IMG/VR virus record: IMGVR_UViG_3300032288_004964
Location: 1 to 64,000 of that record
DNA length: 64,000 bases
Strand: one strand, 5' to 3'
Both the position numbers and the translations under genes were made by a program. The notes below the pieces were generated by a model that was not told the origin of the DNA, searched no databases, and saw nothing but the letters and a program-made list of their open reading frames with translations. Positions 1 to 64,000 of the stretch are shown here, piece by piece (the stretch's first letter is position 1; the number at the start of each line of letters is the position of its first letter).

Positions 1-790
1 ACGGAACTGATGGTACAAATGGTACATCTGGTTCTGCTGGTACAAGTGGATCTTCTGGTACAAGTGGTACATCTGGTTCTTCCGGTACAAGTGGTTCTTC
101 TGGTTCTAGTGGTACAAGTGGTTCTTCTGGATCATCCGGTACAAGTGGATCTTCTGGTACATCTGGTTCCTCTGGATCATCCGGTACAAGTGGATCATCT
201 GGATCTTCTGGTACAAGTGGTTCTTCTGGTACATCTGGTTCTAGTGGCACAAGTGGTTCTTCCGGTTCTTCTGGTACATCTGGTTCTTCTGGTACAAGTG
301 GTACATCCGGTTCATCAGGTACAAGTGGCACATCTGGCTCCTCTGGTACAAGTGGTTCTTCCGGTCTTTCTGGTATAGACGGAACTGATGGTACAAATGG
401 TACATCTGGTTCTGCTGGTACAAGTGGATCTTCTGGTACAAGTGGTACATCTGGTTCTTCCGGTACAAGTGGTTCTTCTGGAACATCTGGTACATCAGGT
501 ACAAGTGGTACATCCGGTTCATCAGGCACAAGTGGTTCTTCTGGTACAAGTGGAACATCTGGAACATCTGGTTCTAGTGGTACAAGTGGATCAAGTGGTT
601 CTTCTGGTACAAGCGGTTCTTCTGGTACATCTGGATCATCCGGAACGAGTGGTTCTTCTGGTACAAGCGGTTCTTCTGGTACATCTGGTACATCTGGTAC
701 ATCTGGTACAAGTGGTTCTTCTGGTACAAGTGGAACATCTGGTACAAGTGGTTCTTCTGGTACATCTGGATATGATGGAAATGATGGATC
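1..790 (+). repeat. 9-bp-period G-[TS]-S coding repeat with a ~100-bp duplication at 378-bp spacing (1.. and 379..)
   Basis: ggtacaagt/ggttcttct/ggtacatct units; acggaactgatggtacaaatggtacatctggttctgctgg... occurs at 1 and 379. Confidence 0.95.
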
Positions 791-1682
791 TAATTCTTTA
801 AGATGGTTCTTTGATATTACAGTTGGTACTTCATCGGTTACTACCTTTACAAATGGTGGTGCTACTTCATTCGCTGGTATGGCACCAGGTACAGCATTTA
901 TAATAAATGATGTAGATTCTAATAGTAATAATGTTAATAGTTGGCATACAGCGGCTTTTAATTGGGTTAGTGCTACTAACTCAATAATTCTAAAAATTAC
1001 AGAAGTTGGTAATAATAGTAACTTTGGTGTGTATAATATTGACCAGATGACTGCTGGTACAGGTGAATACTCATATATAATTAGTACTTCGGGTGTTATT
1101 GCTACAAATGGTACTTTTTCAAATACTACTCTTTATTCTATAAGTTGGGTACTTAATGGGTCTAATGGTTCAAGTGTTTCTTTAACCGGCGTTAATAACT
1201 ATACTCCTTATTATACATCATCTACTACTTTATCATCCACTAGTTCTATATGGGACGATGGTGTGAATGTTGGTATTGGTCTTGTTCCTTCAGTTGGTAG
1301 TCCTTTTAAAGTAGATGTTCTTGGTGATGTTAATGTTCAAGGAACATTCTTCGCGATATCAAAATCATTTGATATTGTTCACCCTTCTGATCCCAATAAG
1401 AGATTAACTTACGGTTCATTAGAGGGTCCAGAGTATGGTGTTTATTATAGAGGTAAATTAAATGGATATATTATAGAACTTCCTTATTATTGGATTGACT
1501 TAGTTGATAATTCTACAATTAGTGTTGAATTGACTCCTTTTGGTTCATATCAAAGATTATTTGTTCAAAAAGTAGAAGATAATAAAGTTTATGTTAATTC
1601 GGATAATGGTGGTCTTCCTGATTGTTATTATGTAGTATATGCTGAAAGAAAAGATATACCTAAAATTATAATAGAAAAGTAA
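3..1682 (+). CDS. Collagen-like (G-X-X, Ser/Thr-rich) tail fibre protein, 5'-truncated by window
   Basis: The frame from nt 3 reads GTDGTNGTSGSAGTSGSS... without a stop into ORF 879..1682 (same frame). The C-terminus KSFDIVHPSDPNKRLTYGSLEGPEYGVYYRG is a motif typical of phage fibre C-termini. Confidence 0.8.
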   Translation, partial: GTDGTNGTSGSAGTSGSSGTSGTSGSSGTSGSSGSSGTSGSSGSSGTSGSSGTSGSSGSSGTSGSSGSSGTSGSSGTSGSSGTSGSSGSSGTSGSSGTSGTSGSSGTSGTSGSSGTSGSSGLSGIDGTDGTNGTSGSAGTSGSSGTSGTSGSSGTSGSSGTSGTSGTSGTSGSSGTSGSSGTSGTSGTSGSSGTSGSSGSSGTSGSSGTSGSSGTSGSSGTSGSSGTSGTSGTSGTSGSSGTSGTSGTSGSSGTSGYDGNDGSNSLRWFFDITVGTSSVTTFTNGGATSFAGMAPGTAFIINDVDSNSNNVNSWHTAAFNWVSATNSIILKITEVGNNSNFGVYNIDQMTAGTGEYSYIISTSGVIATNGTFSNTTLYSISWVLNGSNGSSVSLTGVNNYTPYYTSSTTLSSTSSIWDDGVNVGIGLVPSVGSPFKVDVLGDVNVQGTFFAISKSFDIVHPSDPNKRLTYGSLEGPEYGVYYRGKLNGYIIELPYYWIDLVDNSTISVELTPFGSYQRLFVQKVEDNKVYVNSDNGGLPDCYYVVYAERKDIPKIIIEK

Positions 1683-1683
1683 T

Positions 1684-3078
1684 ATGAGTACATACTATCC
1701 TTTTAAACCTATTGTTACTGATGGATTGGTCTTGTATTTAGATGCTCCTAATAAGAAGTCTTTTTCTGGATTCAATATTTGGTATGATTTAACTAATAAC
1801 TCAAATAATGCTTCTCTTTCAACTACACAGTCATCTATATCACTAGCTAATAGTATTATATTTGATGGATCTAGTGGACATGGAACTATGTCATCTTCAA
1901 CTAGTTTAGAATTGACATCCACAGGTACTATAATGGGTTGGTTAAAAATACCAAATTCTCCTAATGCTTTTGGTACTATTATAGCTAAAAGAGTTAATTC
2001 TACACCATCTGGTGTTGATTATCAATTAGATTTAGATTCATCAGGTTTTAATTTAAGAGGATCAATAAGTGATGGTGTTACTATAGATATTATAGGTGGT
2101 ACAACCACTTTAGCTACTGATACTTGGTATCACTTTACTTTTGTTTGGAATGGAACATCATTAAACTTATATCTAAATGGTGTCTCTGATGCTACTACAG
2201 TTTCACAAACAATAAATGCTCAAGTAACAAGTAATCCATTAGAAATAGGAAGAGGAAATGACACATCACCAGTTTATTTTAAAGGTAATATAGAACAGTT
2301 ATTAGTATATAATAAAGCATTATCTCAATTAGAGATAACTGAAAACTACAATATAACAGCAAGAAGATTTAGAGAAACTCTTGATGTGGTTTCACCTATT
2401 GTTCCATATGTTCCTCCTATAATAACTACTGGATTAATATTAAATTTAGATGCAGGTGATCTAAGTTCTTATCCTGGATCAGGTACTGATTGGTTTGATT
2501 TAACTGTTAATAACAATGATGTTATATTAATAAATGGTCCAACATTTAGTACTGCAAATGGTGGTAGTTTAGTATTTGATGGAGTTGGTGACTATGGTAC
2601 ATTGTCTTATAATTCTGGGTTTGATTTATCAATTACTGACTACACATTAGAAGGTTGGTTTAACTCAAATTCATTTGGGGCAGCTGCTGGTCAAATGTTG
2701 ATATCAAAAGATACAAGTGGATCTTCATTTGATTGGGGATTATATATACTAAATTCAACAACTTTGAAATTCTATAGTAATGCAACCTCAACAAATGTTA
2801 CCGCTACTGTGCCTACAATGAATACCGGACAATGGTATCATTATGTAGTAACTAGTATATCTGGAGTTATTAGAATATATTTAGATGGTGTACTATATCA
2901 AACAGGATCAATGAGTACTTCTAATAGTAGTACTACTCAAATTACTATTGGTTGCTTCTCATGGAATATTCCAGGTGGATACGTGGATGGTAAAATATCA
3001 ATATTGAGAGTTTATTCAATAGGATTAACCGGAGCTGAAGTTCTTCAAAATTATAATGCAATAAAAAATAGATATTAA
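1684..3078 (+). CDS. LamG/concanavalin A-like domain protein (2 domains), virion-associated lectin-like
   Basis: Repeated IVTDGLVLYLDA...SYPGSG..W.DL, WYH and YN.ALS..EI..NY motifs. Confidence 0.85.
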   Translation: MSTYYPFKPIVTDGLVLYLDAPNKKSFSGFNIWYDLTNNSNNASLSTTQSSISLANSIIFDGSSGHGTMSSSTSLELTSTGTIMGWLKIPNSPNAFGTIIAKRVNSTPSGVDYQLDLDSSGFNLRGSISDGVTIDIIGGTTTLATDTWYHFTFVWNGTSLNLYLNGVSDATTVSQTINAQVTSNPLEIGRGNDTSPVYFKGNIEQLLVYNKALSQLEITENYNITARRFRETLDVVSPIVPYVPPIITTGLILNLDAGDLSSYPGSGTDWFDLTVNNNDVILINGPTFSTANGGSLVFDGVGDYGTLSYNSGFDLSITDYTLEGWFNSNSFGAAAGQMLISKDTSGSSFDWGLYILNSTTLKFYSNATSTNVTATVPTMNTGQWYHYVVTSISGVIRIYLDGVLYQTGSMSTSNSSTTQITIGCFSWNIPGGYVDGKISILRVYSIGLTGAEVLQNYNAIKNRY

Positions 3079-3081
3079 AAT

Positions 3082-3366
3082 ATGAATACAAACACTTATG
3101 TAATCGCAAACATATCTGAATTGAATAATGTAGATTATTCACAGGTATCACAAACATCAGCCGAGACTGTTAGAAAAAGTATAGATTTAACTAAATTTAT
3201 TCTAAAGTATGATGGTAATAAACCAGCAACAATTCAATCTTTAGATACTAATGGTAAATTGGTATCTTATAATAATAATAAATACTTTACACATCCGCAA
3301 ATTCTAGAGATTGCATCAACAGTTGAATGGGTTGGAACACAAAGTTTTTTAATGAATGGCATATAA
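3082..3366 (+). CDS. Small hypothetical protein within the LamG cluster
   Basis: Clean 94-aa ORF tightly packed between LamG genes. Confidence 0.75.
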   Translation: MNTNTYVIANISELNNVDYSQVSQTSAETVRKSIDLTKFILKYDGNKPATIQSLDTNGKLVSYNNNKYFTHPQILEIASTVEWVGTQSFLMNGI

Positions 3367-5470
3367 TACTTTTTCACCTATAATAACTAATGGTTTAGTT
3401 TTCTGCTTAGATGCTGCTAACAATAAGTCCTATCCCGGTATAGGACTAAACTGGTATGATCTAAAAACAGTAACTCCAGCACTTTTAACCAATGGCGCTT
3501 ATTATGCTCCTTGGAATGATGGATCAATTAGTTTTGATGGGTTGAGTGATTATGTTAGTACTGATTTTATACCAACAATAGGAGTCGGTGATATTACTTA
3601 TGACGTTTGGTTTAAAACTGATACCGCTCAAACAGGCGGTATTATAGGAGTTAGAGACACTTCAGCTATTCAATGTGTTCTTGTTATGAGTGATAGTACT
3701 GGATCTTCAATAGGTGGTAACCTTTTATTATATTCATACGATGGGTCGGTTATTAATTCTACTTATACTACTAAAACATGGAATGATGGAATTTGGCACA
3801 ATGTAGTTATAGTACACAGCAGTACTAATCAAGATATATATGTTGATGGTATCCTTGAATCTAGTAATTCTTCCTCATCTCAGAATCTAAATATAACTTC
3901 CAAGTTACTTATAGGGTGTAATCCAAATGGTAATGTTCCTTTAAGTGGATGGAATTTTTATGGTAGTATATCAAATGCTAGAGTTTATGATAGAGCTCTT
4001 TCCTCTGATGAGATTTCTTATAACTATGATGCTATTAAATTTAGATATCTTAATAATAATACTTTTCCTAGTATAACAACAAGCGATTTGATATTAAACT
4101 TAGATGCTGGTGACTTAACATCTTATTCTGGATCAGGTCCAACTTGGTATGATTTAACTGCAAACTCATATGATGGTACTTTAACAAATGGTGCTTCCTT
4201 TAGCTCTATTGGTGCTGATAATATGGGATTTGATGGTACTAATGATTTTGTGGAGTTAGGTGATGTTTTAGATATGGGAACATATAGTTATACTATTAAC
4301 ACTTGGGTAAAAATATCAGCAACTAGTAGTGACCAAAAGTTTTTTAGTAAATCATTATCAGGTACTCAAAATTATAGATACGCTGTTGGTTTTCTAGCAT
4401 CTGCTCAGAAATTATGGGCTTTTATGCAAGGTAATGGTGGTCTTGATATAAAACCATATGGATCAACTACAATACTACCTTATCAGTGGTTTATGGCTAC
4501 TTATGTTTATGATAGAGGTTCTAATATAAAAATATATTATAATGGTGTTTTAGAAACACTAACTACTAGTTCTACAATATCATCTTGGAATGGATTAGAT
4601 TTTCAATCTAACAACCCGGCTAGAGTTGGTGCTTATACAGCAGCTGACAATACTAGTCCCATTGAAACAACTAATGGTAAAATAGCAATTTCTCAAATTT
4701 ATAGAAGAGCATTACCAGCATCTGAAATATTATATAATTATAATATAACTAAATGGAGATTTCTAAATGATAACCTACCTCCGGTTGTTCCAATTGTAAC
4801 TGACCAAATAGTTTTAAATTTAAATGCTAGTGATCCTGTTTCTTATCCTGGTACTGGAACTACTTGGTTTGACTTAACATTAAACACAAATGATGGAACA
4901 TTAACAAATGGTGTTGCTTATAACCCAGTTGATGGTGGTGTTATGATTTTTGATGGTGTTAATGACTATGTAGATTTCTCAACTACTAACCTATCAGGTA
5001 CTGGTGATATTACAATAGATACATTCCTTAAGTTAGATGGTGCTCAAACGGTCTATGCTAACATATTTGATTATAGCCATGCTGGTCCTCCAGGATTAGG
5101 TGGTTTTGTTATTCAACAAAATGCAGATGCTGGTGTTGGTAGTACTAATTTTTACTTTGCTTGGTGGACCGGATCGACATTTGACTTTTGTTTTTTTCAA
5201 GTTCCTTTAACCAACACTTACTTTCATTTGGTTATTACTAAAAGTGGCGGAAGTGTTGTGGTTTATATAAATAGTGTATCATCATTTACTGGATCAGGAT
5301 CATCTTATTTAGATGGAACTGGTAGAGTTATGGCGATTGGTGCTAATAAAGGAGGATATGGTAGATACATAAAAGGAACTATAGGTGAGTTTAGAATATA
5401 CAGTAAAGCATTAACAGCTGCTGAAGTTCTACAGAACTACAATGCTCAAAAAAGTAGATATGGTTTATAA
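3356..5470 (+). CDS. LamG domain protein (3 domains)
   Basis: Three copies of the L.L.LDA...SY.G.G..W.DL...Y.RAL...E...NY module. Confidence 0.85.
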   Translation: MAYNTFSPIITNGLVFCLDAANNKSYPGIGLNWYDLKTVTPALLTNGAYYAPWNDGSISFDGLSDYVSTDFIPTIGVGDITYDVWFKTDTAQTGGIIGVRDTSAIQCVLVMSDSTGSSIGGNLLLYSYDGSVINSTYTTKTWNDGIWHNVVIVHSSTNQDIYVDGILESSNSSSSQNLNITSKLLIGCNPNGNVPLSGWNFYGSISNARVYDRALSSDEISYNYDAIKFRYLNNNTFPSITTSDLILNLDAGDLTSYSGSGPTWYDLTANSYDGTLTNGASFSSIGADNMGFDGTNDFVELGDVLDMGTYSYTINTWVKISATSSDQKFFSKSLSGTQNYRYAVGFLASAQKLWAFMQGNGGLDIKPYGSTTILPYQWFMATYVYDRGSNIKIYYNGVLETLTTSSTISSWNGLDFQSNNPARVGAYTAADNTSPIETTNGKIAISQIYRRALPASEILYNYNITKWRFLNDNLPPVVPIVTDQIVLNLNASDPVSYPGTGTTWFDLTLNTNDGTLTNGVAYNPVDGGVMIFDGVNDYVDFSTTNLSGTGDITIDTFLKLDGAQTVYANIFDYSHAGPPGLGGFVIQQNADAGVGSTNFYFAWWTGSTFDFCFFQVPLTNTYFHLVITKSGGSVVVYINSVSSFTGSGSSYLDGTGRVMAIGANKGGYGRYIKGTIGEFRIYSKALTAAEVLQNYNAQKSRYGL

Positions 5471-6168
5471 TGTCAGTAGGTAGTTTAGATATAATAACAG
5501 ATGGATTGGTATTTTATGTGGATATTATTAATGACAAATCATATCCTGGTTCTGGTACAAATTGGTATGATCTTACTTCTAATGGTAATAATGGATCATT
5601 TAGTGGAAGCCCAACGGTCAATCAAAGATTTATTGGTTTCGATGGTGTTGTTGATTACATCAACTTTGGTTCTATTGGTCAATTACAGTTTTCAAATAGC
5701 GATGATTACTCAATATCAACTTGGTTTAGATGGACTACAAACTTAAATACTATACAGACCGTATTTAGCTATGCTCTATCAGGTGGTGCTGGTTATTATA
5801 TTGTTTTGAATTATCCCTCAAGTGATGTAGTACTCTCTGATTACTATGATGGTTCTAATTATCGTGGATTGAATACTAACTCACCAATTCCTAAAAATGA
5901 GTGGTGTAATATAGTAGTGACATCTGATACATCAAATTCATCAGCTGGTATGAACATTTATCTAAATGGTGAAATTATGAGTTGTACATCAAGAGGTTTT
6001 GGACCACCTAATTCTATAAACTATAGTGGTTTGGATGTAAATATTGCCACCAGAATGAATTCTGATTGGTTTGAGGGTGATATCTCTTCTATTATGGTTT
6101 ATAATAGAGCTCTGACACCTCAAGAAATACTACACAATTACAACAAATTAAAATGGAGGTTTTTATAA
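5470..6168 (+). CDS. LamG domain protein (1 domain)
   Basis: IITDGLVFYVD...SYPGSGTNWYDL...YNRALTPQEILHNY; start overlaps the upstream stop (taatg). Confidence 0.85.
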   Translation: MSVGSLDIITDGLVFYVDIINDKSYPGSGTNWYDLTSNGNNGSFSGSPTVNQRFIGFDGVVDYINFGSIGQLQFSNSDDYSISTWFRWTTNLNTIQTVFSYALSGGAGYYIVLNYPSSDVVLSDYYDGSNYRGLNTNSPIPKNEWCNIVVTSDTSNSSAGMNIYLNGEIMSCTSRGFGPPNSINYSGLDVNIATRMNSDWFEGDISSIMVYNRALTPQEILHNYNKLKWRFL

Positions 6169-6183
6169 AATAATATATAGATT

Positions 6184-9100
6184 ATGGCATCACAAAGAGA
6201 TATAAGAATAACCCCTAAGTTAGGATCTACAGCATCAAATGATTACCCAAATATTGATTTTGGTGGATTAAGTGCATCAACTATTAAATTAAAAGTTGAT
6301 GATGATGGTACAGTTGTTTATACTGGTACTTACGGTGTTCTTTTCAATGTAACTGATGAGAAGTTTGGACTTTTACATTCGGTTAATGATGTGTCAGGTT
6401 TACCTATTTTACAAGTTTATTCTTGGGATTATGTTCAGTTAGGAAAATGGGATAAATATGCCCTATCTGTTGCTACTGATAAAGTAGGTATTGGTTTAAC
6501 TGCTCCAAGTAATAAACTTCATATTTATTCAACACAATCTGATGCTTTCAGACTACAAGATGGTAGTGAAGGTTCTGGTTATGTTTTAGTTTCTGATGCT
6601 AATGGTGTTGGTAGTTGGTCTGCTAGTGCTGGTGGTGGTGGATCTGCTGTTATTTTATTGGGAGCTGGTGCTGGATCAAGTGTTAGATGTGGTTTAGGTA
6701 ATAATGCTTCTGGTGTTTGTTCAACTATAAGTGGTGGTTATAAAAACACAGTATCTAATGCACATTCAACTATAGGTGGTGGTAGTAATAATACTATATC
6801 CGGTAAATATGCTAATTGTTCAACTATAAGTGGTGGTTATCAAAATACAATCTCCGGTTATGGTTATTTTTCATTTGTTGGTGGTGGTGGTTGTAATTCA
6901 ATCTCTGGTAATAATTCATGTTACTCAACTATAAGTGGTGGTTATCAAAATACAGTCTCCGGATTTAAATCATACTACTCAACTATAAGTGGTGGTGTTC
7001 AAAATACAATATCTAGTTATTATTCCTCTTGTTTTTCATCTATAGGTGGTGGTAAATCAAACACAATTTCCGGATATTATTCATATCAATCAACAATCAG
7101 TGGTGGTTATTCTAATACAATCTCTGGTTATAGTTCATATTTATCGACTATAAGTGGTGGTTATGCTAATACAATCTCTGGTACAAATTCATACTCATCA
7201 ACAATCAGTGGTGGATGTCAAAATACAATCTCAGGATTTAACTCATATGAATCAACCATAGGTGGTGGTAGAAATAATACAATCTCAGGTCATTACTCAT
7301 TCGCATCAACAATCAGTGGTGGTGTGTTAAATAATGTAGTTGGGTATCAATCTTATGCAAACACTATATCTGGTGGTGTTCAAAATACAACATCTGGTGA
7401 TTACTCTACAATAGGTGGGGGTCGTTGTAATACAATATCAGGATCATATTCAACAAATTCAACAATAAGTGGTGGTTATCAAAATACATCTTCCGATAAA
7501 TATACTACTATTGGTGGTGGTTGTTTTAATGTGTCATCTGGTAGTGCTTCTACTATAGGCGGTGGTCTTAATAATACAGCATCTGGTTACTGCTCTACTA
7601 TATCCGGAGGTTCATTAAACTGCGCTTCTAATCAACTAGCTACTGTTGGTGGTGGTACTCTTAATAGCGCGAGTGGTATTAACTCTACTGTTGCTGGTGG
7701 TTGTTATAATACATCTACTAATACATTTGCTACAGTTGGTGGGGGTGTATTAAATCAATCTGATGGCGAATCTTCAACAATCAGTGGTGGGTATTCTAAC
7801 TTTATAGAAACTAGATCATATCAATCAACAATTAGTGGTGGTGGTTCAAACTCAATTGACAATTCATGTCAATCAAATATAGGTGGTGGTTATCAAAATA
7901 CAATCTCCGCTACTAATTCATATCAATCAAATATAGGTGGTGGTTATCAAAATATAGTATCTGGTGATAATTCATATTTATCAACCATAAGTGGTGGATA
8001 TCAAAACAAAATTTCTGGTATTCAATCATTCAAGTCAACAATAGGTGGTGGTGGTTCAAACTCAATTTCCGGTGCCATTTCAGAAGTATCAACTATTGGT
8101 GGTGGTTATTGTAATACAATCTCTGGTTTTTACTCATGTTTTTCAACTGTTGGTGGTGGTAAATTGAATACAATCTCTGGTTATTCTTCATATGCTTCTA
8201 CTATAGCTGGTGGTGGTGGTAAATTTGGAAATACAATCTCTGGGTTACATTCACAGAAGTCATCCATAGGTGGTGGTGATGCTAATTTAATATCTGGTGA
8301 TAATTCATATTTATCAACTATAAGTGGAGGATATTTTAATACAATCTCAGGTCAAAGTTCATATATGTCTAGTATTGGTGGTGGTAGAGATAATACAATC
8401 TCCGGTTATAATTCGTATTGTTCAACTATAGGCGGTGGTAATGTTAATACAATCTCTGGTACAAATTCGCAATTATCAACCATATCTGGTGGTCAATCTA
8501 ATGCAATCTCAGGATTTAATTCATATAGGTCAACTATAAGTGGTGGTTATCAAAATACAATCTCCGGTTACTATTCATATATATCAACTATAAGTGGTGG
8601 TAGACAAAATACAATCTCTGGTAATAATTCATATCAATCAACTATAAGTGGTGGTTATGCTAATACAATATCTGGTACAAATTCGCAATTATCAACTATA
8701 AGCGGCGGTTATTGTAATACAATCTCCGGTTATAATTCAGATAAATCAACTATAAGTGGTGGCCTTTTAAACACAATTTCTGGTTATCGATCATGTCAAT
8801 CAGCTATAGGTGGTGGTAATGCTAATACAATATCTGGTCAATGTTCGGTAGCATCAACTATTGGTGGTGGTAATGCTAATACAATCTCTGGTTATAATTC
8901 AGATAAATCAACTATAAGTGGTGGTGAAACTAACTACATATCTGGTACAAATTCATATAAATCAACAATTAGTGGTGGGTATCAAAATACAATATCCGGT
9001 CAAAATTCACAAATATCAACTATTAGTGGAGGATATGGCAATTTAGTCTCTGGGTTCAATTCATATTCATCAACTATAAGTGGTGGTAGACAAAATACAA

Positions 9101-10938
9101 TATCTGGTGATAATTCACAAATCTCGGTTATAGGTGGTGGTTCTCAAAATACAATCTCTGGTTATATTTCATATTGGTCAACTATAAGTGGTGGAAATAG
9201 TAATACAATCTCAGGAACCATTTCAGCTTTTTCAACTATAAGTGGTGGATACTGTAATTTAATATCTGGTCAATGTTCTTACTATTCAACTATAGGTGGT
9301 GGTAGACAAAATGAAATCTCAGGTTATTACTCATGTCTATCAACAATAAGTGGTGGGTGTAATAATACAATCTCTGGTTACTATTCACATTGTTCAACTA
9401 TTAGTGGTGGTAAATCGAATACAATATCTGGATTTAATTCATATCAATCAACTATAAGTGGAGGTTTCCAAAATACAATCTCTGGTTGTCAATCATATGT
9501 TTCAACTATAAGTGGTGGTACACTAAATGTGATATCTGGTGATGTTTCATATTTATCAACAATAAGTGGTGGGTATCAAAATACAATCTCCGGTACAAAT
9601 TCACAATGTTCAACTATTGGTGGTGGTAAACAAAATACAATTTCTGGTGATACTTCATATCTATCAACCATAAGTGGTGGTCTTGCTAATACCATCTCAG
9701 GAGTTTACACAAATAATTCAACCATAGGTGGTGGTGCTCAAAACTGTATATCAAGTCAACTTTCAGTAAATTCAACTATAGGCGGTGGTCAATCTAATAT
9801 AATCTCAGGTTATTGTTCATCAAATTCAACTATTAGTGGTGGTGAAACTAACTACATATCTGGTGTTACTTCATCCTATTCATCTATTGGTGGTGGTCAG
9901 ACTAATACAATCTCAGGAGATTGCTCACTTCAATCAACCATATCAGGTGGGTATTGTAATGCAATCTCTGGTACTAATTCTTATCAATCAATTATTGGTG
10001 GCGGTGCTAAAAATGAAATTTCTGGATTTAACTCATATAAATCAACTATAAGTGGTGGTGCTCAAAACTGTATATCTGGTCAATGTTCGGTAGGATCAAC
10101 TATTGGTGGTGGTATTCTAAATATAATTTCAAACGCTCCATGTAGTTCTATACTTGGTGGATGTAGTAATACTATAAATGGTATGACAGGTTCTGTTATT
10201 ATTGGGTCTGGTATAACTGCTTGTAGACAATATACAGCACATGCTAATGATATCATTATCACATCCATGACATCTTCAGTTTCTTGTTTTGTTGCTGTAG
10301 GTGCTGATGGATTATTAGTAGCAACATCATCTACCGGTGGTGGTGGAGCAAGTTTTTCTGGTACTGCTAATGTATTTACTAAATTCACATCCGCAACTAC
10401 AATTGGAGATACTTTATATGATGTACATGAAGATTCAACTGGTAGTAAATTATCATTTGGTCCTTCAACGGATACTGATGCTATCTCATATGGTCAAATA
10501 GCGCATTCTAAAGATAATATACTTACTAAGGGAGATGCTCAAACTAGTCAGATAATTCTAAAAAGAAATATCAATCCTAGTTCTTCCGGTCTTTTATATC
10601 CTGATAATGGTCTTACTCAATATCTTTATATACCTATTGATGGTGTTATAGCATTCGAAGTTCATGTAGTTGCTTTATCAACTGGTGGATCTGGCAATGC
10701 TACATTTATAAAGATTGAAGGTGCTGCTAAAAATATAGGTGGGTCTCCTGCTATAGTTGGTGGTGGAACAACCACTATAACCGTATCCGAGGACTCAATT
10801 GGTTTGCACGCAGTTAGAACGGTGAGTGTTAGTGGTTCCGGTTCTACATCTCATTTAACTATAGAGGTTGATAACAACTCAAATACGGAAAATGCTAATT
10901 TTGTAGCTTATGTGAGATATACTCAAACATTATACTAA
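6184..10938 (+). CDS. Repeat-rich fibre/adhesin-like protein (beta-helix/beta-roll STISGG repeats)
   Basis: Fibre-type N-terminus (VGIG...LHI...FRLQDG..G.GYVLVSDANGVGSW) followed by about 60 ~18-aa STISGGxxNTISGxxSxx repeats; TAATATATA promoter at 6171. Confidence 0.8.
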   Translation: MASQRDIRITPKLGSTASNDYPNIDFGGLSASTIKLKVDDDGTVVYTGTYGVLFNVTDEKFGLLHSVNDVSGLPILQVYSWDYVQLGKWDKYALSVATDKVGIGLTAPSNKLHIYSTQSDAFRLQDGSEGSGYVLVSDANGVGSWSASAGGGGSAVILLGAGAGSSVRCGLGNNASGVCSTISGGYKNTVSNAHSTIGGGSNNTISGKYANCSTISGGYQNTISGYGYFSFVGGGGCNSISGNNSCYSTISGGYQNTVSGFKSYYSTISGGVQNTISSYYSSCFSSIGGGKSNTISGYYSYQSTISGGYSNTISGYSSYLSTISGGYANTISGTNSYSSTISGGCQNTISGFNSYESTIGGGRNNTISGHYSFASTISGGVLNNVVGYQSYANTISGGVQNTTSGDYSTIGGGRCNTISGSYSTNSTISGGYQNTSSDKYTTIGGGCFNVSSGSASTIGGGLNNTASGYCSTISGGSLNCASNQLATVGGGTLNSASGINSTVAGGCYNTSTNTFATVGGGVLNQSDGESSTISGGYSNFIETRSYQSTISGGGSNSIDNSCQSNIGGGYQNTISATNSYQSNIGGGYQNIVSGDNSYLSTISGGYQNKISGIQSFKSTIGGGGSNSISGAISEVSTIGGGYCNTISGFYSCFSTVGGGKLNTISGYSSYASTIAGGGGKFGNTISGLHSQKSSIGGGDANLISGDNSYLSTISGGYFNTISGQSSYMSSIGGGRDNTISGYNSYCSTIGGGNVNTISGTNSQLSTISGGQSNAISGFNSYRSTISGGYQNTISGYYSYISTISGGRQNTISGNNSYQSTISGGYANTISGTNSQLSTISGGYCNTISGYNSDKSTISGGLLNTISGYRSCQSAIGGGNANTISGQCSVASTIGGGNANTISGYNSDKSTISGGETNYISGTNSYKSTISGGYQNTISGQNSQISTISGGYGNLVSGFNSYSSTISGGRQNTISGDNSQISVIGGGSQNTISGYISYWSTISGGNSNTISGTISAFSTISGGYCNLISGQCSYYSTIGGGRQNEISGYYSCLSTISGGCNNTISGYYSHCSTISGGKSNTISGFNSYQSTISGGFQNTISGCQSYVSTISGGTLNVISGDVSYLSTISGGYQNTISGTNSQCSTIGGGKQNTISGDTSYLSTISGGLANTISGVYTNNSTIGGGAQNCISSQLSVNSTIGGGQSNIISGYCSSNSTISGGETNYISGVTSSYSSIGGGQTNTISGDCSLQSTISGGYCNAISGTNSYQSIIGGGAKNEISGFNSYKSTISGGAQNCISGQCSVGSTIGGGILNIISNAPCSSILGGCSNTINGMTGSVIIGSGITACRQYTAHANDIIITSMTSSVSCFVAVGADGLLVATSSTGGGGASFSGTANVFTKFTSATTIGDTLYDVHEDSTGSKLSFGPSTDTDAISYGQIAHSKDNILTKGDAQTSQIILKRNINPSSSGLLYPDNGLTQYLYIPIDGVIAFEVHVVALSTGGSGNATFIKIEGAAKNIGGSPAIVGGGTTTITVSEDSIGLHAVRTVSVSGSGSTSHLTIEVDNNSNTENANFVAYVRYTQTLY
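6721..10180 (+). repeat. ~54-bp degenerate tandem coding repeat (tcaactataagtggtggt...aatacaatctctggt)
   Basis: Directly visible in DNA and protein. Confidence 0.95.
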
Positions 10939-10991
10939 GATGAAAATTAATATATATATAGAATTATAGATAAAAATTAAAAAGAACGTGA

Positions 10992-13900
10992 ATGGCTTAT
11001 ATAATTAATAACAGTGATGGTTTTAGGTTTAATTCTGGAACAGGTCCAGGAATAATTTATCTTGGGGGTGTTACAATTTCATCAAGTAATGATGCTATAG
11101 CTATTAGTAAATTAGATTTAGGTACCGAGAATAATCCATTTATTCTATCAGCATCTGGAAGTAGTATTTATGTAAATAATAGCGTTTTTTCATCTTTTGA
11201 TAGTAAGACAATTTTAGTTGCCTCGGATGGTGCTGATTTTACATCAGTTAAAACAGCTATAGAAAGTATAACAGATGCTACTGCTTCTAATGTTTATACT
11301 GTTAGAGTAAGATCTGGTATTTACTATGAACAACCATTTACTATTCCTTCTTATGTTGCTTTAGTTGGTGAGAGTTCAATTTCAACAATTATACAAGCTA
11401 CCTTTTCCGATCAGACTTTAGTAACATTGTCAGATCAGTCTGGTATTTTTGATGTTCAGATACAAGGATGTACTGATACTGGGGCTGCTGCTGTTGTTTA
11501 TTCTTCTGCTACTACACCACAGACCAATGCTATTGCATATGTTGAAAATGTTAGGTTTGGTCAGAATTACACACATGCTAAGGTTATAGGTACTGGAAGT
11601 AATGGAAACTGTATTATGCAGTGTTCTAATATAAAATATGGTGGATATTCATTTACCTTAGGTTTTCATGCTACAAATGCTGGAACTGGTATCGGTAGAA
11701 TGCAATTAAGAAATGTTACCTCAACTAATGGTGGTATTACAACAACAACAGGATTAGTATTTGCAAAGGCTGATGCAAGTGGTTGCGGATTTATAGTTAA
11801 TGGATGTTTATTAACTAAGTCTGCTGGTGCTGCTGCTGGTACTGGTTTTCAAGTTGAAAATGGTGGATTTTTAAGATTAACTGGTGTTAATTTTCAAAGA
11901 TGGGCAACTGCTATTTATGCACCGAATGATTCGGGTTCTCCTAGTATTGATGCTATTGCTCTTAATTTTGAAAACAATACAATTGATATACAAATAGATA
12001 ATACAAAGGCAACTGGTAAAATACAAGGAGCAGATTCATATACAAAAACAATAATTAGCGCGACCTCATCATTGTATGTCGTTAATAAGGATCCTAAAAG
12101 AATTCAAGTTGCTAAGAAAGGTGGTGATTTTTCTAGTGTTGCATCCGCAGTTAATTCCTTAAGTAATACATCTGAATCAAATAGATATGTTATTGAAGTG
12201 GGACCAGGTGTATTTTATGAGGGTTTAATAGACCTTTCTACCAAGCCTTATGTGAGTATTGTTGGATCTAATATTCAAACAACTCAAATAGTTGCATCAT
12301 ATTCTAATCATAATTTGATAAAAATGGGATTAGCTAATGAAGTATCATTTCTTTCCCTTAATGATGTTGGTTCTGGATATGCTGCCATTATAGCTGATGA
12401 TAGTGGAGATTTCTCGCAGGTACATAAGTTATCATTTTATAATTGTGATATTGGTATAAAAGTTCTATCAGCATCTCAAGATACTTTATTTTATGGTGAA
12501 TATGTTGATTTTAATGGATCCTATTCAAGAGCAGTAGTATTGGATTCACAATCTAGTGGTTACAGAGCTTTTGCTAATATTGAAAATTTTTATTGTTTTC
12601 CGAGTGCAACTGGAAGTAGAGCAGTTGAGGTTCTTAATCCACTTGCTGAAGTAAATATTGCCGCTGCTTCGATTCAAGGAGCTGGAAATGACATAGGTAT
12701 CTATGGTGAAAATGGTGCTATATTAAATGTTACCTCGATGGATATATTAGCTTATGAAACTGGATTATATATTGAAAATGCTGGGACATTCTCAAGCTTT
12801 GACTTTAATGCTGTTACAATTGACGATACTACAACAGTGCCTATTAATGTTCAACATCCTTATACTAAAGGTCTTTTTCAGGGATCATTGAATGATCACA
12901 CAACAATAGTAAATAATTCGGAATCTGTATATTGGCAATTTTTAGATCGATTGGACGGTGAGATTAATATCACAAGAAAAGGATCTGTTACATTTGTTGA
13001 TGGTACTACTACTGACTTTACCGCTTTACTTTTTGAGTCAGCTCCTATGGGTATTCTATCCGGTGGTGAGATATCTATTTCATCTGGTTTAACAGTTAGT
13101 ATATCCTCAGGGTATGGATATTTGGAAAATACAACAGGTGATGTTTATCAAAGAATTGATTGGTCAACTAGTCTTTATCAGTTACCTGATAATAGTTCTT
13201 CATATATTTATATTAATGAAAATAGTAATATTGTAGATAATACTTCTCTACCAAGTATTACTAATAATATAGTATTAGGTCGTGTAGTGACATTAAATGG
13301 TGGAATTTTATTTATTGAAAACACCAGAGTTGATAGTAAACACTCTAGTAATAAATTGAATCTTTTTAATAGAAGAGCTTTTGGTTCTATTTATGAATCA
13401 GGATCTATTGTTACCGAAGGTTCTTTCTCACAAACCCTAAATGTTACTTCAGGTTCATATTGGTTTGGTAATGCTAATTTTGCTCCTACTGGTGGATCGG
13501 GTATTACATTCTCACAATTCTATAGAGATGGTTCTGGGGGATGGATTATTTCATCAACTACTGGAGTTACCGGTAGATATGATGATGGATCTGGATCTTT
13601 AGTTGCTATGACAACTGGGTACTATACTAAACATACTCTCTATGTTGTTGGTGAGGGTTTTGATGAAAAATACTTATTAGTTGTCGGTCAATCCGAATAT
13701 GCAAATCTAGTAGATGCTGAGGCTAGCGCTCTCTCCACGCCACCATCATATATTGACGGTGCTGTAGTTTCTATAGCTGCTATTTATATGCAACAAGGTG
13801 GAACAGGAATATTACAAATAGAGGACATAAAACCTGTTCTTGGATTTAAATCATCAGGTGTTAATGCTTCCTCTGATCACGGTAATCTTTTAGGTTTAGC

Positions 13901-14909
13901 AGATGATGATCATCCACAATATCTTTTAGCAGATGGTACAAGGTCTATGACTAATAATTTAGTAATGGGTTCTAATTCTATAACTGGAGTTCTTCAAGTA
14001 AATGGAGTAACTATTGAATCACATGCTTCAAGACATTTACCAAATGGTTCAGATCCTTTAACTACTGGTGTCCCATACTCAATAGGTACAGTTAGTTCTG
14101 AAGGTATATTAAATGCGTTTGCTAGACAAGATCATATTCATGCTCATGATGACCAACCGGGTGGTTCACTACATTCCGTTGCTACTACTGACTCAAATGG
14201 ATTTATGTCATCTACTGATAAGACAACTTTTGATGCAATTCCAACAACTTATGTAAATAAATCCGGTGATACGATGACTGGTGGGCTAACTATGTCTGGT
14301 GGTTTAGTAATGAACTCATATTCTATATTTAGTGTATTAAAAGTAAATGGAGTTGTTGTTGAATCACATGCTTCAAGACATCTACCTGGTGGTCTGGATG
14401 CCTTAACTACTGGCACTCCATCATCAATAGGTACTGCTAGTTCTGAAGGTTCGGTAAATGCCTTTGCTAGACAGGACCATATTCATGCTCATGATAATCA
14501 ACCAGGTGGTTCACTACATTCCGTTGCTACCACTGACTTAAATGGGTTTATGTCATCTACTGATAAGACAACTTTCGATGCAATTCCAACAACTTATGTA
14601 AAGATTAGTGATGGTTTTTATAGCATAGTTAGTGTAACTACAACTACATATAATGCTGCTCAAACAACTGGTAATCCAGTTTTATTAGTTAATACAGTAA
14701 CTGCCGGTGGTAGTGTTACTATTAATCTACCAACTGCTGTAAGTAACAAGGCTATTTTTACTATTAAAAAAATAGATTCTGGCGCGTCTAGTGTAGTTAT
14801 TGATGGAAATTCAACACAAACAATTGATGGATCATTGACGGCTACAATTACTGTTCCATATACCTCAATAACTTTAGTTTCTGATAATTCTAATTGGTAT
14901 ATAATATAA
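10992..14909 (+). CDS. Tail fibre/tailspike-like protein with pectin-lyase-type beta-helix modules and His-rich repeats
   Basis: Two pectinesterase-like caps (VASDGADFTSVKTAI; VAKKGGDFSSVASAV), DHGNLLGLADDDHPQYL, HASRH/DHIHAH motifs, and a fibre-type C-terminal domain (TINLP...IKKID...IDG...W). Confidence 0.7.
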   Translation: MAYIINNSDGFRFNSGTGPGIIYLGGVTISSSNDAIAISKLDLGTENNPFILSASGSSIYVNNSVFSSFDSKTILVASDGADFTSVKTAIESITDATASNVYTVRVRSGIYYEQPFTIPSYVALVGESSISTIIQATFSDQTLVTLSDQSGIFDVQIQGCTDTGAAAVVYSSATTPQTNAIAYVENVRFGQNYTHAKVIGTGSNGNCIMQCSNIKYGGYSFTLGFHATNAGTGIGRMQLRNVTSTNGGITTTTGLVFAKADASGCGFIVNGCLLTKSAGAAAGTGFQVENGGFLRLTGVNFQRWATAIYAPNDSGSPSIDAIALNFENNTIDIQIDNTKATGKIQGADSYTKTIISATSSLYVVNKDPKRIQVAKKGGDFSSVASAVNSLSNTSESNRYVIEVGPGVFYEGLIDLSTKPYVSIVGSNIQTTQIVASYSNHNLIKMGLANEVSFLSLNDVGSGYAAIIADDSGDFSQVHKLSFYNCDIGIKVLSASQDTLFYGEYVDFNGSYSRAVVLDSQSSGYRAFANIENFYCFPSATGSRAVEVLNPLAEVNIAAASIQGAGNDIGIYGENGAILNVTSMDILAYETGLYIENAGTFSSFDFNAVTIDDTTTVPINVQHPYTKGLFQGSLNDHTTIVNNSESVYWQFLDRLDGEINITRKGSVTFVDGTTTDFTALLFESAPMGILSGGEISISSGLTVSISSGYGYLENTTGDVYQRIDWSTSLYQLPDNSSSYIYINENSNIVDNTSLPSITNNIVLGRVVTLNGGILFIENTRVDSKHSSNKLNLFNRRAFGSIYESGSIVTEGSFSQTLNVTSGSYWFGNANFAPTGGSGITFSQFYRDGSGGWIISSTTGVTGRYDDGSGSLVAMTTGYYTKHTLYVVGEGFDEKYLLVVGQSEYANLVDAEASALSTPPSYIDGAVVSIAAIYMQQGGTGILQIEDIKPVLGFKSSGVNASSDHGNLLGLADDDHPQYLLADGTRSMTNNLVMGSNSITGVLQVNGVTIESHASRHLPNGSDPLTTGVPYSIGTVSSEGILNAFARQDHIHAHDDQPGGSLHSVATTDSNGFMSSTDKTTFDAIPTTYVNKSGDTMTGGLTMSGGLVMNSYSIFSVLKVNGVVVESHASRHLPGGLDALTTGTPSSIGTASSEGSVNAFARQDHIHAHDNQPGGSLHSVATTDLNGFMSSTDKTTFDAIPTTYVKISDGFYSIVSVTTTTYNAAQTTGNPVLLVNTVTAGGSVTINLPTAVSNKAIFTIKKIDSGASSVVIDGNSTQTIDGSLTATITVPYTSITLVSDNSNWYII
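13998..14600 (+). repeat. Internal duplication of ~86 aa at 345-bp spacing
   Basis: VNGV..ESHASRHLP.G...DKTTFDAIPTTYV occurs at 13998 and 14343. Confidence 0.95.
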
Positions 14910-14927
14910 AAATAAAATAAATAGAAT

Positions 14928-15383
14928 ATGGCATATAATCCTAATAATCCAAATGGTCAAGCAACAATGGCGAATAGTGCCCCGGTTACTATAGCTTCTG
15001 ACCAACCAACACCTTCTCCGCATAATATTACACAGACTCAGGTTCATAAAGATGGTGTCTATACAAATACACAGACTTCAACTTCTATATGGGCTCCTGC
15101 TTCTGGTAAAAAATTTGTAATAACTGATATAACAGTTACTAGTGGTGGTACAGTTGCTGGTGTTGTTACTATATATGATGCGGCTTCTGCTACTGCTTAT
15201 GTGGCTGGTACACATCCCGCTATATTCAGAGGTGAATTTGCCCCAACAACAACATCAAGACCTGGTGTTGTTAAAAGCTTTGTTAATCCTTATGTGTCAA
15301 CAACTGCTAATAATAACGTATTGGTGACAACATCTGCGGCAATTAACCCCTTATATATACAAATAAATGGATATGAGATATAA
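14928..15383 (+). CDS. Hypothetical virion structural protein
   Basis: Thr/Ala-rich beta-type ORF in the fibre operon. Confidence 0.6.
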   Translation: MAYNPNNPNGQATMANSAPVTIASDQPTPSPHNITQTQVHKDGVYTNTQTSTSIWAPASGKKFVITDITVTSGGTVAGVVTIYDAASATAYVAGTHPAIFRGEFAPTTTSRPGVVKSFVNPYVSTTANNNVLVTTSAAINPLYIQINGYEI

Positions 15384-15386
15384 TAT

Positions 15387-16094
15387 ATGGCACTAGCATT
15401 TACACAATTGGCAGTTGGATTAGCATCCACAACTAACGGAACAGGAGCATATACAGCAACTGCCGGAACGCCGGTCGCTGGTGATTTACTTATATGTTTT
15501 GTGTTATGTAGTGGTAATTCAACGGTCGGTACTTTAACTGGTGGTGGTTGGACATGGACAAGATTGACTACATTTACAAAAACTGGTGGTGCTGATATTG
15601 CATCTATATGGTATGCTTATGCAAGTTCTAATACCTCTACCGCTCCATCATATACTCCTTCTTCTGCAGCAAGTGGTTGTTTAATTCATTGTGTTAGAAT
15701 AACAGGTGGTGAAGGAAAACTTCAACCTTATATAAGACAATTTGCTACTAATAGTGGAACTGGTGCTAATCCTACAGTTGTTTTCTCAACAGCTCCTTTA
15801 ACTGGTAATGGTATATTAGCGTGGGCTTCAAATGCTACTAATAGTACTACTCAATGGACAGCACCGACTGGATTGACTGAGATAGCTGAATTGGCATTTA
15901 ATAATCCAGCTAACTCATTAGAGATAGCAAGAGCTATATCTGGTGTTACAGCGACTACATTAACTTGGACTAATGCTCAGGTTACTGCATGGGTTACATA
16001 TGCTATTGAGCTTTATAATGCAGGAACTGGACCAACTAGTACTACTGATATAAATAGTGGTGATGGTTTCTTTGGATTGGTAAATACAATATAA
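15387..16094 (+). CDS. Hypothetical virion structural protein
   Basis: Thr/Ala/Gly-rich with a GDLLI motif, in the fibre operon. Confidence 0.6.
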   Translation: MALAFTQLAVGLASTTNGTGAYTATAGTPVAGDLLICFVLCSGNSTVGTLTGGGWTWTRLTTFTKTGGADIASIWYAYASSNTSTAPSYTPSSAASGCLIHCVRITGGEGKLQPYIRQFATNSGTGANPTVVFSTAPLTGNGILAWASNATNSTTQWTAPTGLTEIAELAFNNPANSLEIARAISGVTATTLTWTNAQVTAWVTYAIELYNAGTGPTSTTDINSGDGFFGLVNTI

Positions 16095-16109
16095 AAAAAT
16101 TATATAAAA

Positions 16110-16310
16110 ATGAAGACAAGAGTAATAGAACTGGTAGAAAAACAAACCGTTGATGGAAATATTAATCTAATTGCAGAGTGTAATGATTATGAAAATGGTG
16201 AAAGAACTCAACAACTTTCTAGATCGCCATTTACATTTACATCTACAATGACTGACGACGAGATTAAGTTATCTATTCAATCTAATCAATATTCAATTTA
16301 TTTTAGTTAA
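16110..16310 (+). CDS. Small hypothetical protein
   Basis: 66-aa ORF filling the gap, with an A-rich leader. Confidence 0.6.
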   Translation: MKTRVIELVEKQTVDGNINLIAECNDYENGERTQQLSRSPFTFTSTMTDDEIKLSIQSNQYSIYFS

Positions 16311-16339
16311 ACTTTTATTATATCATAGATATAATATAC

Positions 16340-17224
16340 ATGGATAAATTTGCAATATTTCATCTCGAGGGTGGGTTAGGAAAACATGTTGCTGCTACCG
16401 CAGTTGCTGAATGTATAAAGAATAATTACCCAGATAGAAAACTTTTAGTTGTTTGTGCTTATCCAGAAGTTTTTTTAAATCTAAAGTTTATTGATAGAGT
16501 ATATAAAATAGGAATGACTCCTTATTTTTATAATGATTATATTGATGGTAAAGATTCATTGATATTTAAACACGAACCTTACTTTACAACAGAACACATA
16601 CATAAAACACTACCTTTAATAGAAAATTGGTGTAAACTTTATAATCTTAATTATAGTGGTGAAATGCCTTCTTTAGTTTTTAATGCAAAGCAAAAACAAT
16701 TAGGTATTAATAGATGGAAAAGAGATAGACCAATAATGGTTATTCAAACTAATGGTGGTCCACTAACAAATCAGCCTTATATTAACTCTTGGACAAGAGA
16801 TATTCCAATTTACTTATCTGAGATAATAGTAAATCACTATAGAAATGATTATCATATTATTCAGATTTGTAGAGCAGGATCTGTAGCTATGCAAGGAGTT
16901 GAAGTTGTGTCAGATAGTATGTCTAATATGGAGTTATTTTCTCTATTATTAGTTTCTCAAAAAAGAATTTTAATAGATTCTTGCTTACAACATGCTGCTA
17001 CTGCTCTTGGATTATCTTCGGTTGTTCTTTGGGTTGGTACCTCCCCTAAAGTTTTTGGATATAATCTTCATAGAAATATTGTAGCTAATCTTCCAAATGA
17101 TATTGTGAAATTACCAGATAGTTATCTATTTGATTATAGTTTTGAAGGTATTTTACATGAATATCCTTCATTAGAATCAGAAGTTTTTGATCCTAATGTA
17201 GTGATACAACAAATTAATTTATAA
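16340..17224 (+). CDS. GT-B fold glycosyltransferase, GT9 (heptosyltransferase)-like
   Basis: EGGLGKHVAATAV near the N-terminus; IDSCLQHAATALGLSSVVLW..T.P..FGY is the GT9 C-terminal signature. Confidence 0.75.
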   Translation: MDKFAIFHLEGGLGKHVAATAVAECIKNNYPDRKLLVVCAYPEVFLNLKFIDRVYKIGMTPYFYNDYIDGKDSLIFKHEPYFTTEHIHKTLPLIENWCKLYNLNYSGEMPSLVFNAKQKQLGINRWKRDRPIMVIQTNGGPLTNQPYINSWTRDIPIYLSEIIVNHYRNDYHIIQICRAGSVAMQGVEVVSDSMSNMELFSLLLVSQKRILIDSCLQHAATALGLSSVVLWVGTSPKVFGYNLHRNIVANLPNDIVKLPDSYLFDYSFEGILHEYPSLESEVFDPNVVIQQINL

Positions 17225-17227
17225 TAT

Positions 17228-18046
17228 ATGCCAAAGAAAATATTCTTTCAAAGTTCCTTGCCTAGATCAGGATCAACTCTTTTACAAAATATAATGGGTC
17301 AAAATCCAGATTTTTATGTAACACCAACTAGTGGTGTATTAGAACTTGTTTATGCTGCTAGAAATAATTACACAAATTCACCTGAGTTCAAAGCACAAGA
17401 TTCAGAACTTATGAAAAATGGTTTTGTTAATTTTTGTAATTCGGGTATTAACGGATTCTTTAATGCTATAACTGATAAACCTTATGTTATTGATAAAAGT
17501 AGAGGATGGGGAGTTCATTATCAATTTTTAAATTCATTTTATCCAGATCCAAAGATTATTTGTATGGTTAGAGATTTAAGAGGTATTTTTGCTTCAATGG
17601 AAAAAAACTTTAGAAAGAATCAGCATCTTGATTCTGGTATTGTTAATCATGCTCAAATGACAGGAACAACAACAGAAAAAAGAATTGATATTTGGGTAGC
17701 AGGTCAACCGGTTGGTATTTCTATAGAAAGATTATATCAAGTTTTTAGAGAAGGTATAAATCAAAAAATGTTGTTTATTAGATTTGAAGATTTAACATCA
17801 AATCCACAGAAGGAAATAGAAAGAATTTATGAATATTTAGAGGTTAATCCATTCAAACATGACTTCAATAATGTTCAACAAATAACAGTAGAAGATGACT
17901 CAGTTTATGGTATTTATGGAGACCATAGTATAAAAAGTAAAATAGAACCTCTTAAAAATGATTATAAAGAAATTTTAGGACAAGGAGCTTGTGATTGGAT
18001 TAAAAATAATTACAAATGGTTCTATGATGAATTTAAATATTATTAA
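17228..18046 (+). CDS. Sulfotransferase (PAPS-dependent)
   Basis: 5'-PSB loop LPRSGSTLL, DKSRGW, 3'-PB motif MVRDLRGIFAS, RFEDL. Confidence 0.9.
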   Translation: MPKKIFFQSSLPRSGSTLLQNIMGQNPDFYVTPTSGVLELVYAARNNYTNSPEFKAQDSELMKNGFVNFCNSGINGFFNAITDKPYVIDKSRGWGVHYQFLNSFYPDPKIICMVRDLRGIFASMEKNFRKNQHLDSGIVNHAQMTGTTTEKRIDIWVAGQPVGISIERLYQVFREGINQKMLFIRFEDLTSNPQKEIERIYEYLEVNPFKHDFNNVQQITVEDDSVYGIYGDHSIKSKIEPLKNDYKEILGQGACDWIKNNYKWFYDEFKYY

Positions 18047-18047
18047 T

Positions 18048-18076
18048 AAAAAACCCACTCTAAAGTGGGTTTTTTT
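18048..18076. terminator. Bidirectional intrinsic terminator
   Basis: A6-CCCACT-ctaa-AGTGGG-T7 between convergent genes. Confidence 0.85.
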
Positions 18077-19217
18077 CTATTATATCTTTAATTTTTTCTA
18101 TTACCATTTCACCAGTTATTGACTTACTACATTCAAATTGTTTATCAGCTCCTTTATTAACAGGACACCAATTCCAATCACCAGCATCTAATCTATAATC
18201 ATTAAAACATCCAGTGCATTTGCCTTTAGGTGTTTCTATTCTAATTGTATTTTTAATTGTTTCTGTATATGTGTAACTAAATCCAGATATAATACAAGTT
18301 GTTGTTCCGGTTGCCCAACTTAACCAACTCAATCCAGATCCTATTCCAATAAATAATTTACTTTTCTGAAGAACCTTTATTACTTCTTCTATACTTCCAT
18401 TAGGGTGTTTCTCGATTCCTTCTGGATGTTCATTACCCATATATCCATCTTCCTCTCTCGAAATTAAAATAACTCTCCATCCTTTAGATTTTAGGTAATC
18501 AACCACTTCTTGCCAACCTTTTTCATTATTCCAATATTTTGACTGAGCCGTTCCATGAATAGCAATGCTTACTATATTTTCTTTTTGTATAGAACTATTC
18601 ATTGTTATTTTTGGTCTTATTTCCTTATGATCTAGTCCTAATATATCACTAGCTGTTTGTTGAAGTGGTCTTAATCTGAAGTTATTAGGATTATTGTTGA
18701 AATTAAAATCACCATCTTCATAATACCATCCAATATTATATTGAGCTGTTATATTATTTGCTGGAAGACCTCTTGGTATGAACTCTATTTCTGGATATTC
18801 ATTTTGGAATAAATTATTCCAAAATGTAGAACAGATAACATGACAATTATGTTTTTTTCTAAATTCATCTACATAAGGAATCCAAGCTAAATTATCACCT
18901 AAAGAAGATGAATCAAAGCATATAAAAACTCTTTTACCTTTTAAATCTAAATCTATATTATAGACTTCCTCTCCTTTGTTTTTATTTATAGATATTGACC
19001 AATCAATAAAATAAGACTTACTGGCTTTTATCCAGTGGTTCTCTGTGATTTTACCCATGTGATGTAATCTTCCTGTCTTTTTATCCTTAAATGAGACTTC
19101 AAATTCATCACCTGGTGAGTTTAATATTTCTACAAAAGGTCCTCTTATGTAGTTAACATTTATTATAGGATCTTTTTTTCTTATTATATTTGTATTTCTT
19201 ACTAAATTATTATACAT
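18060..19217 (-). CDS. Autotransporter strand-loop-strand O-heptosyltransferase (TibC/AAH, BAHT family)-like protein glycosyltransferase
   Basis: SSSLGDNLAWIPY catalytic motif, PLQQTASDILGL, TAQSKYWNN..GW, FIGIGSGLSWLSWA, and a C-terminal 4-Cys Fe site CTGC-x13-C-x11-C. Confidence 0.85.
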   Translation of the reverse strand: MYNNLVRNTNIIRKKDPIINVNYIRGPFVEILNSPGDEFEVSFKDKKTGRLHHMGKITENHWIKASKSYFIDWSISINKNKGEEVYNIDLDLKGKRVFICFDSSSLGDNLAWIPYVDEFRKKHNCHVICSTFWNNLFQNEYPEIEFIPRGLPANNITAQYNIGWYYEDGDFNFNNNPNNFRLRPLQQTASDILGLDHKEIRPKITMNSSIQKENIVSIAIHGTAQSKYWNNEKGWQEVVDYLKSKGWRVILISREEDGYMGNEHPEGIEKHPNGSIEEVIKVLQKSKLFIGIGSGLSWLSWATGTTTCIISGFSYTYTETIKNTIRIETPKGKCTGCFNDYRLDAGDWNWCPVNKGADKQFECSKSITGEMVIEKIKDIIEKNPL

Positions 19218-19218
19218 A

Positions 19219-20853
19219 TTATTCTTTTGATTTTGAAAATTGAAGAAGACCTTCTTGATTAACTTTATTATCCTGTTTTAGAGATTCAAATGATATTTTA
19301 TAAATATTTAAATTTTTAGAATCTAAATGTTTTTTTAATTTATCTTCCAAAGTATTATAAGGTTCTAATGTATAATAATCCTCTCTACTTTCGAAATGAT
19401 TAAAAAATGATAAAGAATGTTCTATTTTTGATGATAAGAACCCAGAACAGTAACCATCATATTCATTTTTTTCATATTTATAAATAATAATATCAAAATT
19501 ATCTAAAAGCCTAGAATTATCATTAAGTACTTTATTAGATATTTGATAATCATAATTTATTATATGCACTTTTTTATATCCAAGTCTTTCTATAAAATTC
19601 AATCCATCTTTTATTAAAGAATAAGCAGCATATCCGTGTTCAAATTCAAATGGAGTTGTTGTTTTATTTCCATTGATATCTATGCGCCAATAATTATAAT
19701 TTACATTATATTTTTTAAATTCCTCTTTATATAATAAGGGATTATTTTTATTATAAATATAATAATCACATAATAATTGATTTTCCTCACTTACCGGATA
19801 GTTTGTCGATAAGACAACTGGTAGACTAATAGAACTTAAGCATTCGTTTAGTAGATTTTTTCTATAATTTGTATTAGCATGCGCGACAACTAAACAAATT
19901 GAATCACTTTCAGATTTTATTTCAAAGTGTTCTAATATCAAATTTTTATTAACCAAAACATTATCTGTTATATATTTAGCTTCTTTATATTTAGGGTAAG
20001 TTTCTAAGTCTTTAATAAAAATTGGAAGACTATAACTAAGGGCCTCTTTTATAGAGATTGGATTAAGTTCCCATAGTGATGGAAAATAAAATAAGTCACT
20101 AGCCATATAAAATTTATCAACATCATTTCTCTCACCATGTATTATACAGTTTTCTGGTAAATTAACCATTAAAGGTTCCCAATAATCTTTGAAATTAATA
20201 GCTTGATTTCCTACAAAATGAAATTTAATTTTTTCATTTGAACAAAGTCTCGCCAATTCTATTATATGTTTTTGATTTTTACCAGGTGTGAATAAGCCGA
20301 CATTTAAAATATGTTTATATTCTTTATCAAATCCTAATTCCTCTTTAGCCTTATCCTTATCATAATCAATTTTTATAATAGGATATTCCCATATATCACA
20401 AGGAATACTTCCTTGAAATACTTTATCAAATACGCCTTTACTCCATTCTGAGACTAAAATAAATTTATCAGCAGTATATTTAATATTTTCTGGTTTAGTA
20501 TTAGATGAATGTGTTGTTGCTAAAATATAATAATTTCTACTCTCATCATATACCTCTTTTAAGATAGCATCATCTACAAAAGTATCTGGTATTTCCTCAA
20601 AGTGTATTATATCAGGATTTATATTTTTAATAATTTCCAACAGATATTTTTTATCATCTGATAATCCAAAAAATTTATTACCTAATAGATTTTTAATTTG
20701 ATTTCTTTGAACCACATAAGCATCTCCGTAGTAGGTATATTCAACACAATAAATATCAAAATCATTTATAAATGATTTAATCTTTTCTAATAAGTATTGT
20801 GGTTGACCACCGGTTGATAAGTGTGGTGTTATGAATAACAGTTTTCTTTTCAT
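19219..20853 (-). CDS. GT4 glycosyltransferase with an additional C-terminal domain
   Basis: TPHLSTGGQPQYL; NVGLFTPGKNQ; FYFPSLWELNPISIKEALSY (EX7E). Confidence 0.85.
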   Translation of the reverse strand: MKRKLLFITPHLSTGGQPQYLLEKIKSFINDFDIYCVEYTYYGDAYVVQRNQIKNLLGNKFFGLSDDKKYLLEIIKNINPDIIHFEEIPDTFVDDAILKEVYDESRNYYILATTHSSNTKPENIKYTADKFILVSEWSKGVFDKVFQGSIPCDIWEYPIIKIDYDKDKAKEELGFDKEYKHILNVGLFTPGKNQKHIIELARLCSNEKIKFHFVGNQAINFKDYWEPLMVNLPENCIIHGERNDVDKFYMASDLFYFPSLWELNPISIKEALSYSLPIFIKDLETYPKYKEAKYITDNVLVNKNLILEHFEIKSESDSICLVVAHANTNYRKNLLNECLSSISLPVVLSTNYPVSEENQLLCDYYIYNKNNPLLYKEEFKKYNVNYNYWRIDINGNKTTTPFEFEHGYAAYSLIKDGLNFIERLGYKKVHIINYDYQISNKVLNDNSRLLDNFDIIIYKYEKNEYDGYCSGFLSSKIEHSLSFFNHFESREDYYTLEPYNTLEDKLKKHLDSKNLNIYKISFESLKQDNKVNQEGLLQFSKSKE

Positions 20854-21518
20854 TTTTTATAAAATGGTTTTTCTACCCAGTTGGGTAAATCTAAATTTGA
20901 TATTATATTCAAATCCTGTTCTTTATTTTTATCAAATTTATCATAATCAAAATATGGATTATTAAATTGACAAATTGATTGTTTGCCTCTTCTAATAACA
21001 CCACATCCCCAATCTTTATTAACTACACAAATGTCTAAGTCATATCTTGTGCATCTCATCTTATATATGGCTTTCCAAACAGTTCCATTCCAAGCATCTC
21101 CAGCAGTTGTACTGTGATCATTGTAATAAGCCCTGGCATGATGTTCGGTAGGTGGATTACAATCATGTAAAACTATACTACCATTTTCTGAAAGATGATT
21201 TAGTGCATTATTTATATCTCTTTCTACTTGATCAGAAACATGTAGACCATCTATGAATATTATATCCCATTTGTAATCAAATGGTTTATCCAATAAACCA
21301 TTATCTATCATTGAGAAGAAGCTATCCGATGTGTATTTATATTTGGCTTGATTATTATCTGTTTCTAATCCAGGATCTACAGAATCTTTTGATTCACATT
21401 TAATATGGTTAAAACAATGAGATGGTTCTCTAAGACCTATTTCTAGATATTTTTTATAATTAAACTTTTCTGATAAAAAGTTAATGATATCAATTCTACT
21501 TTCAATTTGTTTTTCCAT
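20850..21518 (-). CDS. Class I SAM-dependent methyltransferase (Methyltransf_24-like)
   Basis: YLEIG, DIIFIDGLH...D..NAL..L..NG.IVLHD, WNGTVWK. Confidence 0.85.
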   Translation of the reverse strand: MEKQIESRIDIINFLSEKFNYKKYLEIGLREPSHCFNHIKCESKDSVDPGLETDNNQAKYKYTSDSFFSMIDNGLLDKPFDYKWDIIFIDGLHVSDQVERDINNALNHLSENGSIVLHDCNPPTEHHARAYYNDHSTTAGDAWNGTVWKAIYKMRCTRYDLDICVVNKDWGCGVIRRGKQSICQFNNPYFDYDKFDKNKEQDLNIISNLDLPNWVEKPFYKK

Positions 21519-21570
21519 ATCAATTATATCTACATAATATAATAAGTTTTATTAAATGATAATTTAGAAT

Positions 21571-21579
21571 TAATATATA
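21571..21579 (+). promoter_or_regulatory. Representative late-promoter motif TAATATATA (>20 copies in window)
   Basis: Lies 4-35 nt before starts and is oriented with the gene; copies listed in findings. Confidence 0.75.
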
Positions 21580-21584
21580 CATTT

Positions 21585-22331
21585 ATGAAACTTGTGAAGT
21601 ATTTAGAATTTAATCAATCTGATTTAAACGCTGTTAAATCATTTAGAATAAAAGATGATCTTAATCCTAAACTTTGGAAAGGATTTGAGATTAATGAAGA
21701 AGTTAGAGAAGATTTATTGAAAATTGCTCAAGATTTCTATGAATCTACTGAATTAAAAGCAGATGTTAAAGATATTGCTCTTACTGGGTCTTTAGCTAAC
21801 TATAACTGGTCTGAGAAGTATTCTGATTATGACTTACATATATTAATAGATTTTAATGACATTAACCAAGATGTTGAATTGGTTAAAAAATATGCGGATA
21901 GTGTTAAGAACATATGGAATAAAAATCATGATATCAAGATAAAGGGGTATGAAGTAGAGGTTTATATACAAGATATATCGGAACCACATAAATCAACCGG
22001 TATATTTTCCTTATTAAATAATAAATGGAATGTTAAACCTGAAAAAATAGAATTTACACCAGATGAAGATATGATAGCTGAAAAGGGAAAGTCAGTTATG
22101 ATGTTGGTTGATGATTTAGAAAAAGAAGTTGATGAAGATAAATATGAAGCTTTTGTTGAAAAAGTTCAGAAAGTATGGGATAAGGTTAAAAACTATAGAA
22201 AGAGTGGATTAGAAAGTGAAGGTGGTGAACTATCTATTGGTAATTTAGTTTTCAAGTTACTTAGAAGAAATGGGTATATTGAAAAAATAATGGACTTAAA
22301 AAGAAAGTCTTATGATAAACAATTTAAATAA
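21585..22331 (+). CDS. Pol-beta superfamily nucleotidyltransferase
   Basis: LTGSLANYNW...SDYDLH (GS...DxD) and EVEVYIQD. Confidence 0.8.
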   Translation: MKLVKYLEFNQSDLNAVKSFRIKDDLNPKLWKGFEINEEVREDLLKIAQDFYESTELKADVKDIALTGSLANYNWSEKYSDYDLHILIDFNDINQDVELVKKYADSVKNIWNKNHDIKIKGYEVEVYIQDISEPHKSTGIFSLLNNKWNVKPEKIEFTPDEDMIAEKGKSVMMLVDDLEKEVDEDKYEAFVEKVQKVWDKVKNYRKSGLESEGGELSIGNLVFKLLRRNGYIEKIMDLKRKSYDKQFK

Positions 22332-22334
22332 TTT

Positions 22335-23225
22335 ATGAAAGCTAAATACACAACTGAGAATTATATAGAGATGTGTAATAAAATACATGGAGATAGATAT
22401 GACTATTCTATGTTAGTTTACAATGGATTTAAAAACAAAGTATCTATAGTTTGTAAAAATCATGGAGTTTTTGAACAGAGAGCACAAGCACACTTAGAAG
22501 GACAGTGTTGTATAAAATGTTATAATGAAAGTAGAAATATAACTAATAGTGAGTTTATAAAAAAGTCTATAGAAATACATGGTGATAAATACACATATTC
22601 TGATTTTGTATCATTAAAAAAGAAAATACAAATTTTTTGTAAAAAACATGGATATTTTATACAAATGCCCTATAGACATCTAAAGGGACAGGGTTGTAAT
22701 TCATGTTCAAGAGAATTACATAGAATATCTCAGCAAGATTTTATAGAAAGATCCACAAAGATACATAAGGGTATTTATGATTACAGTAATGTTAAATACA
22801 TAAATCATTCTACTAAGGTAGATATTATTTGTAAAAAACACGGATCATTTAAACAGACACCAAACAATCATATGATTCATAGGAAAGGATGTATAAAATG
22901 TAGTAAAATGATATCTAAAATGGAGACAGATTGGTTAGACAAACTCGGTATCTATAATAGGCAACATAGAATTATTATTGAGAATAGAACATATATTGTT
23001 GATGCCTTTGATGTTTCTAATAAGATTATCTATGAGTTTTATGGAGATTATTGGCATGGCAATCCTAATATATACAGTCTGGATCTTATTAATAAAGTAA
23101 ATAATAAGAGTTTCGGTCAACTATATAAAGAAACTATAGATAGAGAAAAAACATTTTATAGAAATGGATATAAAGTTATTTCTATTTGGGAAGATGAATT
23201 TAAAAAAATGATTAAAAATGATTAA
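22335..23225 (+). mobile_element. Putative homing endonuclease (DUF723-like Zn repeats + Vsr/PD-(D/E)xK-like nuclease domain)
   Basis: Three HG..YDYS...K..I.C..HG.F.Q....H..G..C..C repeats; C-terminal YEFYGDYWHGNP...GYKVISIWE. Confidence 0.8.
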
Positions 23226-23910
23226 AATTTCAGAAATAGAACAATTGTTCAAAGACATATTCGAATCAGAAGATGGTGTGGTTAACTCAGTTGAGACTAT
23301 ATATGAAGCTCCTAAACATGGAGATTTTCTTAAATTGATAATTTCTATTCAGGGATTATCTGTAGAAGATGTGTCTATTATACATACTAAATTTATCTTT
23401 AAGGTAGATGAGGAAAAGAGAGAACTTATTGAGGACTCTTTTATTTACTTATATGATATTAATTGCGTTTATCACCAAATACAGATAAAAAACATAATAG
23501 ATATGAAGAAAAAAATTGAGGATATTATAGATTCTAATGATTTTGGAGAAGATATACAGATACTTTCTGACTTTATAGAGTCACCCGCTTTATTTCTAAA
23601 TTACTATATGAGAAGAGCTAATATAACAGAATACTCAATATTTGATGTGGAGTATCAACCTAAATTTAAAACTCAGCCTTGTTATAGAACCACATTTGAT
23701 TTCAAAATCAATATTAATAATAACTACAATATTGATTTGTCTATCTATAAGGTAGACACTGATGAGTTAGATGAATCGGATATTTATAGGTTTCAATTCA
23801 AATTTATGGATGAAATTCAAACAGTTGAAACAGACACATTGAAAAATATACATTATTTTATTGGAGATAACATAGCTAAAATTTTAGATAAAAAATTGAA
23901 AAATAAATAG
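23218..23910 (+). CDS. Hypothetical protein
   Basis: 230-aa ORF. Confidence 0.75.
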   Translation: MIKISEIEQLFKDIFESEDGVVNSVETIYEAPKHGDFLKLIISIQGLSVEDVSIIHTKFIFKVDEEKRELIEDSFIYLYDINCVYHQIQIKNIIDMKKKIEDIIDSNDFGEDIQILSDFIESPALFLNYYMRRANITEYSIFDVEYQPKFKTQPCYRTTFDFKININNNYNIDLSIYKVDTDELDESDIYRFQFKFMDEIQTVETDTLKNIHYFIGDNIAKILDKKLKNK

Positions 23911-23912
23911 AT

Positions 23913-24912
23913 ATGATAAAGAAATTTTACGAATTTAATGAATCATTAAAGAAAGTTGATAGTGGTGTAAAGAGAAAATTTGTGCCAAGTGGTTGGGTGA
24001 ATGTAAAAGTAGATAATGAATTATCTATCAGGATATCTAGATATGTTAAGTCTCTTGATAAAACATTAGCTACTAGACATAGAGCCAATTTATATGAGAA
24101 GATAAATAAACTTGGTAATATATCTAGTATAAAATATTTCTATGCAAACAAAAATAGGTATAATTACCCTTTTACAATATTTAAGAGAGATAAAAACACA
24201 ATTTAATGCACCATCTGGTGGGTTTCTCTTAGAGTCATTTTTGGCTGGTTTGATTTATGGTAAATTAGAAGAAACCGGTTTTGGAACTGCTGATTTAATA
24301 AATGATGATAGATCACTTATATATGATGTTGATAAGGAAGAGCTAAAATACCAAATCAAATTTTATAAACCAGGTTCTTCAATAAAAGTAAATATGAATG
24401 AAATTTGTGACTATTATGTTATTGCGTTAAGAGATGGTCAAAATGTTTCTGTTAATATTTTAGATGGAAAGAATATGGATGATCCTAGTTATATTGGTTA
24501 TTTTTCTACTAAAATACAAGGAACCGATGATTTTATAAGAGAAGATTCCAAAGGACAACATCTTATTATAAATACCAACAGATTAGGTTCACATACTTTC
24601 AAAGTTTTATTAAACTTGGATAATATAGATGAAAATATTGAAAAGATAGGTAAAGATGTTAAAAAGTCTATATCTGATGTTTATGATGCTATTTCCGATT
24701 TACACTATGATGTTGATGCTGTTATAACCGGAGTAGATAAGTTTAAAAGAAACATGAAGGTGGATAAGGCTTATCTAAGAGTTGAAAAGGATATACAAAA
24801 ACTTCAAGATAGTTTAAAACTGTTCACATTACACTATAAAGATACAATATATTCACCATCAATTGGTATATTTGGTGGAAGAAGAATACCACAAACAACA
24901 TCAACAACATAA
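23913..24912 (+). pseudogene. Probable single gene split by a +1 frameshift (ORFs 23913..24206 and 24142..24912)
   Basis: The ORFs overlap by 65 bp. Removing one A from the A4 run at 24131-24134 fuses them (...SINISMQTKIG...). Confidence 0.5.
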
Positions 24913-25550
24913 TGAGATATTTAGAAAATTTTGTTACATATATAAATGAGTCTACTGAAGATATCACTGATTTAACTAAAGAACAATTAGATGATTTACT
25001 TATTCCTATTAATGATTTAGGAGTAGAATATGATTTCTCAACGCCTAGTACAATAACAGATGGTGAGTTTGCTGGATATAAATCAATGAGTATTCATTTT
25101 AAAAATGATTTCAAACTTGATTCCGATAGAATTGTGGATGAAAGATTTTGGGATTTTTTAGATGAGTTAATAGCACTTAAAAATAGACTAGAAAGCTCAA
25201 GAGTTTCTATTAATTCAAATTGGAAAAATTATATAGTTATTAATTTTATTCAAAAAGCTAAAGTAGAAGGTGATTTATTTACAATTCAAAAGCTTTACAA
25301 TGATATGAATGCTAAAACAAATCATTCTAAAAGTGATTTTAACTATGGACTAGTTAAGAGGTTATATCCTGAAGAATTAAAGATTGTTGTTACCTGTGGT
25401 GGTAGTTTTGGAACCTCTGAATATACTGATAGAAAATGGAATACTCTTTTCAGAGGTGTAGATTTTTCTAAATTTAATGTTGATAAGAAAATTACTACTG
25501 ATGGATATGGTTATAAAAGTGCAACCGTTACAATTACTCTAAAAAAGTAA
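24912..25550 (+). CDS. Hypothetical protein with capsid-targeting-like N-terminus
   Basis: MRYLENFVTYINES. Confidence 0.7.
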   Translation: MRYLENFVTYINESTEDITDLTKEQLDDLLIPINDLGVEYDFSTPSTITDGEFAGYKSMSIHFKNDFKLDSDRIVDERFWDFLDELIALKNRLESSRVSINSNWKNYIVINFIQKAKVEGDLFTIQKLYNDMNAKTNHSKSDFNYGLVKRLYPEELKIVVTCGGSFGTSEYTDRKWNTLFRGVDFSKFNVDKKITTDGYGYKSATVTITLKK

Positions 25551-25587
25551 AAAAATATTTAATATATACAAAAAACTAATAATAAAG

Positions 25588-26019
25588 ATGGATAGTTATA
25601 ATGTGAATAGAAAAGTAGCCACTTTTGGTGATTTTTCAAATAATATAGAATCTGAAAAAGAAGAATTAAAAAAGGTTAGAAGATCAACCGTTCCTAATAC
25701 TCCTGATCAACAACAACACATCGGTAACGGTAGATATAAATTCAACAAAGTTACTCGTAAGATGGATGATTTAAGTCCTGAAGAAGTTCAAGATAAATTA
25801 GATGCTATTGATGAATTAGAAGAAACTAATGAATTATTTAATTTCAAAAAAACAGGGACATTAGATAACTTAAAGAAAGATATAGAAGGCGCTTTTAGTG
25901 AAGTAGTTATTCCTTCATTTGATACTTCTCCAGGTGGAAAAGATAAATATAGTTCTAAAACTCCAACAATTGAACAAGTAATAAAAAATATAGAAGAAGT
26001 TATATCTAAATATAAATAA
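25588..26019 (+). CDS. Hypothetical protein
   Basis: 143-aa ORF with TAATATATA at 25560 and a downstream terminator. Confidence 0.75.
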   Translation: MDSYNVNRKVATFGDFSNNIESEKEELKKVRRSTVPNTPDQQQHIGNGRYKFNKVTRKMDDLSPEEVQDKLDAIDELEETNELFNFKKTGTLDNLKKDIEGAFSEVVIPSFDTSPGGKDKYSSKTPTIEQVIKNIEEVISKYK

Positions 26020-26020
26020 T

Positions 26021-26051
26021 AAAAAACCTCAGATTTCTCTGAGGTTTTTTT
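26021..26051. terminator. Bidirectional intrinsic terminator
   Basis: A6-CCTCAGA-tttc-TCTGAGG-T7. Confidence 0.85.
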
Positions 26052-26271
26052 ATTTAAATATTTTATTTAATTTATATTCCCTTTTATCTTCTAATTCAAG
26101 TGGTTCAGCTATTAACTCACCATCTGATATTTTAATCTCCCATTTATTACCAGTCTTTTCATCTAGGAGAACCAATTTACTAATAACAGTATTACCATCA
26201 GAGTCTATGTGTAAAGAATTAGATCCATTAGGGTTATTAATTTGAAATGTATTACTTATTTGTCTAGCCAT
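26050..26271 (-). CDS. Small hypothetical protein (C-terminal REYKLNKIF motif)
   Basis: 73-aa ORF at the operon end. Confidence 0.7.
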   Translation of the reverse strand: MARQISNTFQINNPNGSNSLHIDSDGNTVISKLVLLDEKTGNKWEIKISDGELIAEPLELEDKREYKLNKIFK

Positions 26272-26273
26272 GT

Positions 26274-27218
26274 TTATAGTTTTTTACCAGTTGATGGGTC
26301 ATAGTTCATAATTAATAACTCAACTCCCTTAGCTTGTTCACCTTTGCCTTCTGAGTTATTACCACCTTGTGCTGAACTTCTAAAAACTTCTTTTTCAGTC
26401 CAGATATATTTGTCTCTTGGTAACAATTCTTCTAATAAAGGAAAATAGTAATAAGATAGTGACCAACGACATTTTGATTTTTTAATTAAATCTAATAGCC
26501 TTCTGTGTGATGCTGGTCCAAACATACCTTCTTTATCAGCTCCATACCAAGATAATCTTTTGGCATCATCATCTCCATTTTCATCAGGTCTGTGATATGG
26601 TGGGTCTAAATATAGATAAGTATCTTCTGAGTCATATTTATTAATAAGTTCTTCAAAATCAATATTAAGAAACTCCTTAATAGTGGATAACTTATCTGTG
26701 TATTTATTTTTCTTTAATTTATCAATAAGAACTTCTAGTTTCAAACGGTCTTTATCTTTCTTATAACCATTGAAACCAGCTCCTCTTGGATAAACCGAGT
26801 TGTGAGCTGATGTAATTAAGAAAGCATAAATTGCTGCTTTTTCAAAATCACCAATTTCAAAGTCCATATTATCTAGAAAATCATTCTTGATATATTCTCT
26901 ATAAATACCCTTATAGAAATCCCATTTTTTCAAAGGGTCTGTTTCTGTTGTATTTAGTAAGGTTTTTTTAAGATTCTCTAAGTGAATAACAAACTCAGCT
27001 GGTTGAGATGCACACTTATATAAATTAACTTGGTGACGGTTTTTATCATTATAGATAACTACATCAAACTTTAGTTTTGGATCATCCATATATGTTCCCA
27101 TTGAGCCAGAAAATGGTTCTAGATAAGTTTTGATACTACCATCTTTAGGTATTTTTGAATTTATAAATTCAATAAAAATATTTGAGGATTTTCCTCCAAA
27201 ATAACTTATAACTGACAT
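26274..27218 (-). CDS. dam: DNA adenine methyltransferase (Dam/D12 class)
   Basis: YFGGK, YLEPFSGS, YND, YLDPPY, ELLIMNY motifs. Confidence 0.9.
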   Translation of the reverse strand: MSVISYFGGKSSNIFIEFINSKIPKDGSIKTYLEPFSGSMGTYMDDPKLKFDVVIYNDKNRHQVNLYKCASQPAEFVIHLENLKKTLLNTTETDPLKKWDFYKGIYREYIKNDFLDNMDFEIGDFEKAAIYAFLITSAHNSVYPRGAGFNGYKKDKDRLKLEVLIDKLKKNKYTDKLSTIKEFLNIDFEELINKYDSEDTYLYLDPPYHRPDENGDDDAKRLSWYGADKEGMFGPASHRRLLDLIKKSKCRWSLSYYYFPLLEELLPRDKYIWTEKEVFRSSAQGGNNSEGKGEQAKGVELLIMNYDPSTGKKL

Positions 27219-27225
27219 TTTAATT

Positions 27226-27741
27226 TTATTTATTTTTATATTTGATTTGGTCTTCTAATGAAGGTCTTTGATTTCTCGGTGTTAATTCATCTCTAACTTC
27301 CATTAGAATTTTACCAAGATGATTTTGTCCTTTATCGCCACATTTATCACAGGTACATATACCCCAGTAGACATCGTGCCAATAATTACCTTCAACTATG
27401 TCTTGATTAGATGTATTAATTAGCATTTCTTTTAATTCTGGATTGTTTTTAAATTTCTGTCTAACTGCCCAGTTCATTACTTCTAATTTCTTTTCATCCC
27501 AGTTACTTCTTAGTTTAACTTTACTTCCAATCTTTTTAACTTCAGCTGGATTTTTAACTAAAGCTATCATTTCTCTAAAATCTCCAGGTGTGTAGTATTT
27601 ACCATTGATTAGTTGTTGGTCATTAACTTTCATGGCTACATAAAAGTTTTCCACTGATGGATATTTAATACCTTGATGTTCTATTTCACAAGGGTAAAAA
27701 TTAGATAAGAATCTATATCTGCCTTCAAATTTATTTATCAT
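27226..27741 (-). CDS. NADAR (YbiA-like) hydrolase
   Basis: FLSNFYP...YPSVE..Y...W......M...KF...IVEGNYWHDVYWG...GQNHLGKILMEVR. Confidence 0.92.
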   Translation of the reverse strand: MINKFEGRYRFLSNFYPCEIEHQGIKYPSVENFYVAMKVNDQQLINGKYYTPGDFREMIALVKNPAEVKKIGSKVKLRSNWDEKKLEVMNWAVRQKFKNNPELKEMLINTSNQDIVEGNYWHDVYWGICTCDKCGDKGQNHLGKILMEVRDELTPRNQRPSLEDQIKYKNK

Positions 27742-27770
27742 ACTTATTATATTAAATAATGTTTAATTGT

Positions 27771-28085
27771 TTACCAATACCAAGGTCCGTCTTTATAATT
27801 ATCTTCAAATACAAAATTATCAGATATGTTAATTAGCTTATAAAGGATTACTTTAGATTTAGCTCTTTGAATTCTATTTAATTTTTTACGATAGTGTTTA
27901 GGGGCAGTACTATACCATCCATAATATTCATTATAGAATTTGTACAGAAATTTTCTGTTTATTTCTTCTTCTCTAGTTGATGTTAGATAGTTTCTACTGC
28001 TTCTACTAAAAATAGCAGCATCTTCTAGTTTAAGTGAAATATATTCTTTTTCTCTTAACCAGTGTTTGTTTGTGTGTTTTGACAT
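27771..28085 (-). CDS. Basic, aromatic-rich hypothetical protein ending in WYW; start codon sequestered in a hairpin
   Basis: 104-aa ORF; leader structure described in findings. Confidence 0.75.
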   Translation of the reverse strand: MSKHTNKHWLREKEYISLKLEDAAIFSRSSRNYLTSTREEEINRKFLYKFYNEYYGWYSTAPKHYRKKLNRIQRAKSKVILYKLINISDNFVFEDNYKDGPWYW

Positions 28086-28108
28086 ATTGTAAGTTATTTT
28101 TTAAATAC

Positions 28109-28141
28109 TTACATGTCAATTCTATCTCTTAATTTTTTCAT
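28109..28141 (-). CDS. Putative leader peptide (uORF) MKKLRDRIDM
   Basis: ATG lies 5 nt after a TATATTTG box. Its last codons and stop form the 5' arm of a hairpin that pairs with the downstream ATG. Confidence 0.55.
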   Translation of the reverse strand: MKKLRDRIDM

Positions 28142-28145
28142 ACTA

Positions 28146-28153
28146 CAAATATA
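28146..28153 (-). promoter_or_regulatory. Bacteroidota-type -7 box TATATTTG
   Basis: Matches the TAnnTTTG consensus, upstream of the uORF/WYW/NADAR/dam operon. Confidence 0.6.
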
Positions 28154-28173
28154 TATAATTTTATTTAAATTGT

Positions 28174-28202
28174 AAAAACCCACAATTTTATTGTGGGTTT
28201 TT
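28174..28202 (-). terminator. Intrinsic terminator after tmRNA
   Basis: A5-CCCACAA-tttta-TTGTGGG-T5. Confidence 0.85.
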
Positions 28203-28206
28203 CTTG

Positions 28207-28584
28207 TGGAGATGAACGGTTCTGCCACCGATGTCTTAATAGTTGTTTATATTTATTCTTTTACAGGCTTAGTTATGTTTTTCTAAACTAACAAAATAGA
28301 TACTTTTTTTGAAGGACTCTAAAAAGTTACAAAAAATGGTCTCACCTTTTTTATCCTGTGTGAATCAGGTTGGAGAATTTTTTGATAGTAACTGTTTATT
28401 AGACAGTTGCTAGATCTTCTACCAAGATCATGTTGTTTTGTAGAGCCGCTACTAAATCTTCACGAGTTCCTACTTCATTTGTTTTGCCATTTACGACGTG
28501 TTACTTAATTTATTAATCGGACACTTAACCACCCGATACCTGCATAACTACCACCACACTACCAATCAATTCTAAAACATCCCC
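28207..28584 (-). ncRNA. ssrA: tmRNA (transfer-messenger RNA)
   Basis: 5' GGGGATG pairs with 3' CATCTCC-A, giving the G3:U70 alanine identity pair. Length is ~378 nt, with an internal tag ORF after gtaaat. CCA is not encoded. Confidence 0.88.
28399..28488 (-). other. tmRNA tag reading frame (A)GKTNEVGTREDLVAALQNNMILVEDLATV**
   Basis: Resume codon GGC follows TAAAT; the frame ends TAA TAA. Confidence 0.7.
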
Positions 28585-28606
28585 AAGTGTTATAATTATT
28601 ACATTA

Positions 28607-28637
28607 CAAAGATATATATAATATTCCAAAAGTCAAA
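28607..28637 (-). promoter_or_regulatory. Bacteroidota primary-sigma promoter TTTG-N19-TATCTTTG for tmRNA
   Basis: Exact match to the -33/-7 consensus and spacing. Confidence 0.7.
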
Positions 28638-28653
28638 AAAGTTTAAAAATAAA

Positions 28654-29103
28654 TTAGAAAGGAGCTTCATCATCTTCTAATCCTTCTCCATAATAGAAGT
28701 TAAATACTAAAAGTGGTTTGCCATCTTTAGTTTCCCACATTTCAAATTCAGAGTCATATTGAGGAAGAATATCTCTTTTTAATCTTTTAGCAGTGTCAAA
28801 AACACTTATAATTGATTCAATCTTTTCTCTATAACCCATAGTAACTGATATTGTTATATCAAGTTCATCATGTTCAACATAAACATCTTTAATACCTTTA
28901 TTCTTGAACATAGTTCTTAGTAAATATAGAAGGTTATCCATATCTGAATCACCAATCATTTCATCTTCCTCTTCTTCTTCGGTTGCCTTCTTTGAATGAT
29001 TTGGTCTACCAAAAAGATATTCATCATCATTATAATATGATTCATCTTCATCATAATCTTGTTCGTATTCTTCGAATAGTTCTTTATAATTCTTTAGTTT
29101 CAT
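28654..29103 (-). CDS. Acidic hypothetical protein with capsid-targeting-like N-terminus
   Basis: MKLKNYKELFEE. Confidence 0.75.
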   Translation of the reverse strand: MKLKNYKELFEEYEQDYDEDESYYNDDEYLFGRPNHSKKATEEEEEDEMIGDSDMDNLLYLLRTMFKNKGIKDVYVEHDELDITISVTMGYREKIESIISVFDTAKRLKRDILPQYDSEFEMWETKDGKPLLVFNFYYGEGLEDDEAPF

Positions 29104-29104
29104 A

Positions 29105-30454
29105 TTATTTTAATTCAATTTTTAAATATGTTCCGTCAAACATAATATCTGGATCCATTTTATACTTCATTAGAAGTGATTTTAATGATGATAGTCCATC
29201 AGATATTGATTCTATATCAGAATCATCTAAATCTACTCTTATAAAGACTTTACCATTATCTCCAATCATTTTAACTTCTAATTCAAATACTGTTGATTTA
29301 ACATCAGCGATTAATCCTTTGTGTTTTTGTATAATCTCTTGATTTATACCAACTTTTCTTACTGTTGGTAGTGAATTCCAATTAACTTTTATAGAAGCCT
29401 CACATAATGAGATAAGGTAATTCATATTTTGATATTCTTGGCCTGTGTGTTCATGGAAATAGCCTACTGATATATTAGTACATTCTCTAATATCATCTAT
29501 AAATGATGCTGAATCTGTGTATATTCCTGTAGGATCTAATGATAAATCTAATCCATTTTTGTTATATTCTTTACATAAAGCTGTTCCAAATTCATCTGAA
29601 CAACATCTTCTTCCTAATTGTGAAGTAATAACTGAGTGATAGTTTCTTCTATCAAAAGAAACACATCTTTTAATATCTTTTAGATAAGATACTTTATCAT
29701 ATATTAATGATAGTTTATTTGAACCTATCCCACCTCTTTCTTCTCCTATAAAGAAGTAGTAAAGACCGGGTATATTATGTTCCATCATGTATAACATTAC
29801 TGCTACTCCTGACTTATCATCAGCTCCTAATATAGTACTTTCATCTGTTACAATATATTCTTCATCATTCTCAATCATAGAGAATAATTTAGTATTTTTT
29901 TGTTCCCTATCAGCTGTGTCTAAATGTGATGTAAACATTGTTTGTGGATTTTTACCTATTATTTTATAATAGTTTCCTACTTCATCTTTTTGCAAAGAAG
30001 GTAAGAACTGAAGGACTTCATCTTCATGTCCGTGTGGATATGTTTTAGTAACTAAAGAAAGGAATGTAGACCTAACATCTTTTGGATTATATGAGAACTC
30101 TTTAGTCTCAATAGGTGTTCCTGGTTGAACAGGTTCTCCTTTTCTTATTTTATTATATAATCTTGAGAATTCACTAGCTTCTTTATCACTTATTATACCA
30201 GGGAAATAGTATCTAACAAACTTACCTATTTTCATAGGTGTTACTTTTCCGTCTATTGTTACATCAAAAGACCAATCTTGTTTAGATACATCTACTTTTG
30301 ATATTTTTAGTCCATTATGAAATTTAGCATCTGGTTCAATCATCCAAAGTAATTCAAAAGCCAAATAATTATTTTCAGCTTCTAATTTTTTTAGAATGTT
30401 ATAAAACTCTTCAGTAAATATCATTTTAATTCTTTCCGGTGTTTGATCTGCCAT
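29105..30454 (-). CDS. Zn-dependent peptidase (M28/M20 family)
   Basis: FTSHLDT, LGADDKSG, GEERGGIGS, YTDSASF, NISVGYFHEH. Confidence 0.85.
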   Translation of the reverse strand: MADQTPERIKMIFTEEFYNILKKLEAENNYLAFELLWMIEPDAKFHNGLKISKVDVSKQDWSFDVTIDGKVTPMKIGKFVRYYFPGIISDKEASEFSRLYNKIRKGEPVQPGTPIETKEFSYNPKDVRSTFLSLVTKTYPHGHEDEVLQFLPSLQKDEVGNYYKIIGKNPQTMFTSHLDTADREQKNTKLFSMIENDEEYIVTDESTILGADDKSGVAVMLYMMEHNIPGLYYFFIGEERGGIGSNKLSLIYDKVSYLKDIKRCVSFDRRNYHSVITSQLGRRCCSDEFGTALCKEYNKNGLDLSLDPTGIYTDSASFIDDIRECTNISVGYFHEHTGQEYQNMNYLISLCEASIKVNWNSLPTVRKVGINQEIIQKHKGLIADVKSTVFELEVKMIGDNGKVFIRVDLDDSDIESISDGLSSLKSLLMKYKMDPDIMFDGTYLKIELK

Positions 30455-30490
30455 TTCTATAATAATTTTATTAGAGTATATATTAATTAT

Positions 30491-30907
30491 TTAAATTATA
30501 ATTTCATATGAATTTGTATAATCAACCTTTACTTGACCATCATTCATACCTTTTTCTTTTTTAACAAACTTTCTTTGACAATAAACAATAGTAGCTTTTT
30601 CATCTTTTGGTGATTTACTATTCTTTTTAGCGAATTCTGCCGCCTTTTTTAAAACTTCTTTACTTGGAATTAACATTTCTTTTGTTGATGTTATTTCTTT
30701 TGTTTTAATCACAACATGACTACCAGGAACTCCTTTAACATGCATCCATATATCATCATTTTCTGCTATATTAAATGTTAGATAATCATTAGACTTGGCA
30801 TCTTTACCAATATAGACTGTAAATCCATCTATTTCCTTCTTTTGTATATTTGGAAATTTATCCTTTTTAGATTCTAAATATAATTTGAAATTACTAATGT
30901 GTTTCAT
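30491..30907 (-). CDS. NFACT RNA-binding (DUF814) domain protein
   Basis: IGKDAKSNDYLT...DIWMHVKGVPGSHVVI...AAEFAKKNSK...V.K..G...GQV. Confidence 0.9.
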   Translation of the reverse strand: MKHISNFKLYLESKKDKFPNIQKKEIDGFTVYIGKDAKSNDYLTFNIAENDDIWMHVKGVPGSHVVIKTKEITSTKEMLIPSKEVLKKAAEFAKKNSKSPKDEKATIVYCQRKFVKKEKGMNDGQVKVDYTNSYEIII

Positions 30908-30933
30908 AATGTATATATTAATTATTTAAAAAG

Positions 30934-30959
30934 AAAAAAGACCCCGAAGAGTCTTTTTT
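30934..30959 (-). terminator. Intrinsic terminator after major capsid gene
   Basis: AAAAAAGAC...GTCTTTTTT hairpin. Confidence 0.6.
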
Positions 30960-30981
30960 CAAAATTATAATCATTTTATGA

Positions 30982-32664
30982 TTAGTTAAGGTACTGTTTA
31001 GTATCAGTAACTGTAATAGTCATAAATTGTTTTTGAGGATACCAACCCACTTCAGCAACTGCATATCTTGATCTTAGTAACATTCTTGGTGCGAAAGTCG
31101 CTTCAGAAATTACAGAGATAGACTGAGCCATTAAATAAGGTACGAAAATGATACCTGGTTGGTCAGGATTGTTCTTTCTACCAAGAACGATTCTGTTGTC
31201 ATTATACTTCATGTATGGATCAACATAGATAGAAATATCTCCAATAGAACCTACTGGGTAAAGTTGACCTTGAGAGTTCATCTTAGATTTAACTGGGTTA
31301 ATTGTGTAACCAGAAATATCAGATAAAGCTGCTGCAAGACCTCCGTTTGTGATAAGGTATTGAGCTGGACCAACACGTCCTTCAGTTGCGATGTAGTTAG
31401 ATGCGTGAGCGATCTTAGTAACTAATTTTCTTTGAACTGCGTGTGTAGTTTCACCACCTAAAGTAGATGTAGCGTAAGCTGTATCTAAGTCAAAGATAGT
31501 AACTGCTGCTCCACCTGCTGTAGAAGCTGGTGCGTTAGTAGCATTAAGAGCACCCATTTCGAAAATCTTAGCAACAATTTGTTTAGAGATTGTTTGAGAT
31601 AATTCGTTAACAAGGATTGACTCCATTTTTTGAACGATATCCATACCTGTGTTAGCTTTGATATCTTCGATTTCAGTTCTTCTTAAAGCTGAAGATACTT
31701 CAATAGTACCAACTGCGATAGTCTTAGAAGAAATCTTAGGACCAATTACACCAGCATAGTTATCATCATCAGCTTGTCTTCCCATTGGGTAAGAACCAGC
31801 AGCTTGACCGCTAGAAGCAGATGTCCAGTTTGCAGAGAAACCTGGGATATGATCTTCTAAAGCTGAAATTAATTCAATAGATAAAGTACCAAATGAAGAA
31901 GCTGTAACACCAGCGATGTTAGTAATAACTGCTGTCATTGCACCTGTAGCAGGGAATGTGTTATCTGCTGCAACAAAAGTGTTAGGAACTACATTGCTAC
32001 CAGAAGTGTTAGCTTGTCTGTAAGCTCTGAACATTGGGTGACCATCGATACGAGAGAAACCTAAGAATTCAACTTGGTTAGTTTTTGTACCTGGCTCAGA
32101 GTAAGCTAAAACACCAGTTGAAATGTTATTCCACATTCTACCGTTAGATAAACCACCTGAGTTTTGAACAATACTAGATGCTGTTAAACCTGCTGTTAAA
32201 GCCGCGTTAACTGCTGTTAAGCTAGTAGCACTAAGTTTGAACACCATTGGTCTATCATTGTAGTTCTGGTTGATATCATCATATTGAAAATCAATATAAA
32301 GTAAGTCGATTTTTGGACCAGGAGTTGGCTTTACAGCTACTAAGTCTAAACCGATTGTTTGAGCAGCAATTTTCATAGCTACTGGAAGTAAGTTTTGACC
32401 TACATCTCCATTACCTGCTTGAGCACCTACACCAGCACCGTAAGCACCACCTAAAGTGTTACCTGCTAATGAACCTACTACTGGGTTTAATACAGCTCCC
32501 ATACCTGCTACGTTTGTAGCGTTAACGTAAGCGTTTTCATTGATTGAGTGAAATTCAGCATATTCAGCCATCCATTCAGCTCTTTCTCCAGTTACACCCA
32601 TGTTCTCTAATACTGGAGACCACTTCTTAACTGCTTTTTGTTTGTCTATTCTAATGTGTGACAT
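30982..32664 (-). CDS. Major capsid protein (T4 gp23-like)
   Basis: KWSPVLE, AQTIGLDLVAVKP, ELSQTISKQI, IYVDPY, GIIFVPY, F.PR.L.RSRYA; strongly biased codon use. Confidence 0.93.
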   Translation of the reverse strand: MSHIRIDKQKAVKKWSPVLENMGVTGERAEWMAEYAEFHSINENAYVNATNVAGMGAVLNPVVGSLAGNTLGGAYGAGVGAQAGNGDVGQNLLPVAMKIAAQTIGLDLVAVKPTPGPKIDLLYIDFQYDDINQNYNDRPMVFKLSATSLTAVNAALTAGLTASSIVQNSGGLSNGRMWNNISTGVLAYSEPGTKTNQVEFLGFSRIDGHPMFRAYRQANTSGSNVVPNTFVAADNTFPATGAMTAVITNIAGVTASSFGTLSIELISALEDHIPGFSANWTSASSGQAAGSYPMGRQADDDNYAGVIGPKISSKTIAVGTIEVSSALRRTEIEDIKANTGMDIVQKMESILVNELSQTISKQIVAKIFEMGALNATNAPASTAGGAAVTIFDLDTAYATSTLGGETTHAVQRKLVTKIAHASNYIATEGRVGPAQYLITNGGLAAALSDISGYTINPVKSKMNSQGQLYPVGSIGDISIYVDPYMKYNDNRIVLGRKNNPDQPGIIFVPYLMAQSISVISEATFAPRMLLRSRYAVAEVGWYPQKQFMTITVTDTKQYLN

Positions 32665-32743
32665 ATTATTTTATTATTTTTTTTTATGATCTATATATTC
32701 TCCTGTTAAAACTCTTATTTTTCAAGAGTGGATTTTTTATAGA

Positions 32744-34882
32744 TTAAATGTTTTTGAATCTTTCCATAATTGCAGTAACTTCATTATCTGAAAGTTTATC
32801 TTCTTGTATTAAACTTTCATGAGCTACTAACTTTTTAGTTATAGATTCATTTTTCTTGAAATTTCTAGTTAACCAGAAATGTTCAATTTGACTTTCAGTT
32901 TTTAATACATCTTCTGGGTATAATCTAGCTTGTGAAAGCGCAGACTTTTTAGAAGATTCATTTAACTGTTCCCAGATTGGCTTAATGTTTTCAGGCATCA
33001 ATCTGATTACTCTTTCTTCAAGAGATTCATTCTTTGTAGATAGGGCTTCTGCGATCAGAGTAAGTACTTCTTTCTGTGTGAAATAACTTCTTTCGTTTAT
33101 GTGAAATTTAACAGTTTCCTGTTCTTCATCTGATAGTGCATAAAAGCTATCAACTTGAGACTTGTTTAAGAATTTTAAGAAATTCAAGTCTGTTGTTTCA
33201 GAAACTTTACGTTTTTTAGCTTCTTCAATTAGTTTATTAATAGATTCAGATAACTCAGATTCGCTGTTCATATTCATATGAACTTCTTCTTCGTGAGCTT
33301 CTTCTTCTTTCTCTTCTTCTTTAGCATAAGCTTCTTCTTCATGAGCTGGTGCGATACCATTCTCTTCATAAGATTCTTCTTCATGAGCTTCTTCTTCTTT
33401 AGCAAAAGCTTCTTCTTCATGAGCTGGTGCGATACCATTCTCTTCTTGATCCATTGGACCACACTCTTCTTCTTTCTCTTCTTCTTTATTCCAATTTTCT
33501 ACAGATTCAAAACCTGCAGCATCAAGACTAGGGAAATTTTCTTCTTCACCAGCTGATTCATTTAATTTAGAGCTGTTTAATCTTTCTACAATCATTCCTT
33601 GGTAAGAAATTGATTTGTCTAAGTTTTCAGCGATATATTCAGAATAAGCAATATTATCATCTAAGTGTTCAGCGATGTATTCAGAGTAAGCGATGTTACC
33701 TTCAACATGTTCAGCTAAATATTCAGAATAAGCAATTGAGTTATCAACATGCTCAGCTAAGTATTCAGAATAAGAAATGTTCTTATCTAAATTTTCAGCG
33801 ATATATTCAGAGTAAGCAATGTTCTTATCTAAATTTTCAGCGATATATTCAGAGTAAGCAATATTTTTGTCTAAATTTTCAGCGATATATTCAGAATAAG
33901 AAATGTTCTTATCTAAGTTCTCAGCTAAGTATTCAGCGTAAGCAATATTCTTATCTAAGTTCTCACCTAAATATTCAGAATAGTTAATTGATTTTTCTAG
34001 ATTTTCAGCTAAATAATCATTGTGTTTAATTAGTTTATCAGCAGTTTCTTTTAATGATTTATTTTCATTAACCATAACTTGGAATTTCTCAGCTAGATAA
34101 TCTAAATATTTAATTACTTGAGAATTAGTTGTATTTAATTCTTCATAGTATTCTAATAGTTGCTCTAATTTCTTAGGATTCATATTACCCTTAGAAATTG
34201 CACCTTTAACTTCTTTCTTAGTAGAAGCTAGTTCATTAACTAAGTACTTAGAGTAGTCAGTTAATTGTTGCTTTGTAACATAATCACTTTTGTTCATGTT
34301 AAATAATTCGTTAATTTTTGACTCATCGGACATTTCATATATCCTGAAGTTAGATTTTGGGTTTGTGAATCCTAAAGACTCATTAAGAACTTTTACACTC
34401 ATTTTAGCTGATGCGAAACCTGGGTCAGCAACAATATCATAAGTGAATAATTTCTTTAGTGCAACTGAACCGTCAGCTTCTGTGATACCTGCCGCTCTTG
34501 AAGAAACGAATACAGGACATCCATCATCTACTAATGATTTAGCCTCTTTACCCCAGTAAGTACTTAGTAATCTAATCTCACCTGTAACCAGGTTAGATTC
34601 TTTTACATAATCAGCTTTGGTGATTATGTGAGAAGCTCTTGAAAGTGATGTATCAAATACATCTGGATGATCAAACTCACCATAAACAGCACCAAGTGTG
34701 TTCATTCTTTCATTAAGTTCTTCTAAAGCAGGAAGAAATTTATCAGCTGTATATACTCTCTCATTACGGTTTTTTACTCCGAATTCTGTGAATGTACCAC
34801 CTAATATATAATCCTTCTTACCAGTGCTACTCTCTCTAATAAGAGATGTAGTTGAATTTTCTACAATTAAAACTGGTTTCAT
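32744..34882 (-). CDS. Prohead protease (gp21-like) fused to scaffold/core (gp22-like) domain
   Basis: KNRNERVY, GEFDHP, SHII, VSSRAAG, TYDIVADPGF; followed by 14-aa repeats and an acidic region. Confidence 0.9.
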   Translation of the reverse strand: MKPVLIVENSTTSLIRESSTGKKDYILGGTFTEFGVKNRNERVYTADKFLPALEELNERMNTLGAVYGEFDHPDVFDTSLSRASHIITKADYVKESNLVTGEIRLLSTYWGKEAKSLVDDGCPVFVSSRAAGITEADGSVALKKLFTYDIVADPGFASAKMSVKVLNESLGFTNPKSNFRIYEMSDESKINELFNMNKSDYVTKQQLTDYSKYLVNELASTKKEVKGAISKGNMNPKKLEQLLEYYEELNTTNSQVIKYLDYLAEKFQVMVNENKSLKETADKLIKHNDYLAENLEKSINYSEYLGENLDKNIAYAEYLAENLDKNISYSEYIAENLDKNIAYSEYIAENLDKNIAYSEYIAENLDKNISYSEYLAEHVDNSIAYSEYLAEHVEGNIAYSEYIAEHLDDNIAYSEYIAENLDKSISYQGMIVERLNSSKLNESAGEEENFPSLDAAGFESVENWNKEEEKEEECGPMDQEENGIAPAHEEEAFAKEEEAHEEESYEENGIAPAHEEEAYAKEEEKEEEAHEEEVHMNMNSESELSESINKLIEEAKKRKVSETTDLNFLKFLNKSQVDSFYALSDEEQETVKFHINERSYFTQKEVLTLIAEALSTKNESLEERVIRLMPENIKPIWEQLNESSKKSALSQARLYPEDVLKTESQIEHFWLTRNFKKNESITKKLVAHESLIQEDKLSDNEVTAIMERFKNI
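33605..34025 (-). repeat. Ten tandem 42-bp (14-aa YSEYIAENLDKNIA) repeats
   Basis: Directly visible in the translation. Confidence 0.95.
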
Positions 34883-35050
34883 TTAAAATAATTATTTTTT
34901 GTCGTGTAGTATATATTACCTATAAAAAATCCTATTTTAATAAAGGTGGATTTTTTATAGTTTTTCGAGACATCTGATAAATAAAATGTTTAGATGACAT
35001 GGGAGGAAGAGTACTATTTTTAATAAATAAAAGAAATTGAGTGGTTTTTT

Positions 35051-35446
35051 ATGATCCTAACTAGAGAGATAAATATTAAAATAAATGAATCAAATTATCA
35101 ATACTATGATGATTTGGGATATGATGTCACTATAGGTGAGGAGATAATAATTCCAATTGAGTTAATGTCTAAAGGTTCACACTATAAAATAAAGTGTCAG
35201 TGTGATGGGTGTGGTATTGAAAAGCAGGTCATATTCAAAAACTATGTTAAGTATGATAACAAATGGGGTGAATACTATTGTAGAAAATGCTCAGAAGTTA
35301 AAAGAAAAAAAACATTAAGAGAAAACTTCGGAGTAGATTATCCAATTCAGAATAAGAAAGTTCTTTCAAAAATGCAAAATACTCTTATGGAAAAATATGG
35401 AGTAGATAATATATCTAAGAAAGATAAAATAATAAATGATAACTAA
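35051..35446 (+). CDS. Zn-finger protein with EKYGV-type repeats (homing-endonuclease-associated domains, no nuclease domain seen)
   Basis: CDGC...CRKC; TLRENFGVDYP, TLMEKYGVDN. Confidence 0.65.
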   Translation: MILTREINIKINESNYQYYDDLGYDVTIGEEIIIPIELMSKGSHYKIKCQCDGCGIEKQVIFKNYVKYDNKWGEYYCRKCSEVKRKKTLRENFGVDYPIQNKKVLSKMQNTLMEKYGVDNISKKDKIINDN

Positions 35447-35870
35447 AAGAATAAAGGTTAATATATCAGAAGGTACTAAAATATCTGACTTTGAACCTAT
35501 TTTAAATCCATTTTCAAACTGGATACAATTCAAAAGAGAAATTAAACTGTCATCTATATTAGAAGGAAAGAAAATAGAATATCTTATTGAAGATATAAAC
35601 TCTATACAAAATCCCATCTATGGTTTATTGGAACAATCAGGTCATATTGTTGAAATAAAGAAAATATCATTTCTTATAAAGGAGATTTTATTTAACATAA
35701 AGGATCAAGATGTTCTTAATTTAGAAGTTAGAATAGAATCTCTAAATACTGAATATGGTAAAACTATACAATCATTAATAGATGCTGATATTGATTTCAC
35801 TTTAGATTATTACAAAGCATCTGACTCAATGATATATTTTTATATAAATTTTCCAAAACAAGCCGCATAA
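35436..35870 (+). CDS. Hypothetical protein
   Basis: 144-aa ORF followed by a terminator. Confidence 0.7.
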   Translation: MITKRIKVNISEGTKISDFEPILNPFSNWIQFKREIKLSSILEGKKIEYLIEDINSIQNPIYGLLEQSGHIVEIKKISFLIKEILFNIKDQDVLNLEVRIESLNTEYGKTIQSLIDADIDFTLDYYKASDSMIYFYINFPKQAA

Positions 35871-35895
35871 AAAAACCTCTCATATGAGAGGTTTT
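35869..35895. terminator. Bidirectional terminator
   Basis: AAAACCTCTC-atat-GAGAGGTTTT. Confidence 0.8.
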
Positions 35896-35911
35896 ATTTT
35901 TTAATATCTTT

Positions 35912-37615
35912 TTAGAATTCGAATTCACCACCTGCTTCTCCTCCACCCTCAGCTGGTGCTTCTGGTGCTGCTTGAGCTTCTGGTGCTGCTTGAGCCCCAC
36001 CACCTTCTGGTGCTGCTTGAGCCCCACCACCTTCTGGTGCTGCTTGAGCTCCACCTTCTGCTCCTGGTTCTCCAGTTGCTCCGGCTCCGGCTCCTGTATC
36101 TTTTGCCCAATATTTTTGATTTTCGGCTTTTTCTTCTGGTGTCAATTTGAATATTCTATCCATAATCCACTCAATATGGAAGTAAGGTTTTTCACCATTC
36201 ATAACACCTAATAATGTTCCAACTATTTCAGATTTCTTAGCTAGATTATTTATTTTCTTCCACTCTTCAAATACTTGATTTGAATTGAACTTAATATCTA
36301 CTTCATTTATAAATCTTTCATCATCTTTTAGTTCTGGAAACTCAATTAACATTTGTAGTTTAATAGGTTTAACTATTAATTCTTTGAAGTTTGCTCTTAT
36401 TCTATTGATAAAGTTGTAGAATTTAATTTCATCTCTTGTCATCTCAGCAGCATCTGTTACTAAATTACCACCACCATTCTCTGCCTCAAATCTATTCATT
36501 GGTATTCTAGAAGCTCTTTTTAATGCTTTATAGAACCAAGATAACATAGTTTCATCATTTAAGTCATGTCCAGTTGGTGACATTAATTCCATATTTGGTG
36601 TACCTGCGTCTCCTTCTGGAAACCATATTTGTTTATTATATGGTAAATGTTTAGAACCATTTATTGTTAAAGTTCCTAATGAGTCATCCCATTCAACTTC
36701 TTCTGAGTAATCATGTATTAATTGACCAATTTGTTCTTCTGCTCTTTGACGAGACATACCTTTAATAGGAATAGTAAACTTTTGATAAATTGTTGCGTTG
36801 ATTATATTAAACATAATTCTTGTTTGCTCAAGAATCTTTAATTGATTATAAGGTTTGATTAAACCTTCTACATAAGATGTTTCTGAATAATCATTTTGCG
36901 TAGAATATGAAATATAAACTATTTGAGAATCTAAAAATATTCTTCTTAGTTGAGGATCTTCTGGAAATTGAATCCAAAGATGTCCAATACTAGGTTCAAA
37001 AGCCGGAACTAATGTTTCGGGTCTTAGTCTATTGAATCCAATAATATTTTTCTTTTTGTCATCATAAATAATTTCAACAGCTACATATCCATCTATTAAA
37101 AAATCTTTTATCATCATCCAAGCTGTGATACTATCAGAGAATCCAAACTTATTATAAACCTTTTCAAAATACTCTTGATACTTATCTTGAACTTCTTGTG
37201 GGTAGTCATTGGGAAGTGCTTTAGGTGAACAGAAATCATTATCATCACTATAAACAATACATTCATCGGCTACCGAACTTATAAAATCTCTTAATTCATC
37301 TTTAATTGAATACTCTCTAAGAATTCTTCTTTTGTCAGCATAAGCTTTATCTAAATAAGGAATAGATTTTCTATTTAAAACTGAGGCAACTGCTCTCTGT
37401 GAGAAGAAATCATACATTGAGTTTCCTCTAGCTGAATAGGGGTCTTCATTAATACCAACACCTACTTGGTTTCTAACAATCATGTCATCATATTTCATAC
37501 CATATGATGATAGTCCTCTTAGTATTCTACTGAATAGACCTTTGTTTTCAACTGCAGAATTTGCGCTAAAATTACTATTACTATTGTTTTGTCCAAATGA
37601 ATTATATGTTGCCAT
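35912..37615 (-). CDS. Portal protein (T4 gp20-like)
   Basis: FLIDG, SYVEGLIKPYNQLKILE, YKALKRASRIP, EMTRDEIKF..FI.R.R..F; low-complexity GGAQAAPE tail. Confidence 0.92.
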   Translation of the reverse strand: MATYNSFGQNNSNSNFSANSAVENKGLFSRILRGLSSYGMKYDDMIVRNQVGVGINEDPYSARGNSMYDFFSQRAVASVLNRKSIPYLDKAYADKRRILREYSIKDELRDFISSVADECIVYSDDNDFCSPKALPNDYPQEVQDKYQEYFEKVYNKFGFSDSITAWMMIKDFLIDGYVAVEIIYDDKKKNIIGFNRLRPETLVPAFEPSIGHLWIQFPEDPQLRRIFLDSQIVYISYSTQNDYSETSYVEGLIKPYNQLKILEQTRIMFNIINATIYQKFTIPIKGMSRQRAEEQIGQLIHDYSEEVEWDDSLGTLTINGSKHLPYNKQIWFPEGDAGTPNMELMSPTGHDLNDETMLSWFYKALKRASRIPMNRFEAENGGGNLVTDAAEMTRDEIKFYNFINRIRANFKELIVKPIKLQMLIEFPELKDDERFINEVDIKFNSNQVFEEWKKINNLAKKSEIVGTLLGVMNGEKPYFHIEWIMDRIFKLTPEEKAENQKYWAKDTGAGAGATGEPGAEGGAQAAPEGGGAQAAPEGGGAQAAPEAQAAPEAPAEGGGEAGGEFEF

Positions 37616-37688
37616 TAAAAATTATAAAATTTATATTATATATTAAATTTGATAAGTCCCTTCAAAGTCAATAGCAGTAAGCATTTTA

Positions 37689-38057
37689 TTACTTATCTGT
37701 GATTTTACTGATAACTTCTTGTTGTCTTTTATTTGTTTCTTCAACATTTGAAGGGTCATATAATTGGCTTCCGTATCTTCCTTGTCTAGGTCTAAATGAC
37801 ACATTTAATTCTTTAAGAGCTTTAATATATTCTTCAGAATCTGGTCCGTATAATCTATCAGATATTTCTTGCATAAAATCAGAATCAACCTTAGGTCCAA
37901 CTTTTACTGATAACTTATCCAAGTCTTTTTGAATTCTTTCAGTTTCTTCAGGTGTTGGTCTACCAGTAGATGATTTTAATCCTTTTGGAGTTAAGTCATT
38001 CTCCTCTTTCTTTTTACTAAACCAACCTTCATTAAATTTATCCCAATTCTTAATCAT
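37689..38057 (-). CDS. Hypothetical protein with capsid-targeting-like N-terminus
   Basis: MIKNWDKFNEG; TAATATATA at 38080-38088. Confidence 0.7.
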   Translation of the reverse strand: MIKNWDKFNEGWFSKKKEENDLTPKGLKSSTGRPTPEETERIQKDLDKLSVKVGPKVDSDFMQEISDRLYGPDSEEYIKALKELNVSFRPRQGRYGSQLYDPSNVEETNKRQQEVISKITDK

Positions 38058-38089
38058 ATCTAATATTAATTTTATATACTATATATTAA

Positions 38090-38815
38090 TTATTTTCTAC
38101 CATATTTTCTAAAACTAGCTTGTAGTCTTTTAATATGGTCTTTTAATATAACATACTTATCTGATATCTCTTTTTCTATGTCATACATCTCATTAACAAC
38201 TAATTGAGACATTTCTTTATCTCTTGAATTACTATCTTTGGCTTTCTTATTCCATATTTGTATTAGTTTCTTAGGGTCATATCTATTCTTAGGATGTTGA
38301 GAGTATAAAAATTTAGGTAATTCTGATAGGTGAATTTTATGAGCTATTTTTATTTGAGCTACATTATACTCCATAACAGAATATTGTAGTTTGTATTTAA
38401 CTAGTTCCGTATAAATTGCCTCAAAGTTAAATTTTCTAGAATAAACATCTTTTTTCCAAGGATCTCCAGGTGATGATCCTTGAAAATCTTTATCACTAAA
38501 TAATTTATCAAATATTTTAACTCTTATCTCAATTGGAATAAAGTTTAGATTAATTGCATAAAGTATAATTAAATTATCAAATCTTTTCACACTGACTGCG
38601 AATATAGGAGACCATTTTATCCAATTTGAATCGTCTAAATAGTGTAGAAAATAAAATCCACCAGTTCTTATTTTAGCAACTGGTATTCTTTCAACAAACT
38701 TATCACTTTTTCTATATTTATTGAAAAAGTATAAAGAGTTTATTTTGAAATTAGAAGCTTTATCACCTCCTTCAACCTTTACTTGATAATTAACAAATTC
38801 ATTTAACATTCCCAT
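38090..38815 (-). CDS. DNA end protector protein (T4 gp2-like)
   Basis: GGFYFLHY...WSPIF...INLNFIP..IR resembles gp2; adjacent to the gp4-like gene. Confidence 0.6.
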   Translation of the reverse strand: MGMLNEFVNYQVKVEGGDKASNFKINSLYFFNKYRKSDKFVERIPVAKIRTGGFYFLHYLDDSNWIKWSPIFAVSVKRFDNLIILYAINLNFIPIEIRVKIFDKLFSDKDFQGSSPGDPWKKDVYSRKFNFEAIYTELVKYKLQYSVMEYNVAQIKIAHKIHLSELPKFLYSQHPKNRYDPKKLIQIWNKKAKDSNSRDKEMSQLVVNEMYDIEKEISDKYVILKDHIKRLQASFRKYGRK

Positions 38816-38847
38816 ATTAGAGATTACTTTTTATTATATATAAATAT

Positions 38848-39372
38848 ATGTTAAACTCGAAACCTAGTAATAAGAATTATAATCAAGGTAATTATATTCC
38901 TAAGAATAAAGACAAAGTTCTTAAATTAAATACCCAAGGTGGTGTCTATTATAGAAGCTCTTGGGAAAAGAAAATAATGACATGGTTAGACCATAACAAT
39001 AATATTATAAAATGGGGAGCTGAGTGTATGAGAATACCTTATCAAATGACACATTTTGATAATGGTGATTCTAAAGTAAAAGAACACTGTTATTATCCAG
39101 ACTTTTATTATGAAATGAGAATAAATGGTGTCTTAAAACAAGTAGTTGTTGAAGTTAAACCAATGAAAGAATATAAAATGGTTCAAGATTTAAGTGAGGG
39201 TAGACTAAATGTTCCTGATAAAGGAATGAAGAAGTTGAAAAATTTTGAATATGACTTAAAAATGGCTTACAAAAATAAAAACAAGTGGGAAACTATGATA
39301 TCTTGGTGTAATAAAAAGGGTTATGAATTCATTATCATAACAGAAGACCACTTGAAAAAGTTTAACTTGTAA
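38848..39372 (+). CDS. Head completion nuclease (T4 gp4, TnsA-like)
   Basis: YRSSWE, W..E...IPY, YYPDF, VEVKP, NKW, F.IITE. Confidence 0.9.
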   Translation: MLNSKPSNKNYNQGNYIPKNKDKVLKLNTQGGVYYRSSWEKKIMTWLDHNNNIIKWGAECMRIPYQMTHFDNGDSKVKEHCYYPDFYYEMRINGVLKQVVVEVKPMKEYKMVQDLSEGRLNVPDKGMKKLKNFEYDLKMAYKNKNKWETMISWCNKKGYEFIIITEDHLKKFNL

Positions 39373-39709
39373 ACTTAATTAAAAGTATAATTCCTAAAAT
39401 TAGAACAGATACTACAGGAATAATATTATCAAATAAAACATAAAGATATTTTCTTTTTGATTTAAATGTTATAAATTTTATAAATCTTATTGAGAATAGA
39501 GCTATAAAATATGGTGATAAAGATGAAAACATCCCAGATATTAACCATATCCAATATAATACCTTTGTAAAATAATAAATAACATCAAGTATTGTGGTTG
39601 ATTCAATATCTTTATTTTTAAAATTAAGACTTAATCTATGTTTATTTAGTATATAATAGATTTCATTCCAGATGAATACTATTAGAAATGTGTAAAAAAA
39701 TGTTATCAT
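39362..39709 (-). CDS. Membrane protein
   Basis: Several hydrophobic segments. Confidence 0.7.
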   Translation of the reverse strand: MITFFYTFLIVFIWNEIYYILNKHRLSLNFKNKDIESTTILDVIYYFTKVLYWIWLISGMFSSLSPYFIALFSIRFIKFITFKSKRKYLYVLFDNIIPVVSVLILGIILLIKFTS

Positions 39710-39710
39710 T

Positions 39711-40001
39711 TTATTTTATAATTAATTCTTCAAATTTAATTAAATTATTTAATTCTGGCTCAATTAATCTTATAGATTTTTCTACATTTAATTTTTTAAA
39801 TAGCTCATCATCTATAAAAGCTTCTAATTCAGATCCTATAATCTTATCATATGTTTCGGGTACTACATCTCCTCTTGAATCATAGATAGATTTAATATAA
39901 TTATTTCTATTATTTAAGTCAATATGTATTGAACATCCATCTGGTCTAGTGCCAAATCCCTTTTCGGATTCCTCCCAAAGTTGCAAAACTACTTTATTCA
40001 T
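39711..40001 (-). CDS. Hypothetical protein (WEESE.G.G.RPDG.S.H motif)
   Basis: 96-aa ORF. Confidence 0.75.
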   Translation of the reverse strand: MNKVVLQLWEESEKGFGTRPDGCSIHIDLNNRNNYIKSIYDSRGDVVPETYDKIIGSELEAFIDDELFKKLNVEKSIRLIEPELNNLIKFEELIIK

Positions 40002-40084
40002 ATTTTAAATATTGTTACTTAATTTTTATATAATATTCTAAACAAAGTTTAAAAAAAATAATAAAATTAAAAAAAACAACACTT

Positions 40085-41176
40085 ATGAATATTAAATTAG
40101 AGTATATTTGGCTTGATGGTTCTAACCCTCAGCAAATTAGGAGTAAGACAAAGATTGTAAATAAGATGGATACAATGATTCCTATGGACTATCCTGTTTG
40201 GTCTTTTGATGGTAGTTCTACTGGACAAGCTCAGTCTGGTAAAGGTAAAAACACAGATTGTCTATTAAAGCCGGTATTTGTTACTATGGATCCATTTAGA
40301 GGTAATCCACATAGATTAGTTTTATGTGAAGTTCTTAACCCAGATGGTACACCACATGAATCAAATAACAGAAGAAAATTAGCTAAAAAAGTATCTGAAT
40401 TAAATATTGATTCAAATGAGAAATCTGATCTTCCTTGGTTTGGTTGGGAACAAGAATATACACTAACACATAAACCTATGGTTCCATTTGGTGTAGGTGA
40501 AGGTATTCCTTTAGGATTTAGTTTAGATCCAAATAGAGTACCAAGACCACAAGGTGATTATTATTGTGGTATCGGTTCTGATAATGTAGTAGGTAGAGAA
40601 ATTGTTGAAGAACATATGGACTTATGTATGGAAATTGGATTAGATATTTCAGGTATTAATGCTGAAGTTTTACTAGGTCAGTGGGAATATCAAATTGGTC
40701 CAGTTACTGCTCTAAACGGTTCAGACCAGTTATGGATATCAAGATATCTATTACAAAGAGTTGCTGAAAAACATAATGTTAAAGTTTCTTTACATCCAAA
40801 ACCATTAAAAGGAGATTGGAATGGAACTGGTTGTCACGTTAACTTTTCTACTAAAGAAATGAGAGAAGAAGGTGGAATAGAAATCATTAAGGAAAGTATG
40901 GTGAAGCTAGAAAGATATCAAAAAGAACATATTGCTGTTTATGGTTTACATAATAATGAGAGATTAACTGGAGCACATGAAACTTCAAGTATTAATGAGT
41001 TTAGTTATGGATTCTCTACAAGAGATACTTCTATTAGAATCCCAGCTCAAGCAATTGTTGAAGGTAAAGGTTATTTTGAAGATAGAAGACCAGCTTCTAA
41101 CTGTGACCCTTATTTAGTTTCTGAGAGAATGTTACAAACAGTTTATTCTGAAGTTGAAGTTTCAGCAGAAGCATAA
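40085..41176 (+). CDS. glnII: Glutamine synthetase type II
   Basis: EYIWLDG, RSKTK, WSFDGSSTGQA, GWEQEY, NAEV..GQWEYQIGP, HPKP..GDWNGTGCH, RLTG.HET, YFEDRRPASNCDPY. Confidence 0.95.
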   Translation: MNIKLEYIWLDGSNPQQIRSKTKIVNKMDTMIPMDYPVWSFDGSSTGQAQSGKGKNTDCLLKPVFVTMDPFRGNPHRLVLCEVLNPDGTPHESNNRRKLAKKVSELNIDSNEKSDLPWFGWEQEYTLTHKPMVPFGVGEGIPLGFSLDPNRVPRPQGDYYCGIGSDNVVGREIVEEHMDLCMEIGLDISGINAEVLLGQWEYQIGPVTALNGSDQLWISRYLLQRVAEKHNVKVSLHPKPLKGDWNGTGCHVNFSTKEMREEGGIEIIKESMVKLERYQKEHIAVYGLHNNERLTGAHETSSINEFSYGFSTRDTSIRIPAQAIVEGKGYFEDRRPASNCDPYLVSERMLQTVYSEVEVSAEA

Positions 41177-41194
41177 CATAAATGATTATAAAGT

Positions 41195-41223
41195 AAAAAT
41201 CCACTCAATTGAGTGGATTTTTT
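41195..41223. terminator. Bidirectional terminator
   Basis: AAAAATCCACTC-aatt-GAGTGGATTTTT. Confidence 0.85.
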
Positions 41224-41369
41224 ATTTTAAAGATATTTTGAATTTTTTCTTTTCTCCTTTTCTGTCTAGATGGAAATATAGTCATAGATGCCATTCCAAA
41301 TCCTGGATCTAAAACAATATCAAATGTTTTTATATTAATATTAGAGTGAGTGGAGTCCCATTCCGTCAT
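41205..41369 (-). CDS. Small 54-aa protein missing from the ORF track (MTEWDSTH...RRKEKIQNIFKIKNPLN)
   Basis: Fills the gap, overlaps the end of the gp55-like gene, and carries an RxxK(I/L)xxI motif. Confidence 0.5.
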   Translation of the reverse strand: MTEWDSTHSNINIKTFDIVLDPGFGMASMTIFPSRQKRRKEKIQNIFKIKNPLN

Positions 41370-41706
41370 TTGATCCTTCAATTGAAATTAATTTAATTAA
41401 GTGTTCATTATCGCCTTTCTTTTTATAGAGTTCATTATAACCTTTAGCGATTCCTCTTTTGAATACTTCTGTAAAATATGCGAAAGCATTTACAGATTTT
41501 TCTTCATTGAAATTATACCAGTTTTGAAACATATCAAGTAGTCCTGACTGATAACAATCTAATTTGTCATCATTTGACCAGTATCTCATTTTCTTGATTG
41601 TTTTTTTCGCTAATAATTCTAACATTTTTTCAGCGTTTCTTGTTAATTTTCCTTGTGCTTTTGACACTATGACCTCAATATAGAGATCTTTATTATTTAA
41701 ATAGAT
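41341..41706 (-). CDS. Late-transcription sigma factor (T4 gp55-like); start uncertain
   Basis: In-frame YLNNKDLY upstream of GTG 41667 (cf. gp55 YVNNKEL); NF...KS.NAFAYFT motif. No in-frame ATG precedes YLNNK. Confidence 0.75.
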   Translation of the reverse strand: MYLNNKDLYIEVIVSKAQGKLTRNAEKMLELLAKKTIKKMRYWSNDDKLDCYQSGLLDMFQNWYNFNEEKSVNAFAYFTEVFKRGIAKGYNELYKKKGDNEHLIKLISIEGSNDGMGLHSL

Positions 41707-41795
41707 AAGCGTTGGATTATTTTTTGAGTAAAAAAATTTTCATTTTTTGCTTTCATGTTATATAAACATGTAACATGAAAGTTTAATTTTAAAAT

Positions 41796-41826
41796 AAAAA
41801 ATCCTCAAATTTCTTTGAGGATTTTT
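41796..41826 (-). terminator. Intrinsic terminator
   Basis: AAAAATCCTCAAA...TTTGAGGATTTTT. Confidence 0.8.
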
Positions 41827-41841
41827 ATTATATTATAATAA

Positions 41842-43125
41842 TTAAAGTTTAATTCTTTCTTTGTATTGTAATTCTTTAGTAGCTTGTAGTTCAACATCTA
41901 AGTTTTCTCTTCTCTTTTCTAAGTTTTTAAGAGCTGTTGTTAGAACTTCTGACTCACCAATCATTTGAATAGAACCTTTTACTTTTTCAATGTTAAAATT
42001 AACATCTTCAAGTTTTAAAGTGATTTCTCTTTCTTTATCTTCTAATTTTCTTTTAACTATTAATTCTTTGTCTAATTTATTTTCAAAGAAATAAGTTAAG
42101 TCATAGTTTAATTCATTTCTAACTTCATTTACTAATTCTAAAGCTGATTCATATTTAAAGAATGAATTACCATATCTTTCATCACATCTGTAAACAAAAG
42201 TATTATTTTTGTAGTTGAATGCAAATACTTCTAAGTAAGGATTGATTAGATTGTTAACTTTTTTAACAACATCTAATTCAATGAATTTATCTAAACTTTT
42301 AGACACTTCAAGTAAAACAGGGTAGAAGTTTTTATTAACAATTGGAACAATTGGTGAAGAGAATAAACTTTCTAAAGTTGTTTCTTCATTCATCTCATCA
42401 TCATTGATATAGATAGAACCTTTTTTACTAACTGGTAATCCAATAGTTAAATATTCAGAAATTCTGAAATTAACTCTATCTTCAGTAACAGTAGCATATT
42501 TCATAGCTGTTTCTAACATTCTTAAAGATTTTAAATCTTCTTCATTTTTAACATGATTTTCTAAAAGAGTTTTCTCAATATTAGACTCAGTTAAAATAAA
42601 CCAAGAATCTTTTACTAAAGCAATATGACCTTCTTCAACTTGTTCAACAACTGTGAAAATAGATTCACCTTTACCACCACTTAAAAGATTTGTTTTCTTC
42701 TCAGGTGATTTAGTTAAGTTATGTACGAATAATTTAACTTCAGGTACCCAATCATAGATAGCTAATTCGTTAAGAATCTTAGACATTCTATCTTGATCAC
42801 TTTCAAGATTAATAGTCTGTAAAACAACATTAATTGGTTGTCTATAAAGTTCTCCTTGATTTTTAGTATTCAAAACATTATATAAATTTTTTAATTCATA
42901 TAATAATTCGTAATTTTTCATATCATCATTAAGATTCTCTAGTAATGATTTAACACTTTTATCGTAAGTATAAGGCTTTAATCTTTCGTTAAGTGAGTTT
43001 ATAATTACTTTTTCTGATAACTCATTACAAGCATTCATGTGTCCTTCAATTACAAATGAAATCTCTTCTTGATCAAGAGAAAGTTCCTTTTTGAAGTTAT
43101 ACAGTTCAAGTTTAAGATTCTTCAT
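41842..43125 (-). CDS. Hypothetical protein, probably late/structural (C-terminal coiled coil)
   Basis: 427 aa; TAATATATA promoter at 43154-43162. Confidence 0.7.
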   Translation of the reverse strand: MKNLKLELYNFKKELSLDQEEISFVIEGHMNACNELSEKVIINSLNERLKPYTYDKSVKSLLENLNDDMKNYELLYELKNLYNVLNTKNQGELYRQPINVVLQTINLESDQDRMSKILNELAIYDWVPEVKLFVHNLTKSPEKKTNLLSGGKGESIFTVVEQVEEGHIALVKDSWFILTESNIEKTLLENHVKNEEDLKSLRMLETAMKYATVTEDRVNFRISEYLTIGLPVSKKGSIYINDDEMNEETTLESLFSSPIVPIVNKNFYPVLLEVSKSLDKFIELDVVKKVNNLINPYLEVFAFNYKNNTFVYRCDERYGNSFFKYESALELVNEVRNELNYDLTYFFENKLDKELIVKRKLEDKEREITLKLEDVNFNIEKVKGSIQMIGESEVLTTALKNLEKRRENLDVELQATKELQYKERIKL

Positions 43126-43188
43126 ATTTTAAAATATTTTTTTTTATATACTCTATATATTAAGGTCAAAAAGTCATTTTTTACCATT

Positions 43189-44013
43189 TTAGTTATTTTT
43201 ATTTGGATCTGACGAATTTGGGTTATTTGTTCCTGGATTTGTCTTTTCTCTTGTCTTTAATAGGTTATTATACCATCTTGTCCTCTTTGGTGCTACTATA
43301 TAATTTGGATCATAAACTCCACCTATTTCAGTTAGAGGTCCATTTTCAGATCCATTTACCGATGTTTTATTAGATCCAACTCTATCTCTTCTTAATGCTG
43401 GATAATATGTCTGAACCTCAAATGAAATAGATAATTTAATAGTATTATCACCAGTCATATTCTTTTCTCTATTTATCTCAACAGTATTTTGATCAGGTAG
43501 TAACATCACCGCATCAATATTCATAAAGTTGTGTTCAAACCACATAAATCTATATAACCAAAGAGTATCTAATATAGCTTGACTACATTTGAATATATCA
43601 ATCTCACTAGATAAAATAATAGATAGATCATAACTAACTGTAATTGGAACAGCTCTTACTTTAGATAAAACTTTTCTTATTTCAGTATCATCTTCTAATA
43701 CCATTTTTAACCAAACATTTGGATTGGCAAACTCATCAGACCTAATAGTAAAATTAGTCATTGTTAAATGACCTCTTGGAATTTGATCAGTATTTAATTC
43801 AATAAATCTGTTTTCTGAAACTATATCATCTGCGAATGAGTCTAATAAAAATCTTTCATCCCCTGTTAATGAGTAGTAGAAAGGAACTTTAACATAGACA
43901 TCACCTGAGCTAAATCTATTAACCCAGTTAATTTGACCCTCCATTGTATCTAAAACACAAACAGTTAGATCTCTAAAAAATACGTCTTCGAAATTAAACT
44001 TTTTACCCACCAT
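43189..44013 (-). CDS. Tail sheath stabilizer/terminator (T4 gp15-like)
   Basis: VKVPFYY...ERFL...IPRG...AVP....YDL.I. Confidence 0.75.
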   Translation of the reverse strand: MVGKKFNFEDVFFRDLTVCVLDTMEGQINWVNRFSSGDVYVKVPFYYSLTGDERFLLDSFADDIVSENRFIELNTDQIPRGHLTMTNFTIRSDEFANPNVWLKMVLEDDTEIRKVLSKVRAVPITVSYDLSIILSSEIDIFKCSQAILDTLWLYRFMWFEHNFMNIDAVMLLPDQNTVEINREKNMTGDNTIKLSISFEVQTYYPALRRDRVGSNKTSVNGSENGPLTEIGGVYDPNYIVAPKRTRWYNNLLKTREKTNPGTNNPNSSDPNKNN

Positions 44014-44077
44014 GAAGTTATATATTAAATAAACTTTGTCTCTAATTTGTAATATATTAATTACTAAAAACTAAAAT

Positions 44078-45046
44078 ATGTCTACTATAAAATCACTTTT
44101 ATTATGGGAAAAATGGCGACCAAAAAATTTGGAAGAAGTTGTCTTACTACCAAGAATAAGAAAACAATTTGAAAAAGGAGTTACTCAAAATTATATATTC
44201 CACGGACACTATGGCAGTGGAAAAACCAGTCTAGCTAGAATTTTAATTGGTAAATACACAAAAGATAAAGCTTTCTTAGAGTTAAATAGTTCCTTATATA
44301 CATCTATTGATGTTTTAAGATCAGAGATTGAGAATTTCTGTAAGACCACGCCTATGATGGATGTTGAATCTGATATTAAATATGTATTTCTTGATGAGTT
44401 TGAAAGAGTTTCTGTTCAGTTTCAAGATGCTTTTAAGGCATTTATTGAGAAGTATAATAAAAATGTAAGATTTATTATTACCACAAATCACTTGAATAAA
44501 GTATCTGATGGTATTAAGTCTAGAATACCTCAAATAAATTTTGACTGTCAATCAGTTGAAGAAGAAAAATATCTTAAAATGGAAATTTTTAAGAGAATAA
44601 ATAATATTATTCTACCAAAAGAAGGAAAAGAAATTCCTAAGGAAGATTTAATTACAATAGTTAGTAAAAAGTTTCCAGACTTTAGGTCTATAATGGTTGA
44701 AGTTCAAAACTATTTAGAAACCGGTAGTCTTAGTGGTGGTTCATCTAATGTATCTAATAAATTAAAATTAGACCTTTATAGTTGTATCTATGATAAATCA
44801 ATGGATTATGAAAAGATATATCATTTTTTAATGTCTACATTCGGTCCAGATAAAATAGATGTTATGATAGGTCTTCTGGGTAGACCATTCATTGATTGGT
44901 CCTTAAATGAAAAGACCGAGAATGTTGATAAATTATTTAAATGTAATTATATTGTATCTGATTATACTTCAAAATTAGAAACAAATACCGATCCAATAGT
45001 GTTGGGTATGACCATATTAGGAAAGTTTAGGGATATTCTAAATTAA
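44078..45046 (+). CDS. Clamp loader subunit (T4 gp44/RFC AAA+)
   Basis: EKWRPK, Walker A GHYGSGKTS, LDEFE, FIITTN, IKSR, FPDFR. Confidence 0.93.
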   Translation: MSTIKSLLLWEKWRPKNLEEVVLLPRIRKQFEKGVTQNYIFHGHYGSGKTSLARILIGKYTKDKAFLELNSSLYTSIDVLRSEIENFCKTTPMMDVESDIKYVFLDEFERVSVQFQDAFKAFIEKYNKNVRFIITTNHLNKVSDGIKSRIPQINFDCQSVEEEKYLKMEIFKRINNIILPKEGKEIPKEDLITIVSKKFPDFRSIMVEVQNYLETGSLSGGSSNVSNKLKLDLYSCIYDKSMDYEKIYHFLMSTFGPDKIDVMIGLLGRPFIDWSLNEKTENVDKLFKCNYIVSDYTSKLETNTDPIVLGMTILGKFRDILN

Positions 45047-45056
45047 TATATACTAC

Positions 45057-45434
45057 ATGGCATCATTTAATTTTTCAGACTTTTATATTGGTTACCCTGG
45101 TCACCCAAGATTTGTGGATAAAGAACTTATCACTGATGAGTTGGTTAGAGTTATTGTTCAGAAATATGAAATGATAGTATTTACTAATAAAGGTGAAGTT
45201 TTTGGTGATCCTGAGTTTGGTGCTGATTTACCTAAATTATTATTTGAAACTAAAGTATCAGCTACAAATGTTGAGAATGATATAAGAGATCAAATAGCTA
45301 TTTATATTCCTGAGATTAAAAGTATACCTTATGAACTTTCTGTTTCATTTTATCAAGATCCTGAGAATTACCAAGATGTAATGGAAGTATTCTTTAAGAT
45401 AAAAGAATATGATGTTTATTTAACTATAAGTTAA
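45057..45434 (+). CDS. Baseplate wedge subunit (gp25-like)
   Basis: TNKGEV.GDPEFGADL..LLFE. Confidence 0.85.
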   Translation: MASFNFSDFYIGYPGHPRFVDKELITDELVRVIVQKYEMIVFTNKGEVFGDPEFGADLPKLLFETKVSATNVENDIRDQIAIYIPEIKSIPYELSVSFYQDPENYQDVMEVFFKIKEYDVYLTIS

Positions 45435-45633
45435 TTTTAATTCTTTCGCTGAATTCTTCAAATCTCATAATGCTTTCATTTTCAGCATATTTAGGTAAAG
45501 ATTTCATTTTTATTCCTTCTGTCCACTCCTTATCAAATACCCATTTCATATTCTTAGGGGCTTTCTTCTTAGAACCATATTTGTTTCTCATTGCCCAAAT
45601 ATATTTGGCTTGTTGTTGACTTCTCGCTGGCAT
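45424..45633 (-). CDS. Small basic hypothetical protein
   Basis: MPARSQQQAKYIWA... Confidence 0.7.
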   Translation of the reverse strand: MPARSQQQAKYIWAMRNKYGSKKKAPKNMKWVFDKEWTEGIKMKSLPKYAENESIMRFEEFSERIKINL

Positions 45634-45642
45634 TGTTTATAT

Positions 45643-46023
45643 TTATTTTTTTACCCAGTTATATTCTGGATGCTTTTTTATTACTTTATCCCAAAATCCT
45701 CCACTAACATCTTGGTCTATAATAATTGTAAAATCTTTATCTATTGAACTTAATATTACTCTCATGACTTCTTGTGATAAACCTTTTTCTCCGGTTGAAT
45801 TTACAATAGATTTTATTTCAATTGAATCTTTCCCAAATTTTAACATAAGAGCTTTGAGTGGTAGTTTAGAATCTATTCTAACATTTGGTTTTCCTGACTT
45901 ATCAAGAATAGATGATGCTAATATTGTATTATTAGTAATTTGAACATTTGTAAATATTTCTGATAACTTATTAGATATCTTATCCATTAATGTATATTCT
46001 TTATATTCTCTAATTAATCTCAT
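45643..46023 (-). CDS. Hypothetical protein (start reassigned to MRLIREYKEY)
   Basis: ATG at 46023 follows directly after the upstream stop; possibly GNAT-like. Confidence 0.65.
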   Translation of the reverse strand: MRLIREYKEYTLMDKISNKLSEIFTNVQITNNTILASSILDKSGKPNVRIDSKLPLKALMLKFGKDSIEIKSIVNSTGEKGLSQEVMRVILSSIDKDFTIIIDQDVSGGFWDKVIKKHPEYNWVKK

Positions 46024-46024
46024 A

Positions 46025-46639
46025 TTATTTAATTGGACAACTATTAGCAGTATAAATATACTTATAGTCTCTTTTAATTTTAACACCTAAACTCTCAGCT
46101 GTGGTAACAACATCTTCTAGACATTCTGAATCAGCTCCTCCAACAATAGTAACTTCTTTCCCATTTAAGGATTTTAATAACTCATATAGTTTTTTAGGGC
46201 ATTGAAACCAAACATGTTTGTTTCCTATATAAGTAATAATAGTTCCTTCTTTAGTATTGAATATATCACCTTTCTTCAGTGATTTAGATTCTTCCATCTC
46301 ACTTATTTTATCATAAACTTCTTTATCTAATATCTTTTTATAGAAATCAGCATCTACATCATAATTATATCTCTTTTCAATTAAATCTTTTTGATTTGGG
46401 AAATGATATAAGTCATCATGTATAGGAACTTCAGGTTCATCTTCATATAGATAATCTTTATCTACATTCTTACCGTCTATATGGTTGTCCCAAAGTTGGT
46501 AGACATTTTGAAAGTTACTACAATACTTATTCAATTCATTTAGGTACATTTCTGAAAAGAATTTCTTAAATGATTTCTGAACATCAACTATAATTAATGT
46601 ACCATTACTATAACTTTCAAATGTTTTAAGATATCTCAT
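46025..46639 (-). CDS. Isochorismatase/cysteine hydrolase family protein
   Basis: LIIVDVQ, EKRY, VGGADSECLEDV. Confidence 0.75.
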   Translation of the reverse strand: MRYLKTFESYSNGTLIIVDVQKSFKKFFSEMYLNELNKYCSNFQNVYQLWDNHIDGKNVDKDYLYEDEPEVPIHDDLYHFPNQKDLIEKRYNYDVDADFYKKILDKEVYDKISEMEESKSLKKGDIFNTKEGTIITYIGNKHVWFQCPKKLYELLKSLNGKEVTIVGGADSECLEDVVTTAESLGVKIKRDYKYIYTANSCPIK

Positions 46640-46655
46640 TAACTATATATTAAAT

Positions 46656-46684
46656 AAAAAACCCATCAAAAATTTGATGGGTTT
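46656..46684 (-). terminator. Intrinsic terminator
   Basis: AAACCCATCAAA..TTTGATGGGTTT. Confidence 0.75.
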
Positions 46685-46704
46685 CAATTTTTATAATTTT
46701 AATA

Positions 46705-47229
46705 TTATGCTGGTAATTCTTCACCACCTTCTGGTGCTTCTTCCTCTTTAGTTTCTTCTTCAGCTTCTTGAGTTTGAGCTTGAGGCTCTTCAAATTCTTC
46801 ACCTTGTGATTGAGCTTGTGGCTGAGCTTCGGTTTGAACTTGTGGTTGAGCTTCAGCTTGTGGCTGAGCTTCAACTTGAGGTTGAGCCTGTGGCTGAGCT
46901 TCAGTTTGAGCTTGAGGTTGAGCCTGAGTTGATTGAGCTTGTGCTTGGCCACCCATTAATGCTCCACCAGGAATTTTTTCAACATCTAAGTTGTTCATAT
47001 TTATATACTTAACAATTTCTTCAGCGATGTCAACATCACCAAAAAACTGACGTAAATTTTTACCAGTAGTATCTTTTACTTTCTTTACATAAGCATTAAT
47101 TAATGATTGGGGAATATCAATCATAGTTTTTACTTTGTAGATATCGTTTACTTGGAAAACAGATTCTTTAATAATCTCTTCTCTCTTACTCTTAGTACGA
47201 TAATTTTCAAATGTTCTAATATGCTTCAT
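46705..47229 (-). CDS. Hypothetical protein with Q/A/P/E-rich tail, likely head-associated
   Basis: MKHIRTFENY N-terminus; late promoter at 47253. Confidence 0.75.
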   Translation of the reverse strand: MKHIRTFENYRTKSKREEIIKESVFQVNDIYKVKTMIDIPQSLINAYVKKVKDTTGKNLRQFFGDVDIAEEIVKYINMNNLDVEKIPGGALMGGQAQAQSTQAQPQAQTEAQPQAQPQVEAQPQAEAQPQVQTEAQPQAQSQGEEFEEPQAQTQEAEEETKEEEAPEGGEELPA

Positions 47230-47286
47230 TTTACAATTTATTTTTTATAGTTTATATATTAAGATTAAAAACTCATTTTTTTCACT

Positions 47287-47784
47287 TTATGGTACTAATA
47301 AAATTATGAATAAAAGGCCGCCTATTATAGCTGCTCCGGCTCCTCCACCTAAAATCATTTTTAATCTCATTTTATTAATTTTTTTATCCTTTTCATCAAT
47401 AACTTGTTGTCTATTATCAATTTGTTCTTGTAGAACTTTTTCTTTCTTTTCATGCTCTTTAATTTCATTTTGTAAAGCAGATATCTTTTTATCTTTTGTA
47501 TTCAAAGATTCCTTCAAATTAGAAATTTGCAACTTCTGATCAGAGATAACAACATCTTTATCACTTATTACTTTTATACAAATTGAATCATAACTACCTA
47601 TTTGGCTATTTAATTTTTCAAACAATGATAGCATTTCAGAATTGTTATCTAAAGATTGAGCTTGTTCTATTGTCATTACTACAACCTTCTGCCCAAGTGA
47701 ATCTACTTCATATCTTGGGTAGTCTATTTGTGAATAAACATTAATACTTATTAATGTCAATAAGAATATTAAAAATACTTTCAT
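47287..47784 (-). CDS. Secreted coiled-coil protein with C-terminal TM (spanin-like)
   Basis: Signal peptide ...VYS|Q, coiled coil, hydrophobic C-terminus. Confidence 0.55.
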   Translation of the reverse strand: MKVFLIFLLTLISINVYSQIDYPRYEVDSLGQKVVVMTIEQAQSLDNNSEMLSLFEKLNSQIGSYDSICIKVISDKDVVISDQKLQISNLKESLNTKDKKISALQNEIKEHEKKEKVLQEQIDNRQQVIDEKDKKINKMRLKMILGGGAGAAIIGGLLFIILLVP

Positions 47785-47785
47785 A

Positions 47786-48199
47786 TTATTTGGTTTTATT
47801 TTTTAAAGATTGTAAAAGATCATCCCCGGTTCTTTTTACTGGATTCTTTTCTAGTTGTTCAATCTTATGTCTAGTTTCTTCCATTTCATGTCTTAACTTA
47901 TCTAAATTAGATTTAGACTTATTAGCCTCGGCTTCAGCTCTTTTTGTTTCAGCTTCTAATTTAATATTTTCTTGTCTAAGTCTATCATCTTCTTTTTGAA
48001 GAGAATCGAATTTAGACTTCCATTTATTTATTTCTAAATCAATTGACTTTTTCTCATTCTCTAATTCAACAAATTCTTTTTCTAGTTGCTTAACTCTTTC
48101 TTTATATGAGATATCTCCTCCAATAAACCATTTATATCCGAAGAATATCGCAACAATTAGTAATACTAATATTATTATGTTTTTAATGTTAAACTTCAT
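47786..48199 (-). CDS. i-spanin-like protein (N-terminal TM + coiled coil)
   Basis: IIILVLLIVAIFFGY followed by a long coiled coil. Confidence 0.55.
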   Translation of the reverse strand: MKFNIKNIIILVLLIVAIFFGYKWFIGGDISYKERVKQLEKEFVELENEKKSIDLEINKWKSKFDSLQKEDDRLRQENIKLEAETKRAEAEANKSKSNLDKLRHEMEETRHKIEQLEKNPVKRTGDDLLQSLKNKTK

Positions 48200-48259
48200 A
48201 AATTTTGATAATTTTTAGGTATATATAAAAAATAATACCTGACTTCCGAATATTTTATA

Positions 48260-48267
48260 TATATTTG
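48260..48267 (+). promoter_or_regulatory. Bacteroidota-type -7 box TATATTTG
   Basis: Ends 23 nt upstream of the HAD gene ATG. Confidence 0.55.
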
Positions 48268-48290
48268 TAATCTTAAAATAATAAAACATC

Positions 48291-48815
48291 ATGTATAAAA
48301 AACTAATTTGCTTTGACTTTGACGGTACCTTATGTCATACACCAGAACCTTCTCAAGGAGAAAAAATATGGTTAGAAAAAACAGGAACTGTTTGGCCTCA
48401 TAGAGGTTGGTGGGGTAAGGAAGAAAGTTTAGATACTGATATATTTGAAATACCTGTTAATAGTTGGGTCTATAAGAAGTACTTAGAAGCAATCGCTGAT
48501 GATGATGCTTATGTTATATTGGCTACTGGTAGATTAGAAAAGGCCACTAATATGAGAAATAGAGTAGAATCTATTTTAATTAAAAATAATCTTTCATTTG
48601 ATGAAGTTTATTTAAATACAGGTGGTGATACATTTAGATTCAAAACAAAATTATTTGAGAGCTTGACTAAAGAAATCGGAGCTACTGAAATGATTATGTA
48701 TGATGATAGACATGAACATCTTGTTAAATTTGAACAGTGGGCAACTGAACAGCCATTTGATGTTACTATTGTAGATGTGGTTAATAAAGAGACTAAAACA
48801 TTTGAAAATAAATAA
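48291..48815 (+). CDS. HAD-superfamily phosphatase (Swiss Army Knife RNA-repair-like HAD)
   Basis: FDFDGTL, WW, LATGR, FK, MYDDR..H. Confidence 0.85.
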   Translation: MYKKLICFDFDGTLCHTPEPSQGEKIWLEKTGTVWPHRGWWGKEESLDTDIFEIPVNSWVYKKYLEAIADDDAYVILATGRLEKATNMRNRVESILIKNNLSFDEVYLNTGGDTFRFKTKLFESLTKEIGATEMIMYDDRHEHLVKFEQWATEQPFDVTIVDVVNKETKTFENK

Positions 48816-48847
48816 ATATAATATATACTAAAAATTCATAAAAAAAT

Positions 48848-49132
48848 ATGGCAACAATTACAAAAAAACAAACAAAGACAAAAGTAGATCAGATACTTTC
48901 TAAGCCTTACCGTTTGACTTTACACAATGATGATTATAATTCATTTGATTGGGTTATTACTTGTTTAATTAAAGTATGTAAACATGACCATGAGCAAGCT
49001 TCACAATGCGCTCACATAGTACATTTTAATGGTAAGTGTGATGTTAAATATGGCGATCTTGAAACTATTTCTGAAATGAAAAGCAAACTACAAAGTGCTG
49101 GATTATCAGTTACTATGGAAGTAAATAATTAA
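48848..49132 (+). CDS. clpS: ATP-dependent Clp protease adaptor ClpS
   Basis: LHNDDYNSFDWVI..L...QA.QCA..VH..GKC.VK.G. Confidence 0.92.
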   Translation: MATITKKQTKTKVDQILSKPYRLTLHNDDYNSFDWVITCLIKVCKHDHEQASQCAHIVHFNGKCDVKYGDLETISEMKSKLQSAGLSVTMEVNN

Positions 49133-49158
49133 AAAAACCCTCAAATTGAGGGTTTTTT
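49131..49158. terminator. Bidirectional terminator
   Basis: A7-CCCTCAA-a-TTGAGGG-T6. Confidence 0.85.
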
Positions 49159-51300
49159 CTAATTTTTATTAGCTCCAAACCAATTTATTCCACTATCTGT
49201 ATTGTTTTTATACCTATTCATGTTTTGTTTTCTTATTCTTAAAACTTGACTATAATCCACCGCTTGAACAAAGTCTAAATTCTTTAGGCATTGATTCACA
49301 TAGTTCATAAATTCTTTATCTGAAAAATTATTACCCCACTCTTCAACCATTTCTTTAAATTCATTCTTGGTAAATATTGAAGTTGAGTTCACAATTGTCA
49401 TAACCGTATCATCATGTCCAACATCTGCTGCGTATCTTGTATTACCCGCTGATGTTGTGTGTTTAACAAATGTTGTTATCTCTCTTATATTGTCCTCATT
49501 TGATATTACAAATCCTCTACTTTGCATAAGATCTTGATAATCTTTAACCATAATATTCTTATTCTCACCAACTTTTAATCCAACTTTTTCCTCTGTTGAG
49601 TCAGCTCTGTGTTTGTACCTTACAAATACTGATGAACCATAGTCATTATTCCCATCAAATACATGTGGCAGTTCGGCAAAAAGAGTATTACCATAATTAT
49701 TTAACTCTACTACAACTTTAATATTCTCTGGGTTGAGATATTCAAAAACTAACATATAAAGTAATTCAGCTAACTGTTTTACTGATATTAAATTACTTCT
49801 AAATAATCCAATTTGTTCTAGTCTGAAAAAATCTGTTATTGACTTATATGATGGTTTTTGAACTTCTATTAATTCAATGGGTTTTTCGGATATTCTAAAT
49901 ATATTTATAATAGAATAATCCTGACCCAATCCTTCTGATATATCCACAGACATAACAATTTTATATTCCTTTCTCCTAAGTGGTAAAAATACACTATCAT
50001 CATCTATCCATTTAAGTCCTTCATAGCTAAATTTCAACTTTTGATCAAACTCAGGTATTGGTTCAAATACATAATTCTTCTTACCCTTTAATAATTCTTC
50101 TATTATACTCTCATTTAATAATGATTTACTTGAGTTAATGAATCTTAATCCATATTCTTGATTAAAAGCATCTTCACCACCAATATCCTTTACAGCTTCT
50201 TCTTTCCAAGTTGTCATTTCAGATATTGCTCTTATTGGAACTTCATGTCCTTTTTTATCAATGAATGTCATGGATTTAACATCATCATCAGAACATTTAT
50301 CATTATTATAGACATAGATAACATCTTTCATATTATCTAAGATGTACTTCATTTCTACCTTTGTAACATCTCCCCAGGTATCTGACATTAATTTGAATAT
50401 ATCCTCTTTTGTAACACCGTGCTCATGTAATTTATGAGCATTCAGTCTAATATATGTTACGAATCTACCTGGTACTTGATACCAGTAAACCCTCATTGGT
50501 TTATAGTTATTCTTTTGTGGATCCCCTTCAGGTCTCTCAGCATCAGTTAGTAACCTATGAAATAGATTCATACCATTTGGAGTTGATGTAATAATAATCT
50601 TTGAGTTCTGAACGGCTGATACGGTTGGAAAAGCAGCTGTATAGTATGGTTCAATAATATTTGATGGGATATGAGCAAACTCATCTAAATAAAGCACATC
50701 AATAGTAAAACCAATAGCTGGAGTTTTAGTTCTTGCTGATGTTTTGATTCTACAACCATTGTCAAATGTTAGTGATTTTTGATTCCAAGTTTTAATTCCT
50801 GGTTTTAAGAAGAACGGTAGTAAAGAGTAGATTGATTTAATCTTATCTACAATCTCAACTGCTGTATCACCTTTATTCGCAACAATCATTATATTCTTAT
50901 CATTGTTAAATAGAATAGTATGTAACATGAAAATAGAAGATGAGATTGTTTTACCAACCTGACGAGAAGCCATTAGAATATTAAATCTACTATTAACAAA
51001 ATTGTCAAGTATTTCTTTTTGATACTCTCTTAATTTTATATTATTGATTGATCCATCTTCTGTCTTAACTTTACAATATTTCTCAGTGAAATAATGAACA
51101 TCTAAAGCACATTTAATATACTCAGATTGTTCATCTTGAGTCATTTTAAATGATACGCCCGATCTTCTTAAACCAACTTCGGATTTTAACCAAGGGTTTT
51201 GGTATCTTTTTATAACAATACCATCATTTATCTTATCTGTAGATTCATCAACTAACTTAGTTGTGAATACCATTTGTCTTTCTTTTTGCTCAACAGCCAT
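49159..51300 (-). CDS. Terminase large subunit (T4 gp17-like)
   Basis: LREYQ, SRQVGKT, LDEFAHI, TSTPNG.N.F, FNQEY, VDISEG.G.DYS, ELNNYG, GHDD.VM. Confidence 0.96.
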   Translation of the reverse strand: MAVEQKERQMVFTTKLVDESTDKINDGIVIKRYQNPWLKSEVGLRRSGVSFKMTQDEQSEYIKCALDVHYFTEKYCKVKTEDGSINNIKLREYQKEILDNFVNSRFNILMASRQVGKTISSSIFMLHTILFNNDKNIMIVANKGDTAVEIVDKIKSIYSLLPFFLKPGIKTWNQKSLTFDNGCRIKTSARTKTPAIGFTIDVLYLDEFAHIPSNIIEPYYTAAFPTVSAVQNSKIIITSTPNGMNLFHRLLTDAERPEGDPQKNNYKPMRVYWYQVPGRFVTYIRLNAHKLHEHGVTKEDIFKLMSDTWGDVTKVEMKYILDNMKDVIYVYNNDKCSDDDVKSMTFIDKKGHEVPIRAISEMTTWKEEAVKDIGGEDAFNQEYGLRFINSSKSLLNESIIEELLKGKKNYVFEPIPEFDQKLKFSYEGLKWIDDDSVFLPLRRKEYKIVMSVDISEGLGQDYSIINIFRISEKPIELIEVQKPSYKSITDFFRLEQIGLFRSNLISVKQLAELLYMLVFEYLNPENIKVVVELNNYGNTLFAELPHVFDGNNDYGSSVFVRYKHRADSTEEKVGLKVGENKNIMVKDYQDLMQSRGFVISNEDNIREITTFVKHTTSAGNTRYAADVGHDDTVMTIVNSTSIFTKNEFKEMVEEWGNNFSDKEFMNYVNQCLKNLDFVQAVDYSQVLRIRKQNMNRYKNNTDSGINWFGANKN

Positions 51301-51350
51301 TTTAAAGGAACTATTTCTTTTTAATATATATTGTAAAAAACCGCGGTTCT

Positions 51351-51983
51351 ATGTCAAAAACAGAAAATGAAAGAAATAGACTACAGGATGAGTTTGATCA
51401 GATTCAGTCCGAAAATGGTGAGTTCGATATATCTAAACACCTTGCTAAACCTGAGGATTTACCAGATTTAGGTGAGATAGAAATATATGATTATGATTCA
51501 GATATGACAGTTGCTGCTCAGCAATCTATGCAAGTATTAGAATCATTGGTAGATTTATATTTAAGTGATGTTCCTCAATTAAAAGAACATTCATATATTA
51601 AAACAAAAATGAGAGAAGATGCTTTAGTTTATGCTGAGTCTATATTTTTATCAAAGATGACTCGTAAGAACTTTCTTTCTCAATTAAGACAAATTGATAA
51701 TGGTGATAATTCAGCTAGAATGCATGAAGTTGTCAATCAGACAATTGGTCAAATTAGAGAAAACTCTAAATTCTCATCAACTCAAAGAACTGAACTCGAA
51801 AAGTTCTATAAAGGATTAAGAAAAGATTTAGGTCTTAATGATATTGAAAGTCCGGATGTTCAAAGAGCTCAAACAGAAAATAAAGAAAATGATTCAACTA
51901 ATGATGACTTAGGTGAAGTTATGGATAATAGAAAACTTAATGATTTAATTAAGGCAGCTATGAATAAAGACAAAAAAGATTAA
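51351..51983 (+). CDS. Putative terminase small subunit
   Basis: Divergent from terL; helical, with SARMHEVV and L.DLIK resembling gp16 (R.YEV). Confidence 0.5.
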   Translation: MSKTENERNRLQDEFDQIQSENGEFDISKHLAKPEDLPDLGEIEIYDYDSDMTVAAQQSMQVLESLVDLYLSDVPQLKEHSYIKTKMREDALVYAESIFLSKMTRKNFLSQLRQIDNGDNSARMHEVVNQTIGQIRENSKFSSTQRTELEKFYKGLRKDLGLNDIESPDVQRAQTENKENDSTNDDLGEVMDNRKLNDLIKAAMNKDKKD

Positions 51984-51985
51984 TT

Positions 51986-52016
51986 AAAAAACCCATCATT
52001 TTGTGATGGGTTTTTT
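51986..52016. terminator. Bidirectional terminator
   Basis: A6-CCCATCA-ttttg-TGATGGG-T6. Confidence 0.85.
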
Positions 52017-52019
52017 AAT

Positions 52020-52481
52020 TTATTTTCTTATCATATCTCTACTTACTGCAAAGTTATACAGAGTTGGTAGATTCAAGTATTTGTTAAAATTATCTCTTAT
52101 ATCTTTAAATTTTTTAGCCTTCTTAATTATATTAACTATCAACATTCCAAATTCTTCTTGAAAATCTAAATAGCAATCACACCAAGGTTTGTTATAATGT
52201 TCTAATGTTCTCCATTCGGTATACCCACCAGTTAACCAAAATAGACATTTCTCAGGTGTTATTAAATCTGTGTTTATGTCTTTTAGGTCTTTTTCCCATA
52301 TCGGATCATTCCAATCAATTTTTCTCATCAAGATTGATATAGCTTCCGCAATATCTTCTGTGATTTCTGTACCAATTTCAAAAAAATACTCATTATTAGT
52401 AGATTTATTGATTCTGACGATTTCATTTATATAATCATCATTTGATCTTTTTGACTCTAGAACAATTTTTTTCTTTTTCAT
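52020..52481 (-). CDS. Hypothetical protein
   Basis: 153-aa ORF. Confidence 0.7.
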   Translation of the reverse strand: MKKKKIVLESKRSNDDYINEIVRINKSTNNEYFFEIGTEITEDIAEAISILMRKIDWNDPIWEKDLKDINTDLITPEKCLFWLTGGYTEWRTLEHYNKPWCDCYLDFQEEFGMLIVNIIKKAKKFKDIRDNFNKYLNLPTLYNFAVSRDMIRK

Positions 52482-52512
52482 TACATTACTTTATTTTTTA
52501 TATCATTAAAGA

Positions 52513-52797
52513 TTACAATTTAATTCCGTCTATCCATTTACCTTTAAAATTGCCATTTTCAAATATTCCATTTTCCCATATGCCGTAAAAATTACCATTT
52601 TTAAAAATACCATAATACCAATCACCTGTTAGGTAATCACCATCATGCCATATTAATGTATTATGATTTATTTCAATGTTAGCGTTCTCAATTTCAGAGT
52701 CGATTAACCAAAAGAATTTTTCTTTTTCTAGGATTTCATTTATTTGAGAACTGTTTGTGTAAACCTTTCCGTTGAATTTTAACTCGGAGTATCTCAT
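52513..52797 (-). CDS. Hypothetical protein with (W/F)xxG repeats
   Basis: WHDGD..TGDWYYGIFKNGNF.GIWENGIFENG. Confidence 0.75.
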   Translation of the reverse strand: MRYSELKFNGKVYTNSSQINEILEKEKFFWLIDSEIENANIEINHNTLIWHDGDYLTGDWYYGIFKNGNFYGIWENGIFENGNFKGKWIDGIKL

Positions 52798-52907
52798 ATT
52801 ATTTCAATTTGTTATTAAAGTATATATTGAATTTTTAAACGCATAAAAACTTGACCTTGAAAATTATCAAAAAAATCAATATTGAAAAATAAAAATTTAT
52901 TTAAAAT

Positions 52908-52936
52908 AAAAAAACCGAGAATTTTCTCGGTTTTTT
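52908..52936 (-). terminator. Intrinsic terminator
   Basis: AAAACCGAGAA..TTCTCGGTTTT. Confidence 0.8.
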
Positions 52937-52957
52937 ATAAAATTGGAAAAAGTTATA

Positions 52958-53320
52958 TTATTTTGAGTTTTCATCAAGGAAATTTCTTTCATTTATAGAA
53001 AGAGATTCAATTCCATATTTAGATATTTTATCTAAAATATTATCAATTGTCATCTCAAATTTAGGTTGTTTCTTTTTAGCAGTTACAGATGGAATTGATT
53101 TAAGAGAATTAGTGAAAGTATCGGCAATTACTATCTCATCTTTATTACTCTTATATGTAAATGCGATTAATACACCATCAGTAATATTTATGTAAAGTTT
53201 AGCAAAACCATTTTTTTTATTACTTAAAAGACTTTTTTCTTCTAAATTGTATAATTTAGATACTTCTACTAATTTCTCATTATTAAACATTGTCAAATCT
53301 ATACAAATTATATTTTTCAT
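52958..53320 (-). CDS. Hypothetical protein (C-terminal ID.ILDKISKYGIESL...E..FL motif)
   Basis: Start moved to ATG 53320 because the track's TTG start overlaps a TATATTTG promoter box (53354-53361). Confidence 0.7.
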   Translation of the reverse strand: MKNIICIDLTMFNNEKLVEVSKLYNLEEKSLLSNKKNGFAKLYINITDGVLIAFTYKSNKDEIVIADTFTNSLKSIPSVTAKKKQPKFEMTIDNILDKISKYGIESLSINERNFLDENSK

Positions 53321-53374
53321 AGTTTTATCTTTTAGTAGTTTATTATTTATATACAAATATAAGGATATATATTC

Positions 53375-53450
53375 AATTAACCAAGTTTATTTTAACTTAT
53401 TTGAACTTATTTAATTAACCAAGTTTATTTTAACTTATTTGAACTTATTT
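53375..53450 (+). repeat. Perfect tandem duplication of 38 bp in a divergent intergenic region
   Basis: aattaaccaagtttattttaacttatttgaacttattt x2. Confidence 0.95.
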
Positions 53451-53532
53451 ATCCTATAAATAAAGATACATATTTTTTATTATTTATACAAATTTATTTT
53501 AATATATACAGTTGAAAAAAATATAATTTTCT

Positions 53533-56175
53533 ATGAAATATTTAAAGGGTAGAGATAATTACTTAAATGAACTAAAGGTAAATAGTGGACTTGTACCATA
53601 TGCAAAAAACGATTCTATTGCTTCTATAAATGAAGAAGTAATGACTAATACAATTACCTGGGGTGATTCATTATTAGGTAGACTAATAAACTCTGCTATT
53701 AGAAAAGCAAAGGTTGGTGTTAATTTAGTTAGAATAAGTAGTGTTATTAAATCTCTTTATAAGTTATTTGATGAGATGGTGGCAGATGGTGTTATTAAAG
53801 AGATGCCAGTTGTTAGTAGAATAAAGATTTACAAATTCGCTTTAATTAAGTTTATTGAAGAAATTGAAAAGGTTGCTGCTGATCCATCAGATTATGTATT
53901 AAATGAACCAGGTGTTGAAGTTGAAGTTGAAGATATAGATGAGATTAAGAATATGACTGATGGTGTAATAACTGAGATAGAGAAGTATATGAGTGATATC
54001 ATATCAACTGGTCAATCTAGTGGTGAGATTCCAAAGAATGAAATAGATGAGTTAGAATTAGATAAAAAGGACTTAATAGACGCACTTACTAAGTTTAGAG
54101 AATCTTTAGATGAAATAAAAGCTCCTGAAGGTGATAAAGAAGAAACATCCGTAGTTTCAGAGCCTAAAAAGGAAACGGGTCTGGTATATTCTGAAAATAT
54201 GGCGAATAACTTAAAGTCCGTTTATATGATATTATTTTATTATCACCAAACTATATTATCTAAAAAGCCAGCATCTGGAGTTAATAAAGCCGAAGTGGTA
54301 AAAAAACCACAACCAGAAAATATTGTTAAAAGCTCTGTAGTTGATAAAAGTAAAGTTGCTGAGTCCGTACTATTAAATGAGTCGGTGCTAAATCCTAACC
54401 TATCAAATGCTATTAAGCCATTATATACTTACTTTAAGAATGAAGGTCAATTTACCTTTCCTAGTGAATCAAAGGGTAGAGAAAATGAATTTCATAAATT
54501 TCTTAGTGGGAATAAAGATGGTATATTAAAAGTATATAAATCAATTAGTTTAATTAAAGAAGATTTAAAAACTCTACTAACAAAACCAGAAAAGGTTGGT
54601 GGTCATATATTTAATTTATATAAAACTACCAGAACTAAACCAAATGGTGATTTTCAAGGAGTTGATGGTGATTTTCAGAGTCAGATTAAGATATTTAATA
54701 CTACAATGAAGTCAATTTTAGACTCTATAAAGGTTGAAACAAAAGTAGAGACTAGTGAAGATGGTGTTGAGGTTGGTAAGAAGTATAAATATACTAATAA
54801 AGAAGGAGAGACTAAAGATGTGTTGGTTGTTGATAAAGATAAAGTTGTTCAACCAGGTCCTGATAAAAAATTCCTAACCGGTGATGATAAAAAGGGAAAA
54901 GAATTGGAAAGTGGTCTTGTTTCAGTAGCTTCTGATAAATCAAAGGTTACATTCCCTGTGAGCCCAGAATCTCTAAAGAAAGAATCTAAATTAATATCTA
55001 GCTATCTTGATTTTATAAAAGAAGCTGATGAGAATAAAGATACCTGGTTAGTAAAAGTTCATGAGTCGTGGAGAAATAATTTTTTAGGTAATTTTAAAAA
55101 TCTAAAGAAGTATAAATTAACACAAGAGGAAGTTGATAAATTAACACAAGAAGTTGAAAAGGCTAGTAAGAATACTAAATCTCTTAAAATAGTTGGTAAA
55201 GATCCGGTTATAGAGGTTGTTAGACTATTCAATAGAGCTTATAGATTACACACTACTCAAGTTATACCAACAGGTAGAAGTGGTGGAAAAGTTTCTAATA
55301 AAACCTTTATGGAATATACATGTTTTGGAAGTGGTAGTCCGGATACTGCTGGTCAATCAGGTGGTCCATATAGAAATAACGCTGTATTTTCAAAATGGGA
55401 AAATGCTGTTTTAGATATAGTATCATCATCTAAATATAGAATCATTTTTAATGAAGAAGCTACTATACAAGTAGGTGAGGGTAATCCTGTTAAAGATTTT
55501 GGTAGAAAATTATTAAATTTTATGAATGAGTTATTAGATGATACTCAATTATATAAAGAAGGTGAGCAAAAGAAATTCATAAATAAATATTTTAATGTTG
55601 ATATTCAAACTAAAGAACTAAATTCTCCTGGTAAAAATGATACTGGGTCTAATGATAAACTATCTAAACAACAGAAACAAAAAAATGTCGACTTTACTGA
55701 ACAAGATGAGATTAAATTTGAAGAAGGTCAGATTTTTAAATTTAATTATAAAGAAGGTACTTTATATGGATATGTTTATAGTATAAAGAATAATAAGACA
55801 TATATTAAATTTAGTAAGAATCACTTATTTGTTAAGAAATATCTACCAGGTGATATTAAATTTAAAACAAATCCTAAATCTGTTGATGGTCCGGTTTATT
55901 TTGCTGAGATTAAAGGAACTAAACTTACTAAGAATACATATAAACTTGATAGTTGTTTAGATGTCTCTAAAAAAGTCGAAAAAAATGAAGTAGATAAATC
56001 ATTTAATATAGAATTTAGACCATCTAAGATGTATTTACTTAAAGAAGATGGGTCCACTGAATCTTATACTGTTAATACACAGGCTGATGACTTTGACTCA
56101 AATAGATTTTTGGTGAAAAGAGATTCAAAGAAACCAAAAGGATTTGATGGTTGGTATAAACTATTCATTTCATAA
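53533..56175 (+). CDS. Large hypothetical protein, likely internal head protein
   Basis: 880 aa; MKYLKGRDNYLNE; multiple (L/I)xE sites; late promoter at 53500. Confidence 0.7.
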   Translation: MKYLKGRDNYLNELKVNSGLVPYAKNDSIASINEEVMTNTITWGDSLLGRLINSAIRKAKVGVNLVRISSVIKSLYKLFDEMVADGVIKEMPVVSRIKIYKFALIKFIEEIEKVAADPSDYVLNEPGVEVEVEDIDEIKNMTDGVITEIEKYMSDIISTGQSSGEIPKNEIDELELDKKDLIDALTKFRESLDEIKAPEGDKEETSVVSEPKKETGLVYSENMANNLKSVYMILFYYHQTILSKKPASGVNKAEVVKKPQPENIVKSSVVDKSKVAESVLLNESVLNPNLSNAIKPLYTYFKNEGQFTFPSESKGRENEFHKFLSGNKDGILKVYKSISLIKEDLKTLLTKPEKVGGHIFNLYKTTRTKPNGDFQGVDGDFQSQIKIFNTTMKSILDSIKVETKVETSEDGVEVGKKYKYTNKEGETKDVLVVDKDKVVQPGPDKKFLTGDDKKGKELESGLVSVASDKSKVTFPVSPESLKKESKLISSYLDFIKEADENKDTWLVKVHESWRNNFLGNFKNLKKYKLTQEEVDKLTQEVEKASKNTKSLKIVGKDPVIEVVRLFNRAYRLHTTQVIPTGRSGGKVSNKTFMEYTCFGSGSPDTAGQSGGPYRNNAVFSKWENAVLDIVSSSKYRIIFNEEATIQVGEGNPVKDFGRKLLNFMNELLDDTQLYKEGEQKKFINKYFNVDIQTKELNSPGKNDTGSNDKLSKQQKQKNVDFTEQDEIKFEEGQIFKFNYKEGTLYGYVYSIKNNKTYIKFSKNHLFVKKYLPGDIKFKTNPKSVDGPVYFAEIKGTKLTKNTYKLDSCLDVSKKVEKNEVDKSFNIEFRPSKMYLLKEDGSTESYTVNTQADDFDSNRFLVKRDSKKPKGFDGWYKLFIS

Positions 56176-56178
56176 ATT

Positions 56179-56206
56179 AAAAACCCATCACAAAATGATG
56201 GGTTTT
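56179..56206 (+). terminator. Intrinsic terminator
   Basis: AAAACCCATCA-caaaa-TGATGGGTTTT. Confidence 0.8.
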
Positions 56207-56225
56207 CTTTTTAATATATACATTA

Positions 56226-57074
56226 ATGAGAGCTTACTTTTTTGATATAGATAGTATATTAACATTTGATAATAAGGTTTGGATTGTAGATAAGTCTAAT
56301 CCTAATATACCTTTATTAAGAATAAATCAATCTGATTTTAATTTGATTAAATCTGGTGTTTACAAGAACCAAGGTAATAAAATAAACTTTGCTGGTAATT
56401 TTTACTGGGTTCCAACTGACTTAATGAATAAGATTAAGATTAAATGTAAAAACTCTAAATCTGACATTTCTAAGTTAGCCTTTTCAATGCAAGAATTTAT
56501 GAATAAAGAATTAATTGAAAATATTAATTATGATATTAATATTGAAAATATAATGCATGTTAAGAATACAGATGATCACATCTATTTAATTTGTTCTAAG
56601 AATACTAAAAGAAATTATGAGTCTATAATAAAGAAGATTGAGGATAAATTAAAAGACAATGGAATGGTCATTAAAAACTATTATTTCATCTCTGAGACAT
56701 TTTATAATAGAAATGAAGATAATATTTCACATAAGAAAGTTAGACTCTTATTACAACATCTAATAGGGTTAAAAACGGATGATAATAAGTTTACATCTGA
56801 AGAAATAGAGGAATATAATGAGGTTTGTTTTTATGATGATGAGATAGGTGCTATAAATTTAGCAAAAAAATCAAATGATGTTTTACAGATACTATTATCA
56901 AATACTGATCCTGATATCAAAACTAAAATAAAAGAAAAGCTTAAGTCTAAAGAACATATTTTATATGTTAATCTAGTAACTCATAATAAAGTTAATAAAT
57001 TTATTATGGATAAAGTAATAATAGGTTGGAGTAACCTTATAAAAGCATTTGAGAGCTTTAATTGGAAGTCATAA
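56226..57074 (+). CDS. HAD-like hypothetical protein
   Basis: YFFDID (DxD) and FYDDE motifs. Confidence 0.55.
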   Translation: MRAYFFDIDSILTFDNKVWIVDKSNPNIPLLRINQSDFNLIKSGVYKNQGNKINFAGNFYWVPTDLMNKIKIKCKNSKSDISKLAFSMQEFMNKELIENINYDINIENIMHVKNTDDHIYLICSKNTKRNYESIIKKIEDKLKDNGMVIKNYYFISETFYNRNEDNISHKKVRLLLQHLIGLKTDDNKFTSEEIEEYNEVCFYDDEIGAINLAKKSNDVLQILLSNTDPDIKTKIKEKLKSKEHILYVNLVTHNKVNKFIMDKVIIGWSNLIKAFESFNWKS

Positions 57075-57111
57075 TGTCCTTTTTTACAAAAAAATTATTA
57101 ATATATATAAT

Positions 57112-57666
57112 ATGATACATTTAAAATCATATTTACCATTTTTGGAAGAAATTGATATCAGTGCAAATGATTCTCCAAATCTAAAAATTGCTAAAACAAG
57201 TTTAAATTCTGAAAATGATGAGATACAAGAGTTTAAAACTAAACTAAAGCCAGGTTTGGATAGGCTTTACAAGGATATTAAAGATCCTGTAGAGAGAGAT
57301 AAAAAGGTTACTCAGTTATTAGGAGATGAAAATGTAAATAAGTATGCTAATGATTATAAGATTATTCTAAATGATATAGAAAGCCTGGAGAAAAAGCAAA
57401 ATTCAATATTATCTGATGTAGCTGATATAAATGCTGATAAGAGTTTATTAGCATCATCATCAAGTACTGCAGATAATAAGGATATAAAAGCTAGAATAAA
57501 TCAACAAATAGCTGAAAGAAATATGAAAAAGTCTAAAACTATATCTGAGATTAATAAATTAAAAACAGATATTGATAAAAGACAGTCAGATTTTAAACAA
57601 AAAATGACAAAAAATATTCAAGATGTTGAAAATGATATAAAAACTTTATCTAAAGGTCAAAAATAG
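57112..57666 (+). CDS. Coiled-coil hypothetical protein (start reassigned to MIHLKSYLPFLEE)
   Basis: ATG lies just after TAATATATA (57099-57107). Confidence 0.7.
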   Translation: MIHLKSYLPFLEEIDISANDSPNLKIAKTSLNSENDEIQEFKTKLKPGLDRLYKDIKDPVERDKKVTQLLGDENVNKYANDYKIILNDIESLEKKQNSILSDVADINADKSLLASSSSTADNKDIKARINQQIAERNMKKSKTISEINKLKTDIDKRQSDFKQKMTKNIQDVENDIKTLSKGQK

Positions 57667-57726
57667 AAAAAATATGATTTTTGATATTTTATATATACTA
57701 AACAAAACAAAAATAAAAGAATAAAT

Positions 57727-60700
57727 ATGGCAATTCAAATTGGAAAATACAAAAGACCTGGTATCTTTATTGAGGAGTTCGACAATTCTATCATAAGCTC
57801 ACCTACTGTAGAAGGAATAACTAACATGGTTATTGGAGTATCTAAGAAAGGTCCCGTTAATACACCTATATTATTGAAAAATGTTAATGATTTAGAATCA
57901 ATCTTCGGTCAGTTAGACAGAAATTTAGAAAGAAAAGGATCTTTCTTTCACAGAACTGTTGCCAAGATGTTAGAATCTACTTCTGTTTATGCAGTTAACC
58001 TGTTATTAACAGATGATACATTAGATCAAATAGAGTATCAATCTTTATCAGCAGCTTCTAACTATATGAATGATGTAGAGAGATTAGGTGCTTACAGAAG
58101 ATTTTTTGATACTACAGGTTTCTGGAAAAGAGACACTGAATCATTTATTAACCTAACTAAAGGTAATGTTGGTTATAATGATAGAGTAATGAGTATTACT
58201 AACTTATCTGATAGATATACTACTGTATTTATTGTTAAATCTAAACTTACAGGTTTTGATAGAACTTTAATTGAGTGGTATGGTTCTCAAGAGAAATTAC
58301 CTCCTTATGTTAATCCTACAGATTATGCTTCTGATTATTTAGTTGATGTTGTTATTGTTGGTGGTGATTGGTCAAACTATCAAGATTTGGCTATAGATAC
58401 TAGATGGGGTGCTTACTTTAACTCAGAAGGTCTAAGAAAAGAACAACTTAGTAATTTTGCCAATGATAGAAATGTTACTCTTTTAGCTTATTATGAGGGA
58501 CTTTCTTTAATTCCATATTTTAGAGATTCTAATGGTAGAAATATATTTATTGAAACTACAATCAATAGAGACACAGACAAAACTGGTATCTTCTGTGCAT
58601 TCAATTCAGAATTACTTGAAGGTGATTATCCAAATGGATTAGTTGACCTTATTGGTAACGGTATTGTTGGACAAGATGCAGTTGAAATTGATTATCTTTC
58701 TTATAAAGAAACAATCAGTCAATCTGTTGAATATTCTAATGTTATTTTAGATAGACCAGGTAATACATTAGCATTAAGTGGTGCTTACGGTGGAGCTAGA
58801 GCTAATAATCACTCAAGAAGTGATGCTTCTACAAACAATACACCTACTATTGATGGTCCAGTTGTTTCTGGTGATAGAACAGGTTGGTTTGCTGAAGATT
58901 TTATTTTCAACTTAATATCTAATACACCTATTTCAAGTACATCTTCTATTTCTATTACATTTGATTCTGATCTTGTTACATATACAGACGCTTATGCTGT
59001 TATTGGTGGTGAATATATTCAACTTGCTGCAGCAGCAGGAGCTACAACATCATCTATTGTATCAACATCATTTAATGTATTGGGAACTAGTTACCCCAAT
59101 TCTGGTACTACTGCTTCTTATACAGTTGCTTTCGTCGTTGATGCTACTGGTAATATAGTAATGGTAGATAATGTTTTAACATCTGACAATCCAGTTGTTG
59201 CAACAAGTGATGTTGTATTAGGTTATATAGATTTTGATATTACTAATCAAGTTATCGCTACAAGCAGTGTTGTGTATAATCCAGTATCAATTGATAACTC
59301 TGGGTATATTGATTTAGATTTTGGTGTAGATTATACTGTTACTGAAACTTCTACAGGTGTTATTGAGGTTGAATTTTTAAATACTGCTTCTACACCAAGT
59401 ACTAAAAACTATGAACAATATAGAAAGATTAAAATGTTCAGTAAATTAACAGATGCTTTAGATGGATCATCTAAAGATAAAATGACAATGGTTATAGATT
59501 CTACTACAATGACTAAGAAGCCATTATCTAATATGACTGTTAGTGGTGTTATTACAAGTGCATCATCTAATAAATCATTTGTTATTACTACAGGATTAGA
59601 CAGTGCTGACATTGCTGATGTTGTTAATAATGGATACTTATTATTCTTTAATGTTGATGATGAATTTGTGTTAAATGAATATGAAATTGAAACTAAGGAT
59701 GAAGTTGCTTCTGTTTCAGGAACATCATCTACTGGTGTTGTTGCTAAATTCTCTACTTTCTATACTGATTATTATTCTGGTAAAGTTAACTCAGAAGATT
59801 ATTTCTGGAGTAACTTAGTTGAAAATAAAATAGACCAAAATGGAAATACTCCAGGATATGGTTTACCAGATATTATCTTTATTGCTGGTGAAGATTCACC
59901 TTCTATGACAGCTTCTGTAATTGGAAATGACTATATTGTCTTCTCTTGCACAGCTTCTGGATTTGGTAGCTCATTATTAGCAAATTTAGATGTTAATGAT
60001 ATTATATCAGTTCCTTCATCTACAAGTAATAAAGGAACATTTACAATTAAATCTGGTGGTGGTTCTACAGCAATTGCTTTAGCTACAACTTTAGGATATG
60101 GTTCAGGTTATTGGGCTTTTAGAGTTAATGAAAATGTTGTACTTGAAAGCTTAGTTGATGTTCCTGTTGTTTATGACTATATTACTAAACATTACTTAAA
60201 AATGTACTTAGATGGTCTTAATAACTTAGATGTTAAGTTTACAGATTCTTTATTATCAAGTTTTGAGCCAATTAATGTTAACACTAATCAAACAATTTAT
60301 ATTCAATCTTTAATTAACAATTACAAACAATCCATTGAGATTGAAATACCTACAGGTTATACTCAAGTTCCAAACAAGATTCTTGTTAATGGATCTAGAT
60401 ATACTGAGGTTAAAGTTGGTGACTTCTTAGAAGCTTATTATGATTCTACTTTATTACAAGTTGGTCAAGTTCCTAAGAAATTAACAAGAATCTTAACAAA
60501 GAGACAATATGCGGCTGATACATCATTAGTTGAAATTACTTGTGATTCTAGAATTGCTACTTATAACTTTAGTGGTGATTACCAAACATTTAGATATACT
60601 TCAATGGAAGATTATGTATCTACTTATAAGGCTTTATCACTTAAAGGATTTAGAGTTAGACAAGACTCTTTACCGGATGGTACTGAATCTAGACAAAATG

Positions 60701-61671
60701 CTATATTAAACCTTTTAGCTAAAGGAACTCCATTGTTCAAAGCAGCTACAAACAAAGAAGCAATTGACTTTAGATATTTAGTTGATTCATTTGGATTAGG
60801 TTTAACTGAAAGATCTAAACAACAATTAGTTGATATTTGTGGTGATAGATTAGATGCATTTGGTTTCATCAATATGCCTTCAATGAGATCATTCAAAAAC
60901 TCAAGTTCTCCGTCATTTGTTAACACAGAAGGTGTTCTTCAGTTAGAATATGTTTCTAAAGGTGGTGATCCTGAATCAAGTCCAGCTTTCCTTTACTCAT
61001 TTGGTGATGGTGCTGGTACAACTTGTGTAGGTTACTTCTTACCTTATATGACTGTTAGTGACAATGGTAGACCAGTTGAAGTTCCACCAGCTATGTTTGC
61101 GGCTACAACTTATATGAGAAAACACTTATCTAATATCTCAGCAATAACTCCTTGGACTATCGCTGCTGGTGTTACTAATGGTAGAATCACTAATATTGCT
61201 GGTCTAGAGATGGATTTCACACCATCTGATATTGAATGGTTAAATCAAGCTCAAATGAACCCAATTGTGTTCAAGAGAAATAGAGGTTATGTTATTGAGA
61301 CTGAAAATACAGCTCAAACACTTTATAAGTCAGCTCTTTCTTACATTCATGTTAGAGAGGTGTTAATTGAACTTGAAAGAGAATTATCAAGAATGTTATT
61401 AGATTACCAATGGAAGTTTAATACAGCTGATGTTAGAGCAGAAATTAAACTTAGAGCAGATGTTATCTGTGAAACTTATGTAAGTAGAAATGGTTTATAT
61501 AACTACTTCAATAAAATTGATGAAGAAAACAACACTCCTGATGTTATTGATAATCAAATTGGTGTTCTTGACACTTATGTTGAACCAATTAAAGGTATGG
61601 GTATCATTGTAAATAACATTACAATACTTAGAACCGGAGCAATCAGTGCAGGTGGATTCATCAACGGATAA
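57727..61671 (+). CDS. Tail sheath protein (gp18-like) with large insertion
   Basis: RPGIFIEEFD, GVSKKGPVNTP, W...AG..NG, NPIV, LSYIHVRE.LI, IDEENNT.DVID, YVEP.KG...I. Confidence 0.93.
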   Translation: MAIQIGKYKRPGIFIEEFDNSIISSPTVEGITNMVIGVSKKGPVNTPILLKNVNDLESIFGQLDRNLERKGSFFHRTVAKMLESTSVYAVNLLLTDDTLDQIEYQSLSAASNYMNDVERLGAYRRFFDTTGFWKRDTESFINLTKGNVGYNDRVMSITNLSDRYTTVFIVKSKLTGFDRTLIEWYGSQEKLPPYVNPTDYASDYLVDVVIVGGDWSNYQDLAIDTRWGAYFNSEGLRKEQLSNFANDRNVTLLAYYEGLSLIPYFRDSNGRNIFIETTINRDTDKTGIFCAFNSELLEGDYPNGLVDLIGNGIVGQDAVEIDYLSYKETISQSVEYSNVILDRPGNTLALSGAYGGARANNHSRSDASTNNTPTIDGPVVSGDRTGWFAEDFIFNLISNTPISSTSSISITFDSDLVTYTDAYAVIGGEYIQLAAAAGATTSSIVSTSFNVLGTSYPNSGTTASYTVAFVVDATGNIVMVDNVLTSDNPVVATSDVVLGYIDFDITNQVIATSSVVYNPVSIDNSGYIDLDFGVDYTVTETSTGVIEVEFLNTASTPSTKNYEQYRKIKMFSKLTDALDGSSKDKMTMVIDSTTMTKKPLSNMTVSGVITSASSNKSFVITTGLDSADIADVVNNGYLLFFNVDDEFVLNEYEIETKDEVASVSGTSSTGVVAKFSTFYTDYYSGKVNSEDYFWSNLVENKIDQNGNTPGYGLPDIIFIAGEDSPSMTASVIGNDYIVFSCTASGFGSSLLANLDVNDIISVPSSTSNKGTFTIKSGGGSTAIALATTLGYGSGYWAFRVNENVVLESLVDVPVVYDYITKHYLKMYLDGLNNLDVKFTDSLLSSFEPINVNTNQTIYIQSLINNYKQSIEIEIPTGYTQVPNKILVNGSRYTEVKVGDFLEAYYDSTLLQVGQVPKKLTRILTKRQYAADTSLVEITCDSRIATYNFSGDYQTFRYTSMEDYVSTYKALSLKGFRVRQDSLPDGTESRQNAILNLLAKGTPLFKAATNKEAIDFRYLVDSFGLGLTERSKQQLVDICGDRLDAFGFINMPSMRSFKNSSSPSFVNTEGVLQLEYVSKGGDPESSPAFLYSFGDGAGTTCVGYFLPYMTVSDNGRPVEVPPAMFAATTYMRKHLSNISAITPWTIAAGVTNGRITNIAGLEMDFTPSDIEWLNQAQMNPIVFKRNRGYVIETENTAQTLYKSALSYIHVREVLIELERELSRMLLDYQWKFNTADVRAEIKLRADVICETYVSRNGLYNYFNKIDEENNTPDVIDNQIGVLDTYVEPIKGMGIIVNNITILRTGAISAGGFING

Positions 61672-61684
61672 TAATTAAATACTT

Positions 61685-61716
61685 AAAAAACCCAGATAGA
61701 AATATCTGGGTTTTTT
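61685..61716 (+). terminator. Intrinsic terminator
   Basis: A6-CCCAGATA-gaaa-TATCTGGG-T6. Confidence 0.85.
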
Positions 61717-61793
61717 GTTTTAAACTTTTACTGATAATATACTATAATGGAGAGAGCAAACCGCTTAATATATAAAAAAAATATAATAATCCT

Positions 61794-62729
61794 ATGAGTG
61801 ATAATAATAAAAAAGATATGTCAGAAGAAGAATATCTAAGAAAACATTTAGAAAGTGTTGATAATCAGCAATCTAATTCCGATATACCATTCGTCAAACC
61901 TGTAGTTGAATCTGTTAAATCTAGTGATTTACATTATTTTAACTTTGATGTAAAAGAAATGCCTTGTGGTAAATATTATCCTACCGGTACTGTTGTTATG
62001 GTTAGACCGGCACAAGTAAAAGAAATTCAATCATATTCTATGGTAGATGATAATAACTTCTATGATATTGTAGAAAAAATGAATGATATGTTGCAATCTT
62101 GTGTTAGATTAAAATATCCCGATGGTAAGATTACCTCATTTTTAGAAATTAAAGATCAAGACCGTTTATTCTTAATCTTTATGATTAGAGAATTAACATT
62201 CCAGCAAGGTAATTCACTAGCAGTTAATGCTAGATGTTCTTGTGGTAATGATATGCAAATTGAAATGAAGAGAGATAATTTTGTATTTCACGAGTTTGAT
62301 GAGAAATTGGAAAGATTTTTTGACCTATCAACAAAATCATTTAAATTCAAAGTTCAAAATGGTAAAGATTATGAACTTTCTCCACCTTGTATTGGTATTC
62401 AAAAATCATTTACTGATTATATTATTAAAGAAAATAATGAAAAAAGAACTCCTAATTTGGCTTTCTTAAAAATCATTCCTTTTATGTTGAATGGAAGATC
62501 TTCTATTACAATTGATGGTATCAAAGCTAAACTTCAAGAATTTGAAAAGATAGATGATATCTCATTTCAATTCCTTAATGCAGCTGTTGGTAAAATGACA
62601 TTTGGATTGAAGGAGTTAAAGAAAACTTGTAGCTGCGGGTTGGAGGTGCGCAGCGAAATGACATTTCCCAACGGAGCGTCAGGTATTTTCGTTATTCATG
62701 ATGCCTTTGAAGCATATATTAAAGAATAA
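61794..62729 (+). CDS. Baseplate hub subunit/assembly protein (gp26-like)
   Basis: MPCGKYY...RP..VKE...DR.FL...IR..T, with two CxC motifs. Confidence 0.65.
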   Translation: MSDNNKKDMSEEEYLRKHLESVDNQQSNSDIPFVKPVVESVKSSDLHYFNFDVKEMPCGKYYPTGTVVMVRPAQVKEIQSYSMVDDNNFYDIVEKMNDMLQSCVRLKYPDGKITSFLEIKDQDRLFLIFMIRELTFQQGNSLAVNARCSCGNDMQIEMKRDNFVFHEFDEKLERFFDLSTKSFKFKVQNGKDYELSPPCIGIQKSFTDYIIKENNEKRTPNLAFLKIIPFMLNGRSSITIDGIKAKLQEFEKIDDISFQFLNAAVGKMTFGLKELKKTCSCGLEVRSEMTFPNGASGIFVIHDAFEAYIKE

Positions 62730-62949
62730 GTTACTTTTACAGAAACACTTTAATACACAAGAAATTTCAATGGATGAATGGCCTTATTGGTTATTAGAAG
62801 AGAATATTAAAATAGTTAATGAAATCATAGAAGAAGAGGAAAAACAAAAGAAAAAGGATGAAGAAAAACAACAAGCAGGAATGCCTAACTTTAATCCTGG
62901 ATCAATGATGAAAAATGCTTCAAGTATGATGGGTAATATTAAGAGATAA
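62698..62949 (+). CDS. Baseplate hub assembly protein (gp51-like)
   Basis: L.KH......MDEWPYW..E pattern, directly after the gp26-like gene. Confidence 0.55.
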   Translation: MMPLKHILKNKLLLQKHFNTQEISMDEWPYWLLEENIKIVNEIIEEEEKQKKKDEEKQQAGMPNFNPGSMMKNASSMMGNIKR

Positions 62950-62978
62950 AAAAAGAGAGACAAATGTCTCTCTTTTTT
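62948..62978. terminator. Bidirectional terminator
   Basis: AAAAGAGAGACA-aa-TGTCTCTCTTTT. Confidence 0.85.
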
Positions 62979-62995
62979 GTTTAGTATTTTTACTA

Positions 62996-63613
62996 TTAGT
63001 ATCCAGAAATAAGTGGAGGGTTAATAGAGAAGTTATTATCAATATATTCATCAATCCAGTAATCTGCTATGAAGTCTGCATCACAAGACCAGATATCACT
63101 TCCTTCCCATTTAAGAGAAATACCACTTACTGATTTAATTTGACAGTTTTGGAAAGTTACCCTTCTAAGAACAAATCCTTTTTTATCATGTTGATTTACA
63201 ATAATAGTTCCAATAATGTCACTCTTATAATGTAAGTAACCTGTTTGAGAATTCCAAACTAAATCATACCATGATTTTAATGTATTCCAGTTTTCCATTG
63301 AACCTCCTTGATTAACATTAACTTGGAAGTTAATTTTGAAGTCAATAGTTGTTTTAGCTGGACCAGCTGCCATAAAAGCTCTAGTTGAATACTTGAACCT
63401 TTGTTCTTTAGTTTCAATTGCTTCTGTTAAGTTTACATCAATTGATGTTGCGTTTTCTAATAGCAATAGGGTATTTCTACCTTGTGCTTGTAATAAAGTC
63501 GGTAATACAAATGTTATTTCAAACAAATTAGTATATACTGGTTCTTCTGGTGACGTACCTGGTCCACCTGGTGAACCTACGTTTGAGATATTTGTAAAAT
63601 GTGGTAATGGCAT
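62996..63613 (-). CDS. Tail tube protein (gp19-like)
   Basis: NLFEI.F, W..LV.N..TG, Y, L.W, F.ADYW. Confidence 0.8.
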   Translation of the reverse strand: MPLPHFTNISNVGSPGGPGTSPEEPVYTNLFEITFVLPTLLQAQGRNTLLLLENATSIDVNLTEAIETKEQRFKYSTRAFMAAGPAKTTIDFKINFQVNVNQGGSMENWNTLKSWYDLVWNSQTGYLHYKSDIIGTIIVNQHDKKGFVLRRVTFQNCQIKSVSGISLKWEGSDIWSCDADFIADYWIDEYIDNNFSINPPLISGY

Positions 63614-63726
63614 ATCTTTTTTAATTATTTTTTATAAATTATATATTATTACTCACATTCTCTTTATCTCCATTTATTATAATTATGTTGTTAAAAATGC
63701 CATTTCCACTTTTTAATAGATAGATT

Positions 63727-64000
63727 ATGAACTGTAACTATAGATTTTGCAATAAAGAGATTAAATGGGGTAGACCAGACAGAAAGTTTTGTAATAAAAA
63801 TTGCAAGTCAAAGGAAAATGCTATAATAAAAGAACTAAAGTCACTCAGTAGAAGAAATAAAAGAAACAAAGAATTTGTTGAAAAATCAAATATTAAACAT
63901 AACTATAAATATAATTATGATTTAACGCTTTATGAAAATTGCAGAAGTAAAGTTAAAATAATATGTCCAATACACGGAGAATTTGAACAAACACCAAACG
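63727..64000 (+). mobile_element. DUF723-type homing endonuclease, 3'-truncated by window
   Basis: MNCNYRFC...KFCNKNC...KHNYKYNYD...KVKIICPIHGEFEQTPN; same repeat family as 22335..23225. Confidence 0.7.

What the first reader, a model, noticed from the sequence alone, without database searches (positions are those of the whole stretch)
28207..28584. Phage tmRNA with a 29-aa tag ending LATV and a non-canonical T-loop
The acceptor stem with G3:U70 is canonical. The T-arm reads CGGT-GGCAGA-ACCG instead of GGTTCGA. The predicted tag is about three times the usual ~10 aa and lacks the terminal ALAA degron, although it has an internal LVAAL. It resumes with Gly like Bacteroidota tags. Inference: it may rescue ribosomes while redirecting or sparing tagged proteins, or escape host anti-tRNA/tmRNA nucleases.
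Basis: partly seen in the sequence, partly recalled or inferred. Interest (0 to 1): 0.7.

Follow-up and report, generated by a model that had tools for sequence, protein, structure and literature searches.

The report
Hidden tmRNA family in huge phages
A 385-kb freshwater phage carries its own ribosome-rescue RNA (tmRNA) and partner protein SmpB; this RNA belongs to a large phage family that standard finders miss because its tRNA-like elbow is rebuilt and its tag-coding part is three times the usual length.

Summary
Window 28207-28584 (minus strand) is a one-piece tmRNA. It scores 33.7 bits on Rfam RF00023 over the full model, below the 47-bit cut-off, and ARAGORN finds nothing. The acceptor stem has G3:U70 and discriminator A; CCA is not encoded. 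The tag reading frame has 29 codons, resumes at GGC and ends LATV, TAA TAA.

I found 66 further distinct relatives in IMG/VR and two in the 634-642 kb "Mahaphage" genomes. The acceptor stem, T stem, helix 2 and PK1 all covary. ARAGORN detects 2 of the 66. Of 12 loci tested, Rfam passes the same two, the members with a canonical T-loop. ARAGORN reads their tags in the same frame and from the same start.

The odd T-loop (core GGCAG) is a co-evolved alternative: D-loop GG goes with NUC, D-loop AG with NGC. The long tag runs through two extra covarying hairpins.

The phage also encodes an intact SmpB and a CCA-adding-enzyme homologue. Freshwater metatranscriptomes cover only the tmRNA, not its flanks.

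The idea that tagged proteins are spared is not supported: tags end in V or A, like working ssrA variants. This is a new variant of a known kind; function is inferred, not shown.

The parts
28207..28584 (-). tmRNA gene, from mature 5' G1 (28584) to discriminator A (28207); 378 nt, CCA not encoded
   Evidence: Rfam RF00023 33.7 bits, E 1.4e-11, full model. 67-member family alignment with covariation. RNA-library contigs cover 28206-28576 only.
28634..28637 (-). -33-like TTTG of a Bacteroidota-type promoter, 19 nt upstream of the -7 motif
   Evidence: Sequence. TTTG lies 17-21 nt (spacers seen: 19 or 20) upstream of the -7 motif in 37 of 66 family upstream regions. The promoter consensus is from established knowledge and is not tested here.
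28607..28614 (-). -7-like motif TATCTTTG (TAnnTTTG), 22 nt upstream of G1; implies a short leader removed by RNase P
   Evidence: TAnnTTTG is present 10-29 nt upstream of G1 in 48 of 66 family members, and in one more at 52 nt. The extended motif occurs once in the window against 0.03 expected.
28578..28584 (-). Acceptor stem 5' strand GGGGAUG (G3 at 28582)
   Evidence: Seven pairs are 100% canonical in 67 sequences. G3:U is invariant. Pairs 5 and 6 show compensatory changes.
28566..28577 (-). D-loop analogue UUUUAGAAUUGA; has A12-G13 (28573-28572) where bacterial tmRNAs have GG
   Evidence: Comparison with four bacterial tmRNAs. D-loop AG goes with T-loop NGC in 48 of 49 members and GG with NUC in 10 of 10.
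28538..28565 (-). Helix 2, 5' strand
   Evidence: RNAalifold on 67 sequences; most pairs show compensatory changes.
28516..28537 (-). Pseudoknot 1 region (stem AUCGG/CCGAU)
   Evidence: Rfam alignment. The stem is 99-100% canonical, with two compensatory pairs.
28489..28494 (-). Upstream frame-setting element GUAAAU; U at -5 and A at -4 relative to the resume codon
   Evidence: NUAAAY/NYAAAY precedes the resume codon across the family. The Rfam consensus has the same U/A placement. The role of U85/A86 in E. coli is established knowledge (cf. PMC2481249).
28402..28488 (-). Tag reading frame, 29 codons: GKTNEVGTREDLVAALQNNMILVEDLATV
   Evidence: Same start and frame as the ARAGORN-called tags of L185 and L192. 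The frame stays open for 27-30 codons in 65 of 67 members and 23 in L143; L140 shows a short frame but a 27-codon tag. The indels seen by eye in the alignment are +3, -3 and three of -6; the automatic gap-run count also lists 1-, 4-, 7-, 10- and 13-column runs, which I attribute to the ragged alignment at the ORF's end.
28396..28401 (-). Tandem stop codons UAA UAA in the loop of the last MLD hairpin
   Evidence: Sequence. The stop is TAA or TAG at the homologous place in all members.
28440..28473 (-). Hairpin 1 inside the tag frame; its 12-nt loop GAAGAUUUAGUA encodes EDLV
   Evidence: Covarying stem. Codon 9 (R/S/N/K) pairs with codon 14 (A/F). Fold.
28413..28429 (-). Hairpin 2 inside the tag frame (GAUCUU/AAGAUC)
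   Evidence: The stem sequence differs between subfamilies but pairs in each subfamily examined by eye. Four of five divergent members fold as three hairpins, though the stem predicted at this place in L185 is only 3 bp.
28390..28408 (-). Hairpin 3 (helix 5 equivalent) holding the last two codons and the stops
   Evidence: Rfam alignment; fold.
28269..28389 (-). Pseudoknot 2-4 region, only partly alignable to the Rfam model
   Evidence: Rfam alignment has deletions here. One covarying helix at tmRNA positions 222-225:240-243. Not resolved further.
28236..28268 (-). Helix 2, 3' strand
28215..28232 (-). T arm: 5-bp stem AUCGG/CCGUU with a U.U mismatch, and an 8-nt loop UGGCAGAA (28227-28220) with core GGCAG
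   Evidence: All five stem pairs show compensatory changes in the family, 96-100% canonical. Loop catalogue. L022 has the identical arm; L178 has U-A where the window has U.U.
28208..28214 (-). Acceptor stem 3' strand CAUCUCC (U70 at 28210), followed by discriminator A at 28207
28174..28197 (-). Intrinsic terminator: stem CCCACAAU/AUUGUGGG followed by a U run, 10 nt after the discriminator
   Evidence: Read from the sequence.

Best explanation
This is a working phage tmRNA. It is one half of a phage-encoded trans-translation pair that has been inherited vertically in a clade of huge, probably Bacteroidota-infecting, freshwater phages.

Inferred mechanism, step by step:
1. The gene is transcribed from its own Bacteroidota-type promoter.
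2. RNase P cuts the 5' leader.
3. CCA is added, possibly by the phage's own CCA-adding-enzyme homologue.
4. Host AlaRS charges it with alanine through the G3:U70 pair and the A73 discriminator.
5. Phage SmpB binds the tRNA-like domain.
6. The complex enters ribosomes stalled on broken mRNAs in the infected cell.
7. Translation resumes at GGC and adds Ala plus 29 residues, ending in a small non-polar C-terminus that most likely marks the product for host proteases.

The tRNA-like elbow has been rebuilt rather than lost. C56 and R57 are kept, while the G18:psi55 contact is replaced by A18:G55 in an enlarged loop. The tag is long because the mRNA-like domain gained two weak hairpins that must stay translatable.

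Shown here: identity, family, covariation, frame conservation, presence in RNA libraries, and the partner genes.

Inferred: charging, SmpB pairing, ribosome rescue, and the fate of tagged proteins.
For: - Full-length Rfam tmRNA match.
- 67 distinct family members. Acceptor pairs are 100% canonical and G3:U is invariant. All five T-stem pairs, helix 2 and PK1 show compensatory changes.
- ARAGORN calls two members and gives homologous 27-residue tags in the same frame.
- The resume context UAAAU|GGC AAx ACA equals that of a Bacteroidota tmRNA.
- The indels seen by eye in the reading frame are multiples of three, against mostly 1-2 nt outside it (the automatic gap-run count is less clean near the ORF's end); the last codon is GUN or GCN in 66 of 67.
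- D-loop and T-loop covary: GG with NUC in 10 of 10, AG with NGC in 48 of 49. L186 and L189 are almost identical over the first 200 alignment columns, yet differ A12/G12 together with GGCAG/GUCAG.
- The phage's SmpB is intact, 144 aa including the C-terminal tail, 174.7 bits.
- SmpB is present in 4 of 5 large relatives. The phage SmpBs form one clade against 80 bacterial ones, SH-aLRT 100.
- A CCA-adding-enzyme family gene lies in the genome.
- Synteny is conserved: prohead protease, capsid, NFACT-R, peptidase, o149, tmRNA, NADAR, Dam, each found in 39-87 loci; o104, which lies between tmRNA and NADAR in the window, in 23.
- Four freshwater and lake metatranscriptomes hold contigs only over 28206-28576 (depth 5-237), with almost nothing on the flanks: zero apart from a faint patch, depth under 3, at 28975-29076. 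Eight contigs in X18 are at least 99% identical. 21 RNA-labelled runs from 19 study codes hold family words.
Against: - There is no direct evidence of alanylation, CCA addition, SmpB binding or tagging. The RNA data are assembled contigs without ends.
- The T-loop lacks U54, U55 and A58, which are near-universal in tmRNA and tRNA.
- The window's own lineage also has a U.U mismatch and a loop one base shorter, so it could be a weakened copy.
- pN/pS in the tag frame (0.71) is no lower than in the other frames (0.68-0.90). The peptide sequence itself therefore shows no clear coding selection beyond frame maintenance and the last residue.
- MLD hairpins do not fold better than shuffled sequences.
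- No AlaRS, EF-Tu, ClpP or RF-1-domain gene is in the phage, so every downstream step depends on an unknown host.
- The complex prediction was not run by the tool.
Confidence: 0.72

Rival explanations
1. Decoy or inhibitor. The RNA mimics tmRNA to soak up host SmpB, AlaRS or EF-Tu and shut down host trans-translation, as proposed for the TLD-only molecule of mycobacteriophage DS6A.
For: - A non-canonical elbow could make it a poor substrate on the ribosome.
- DS6A-type molecules are discussed in PMC4131195.
- Most of the tag shows no clear peptide-level selection.
Against: - A decoy needs neither an open 27-30-codon frame kept in 65 of 67 members with in-frame indels, nor a conserved frame-setting element, nor stops in the helix 5 loop.
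- The phage brings its own full-length SmpB with the C-terminal tail instead of only titrating the host's.
Confidence: 0.1
2. The tag is not a degradation signal. It has another use: it spares, relocates or marks tagged proteins, or it is read by a dedicated phage factor.
For: - The tag is three times the normal length.
- It has an invariant EV...EDLV core.
- It lacks ALAA.
- The phage has no ClpP of its own.
Against: - The invariant core is invariant at synonymous sites too (GAA never GAG, GUA never GUN). It sits in a hairpin loop whose stem covaries at the cost of R/N and A/F swaps. This points to RNA-level rather than peptide-level constraint.
- The C-terminal half differs freely between subfamilies.
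- The one clear peptide-level constraint is a terminal V or A, as in working ssrA variants.
- The neighbour o149 shows no adaptor-like fold.
Confidence: 0.13
3. Decaying relic. It is a captured host tmRNA that is losing function in this lineage.
For: - Sub-threshold Rfam score.
- ARAGORN finds nothing.
- U.U mismatch and shortened T-loop in the window.
Against: - Compensatory changes run throughout the family.
- Position in the structural gene block is conserved across dozens of contigs.
- The co-inherited SmpB is monophyletic.
- Coverage in RNA libraries is high and discrete.
- The identical T arm occurs in the independent contig L022, and a repaired pair occurs in L178.
Confidence: 0.05

Closest known systems
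Bacterial one-piece tmRNA (Rfam RF00023), Bacteroidota/Ignavibacteriota type
   Same: - Acceptor stem with G3:U70 and discriminator A.
- Helix 2 and PK1.
- Frame-setting UA at -5/-4, and Gly resume codon at gene position ~97.
- Stops in the helix 5 loop.
- The GAC motif 5' of the T arm.
- The SmpB partner.
   Different: - T-loop core is GGCAG in an 8-9-nt loop, not UUCGAAU in 7 nt.
- The D-loop has AG, not GG.
- The tag is 27-30 residues (23 in one member), not 9-10.
- Two extra hairpins lie in the reading frame.
- Endings are ATV, EVA or ELV, not LAA.
- It scores below the Rfam cut-off and is invisible to ARAGORN.
Previously listed phage tmRNAs (mycobacteriophage Bxz1 group, Bacillus phage G, DS6A TLD-only; PMC4131195) and tmRNA/SmpB reported in huge phages (PMC7162821)
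   Same: - Phage-borne ssrA.
- Huge phages were reported to carry both tmRNA and SmpB.
- The two nearest GenBank relatives (LR745206, LR756502) are genomes from that study, and their SmpB genes are annotated in its supplementary files.
   Different: - Those tmRNAs were found with ARAGORN, which misses this family in LR745206 and LR756502 and in 64 of 66 IMG/VR members.
- I found no description of the long tag, the rebuilt elbow or the family.
Long-tag tmRNAs of Mycoplasma and Chlamydia (from my own knowledge, not checked here)
   Same: Tags of more than 20 residues ending in small non-polar residues. In Mycoplasma the long tag is read by Lon rather than ClpXP.
   Different: No sequence relation. 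In the phage family the length comes with covarying hairpins inside the frame.

Membership tests
tmRNA (ssrA, RF00023) | 7-bp acceptor stem with G3:U70 and an unpaired discriminator (alanine identity) | tested here: met
   Seven of seven pairs, with G3:U invariant in 67 sequences.
tmRNA (ssrA, RF00023) | T arm stacked on the acceptor stem with a canonical T-loop (UUCRANY) | tested here: inconclusive
   The 5-bp stem is present and covaries. The loop is UGGCAGAA, not canonical. C56 and R57 equivalents are kept, and the 18:55 contact is apparently replaced. Two family members keep the canonical loop.
tmRNA (ssrA, RF00023) | Score at or above the Rfam gathering cut-off | tested here: not met
   33.7 bits against 47. 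Only the canonical-loop relatives pass, at 57.3 and 50.4 bits. This is a curated detection threshold, not a biological feature.
tmRNA (ssrA, RF00023) | Long helix 2 closing the molecule, and PK1 upstream of the reading frame | tested here: met
   Rfam alignment; covariation.
tmRNA (ssrA, RF00023) | Internal reading frame without a start codon, with a resume codon set by an upstream UA element and stops in helix 5 | tested here: met
tmRNA (ssrA, RF00023) | Tag ending in a protease degron (typically ALAA) | tested here: inconclusive
   The tag ends LATV. The family ends in V or A. Similar engineered endings are degraded in Salmonella (AAV and ASV only when ClpXP is present). Activity in the real host is unknown.
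tmRNA (ssrA, RF00023) | Pseudoknots PK2-PK4 | tested here: inconclusive
   The region aligns only in part, and one covarying helix was found. These pseudoknots are dispensable or replaced in some bacteria (established knowledge).
tmRNA (ssrA, RF00023) | Alanylation, SmpB binding, and tagging on stalled ribosomes | not testable with these tools
SmpB (PF01668), the partner, outside the window at G000:C1:238689-239123 | Full SmpB domain plus the basic C-terminal tail | tested here: met
   174.7 bits over model positions 1-140 of 143. The tail reads GKKMYDKRETIKKRDVERDLRRVA. PDB SmpB hits reach E 3e-36 and align through the tail.

The most novel reading that the evidence does not exclude
A clade of huge phages runs a semi-orthogonal trans-translation system. 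Its tmRNA elbow no longer carries the U54/U55 targets of the host T-loop modification enzymes. The G18:psi55 contact is replaced by A18:G55, and the RNA is matched to a co-evolving phage SmpB. The RNA would thereby escape host or rival factors that read the canonical T-loop. Its expanded, structured reading frame would control when or how tagging is completed. If so, the universally conserved tRNA elbow is more replaceable than thought, and phages take over ribosome rescue rather than merely supplementing it.
Probability: 0.2. Interest if true: 0.85.

Novelty: new variant of a known kind. Interest (0 to 1): 0.62.

Why it matters
- Scale of what is missed. ARAGORN detects 2 of 66 IMG/VR members, and Rfam's cut-off passes the same two of the 12 loci tested. 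Phage tmRNA counts from huge-phage surveys are therefore probably underestimates. A family-specific covariance model would fix this.
- A natural experiment on the tRNA elbow. The family runs from UUCGAAU through AUCGAA, UUCGUUA and AGCGAUA to GGCAG, with a matching D-loop change. It shows which T-loop features trans-translation really needs.
- A complete kit. tmRNA, SmpB and a CCA-adding-enzyme homologue sit in one phage, and the tmRNA lies in the conserved structural gene block. The RNA is abundant in lake metatranscriptomes. Together these argue that ribosome rescue matters during infection by these phages.
- A caution on reading tags. A tag whose conservation is largely RNA-structural warns against reading peptide function from tag sequence alone.

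Tried and rejected
- ARAGORN and Rfam gathering on the window found nothing; the E-value mode was needed.
- The genome-wide RF00023 search returned only tRNAs, because its first-look filter missed the tmRNA.
- The pN/pS and codon-position test gave no clear coding signal. I rely on frame maintenance, in-frame indels and the last codon instead.
- A shorter, canonical tag from another frame (GCA AAA CAA AUG AAG UAG) was rejected because relatives do not conserve it. Resumption at GUA two codons upstream was rejected because its upstream context is not conserved and both ARAGORN and Rfam place the start at the G codon.
- Stop-codon recoding as a reason for needing rescue: coding density is the same under code 11, TAG read-through and TGA read-through (0.82-0.84), so there is no recoding.
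- Phage-encoded AlaRS, EF-Tu, ClpP and RF-1-domain proteins: none found.
- Neighbour o149 as a possible tag adaptor: no family, and the fold search was uninformative.
- Neighbour o449 is an M20/M28/M42-like metallopeptidase, not an ATP-dependent protease.
- SmpB-TLD complex prediction was not folded by the tool and gives no evidence either way.
- The Al-Shayeb supplementary GenBank files hold no tmRNA features at all. They cannot show whether this tmRNA was seen.
- MLD hairpins in single sequences do not fold better than shuffles. Support for them is comparative only.

Full report
**What the window is.** The window is the first 64 kb of a 385,333-bp IMG/VR virus record that CheckV rates 95% complete. 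DNA runs holding it come from freshwater, groundwater, lake and plankton metagenomes. The genome uses the standard code: coding density is 0.82 under code 11 and 0.84 with TAG or TGA read through. It carries 37 tRNA genes.

**Checking the observation.** ARAGORN and Rfam at the gathering threshold find no RNA gene in the window. Rfam in E-value mode gives one strong match. It is RF00023 tmRNA on the minus strand at 28204-28584, with 33.7 bits against a 47-bit cut-off, E 1.4e-11, covering the whole model.

- GGGGAUG pairs with CAUCUCC, giving G3:U70.
- The discriminator is A at 28207, followed by CAA rather than CCA.
- The T arm is AUCGG-UGGCAGAA-CCGUU.
- The frame runs GGC ... GUC UAA UAA and encodes GKTNEVGTREDLVAALQNNMILVEDLATV.
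- An intrinsic terminator hairpin (28174-28197) follows.

**Is it real? The family.** BLAST found homologues at 81% and 75% identity in LR745206 (634,780 bp) and LR756502 (642,428 bp), both unannotated. These are genomes of the "Mahaphage" clade, predicted to infect Bacteroidetes (PMC7162821).

Three pattern scans of IMG/VR followed by nhmmer gave 115 hits. Of these, 86 were full length and 66 were distinct sequences. A MAFFT and RNAalifold analysis of all 67 sequences shows:
- The acceptor stem is 100% paired, with invariant G3:U and compensatory changes at pairs 5 and 6.
- All five T-stem pairs show compensatory changes and are 96-100% canonical.
- The long helix 2 and the PK1 stem covary.

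This is a constrained RNA, not a chance look-alike.

**Why the finders miss it.** ARAGORN detects 2 of the 66 distinct relatives. Of 12 representative loci, Rfam's cut-off passes only the same two. Those two, L185 and L192, are the only members with a canonical UUCGART T-loop. ARAGORN also finds nothing in the LR745206 and LR756502 loci. ARAGORN is the tool the huge-phage survey used for tmRNAs. Its supplementary GenBank files annotate the SmpB genes of both genomes but contain no tmRNA features at all. Whether this RNA was noticed there cannot be told.

**The tag frame.** Several lines fix the resume codon at GGC (28488-28486):
1. ARAGORN's own call in L185 and L192 gives ATSNEVGTAEDLVSALRNN..., which starts at the homologous codon.
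2. A Bacteroidota tmRNA, found through its SmpB, has UAUAAAU|GGC AAU ACA with tag GNTQFAMAA. The window has CGUAAAU|GGC AAA ACA at the same gene position, about 97.
3. U at -5 and A at -4 match the Rfam consensus.
4. Upstream of GUAAAY, relatives differ by 1-2-nt indels that break the frame.

In 65 of 67 members the frame stays open for 27-30 codons; it is 23 in L143, and L140 reads as a short frame but as 27 codons. It ends in TAA or TAG at the homologous spot. The indels I can see by eye inside the frame are +3, -3 and three separate -6 events, while 1- and 2-nt indels dominate outside it. The automatic count of gap runs inside the ORF columns is less clean. It also lists runs of 1, 4, 7, 10 and 13 columns, which I attribute to ragged alignment at the end of the frame. 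So the frame is very probably translated, and the "different resume codon gives a short tag" escape is closed.

**What the long tag is made of.** The pN/pS ratio in frame (0.71) is no better than out of frame (0.68-0.90). The alignment shows why. The frame runs through two extra hairpins before the usual helix 5.
- In hairpin 1, codon 9 (CGU, AGU, AAU or AAA) pairs with codon 14 (GCG, GCU or UUU). The R/S/N/K and A/F alternations in the peptide are therefore base-pair covariation.
- The 12-nt loop GAAGAUUUAGUA (EDLV) is almost invariant, even at synonymous sites.
- Hairpin 2 has unrelated sequences in different subfamilies (GAUCUU/AAGAUC, UGGAG/CUCCA, GCUCA/UGAGC, GGCUC/GAGCUC) but pairs in each that I examined.

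These hairpins are weak, with fold energies no better than shuffles. That fits a region ribosomes must read through. The clearest peptide-level signal is the last residue. The final codon is GUN or GCN with any third base, giving V or A in 66 of 67 tags.

**The T-loop.** Across the family the loop forms a series:
- UUCGAAU
- UUCGAA, AUCGAA and AUCGGA
- UUCGUUA, AGCGAUA, AGCGAAA and AGUCGGAG
- GGCAGUR (36 of 67 with exactly that 7-nt loop; 44 of 67 have GGC at the 54-56 positions), GUCAGUG and AGCAGUA

The equivalents of C56 and purine 57 are kept almost throughout; positions 54, 55 and 58 change. The loop is usually 9 nt between five covarying pairs, with a possible sixth G-C pair. The window, L022, L178 and L213 form a sub-lineage with an 8-nt loop NGGCAGAR. 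The window and L022 also have a U.U mismatch where L178 has U-A.

The D-loop changes in step. Members with GG have U before the invariant C (10 of 10). Members with AG have G there (48 of 49).

L186 and L189 are almost identical over the first 200 alignment columns, which include the whole tag frame. Yet they differ A12/G12 together with GGCAG/GUCAG. I read this as the tertiary contact G18:psi55 being replaced by A18:G55 while G19:C56 is kept. That is an inference from covariation, resting on at least two independent switches. None of the phage's 37 tRNAs has this loop: 29 have TTCRA and 8 have ATCGTWA.

**Partners and context.**
- The phage encodes an intact 144-residue SmpB with the basic C-terminal tail. 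It is about 50% identical to SmpBs of Ignavibacteriota, Bacteroidota and Chloroflexota.
- SmpB is present in 4 of 5 large relatives' records. The five phage SmpBs form one clade against the 80 nearest bacterial ones, SH-aLRT 100.
- A CCA-adding-enzyme family gene is present. This suits tmRNA and tRNA genes without encoded CCA.
- No AlaRS, EF-Tu, ClpP or RF-1-domain gene was found. No tRNA-Ala is among the 37 tRNAs. Charging and delivery must therefore use host factors.
- The tmRNA sits in a conserved block: prohead protease, gp23-like capsid protein, NFACT-R protein, M20/M28-like peptidase, o149, tmRNA, o104, NADAR, Dam methylase. Each neighbour except o104 (23 loci) recurs in 33-87 of the family loci.
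- Upstream, 49 of 66 members have TAnnTTTG. In 37 a TTTG lies 19-20 nt further up. This is the Bacteroidota promoter pattern, known from the literature and not tested here.

These features, the Gly resume codon and the SmpB affinities all point to a Bacteroidota host. The host itself is unknown.

**Expression.** Assembled contigs from four freshwater and lake metatranscriptomes lie only on 28206-28576, at summed depth 5-237. The flanking 27700-28200 is at zero depth. So is 28620-29200, apart from a faint patch (depth under 3) at 28975-29076. DNA carry-over therefore cannot explain the signal. One run holds eight contigs at least 99% identical to the window, and the others hold relatives. In all, 21 RNA-labelled runs from 19 study codes (lake, river, estuary, marine) hold family words. 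These are contigs, so exact ends and CCA addition cannot be read.

**Mechanism and rivals.** The best reading (about 0.72) is a working phage tmRNA-SmpB pair. It keeps ribosomes available in infected cells and adds Ala plus 29 residues ending in a small non-polar C-terminus.

Engineered ssrA endings LVA, AAV and ASV are all degraded in Salmonella, and AAV and ASV degradation was lost without ClpXP (PMC11003136). The family's ATV, AVA, EVA and ELV endings look like these. Activity in the true host remains untested.

Three rivals remain:
- A decoy role (about 0.10) does not explain frame maintenance or the phage's own SmpB.
- A non-degron tag function (about 0.13) is weakened because most tag conservation is RNA-level.
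- A decaying relic (about 0.05) is contradicted by covariation, synteny and expression.

**Novelty.** Phage tmRNAs and phage SmpB are known (PMC4131195; PMC7162821). I found no description of this family, its rebuilt elbow or its structured long reading frame in the searchable literature. It is a new variant of a known kind. It is of real interest to tmRNA and tRNA-structure specialists and to phage annotators, but its function rests on inference.

Noticed in passing
window 30491-30907 (-): A stand-alone 138-aa protein with an NFACT-R_1 (DUF814) RNA-binding domain (E 4.8e-16). This is the domain found in the RqcH/NEMF ribosome quality-control factors. It lies between the capsid gene and the peptidase, three genes from the tmRNA, and is conserved in 60 family loci. 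It may be a second ribosome-rescue-related function in the same block.
   Followed up: partly
window 29105-30454 (-): A 449-aa protein matching PHROG 4191 'peptidase' (E 2.6e-66). It has weak sequence hits to tripeptidase and peptidase T, and Atlas neighbours carry M20/M28/M42 domains. It is conserved in 87 family loci next to o149 and the tmRNA. It is a metallopeptidase, not an ATP-dependent protease.
   Followed up: partly
window 28654-29103 (-): A 149-aa protein directly upstream of the tmRNA promoter, conserved in 82 loci. It has an acidic disordered N-terminal half and a small alpha/beta C-terminal domain. It has no family, and the fold search gave no informative match.
   Followed up: yes
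G000:C1:370132-370204 (outside the window): A tRNA with anticodon CUA (amber suppressor; ARAGORN labels it 'Pyl') in a genome whose coding density shows no TAG recoding. Read-through of host TAG stops would create extra non-stop ribosomes, which is a possible link to the rescue system.
   Followed up: partly
G000:C1:236363-282921 (outside the window): Eight of the 37 phage tRNAs (Phe, His, two Ile, Asn, two Val, Thr) have T-loops of the form AUCGUWA or AUCGAUA instead of UUCRA, so position 54 is A rather than U. There is no tRNA-Ala among the 37.
   Followed up: no
G000:C1:383124-383492 (outside the window): A 402-aa open frame with the PolyA_pol / CCA-adding nucleotidyltransferase domain (108.5 bits). 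Most phage tRNA genes and the tmRNA gene lack encoded CCA.
   Followed up: partly
window 28450-28461 (-), tmRNA positions 124-135: The 12-nt loop GAAGAUUUAGUA inside the tag frame is almost invariant in 67 sequences, including synonymous positions. Only its two central bases vary. No pairing partner or binding factor was identified.
   Followed up: partly
window 28607-28650 (-) and the homologous regions of family loci: A conserved upstream block AAACTTTTTTGA - about 19 nt - TAnnTTTG. It persists as AAACTTTTT...TATAATATATA in members that lack the TTTG end. It may be a phage-specific promoter variant.
   Followed up: partly
window 26274-27741 (-): A NADAR-domain protein (E 4.9e-29) and a Dam-type N6-adenine methyltransferase lie directly downstream of the tmRNA. 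They are conserved in 79 and 65 family loci.
   Followed up: no
L048 607-933 (+), that is G000:C1:237801-238127: A thioredoxin-like protein (WCGPC motif) lies two genes upstream of the phage SmpB.
   Followed up: no
metatranscriptome X16, loose end at window 28232: A relative's RNA contig ends ...CGGAAUGCGAUGUCCGUCAUCUCCA. This is a further T-loop variant (AUGCGAU-like) not seen among the IMG/VR members, so the family's loop diversity is larger than catalogued here.
   Followed up: no

What the first reader, a model, noticed from the sequence alone, without database searches (positions are those of the whole stretch)
41341..41785. Late sigma factor lacks an in-frame ATG: T7 slippery tract or non-canonical start, under a palindromic promoter
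The conserved-looking YLNNKDLY lies upstream of the called GTG, preceded by ATC (41706). The frame is open to 41739 with no ATG. Two upstream ATGs are out of frame across one T7 run (41736-41730). ATG 41756 (MKAKNENFF) meets U-UUU-UUU in the correct phase for a -1 frameshift into the sigma frame, and ATG 41743 would need +1. An 11-bp perfect inverted repeat (41750-41760/41771-41781) overlaps the putative promoter. Inference: the late switch is throttled by recoding, slippage or ATC initiation. A homopolymer sequencing error is also possible.
Basis: partly seen in the sequence, partly recalled or inferred. Interest (0 to 1): 0.65.

Follow-up and report, generated by a model that had tools for sequence, protein, structure and literature searches.

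The report
Phage late sigma gene starting at ATC
The only gp55-like late sigma gene of this 385-kb freshwater megaphage most likely starts at an ATC codon, because relatives carry ATG, ATT, ATC or TTG at exactly that position; the nearby T7 run is one arm of a leader hairpin, not a frameshift site.

Summary
Contigs from four studies reproduce the ATC and the T7 run without change.

The gene (41341-41706, minus strand) is a true gp55-type sigma: PHROG 234, and best fold match T4 gp55 (TM 0.72). It is the only copy in the genome.

Among 73 distinct alleles from viral contigs, the codon aligned with ATC 41706 is ATG (49), ATT (15), ATC (8) or TTG (1), and nothing else. Coding-type conservation starts immediately after it. 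The triplets before it are non-coding, and some alleles have a TGA two codons upstream.

The frameshift model fails:
- The upstream ATG has a random frame across alleles, and its uORFs are mostly 2-15 codons.
- The T-run varies in length (T5-T8) with indels and forms one arm of a hairpin.
- No stimulatory structure follows it.

A start at GTG 41667 would delete near-invariant Y2, L3 and E11 and most of helix 1.

Best reading: near-cognate AUC initiation in a leader without Shine-Dalgarno, probably giving low sigma output. The reduced output is inferred, not shown.

Unexplained: ATY alleles also carry a reinforced hairpin at +18 to +35 and usually GTG at codon 14, all inside one recombining 5' module.

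The parts
41341..41706 (-). gp55-like late sigma factor CDS, 121 codons, from ATC 41706 to stop TAA 41343-41341
   Evidence: PHROG 234, E 1e-6. The family profile hits T4 gp55 7d7c_F at E 0.005. The AF2 model (pLDDT 79.7) matches 7d7c_F at TM 0.72, rmsd 1.5. All 83 homologous loci are 121 codons when counted from this position. Genome profile hits begin at 41706.
41704..41706 (-). ATC, proposed near-cognate initiation codon
   Evidence: It aligns with ATG in LR756502 and LR745206. In 73 distinct IMG/VR alleles the column is ATG 49, ATT 15, ATC 8, TTG 1. In-frame stops lie 1-18 codons upstream in ATY alleles. It is reproduced in 4 assemblies.
41665..41667 (-). GTG at codon 14, the start that gene callers use (108-aa product); probably not the main start
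   Evidence: A start here would remove Y2, L3 and E11, which are at least 90% conserved, and residues 5-13 of helix 1. Its upstream context scores at the 3rd percentile of true starts and lies in a hairpin. However, GTG occurs here in 26 of 36 ATY alleles against 1 of 49 ATG alleles.
41717..41725 (-). A-rich tract AAAAAATAA, at -19 to -11 from the ATC; conserved in both ATG and ATY alleles
   Evidence: The genome's ORF starts show A enrichment at -20 to -9 and no SD use (12 of 342 against 23 in the control region). This matches the Bacteroidia initiation signal (PMC6847099).
41727..41751 (-). Leader hairpin (AGCAAAAAA / TTTTTTACT; inner stem AAAAAAT-GAAA-ATTTTTT); the T7 run 41730-41736 is its 3' arm
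   Evidence: the repeat finder I8. The fold gives -2.2 kcal/mol, which is weak. A hairpin of variable sequence sits at the same position in nearly all alleles.
41697..41756 (-). Incidental uORF from ATG 41756 (MKAKNENFFTQKIIQRLSI*), out of frame with the sigma gene
   Evidence: In relatives the uORFs from the homologous ATG are mostly 2-15 codons and fall in all three frames.
41750..41762 (-). Conserved non-coding motif TATAACATGAAAG, which is the right arm of the palindrome
   Evidence: Present with at most 1 mismatch in 64 of 85 distinct alleles. It occurs only once in the 385-kb genome. Function unknown.
41749..41782 (-). Palindrome (11 bp perfect, about 15 pairs in all) between the upstream terminator and the leader
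   Evidence: -11 kcal/mol, z -4.5. At least 9 of 11 positions are complementary in 21 of 64 motif-bearing alleles, against about 3% of shuffles.
41671..41688 (-). Hairpin inside the coding region: codons 7-8 (GAT CTC) pair with codons 11-12 (GAG GTC); the stem begins at +18 from the A of AUC
   Evidence: for the fold. ATY alleles have 6 of 6 pairs in 21 of 36 and a mean of -5.9 kcal/mol. ATG alleles have 6 pairs in 1 of 49 and a mean of -1.5.
41797..41826 (-). Intrinsic terminator of the upstream gene (AAAAATCCTCAAAGAAATTTGAGGATTTTT); invariant in close relatives
41195..41222 (.). Bidirectional terminator hairpin downstream of the sigma gene and its small downstream ORF

Best explanation
The gene at 41341-41706 (minus strand) is the phage's single gp55-type late sigma factor. 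It is translated from the near-cognate codon AUC at 41706, presumably read by initiator tRNA as Met. The product is a 121-residue protein whose N-terminus matches that of its ATG-initiated orthologues.

The mRNA has no Shine-Dalgarno sequence. Start selection rests on an unstructured leader with an A-tract at -19 to -11, as in Bacteroidia, the predicted host phylum of the related megaphages.

Because AUU and AUC initiate at a few per cent of AUG in the one system measured (E. coli), the ATC/ATT allele probably sets a lower sigma output than the ATG allele, or one more sensitive to initiation factors. That would tune the timing or strength of late transcription.

Shown here:
- the homology of the codon to relatives' start codons;
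- coding selection beginning right after it;
- the lack of any conserved upstream reading frame;
- the identity of the protein.

Inferred: that AUC is actually used, and that expression is reduced.
For: 1. ATC aligns with ATG in the two nearest megaphages, both of which have in-frame stops just upstream.
2. Among 80 relatives of 91-100% identity the column is ATG 68, ATT 7, ATC 5. Among 73 distinct alleles it is ATG 49, ATT 15, ATC 8, TTG 1, so only initiation-capable codons occur and ATA never does.
3. The 12 ATY loci of the first set were found by whole-protein matching. In them, codons 2-13 show 14 extra synonymous codon types against 3 conservative amino-acid types, the same regime as codons 14-121. 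The six upstream triplets are either invariant at all three positions or change to TGA.
4. ATY alleles have in-frame stops 1-18 codons upstream. Only L064 (GTG) and L206 (ATG) have an in-frame canonical start in unbiased samples.
5. Y2, L3 and E11 are at least 90% conserved down to 37% identity. The model places helix 1 at residues 5-18.
6. YLNNKDLY aligns to T4 gp55 residues 10-17. The segment of gp55 before that is disordered and absent in many homologues (PMC7892883).
7. The upstream context of 41706 scores best among the candidate starts, and the TIR folds at 0 kcal/mol.
8. This is the only gp55-like gene in the genome.
9. ATC is reproduced in four assemblies.
10. Precedents: AUU starts of infC and pcnB, and AUA/AUC/AUU initiating at 1-2% of AUG (bioRxiv 10.1101/063800). 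An ATT start attenuates EbpA (PMC4447247).
Against: - There is no direct evidence of translation: no proteomics, no Ribo-seq and no usable RNA runs.
- GTG at codon 14 is strongly enriched in ATY alleles (26 of 36 against 1 of 49). Two of the unbiased ATY alleles without it have another in-frame canonical start upstream. This hints that a canonical start may matter.
- The context score of 41706 is only at the 25th percentile of true starts, and -3 is C rather than A.
- Initiation efficiency of AUC in Bacteroidia is unknown.
- The host assignment is indirect. It rests on relatives' predicted host, the lack of SD use and a phage bS21 gene.
Confidence: 0.7

Rival explanations
1. Translation starts at GTG 41667 and yields a 108-residue sigma. 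The 13 codons upstream would be untranslated leader that merely looks coding.
For: GTG is the only canonical in-frame start. Gene callers use it (P0120, 108 aa). GTG at this codon occurs in 26 of 36 ATY alleles against 1 of 49 ATG alleles. A GAGG lies 5 nt upstream.
Against: - Codons 2-13 evolve under the same purifying regime as the rest of the gene within the ATY group.
- Y2, L3 and E11 are near-invariant family-wide.
- The truncation would remove 9 of the 14 residues of helix 1 of the sigma-R2 fold.
- Ten of 36 ATY alleles lack GTG here, and seven of those have no other canonical start.
- The GTG context is poor (3rd percentile of true starts) and lies next to a hairpin.
- The genome does not use SD sequences.
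- The GTG-ATY link sits within one recombining 5' module, so it does not represent independent events.
Confidence: 0.1
2. Ribosomes start at ATG 41756 and shift -1 on U UUU UUU. Alternatively, RNA polymerase adds a U in the T7 run. Either route would give MKAKNENFF-YSKNNPTL-IYLNNK...
For: The heptamer is in the right phase. A few database proteins with the Ile allele are in frame with an upstream ATG and read ...FYSKNNP..IYLNNK (P0005, P0012, P0048).
Against: - The frame of the homologous ATG is random: 14/17/14 in ATG alleles and 10/4/5 in ATY alleles.
- uORFs from that ATG are mostly 2-15 codons.
- The closest allele, L102, has T7 but the uORF MKV*.
- In-frame fusions occur in 1 ATY allele found without length bias and in 1 of 49 ATG alleles, which is chance level. 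ATG alleles with fused extensions also exist (P0018, P0027).
- T-run and A-run lengths differ by indels among close alleles (T6/T7, A6/A7).
- L105, L109 and L118 have TGA one to two codons before ATT.
- The FYSKNNP similarity reflects a conserved nucleotide string that also exists out of frame.
- No structure lies 5-9 nt after the run.
- The T-run is a hairpin arm.
Confidence: 0.05
3. The ATC allele is a damaged or decaying copy (a start-codon loss), and the phage makes little or no functional sigma from it.
For: A single G-to-C change from ATG would produce it. Metagenomic contigs can come from defective genomes.
Against: - ATY alleles make up about one third of distinct alleles. They occur in many samples and habitats, on several gene-body backgrounds and with at least eight leader types.
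- They keep intact 121-codon frames, and only synonymous or conservative change is seen.
- This is the only gp55-like gene in a record estimated 95% complete.
Confidence: 0.05
4. The ATC and/or the T7 run is an assembly or homopolymer sequencing error.
For: The record is a metagenome assembly. Homopolymers are error-prone.
Against: Contigs of four runs from four studies agree base for base over 41635-41820. An identical allele is found on other contigs (L008/L107), and related ATC/ATT alleles occur in dozens of contigs.
Confidence: 0.02

Closest known systems
T4 gp55 late sigma factor (PDB 7D7C/7D7D; PHROG 234)
   Same: It has the four-helix sigma-region-2-like domain (TM 0.72, rmsd 1.5 A over 99 columns, 21% identity). 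The N-terminal YxNNKEL motif aligns. It has a conserved, probably disordered C-terminal tail where gp55 carries its clamp-binding motif.
   Different: It is 121 rather than 185 residues. No fifth helix (the helix-loop-helix motif) is modelled. There is no N-terminal disordered segment. No gp45-type clamp was detected by Pfam in the genome. It starts with ATC instead of ATG.
AUU-initiated genes infC and pcnB of E. coli, and the ATT-initiated ebpA of Enterococcus faecalis
   Same: A near-cognate AUN codon sits at the position of the start codon of a dosage-sensitive gene. The expected result is low or factor-sensitive initiation (bioRxiv 10.1101/063800; PMC4447247).
   Different: Here the codon is polymorphic in nature (ATG/ATT/ATC/TTG) within one phage gene family. 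It includes AUC. It sits in an SD-less, A-tract-driven leader. It travels with a reinforced downstream hairpin. No experiment exists for it.
Programmed -1 frameshift sites (X XXY YYZ with a downstream stimulator, for example dnaX and IS elements) and transcriptional slippage on homopolymers
   Same: A U UUU UUU heptamer lies in the correct phase relative to an upstream ATG.
   Different: There is no conserved 0-frame ORF, no conserved run length, and no stimulator at 5-9 nt. The run is part of an inverted repeat.
Bacteroidia SD-independent translation initiation regions (Flavobacterium johnsoniae)
   Same: There is no SD sequence, adenines are enriched around -11 to -14 and further upstream, and the TIR has low structure (PMC6847099).
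   Different: -3 is C rather than A, and the start is not AUG. Whether Bacteroidia ribosomes accept AUC is not known to me.

Membership tests
gp55-type phage late sigma factor | Sequence similarity to the family profile | tested here: met
   PHROG 234, E 1e-6, residues 12-97 of the open frame against profile positions 9-105. The profile of A2 hits gp55 7d7c_F at E 0.005. tblastn hits include annotated late sigma factors of XacN1 and Xoo-sp13.
gp55-type phage late sigma factor | Sigma-region-2-like helical domain (H1-H4) | tested here: met
   The AF2 model has helices at 5-18, 23-37, 45-65 and 74-94. The top Foldseek hit is 7d7c_F (TM 0.72, probability 1.0), followed by sigma R2 domains.
gp55-type phage late sigma factor | Helix-loop-helix extension (long H4 plus H5) that guides template-strand DNA | tested here: inconclusive
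   The model shows no fifth helix, but residues 97-121 have pLDDT below 50. The protein is 64 residues shorter than gp55.
gp55-type phage late sigma factor | C-terminal sliding-clamp-binding motif and a gp45-type clamp partner | tested here: inconclusive
   The conserved C-terminal tail (S108, N113, G115, G117) is predicted to be disordered. Pfam gp45 families PF09116 and PF02916 find nothing in the genome; a divergent clamp cannot be excluded.
gp55-type phage late sigma factor | Directs RNA polymerase to late promoters (TATAAATA type) | not tested
   No promoter survey or expression data were obtained.
Genes initiated at a near-cognate AUU/AUC codon | No canonical in-frame start at or upstream of the conserved N-terminus | tested here: met
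Genes initiated at a near-cognate AUU/AUC codon | The codon is homologous to the canonical start codon of orthologues, and coding constraint begins there | tested here: met
Genes initiated at a near-cognate AUU/AUC codon | The protein N-terminus is fMet/Met encoded at that codon | not testable with these tools
   This needs N-terminal proteomics or Edman sequencing.
Genes initiated at a near-cognate AUU/AUC codon | Lower expression, or IF3-dependent expression, relative to an AUG variant | not testable with these tools
   This needs reporter assays or toeprinting.
Programmed -1 ribosomal frameshift | Slippery heptamer in phase with an upstream ORF | tested here: met
   U UUU UUU at 41736-41730 is in the frame of ATG 41756.
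Programmed -1 ribosomal frameshift | Conserved 0-frame ORF and conserved slippery run in relatives | tested here: not met
   Frames are random, uORFs are mostly 2-15 codons, runs are T5-T8 with indels, and L102 has MKV*.
Programmed -1 ribosomal frameshift | Stimulatory structure 5-9 nt downstream | tested here: not met
   41726-41686 folds at 0 kcal/mol. The first hairpin begins about 41 nt downstream.

The most novel reading that the evidence does not exclude
The ATY allele may be a distinct, selected design of translation initiation region, not merely a weak start.

Its parts would be a near-cognate AUY, a synonymous-codon-reinforced hairpin beginning at +18, and a GUG three nucleotides past that hairpin. 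The +18 position lies about where the leading edge of a ribosome with AUY in its P site would sit.

The hairpin would act as a backstop that parks SD-blind ribosomes on the weak start, or as a switch between a full-length and a truncated product. Phage populations would keep both ATG and ATY modules by recombination, as alternative settings of the late-gene switch. Those settings could respond to ribosome state, since the phage encodes bS21.
Probability: 0.2. Interest if true: 0.75.

Novelty: new member of a known kind. Interest (0 to 1): 0.5.

Why it matters
Confirmed bacterial AUU/AUC starts are very few. Gene callers miss them: here they truncate a sigma factor by 13 conserved residues or fuse it to chance upstream ORFs.

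This case offers a natural allelic series (ATG, TTG, ATT, ATC) at the start codon of the master regulator of late transcription. It occurs in a widespread group of uncultured freshwater megaphages whose hosts probably initiate translation without Shine-Dalgarno pairing.

That makes two questions directly testable:
- How well do Bacteroidia-type ribosomes use near-cognate starts?
- Do phages tune the early-to-late switch at the start codon?

It also corrects the annotation: 121 aa, not 108.

Tried and rejected
- **-1 frameshift or transcriptional slippage at T7:** rejected on comparative grounds.
- **Read-through of TGA 41742:** reading the sequence, the frame would run into TAA 41760-41758 with no ATG in between. 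No alternative genetic code was applied in any tool.
- **Sequencing error:** rejected.
- **Second gp55 copy:** none found.
- **Phage tRNA that could initiate on AUY:** among 37 tRNAs, Ile(GAU) looks like an ordinary elongator, and no initiator-like tRNA with a non-CAU anticodon was seen.
- **Phage IF3 or IF1:** none found.
- **Sigma-70-type promoter at the palindrome:** nothing above chance.
- **TATAACATGAAAG as a repeated promoter motif:** it is unique in the genome.
- **Conserved uORF or termination-reinitiation coupling:** the uORF end near the start is shared by the window and LR745206 but not by other alleles.
- **Single-sequence PDB search:** no hit.
- **gp45 clamp by Pfam:** none found.
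- **Monophyly of ATY on the gene tree:** rejected, with 5 changes needed. This is explained by a recombining 5' module, so the associations of ATY with GTG14 and with the strong hairpin cannot be counted as independent events.
- **Not used:** the large representative protein search and complex prediction, because they were not needed.

Full report
**1. The observation.** On the minus strand the reading frame of the called ORF (GTG 41667 to TAA 41341) stays open upstream to 41739, where TGA 41742-41740 closes it. It contains no ATG, GTG or TTG before 41667. ATC 41706 precedes YLNNKDLY. ATG 41756 and ATG 41743 lie in the other two frames, across a T7 run at 41736-41730. The 11-bp inverted repeat is real and extends to about 15 pairs. 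Logan contigs of four runs from four studies cover 41635-41820 with no difference and no indel. Two of those runs may be the source sample; a groundwater run and a plankton run are independent. This evidence is at contig level, not raw reads.

**2. What the gene is.** The open frame matches PHROG 234, 'late sigma transcription factor' (E 1e-6). A profile of 34 family members finds T4 gp55 as its best solved relative (7d7c_F, E 0.005), and YLNNKDLY aligns to gp55 residues 10-17. An AlphaFold model (pLDDT 79.7; helices at 5-18, 23-37, 45-65, 74-94; disordered tail) has gp55 as its top structural match, with TM 0.72, rmsd 1.5 A and probability 1.0. A series of sigma region-2 domains follows. It is the only such gene in the 385-kb record.

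The nearest database relatives are the uncultured megaphages LR756502 and LR745206, then LR756504, LR756501, LR756500 and the Lak phages. These belong to the Mahaphage clade and are predicted to infect Bacteroidetes (PMC7162821, PMC9723777). The genome has 28.7% GC, does not use Shine-Dalgarno sequences, shows A enrichment at -20 to -9 before ORF starts, and encodes bS21. All of this fits the SD-blind translation of Bacteroidia (PMC6847099).

**3. The start codon.** In LR756502 and LR745206 an ATG sits in exactly the column of the window's ATC, with in-frame stops just upstream. Among the 80 best IMG/VR relatives (91-100% identity) the column is ATG 68, ATT 7, ATC 5. Pattern scans raised this to 73 distinct alleles: ATG 49, ATT 15, ATC 8, TTG 1. 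There is no ATA and no other codon. A metagenome scan added further ATY alleles.

The 12 ATY loci of the first set were found through whole-protein matching, so they are not biased toward N-terminal conservation. In them, codons 2-13 show 14 extra synonymous codon types against 3 conservative amino-acid types, the same regime as the gene body. The triplets upstream are either invariant at all three positions (AAA, AAT, CCA) or change non-synonymously, including to TGA. ATY alleles have in-frame stops 1-18 codons upstream. L105, L109 and L118 have TGA one to two codons before ATT.

Y2, L3 and E11 are at least 90% conserved across the family down to 37% identity. A start at V14 would remove them together with nine of the fourteen residues of helix 1. 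In T4 gp55 the segment before this helix is disordered and missing in many homologues (PMC7892883), which fits orthologues that begin M-Y-L-N-N-K. A weight matrix built from the genome's own ORF starts ranks the context of 41706 above those of GTG 41667, ATG 41756 and ATG 41743. The region from -20 to +20 around the ATC is unstructured.

I conclude that AUC 41706 is the initiation codon, with confidence about 0.7. AUA, AUC and AUU initiate at about 1-2% of AUG in E. coli, where only infC and pcnB are confirmed AUU starts (bioRxiv 10.1101/063800). An ATT start attenuates EbpA in Enterococcus (PMC4447247). By analogy the ATC allele should lower sigma output or make it factor-sensitive. That step is an inference.

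**4. Why not a frameshift.** The ATG at 41756 lies inside a conserved non-coding motif, TATAACATGAAAG. Across alleles its frame relative to the sigma gene is random (14/17/14 in ATG alleles, 10/4/5 in ATY alleles). The uORFs it opens are mostly 2-15 codons. The allele closest to the window (L102, also T7) has MKV*. Close alleles differ by one-base indels in the T-run and in the following A-run (T6A6, T6A7, T7A6), so that stretch is not coding.

Database proteins that fuse an upstream ATG to the Ile allele (P0005, P0012, P0048) made me re-test the idea. Such fusions occur in one ATY allele found without length bias (L206) and in 1 of 49 ATG alleles. ATG alleles with fused extensions exist as well (P0018, P0027). 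The shared 'FYSKNNP' reflects a conserved nucleotide string, TTTTAYTCAAAAAATAATCC, that in most alleles is out of frame or blocked by stops.

The T-run is the 3' arm of an inverted repeat (41727-41735 with 41743-41751). This occupies the position where nearly all alleles have a hairpin of unrelated sequence, ending at the A-tract. Nothing folds within 40 nt downstream of the run.

**5. Mosaic 5' module and unexplained covariation.** On a tree of the 363-nt gene the ATY state needs five changes, at least three of them forced by well-supported branches. Yet the 5' modules (-22 to +45) of ATY loci are each other's nearest neighbours, while their gene bodies are nearest to ATG loci. Examples are L053 with L060 at 97%, L076 with L085 at 96%, and L009 with L012 at 96%. 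The start-codon state therefore travels on a recombining 5' module. Both alleles occur in the same metagenomes, for example 3300043570 and 3300042894.

Two further features ride on this module.
- **GTG at codon 14:** it occurs in 26 of 36 ATY alleles against 1 of 49 ATG alleles. Of the ATY alleles without it, L064, L206 and L229 have another in-frame canonical start upstream, and seven have none.
- **A hairpin between codons 7-8 and 11-12, starting at +18:**
  - In ATY alleles it has 6 of 6 pairs in 21 of 36 and a mean of -5.9 kcal/mol. In ATG alleles it has 6 pairs in 1 of 49 and a mean of -1.5.
  - Formal counts give 85% paired cells in ATY alleles and 72% in ATG alleles, against 24-60% for slid controls. 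One pair in each set exchanges U-A for C-G.
  - The hairpin is thus family-wide, but synonymous codon choice (CTC, GAG, GTC/ATC) strengthens it where the start is weak.

Because all these sites are linked, the associations are not independent events. Whether the hairpin helps place ribosomes on AUY, masks GUG14, or is only hitch-hiking is open.

**6. The palindrome.** Its right arm is the conserved motif, which occurs only once in the genome. At least 9 of 11 positions are complementary in 21 of 64 motif-bearing alleles, against about 3% of shuffles. It is missing in many alleles, and 16 of 36 ATY alleles lack the motif entirely. No sigma-70-type promoter is predicted above chance. It may be an operator or part of a phage-specific promoter, but this is not shown, and it is not linked to the start-codon state.

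**7. Verdict.** This is a new member of a known kind, near-cognate initiation of a regulatory gene. What adds interest is the natural ATG/ATT/ATC/TTG polymorphism in an SD-less context and the co-travelling hairpin.

No alternative genetic code was used.

Noticed in passing
window 41665-41667 and 41671-41688 (minus strand); loci L008-L229: In alleles that start with ATT or ATC, codon 14 is usually GTG (26 of 36 against 1 of 49). The hairpin between codons 7-8 and 11-12 is much more stable (-5.9 against -1.5 kcal/mol). All of these sites lie on one recombining 5' module, so the cause (selection or linkage) is open.
   Followed up: partly
window 41205-41381 (minus strand): A small basic ORF follows the sigma gene and overlaps its last codons (about 54 aa from ATG 41369: ...TFDIVLDPGFGMASMTIFPSRQKRRKEK...). 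It is conserved in relatives (a 56-aa gene in L225) and is fused to the sigma protein in database entry P0031. No family match was found.
   Followed up: partly
window 40085-41176 (plus strand): A phage-encoded glutamine synthetase (Gln-synt_N plus Gln-synt_C, 363 aa) converges on the sigma gene and shares a bidirectional terminator with it (41195-41222).
   Followed up: partly
G000:C1:195499-195651 (outside the window): The phage encodes ribosomal protein bS21 (41.5 bits, above the Pfam cut-off). No IF3 or IF1 was found. In Bacteroidia, bS21 helps hide the anti-Shine-Dalgarno sequence.
   Followed up: no
G000:C1:236363-282921 and 370132-370204 (outside the window): The genome has 37 tRNA genes. 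They include a suppressor-type tRNA with anticodon CTA (it would read TAG) and three tRNA-like genes with four-base anticodons as called by ARAGORN. Whether TAG is recoded in some genes was not examined; the window's long ORFs read normally under table 11.
   Followed up: no
window 41750-41762 (minus strand); L001-L229: The motif TATAACATGAAAG, preceded by AAACTTT about 15 nt upstream, is the best-conserved non-coding element before the sigma gene in most relatives. It occurs only once in the 385-kb genome. It could be a gene-specific promoter or operator.
   Followed up: partly
L018/L025/L047 (sample 3300043570); L117/L029/L050/L077 (sample 3300042894): ATG-type and ATY-type alleles of the sigma gene co-occur in the same metagenomes.
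   Followed up: no
window 43189-44013 (minus strand): This ORF is a weak match to the T4 gp15 tail-sheath stabiliser (21.7 bits, below the cut-off of 25). The 427-aa gene between it and the sigma gene (41842-43125) has no family match.
   Followed up: no
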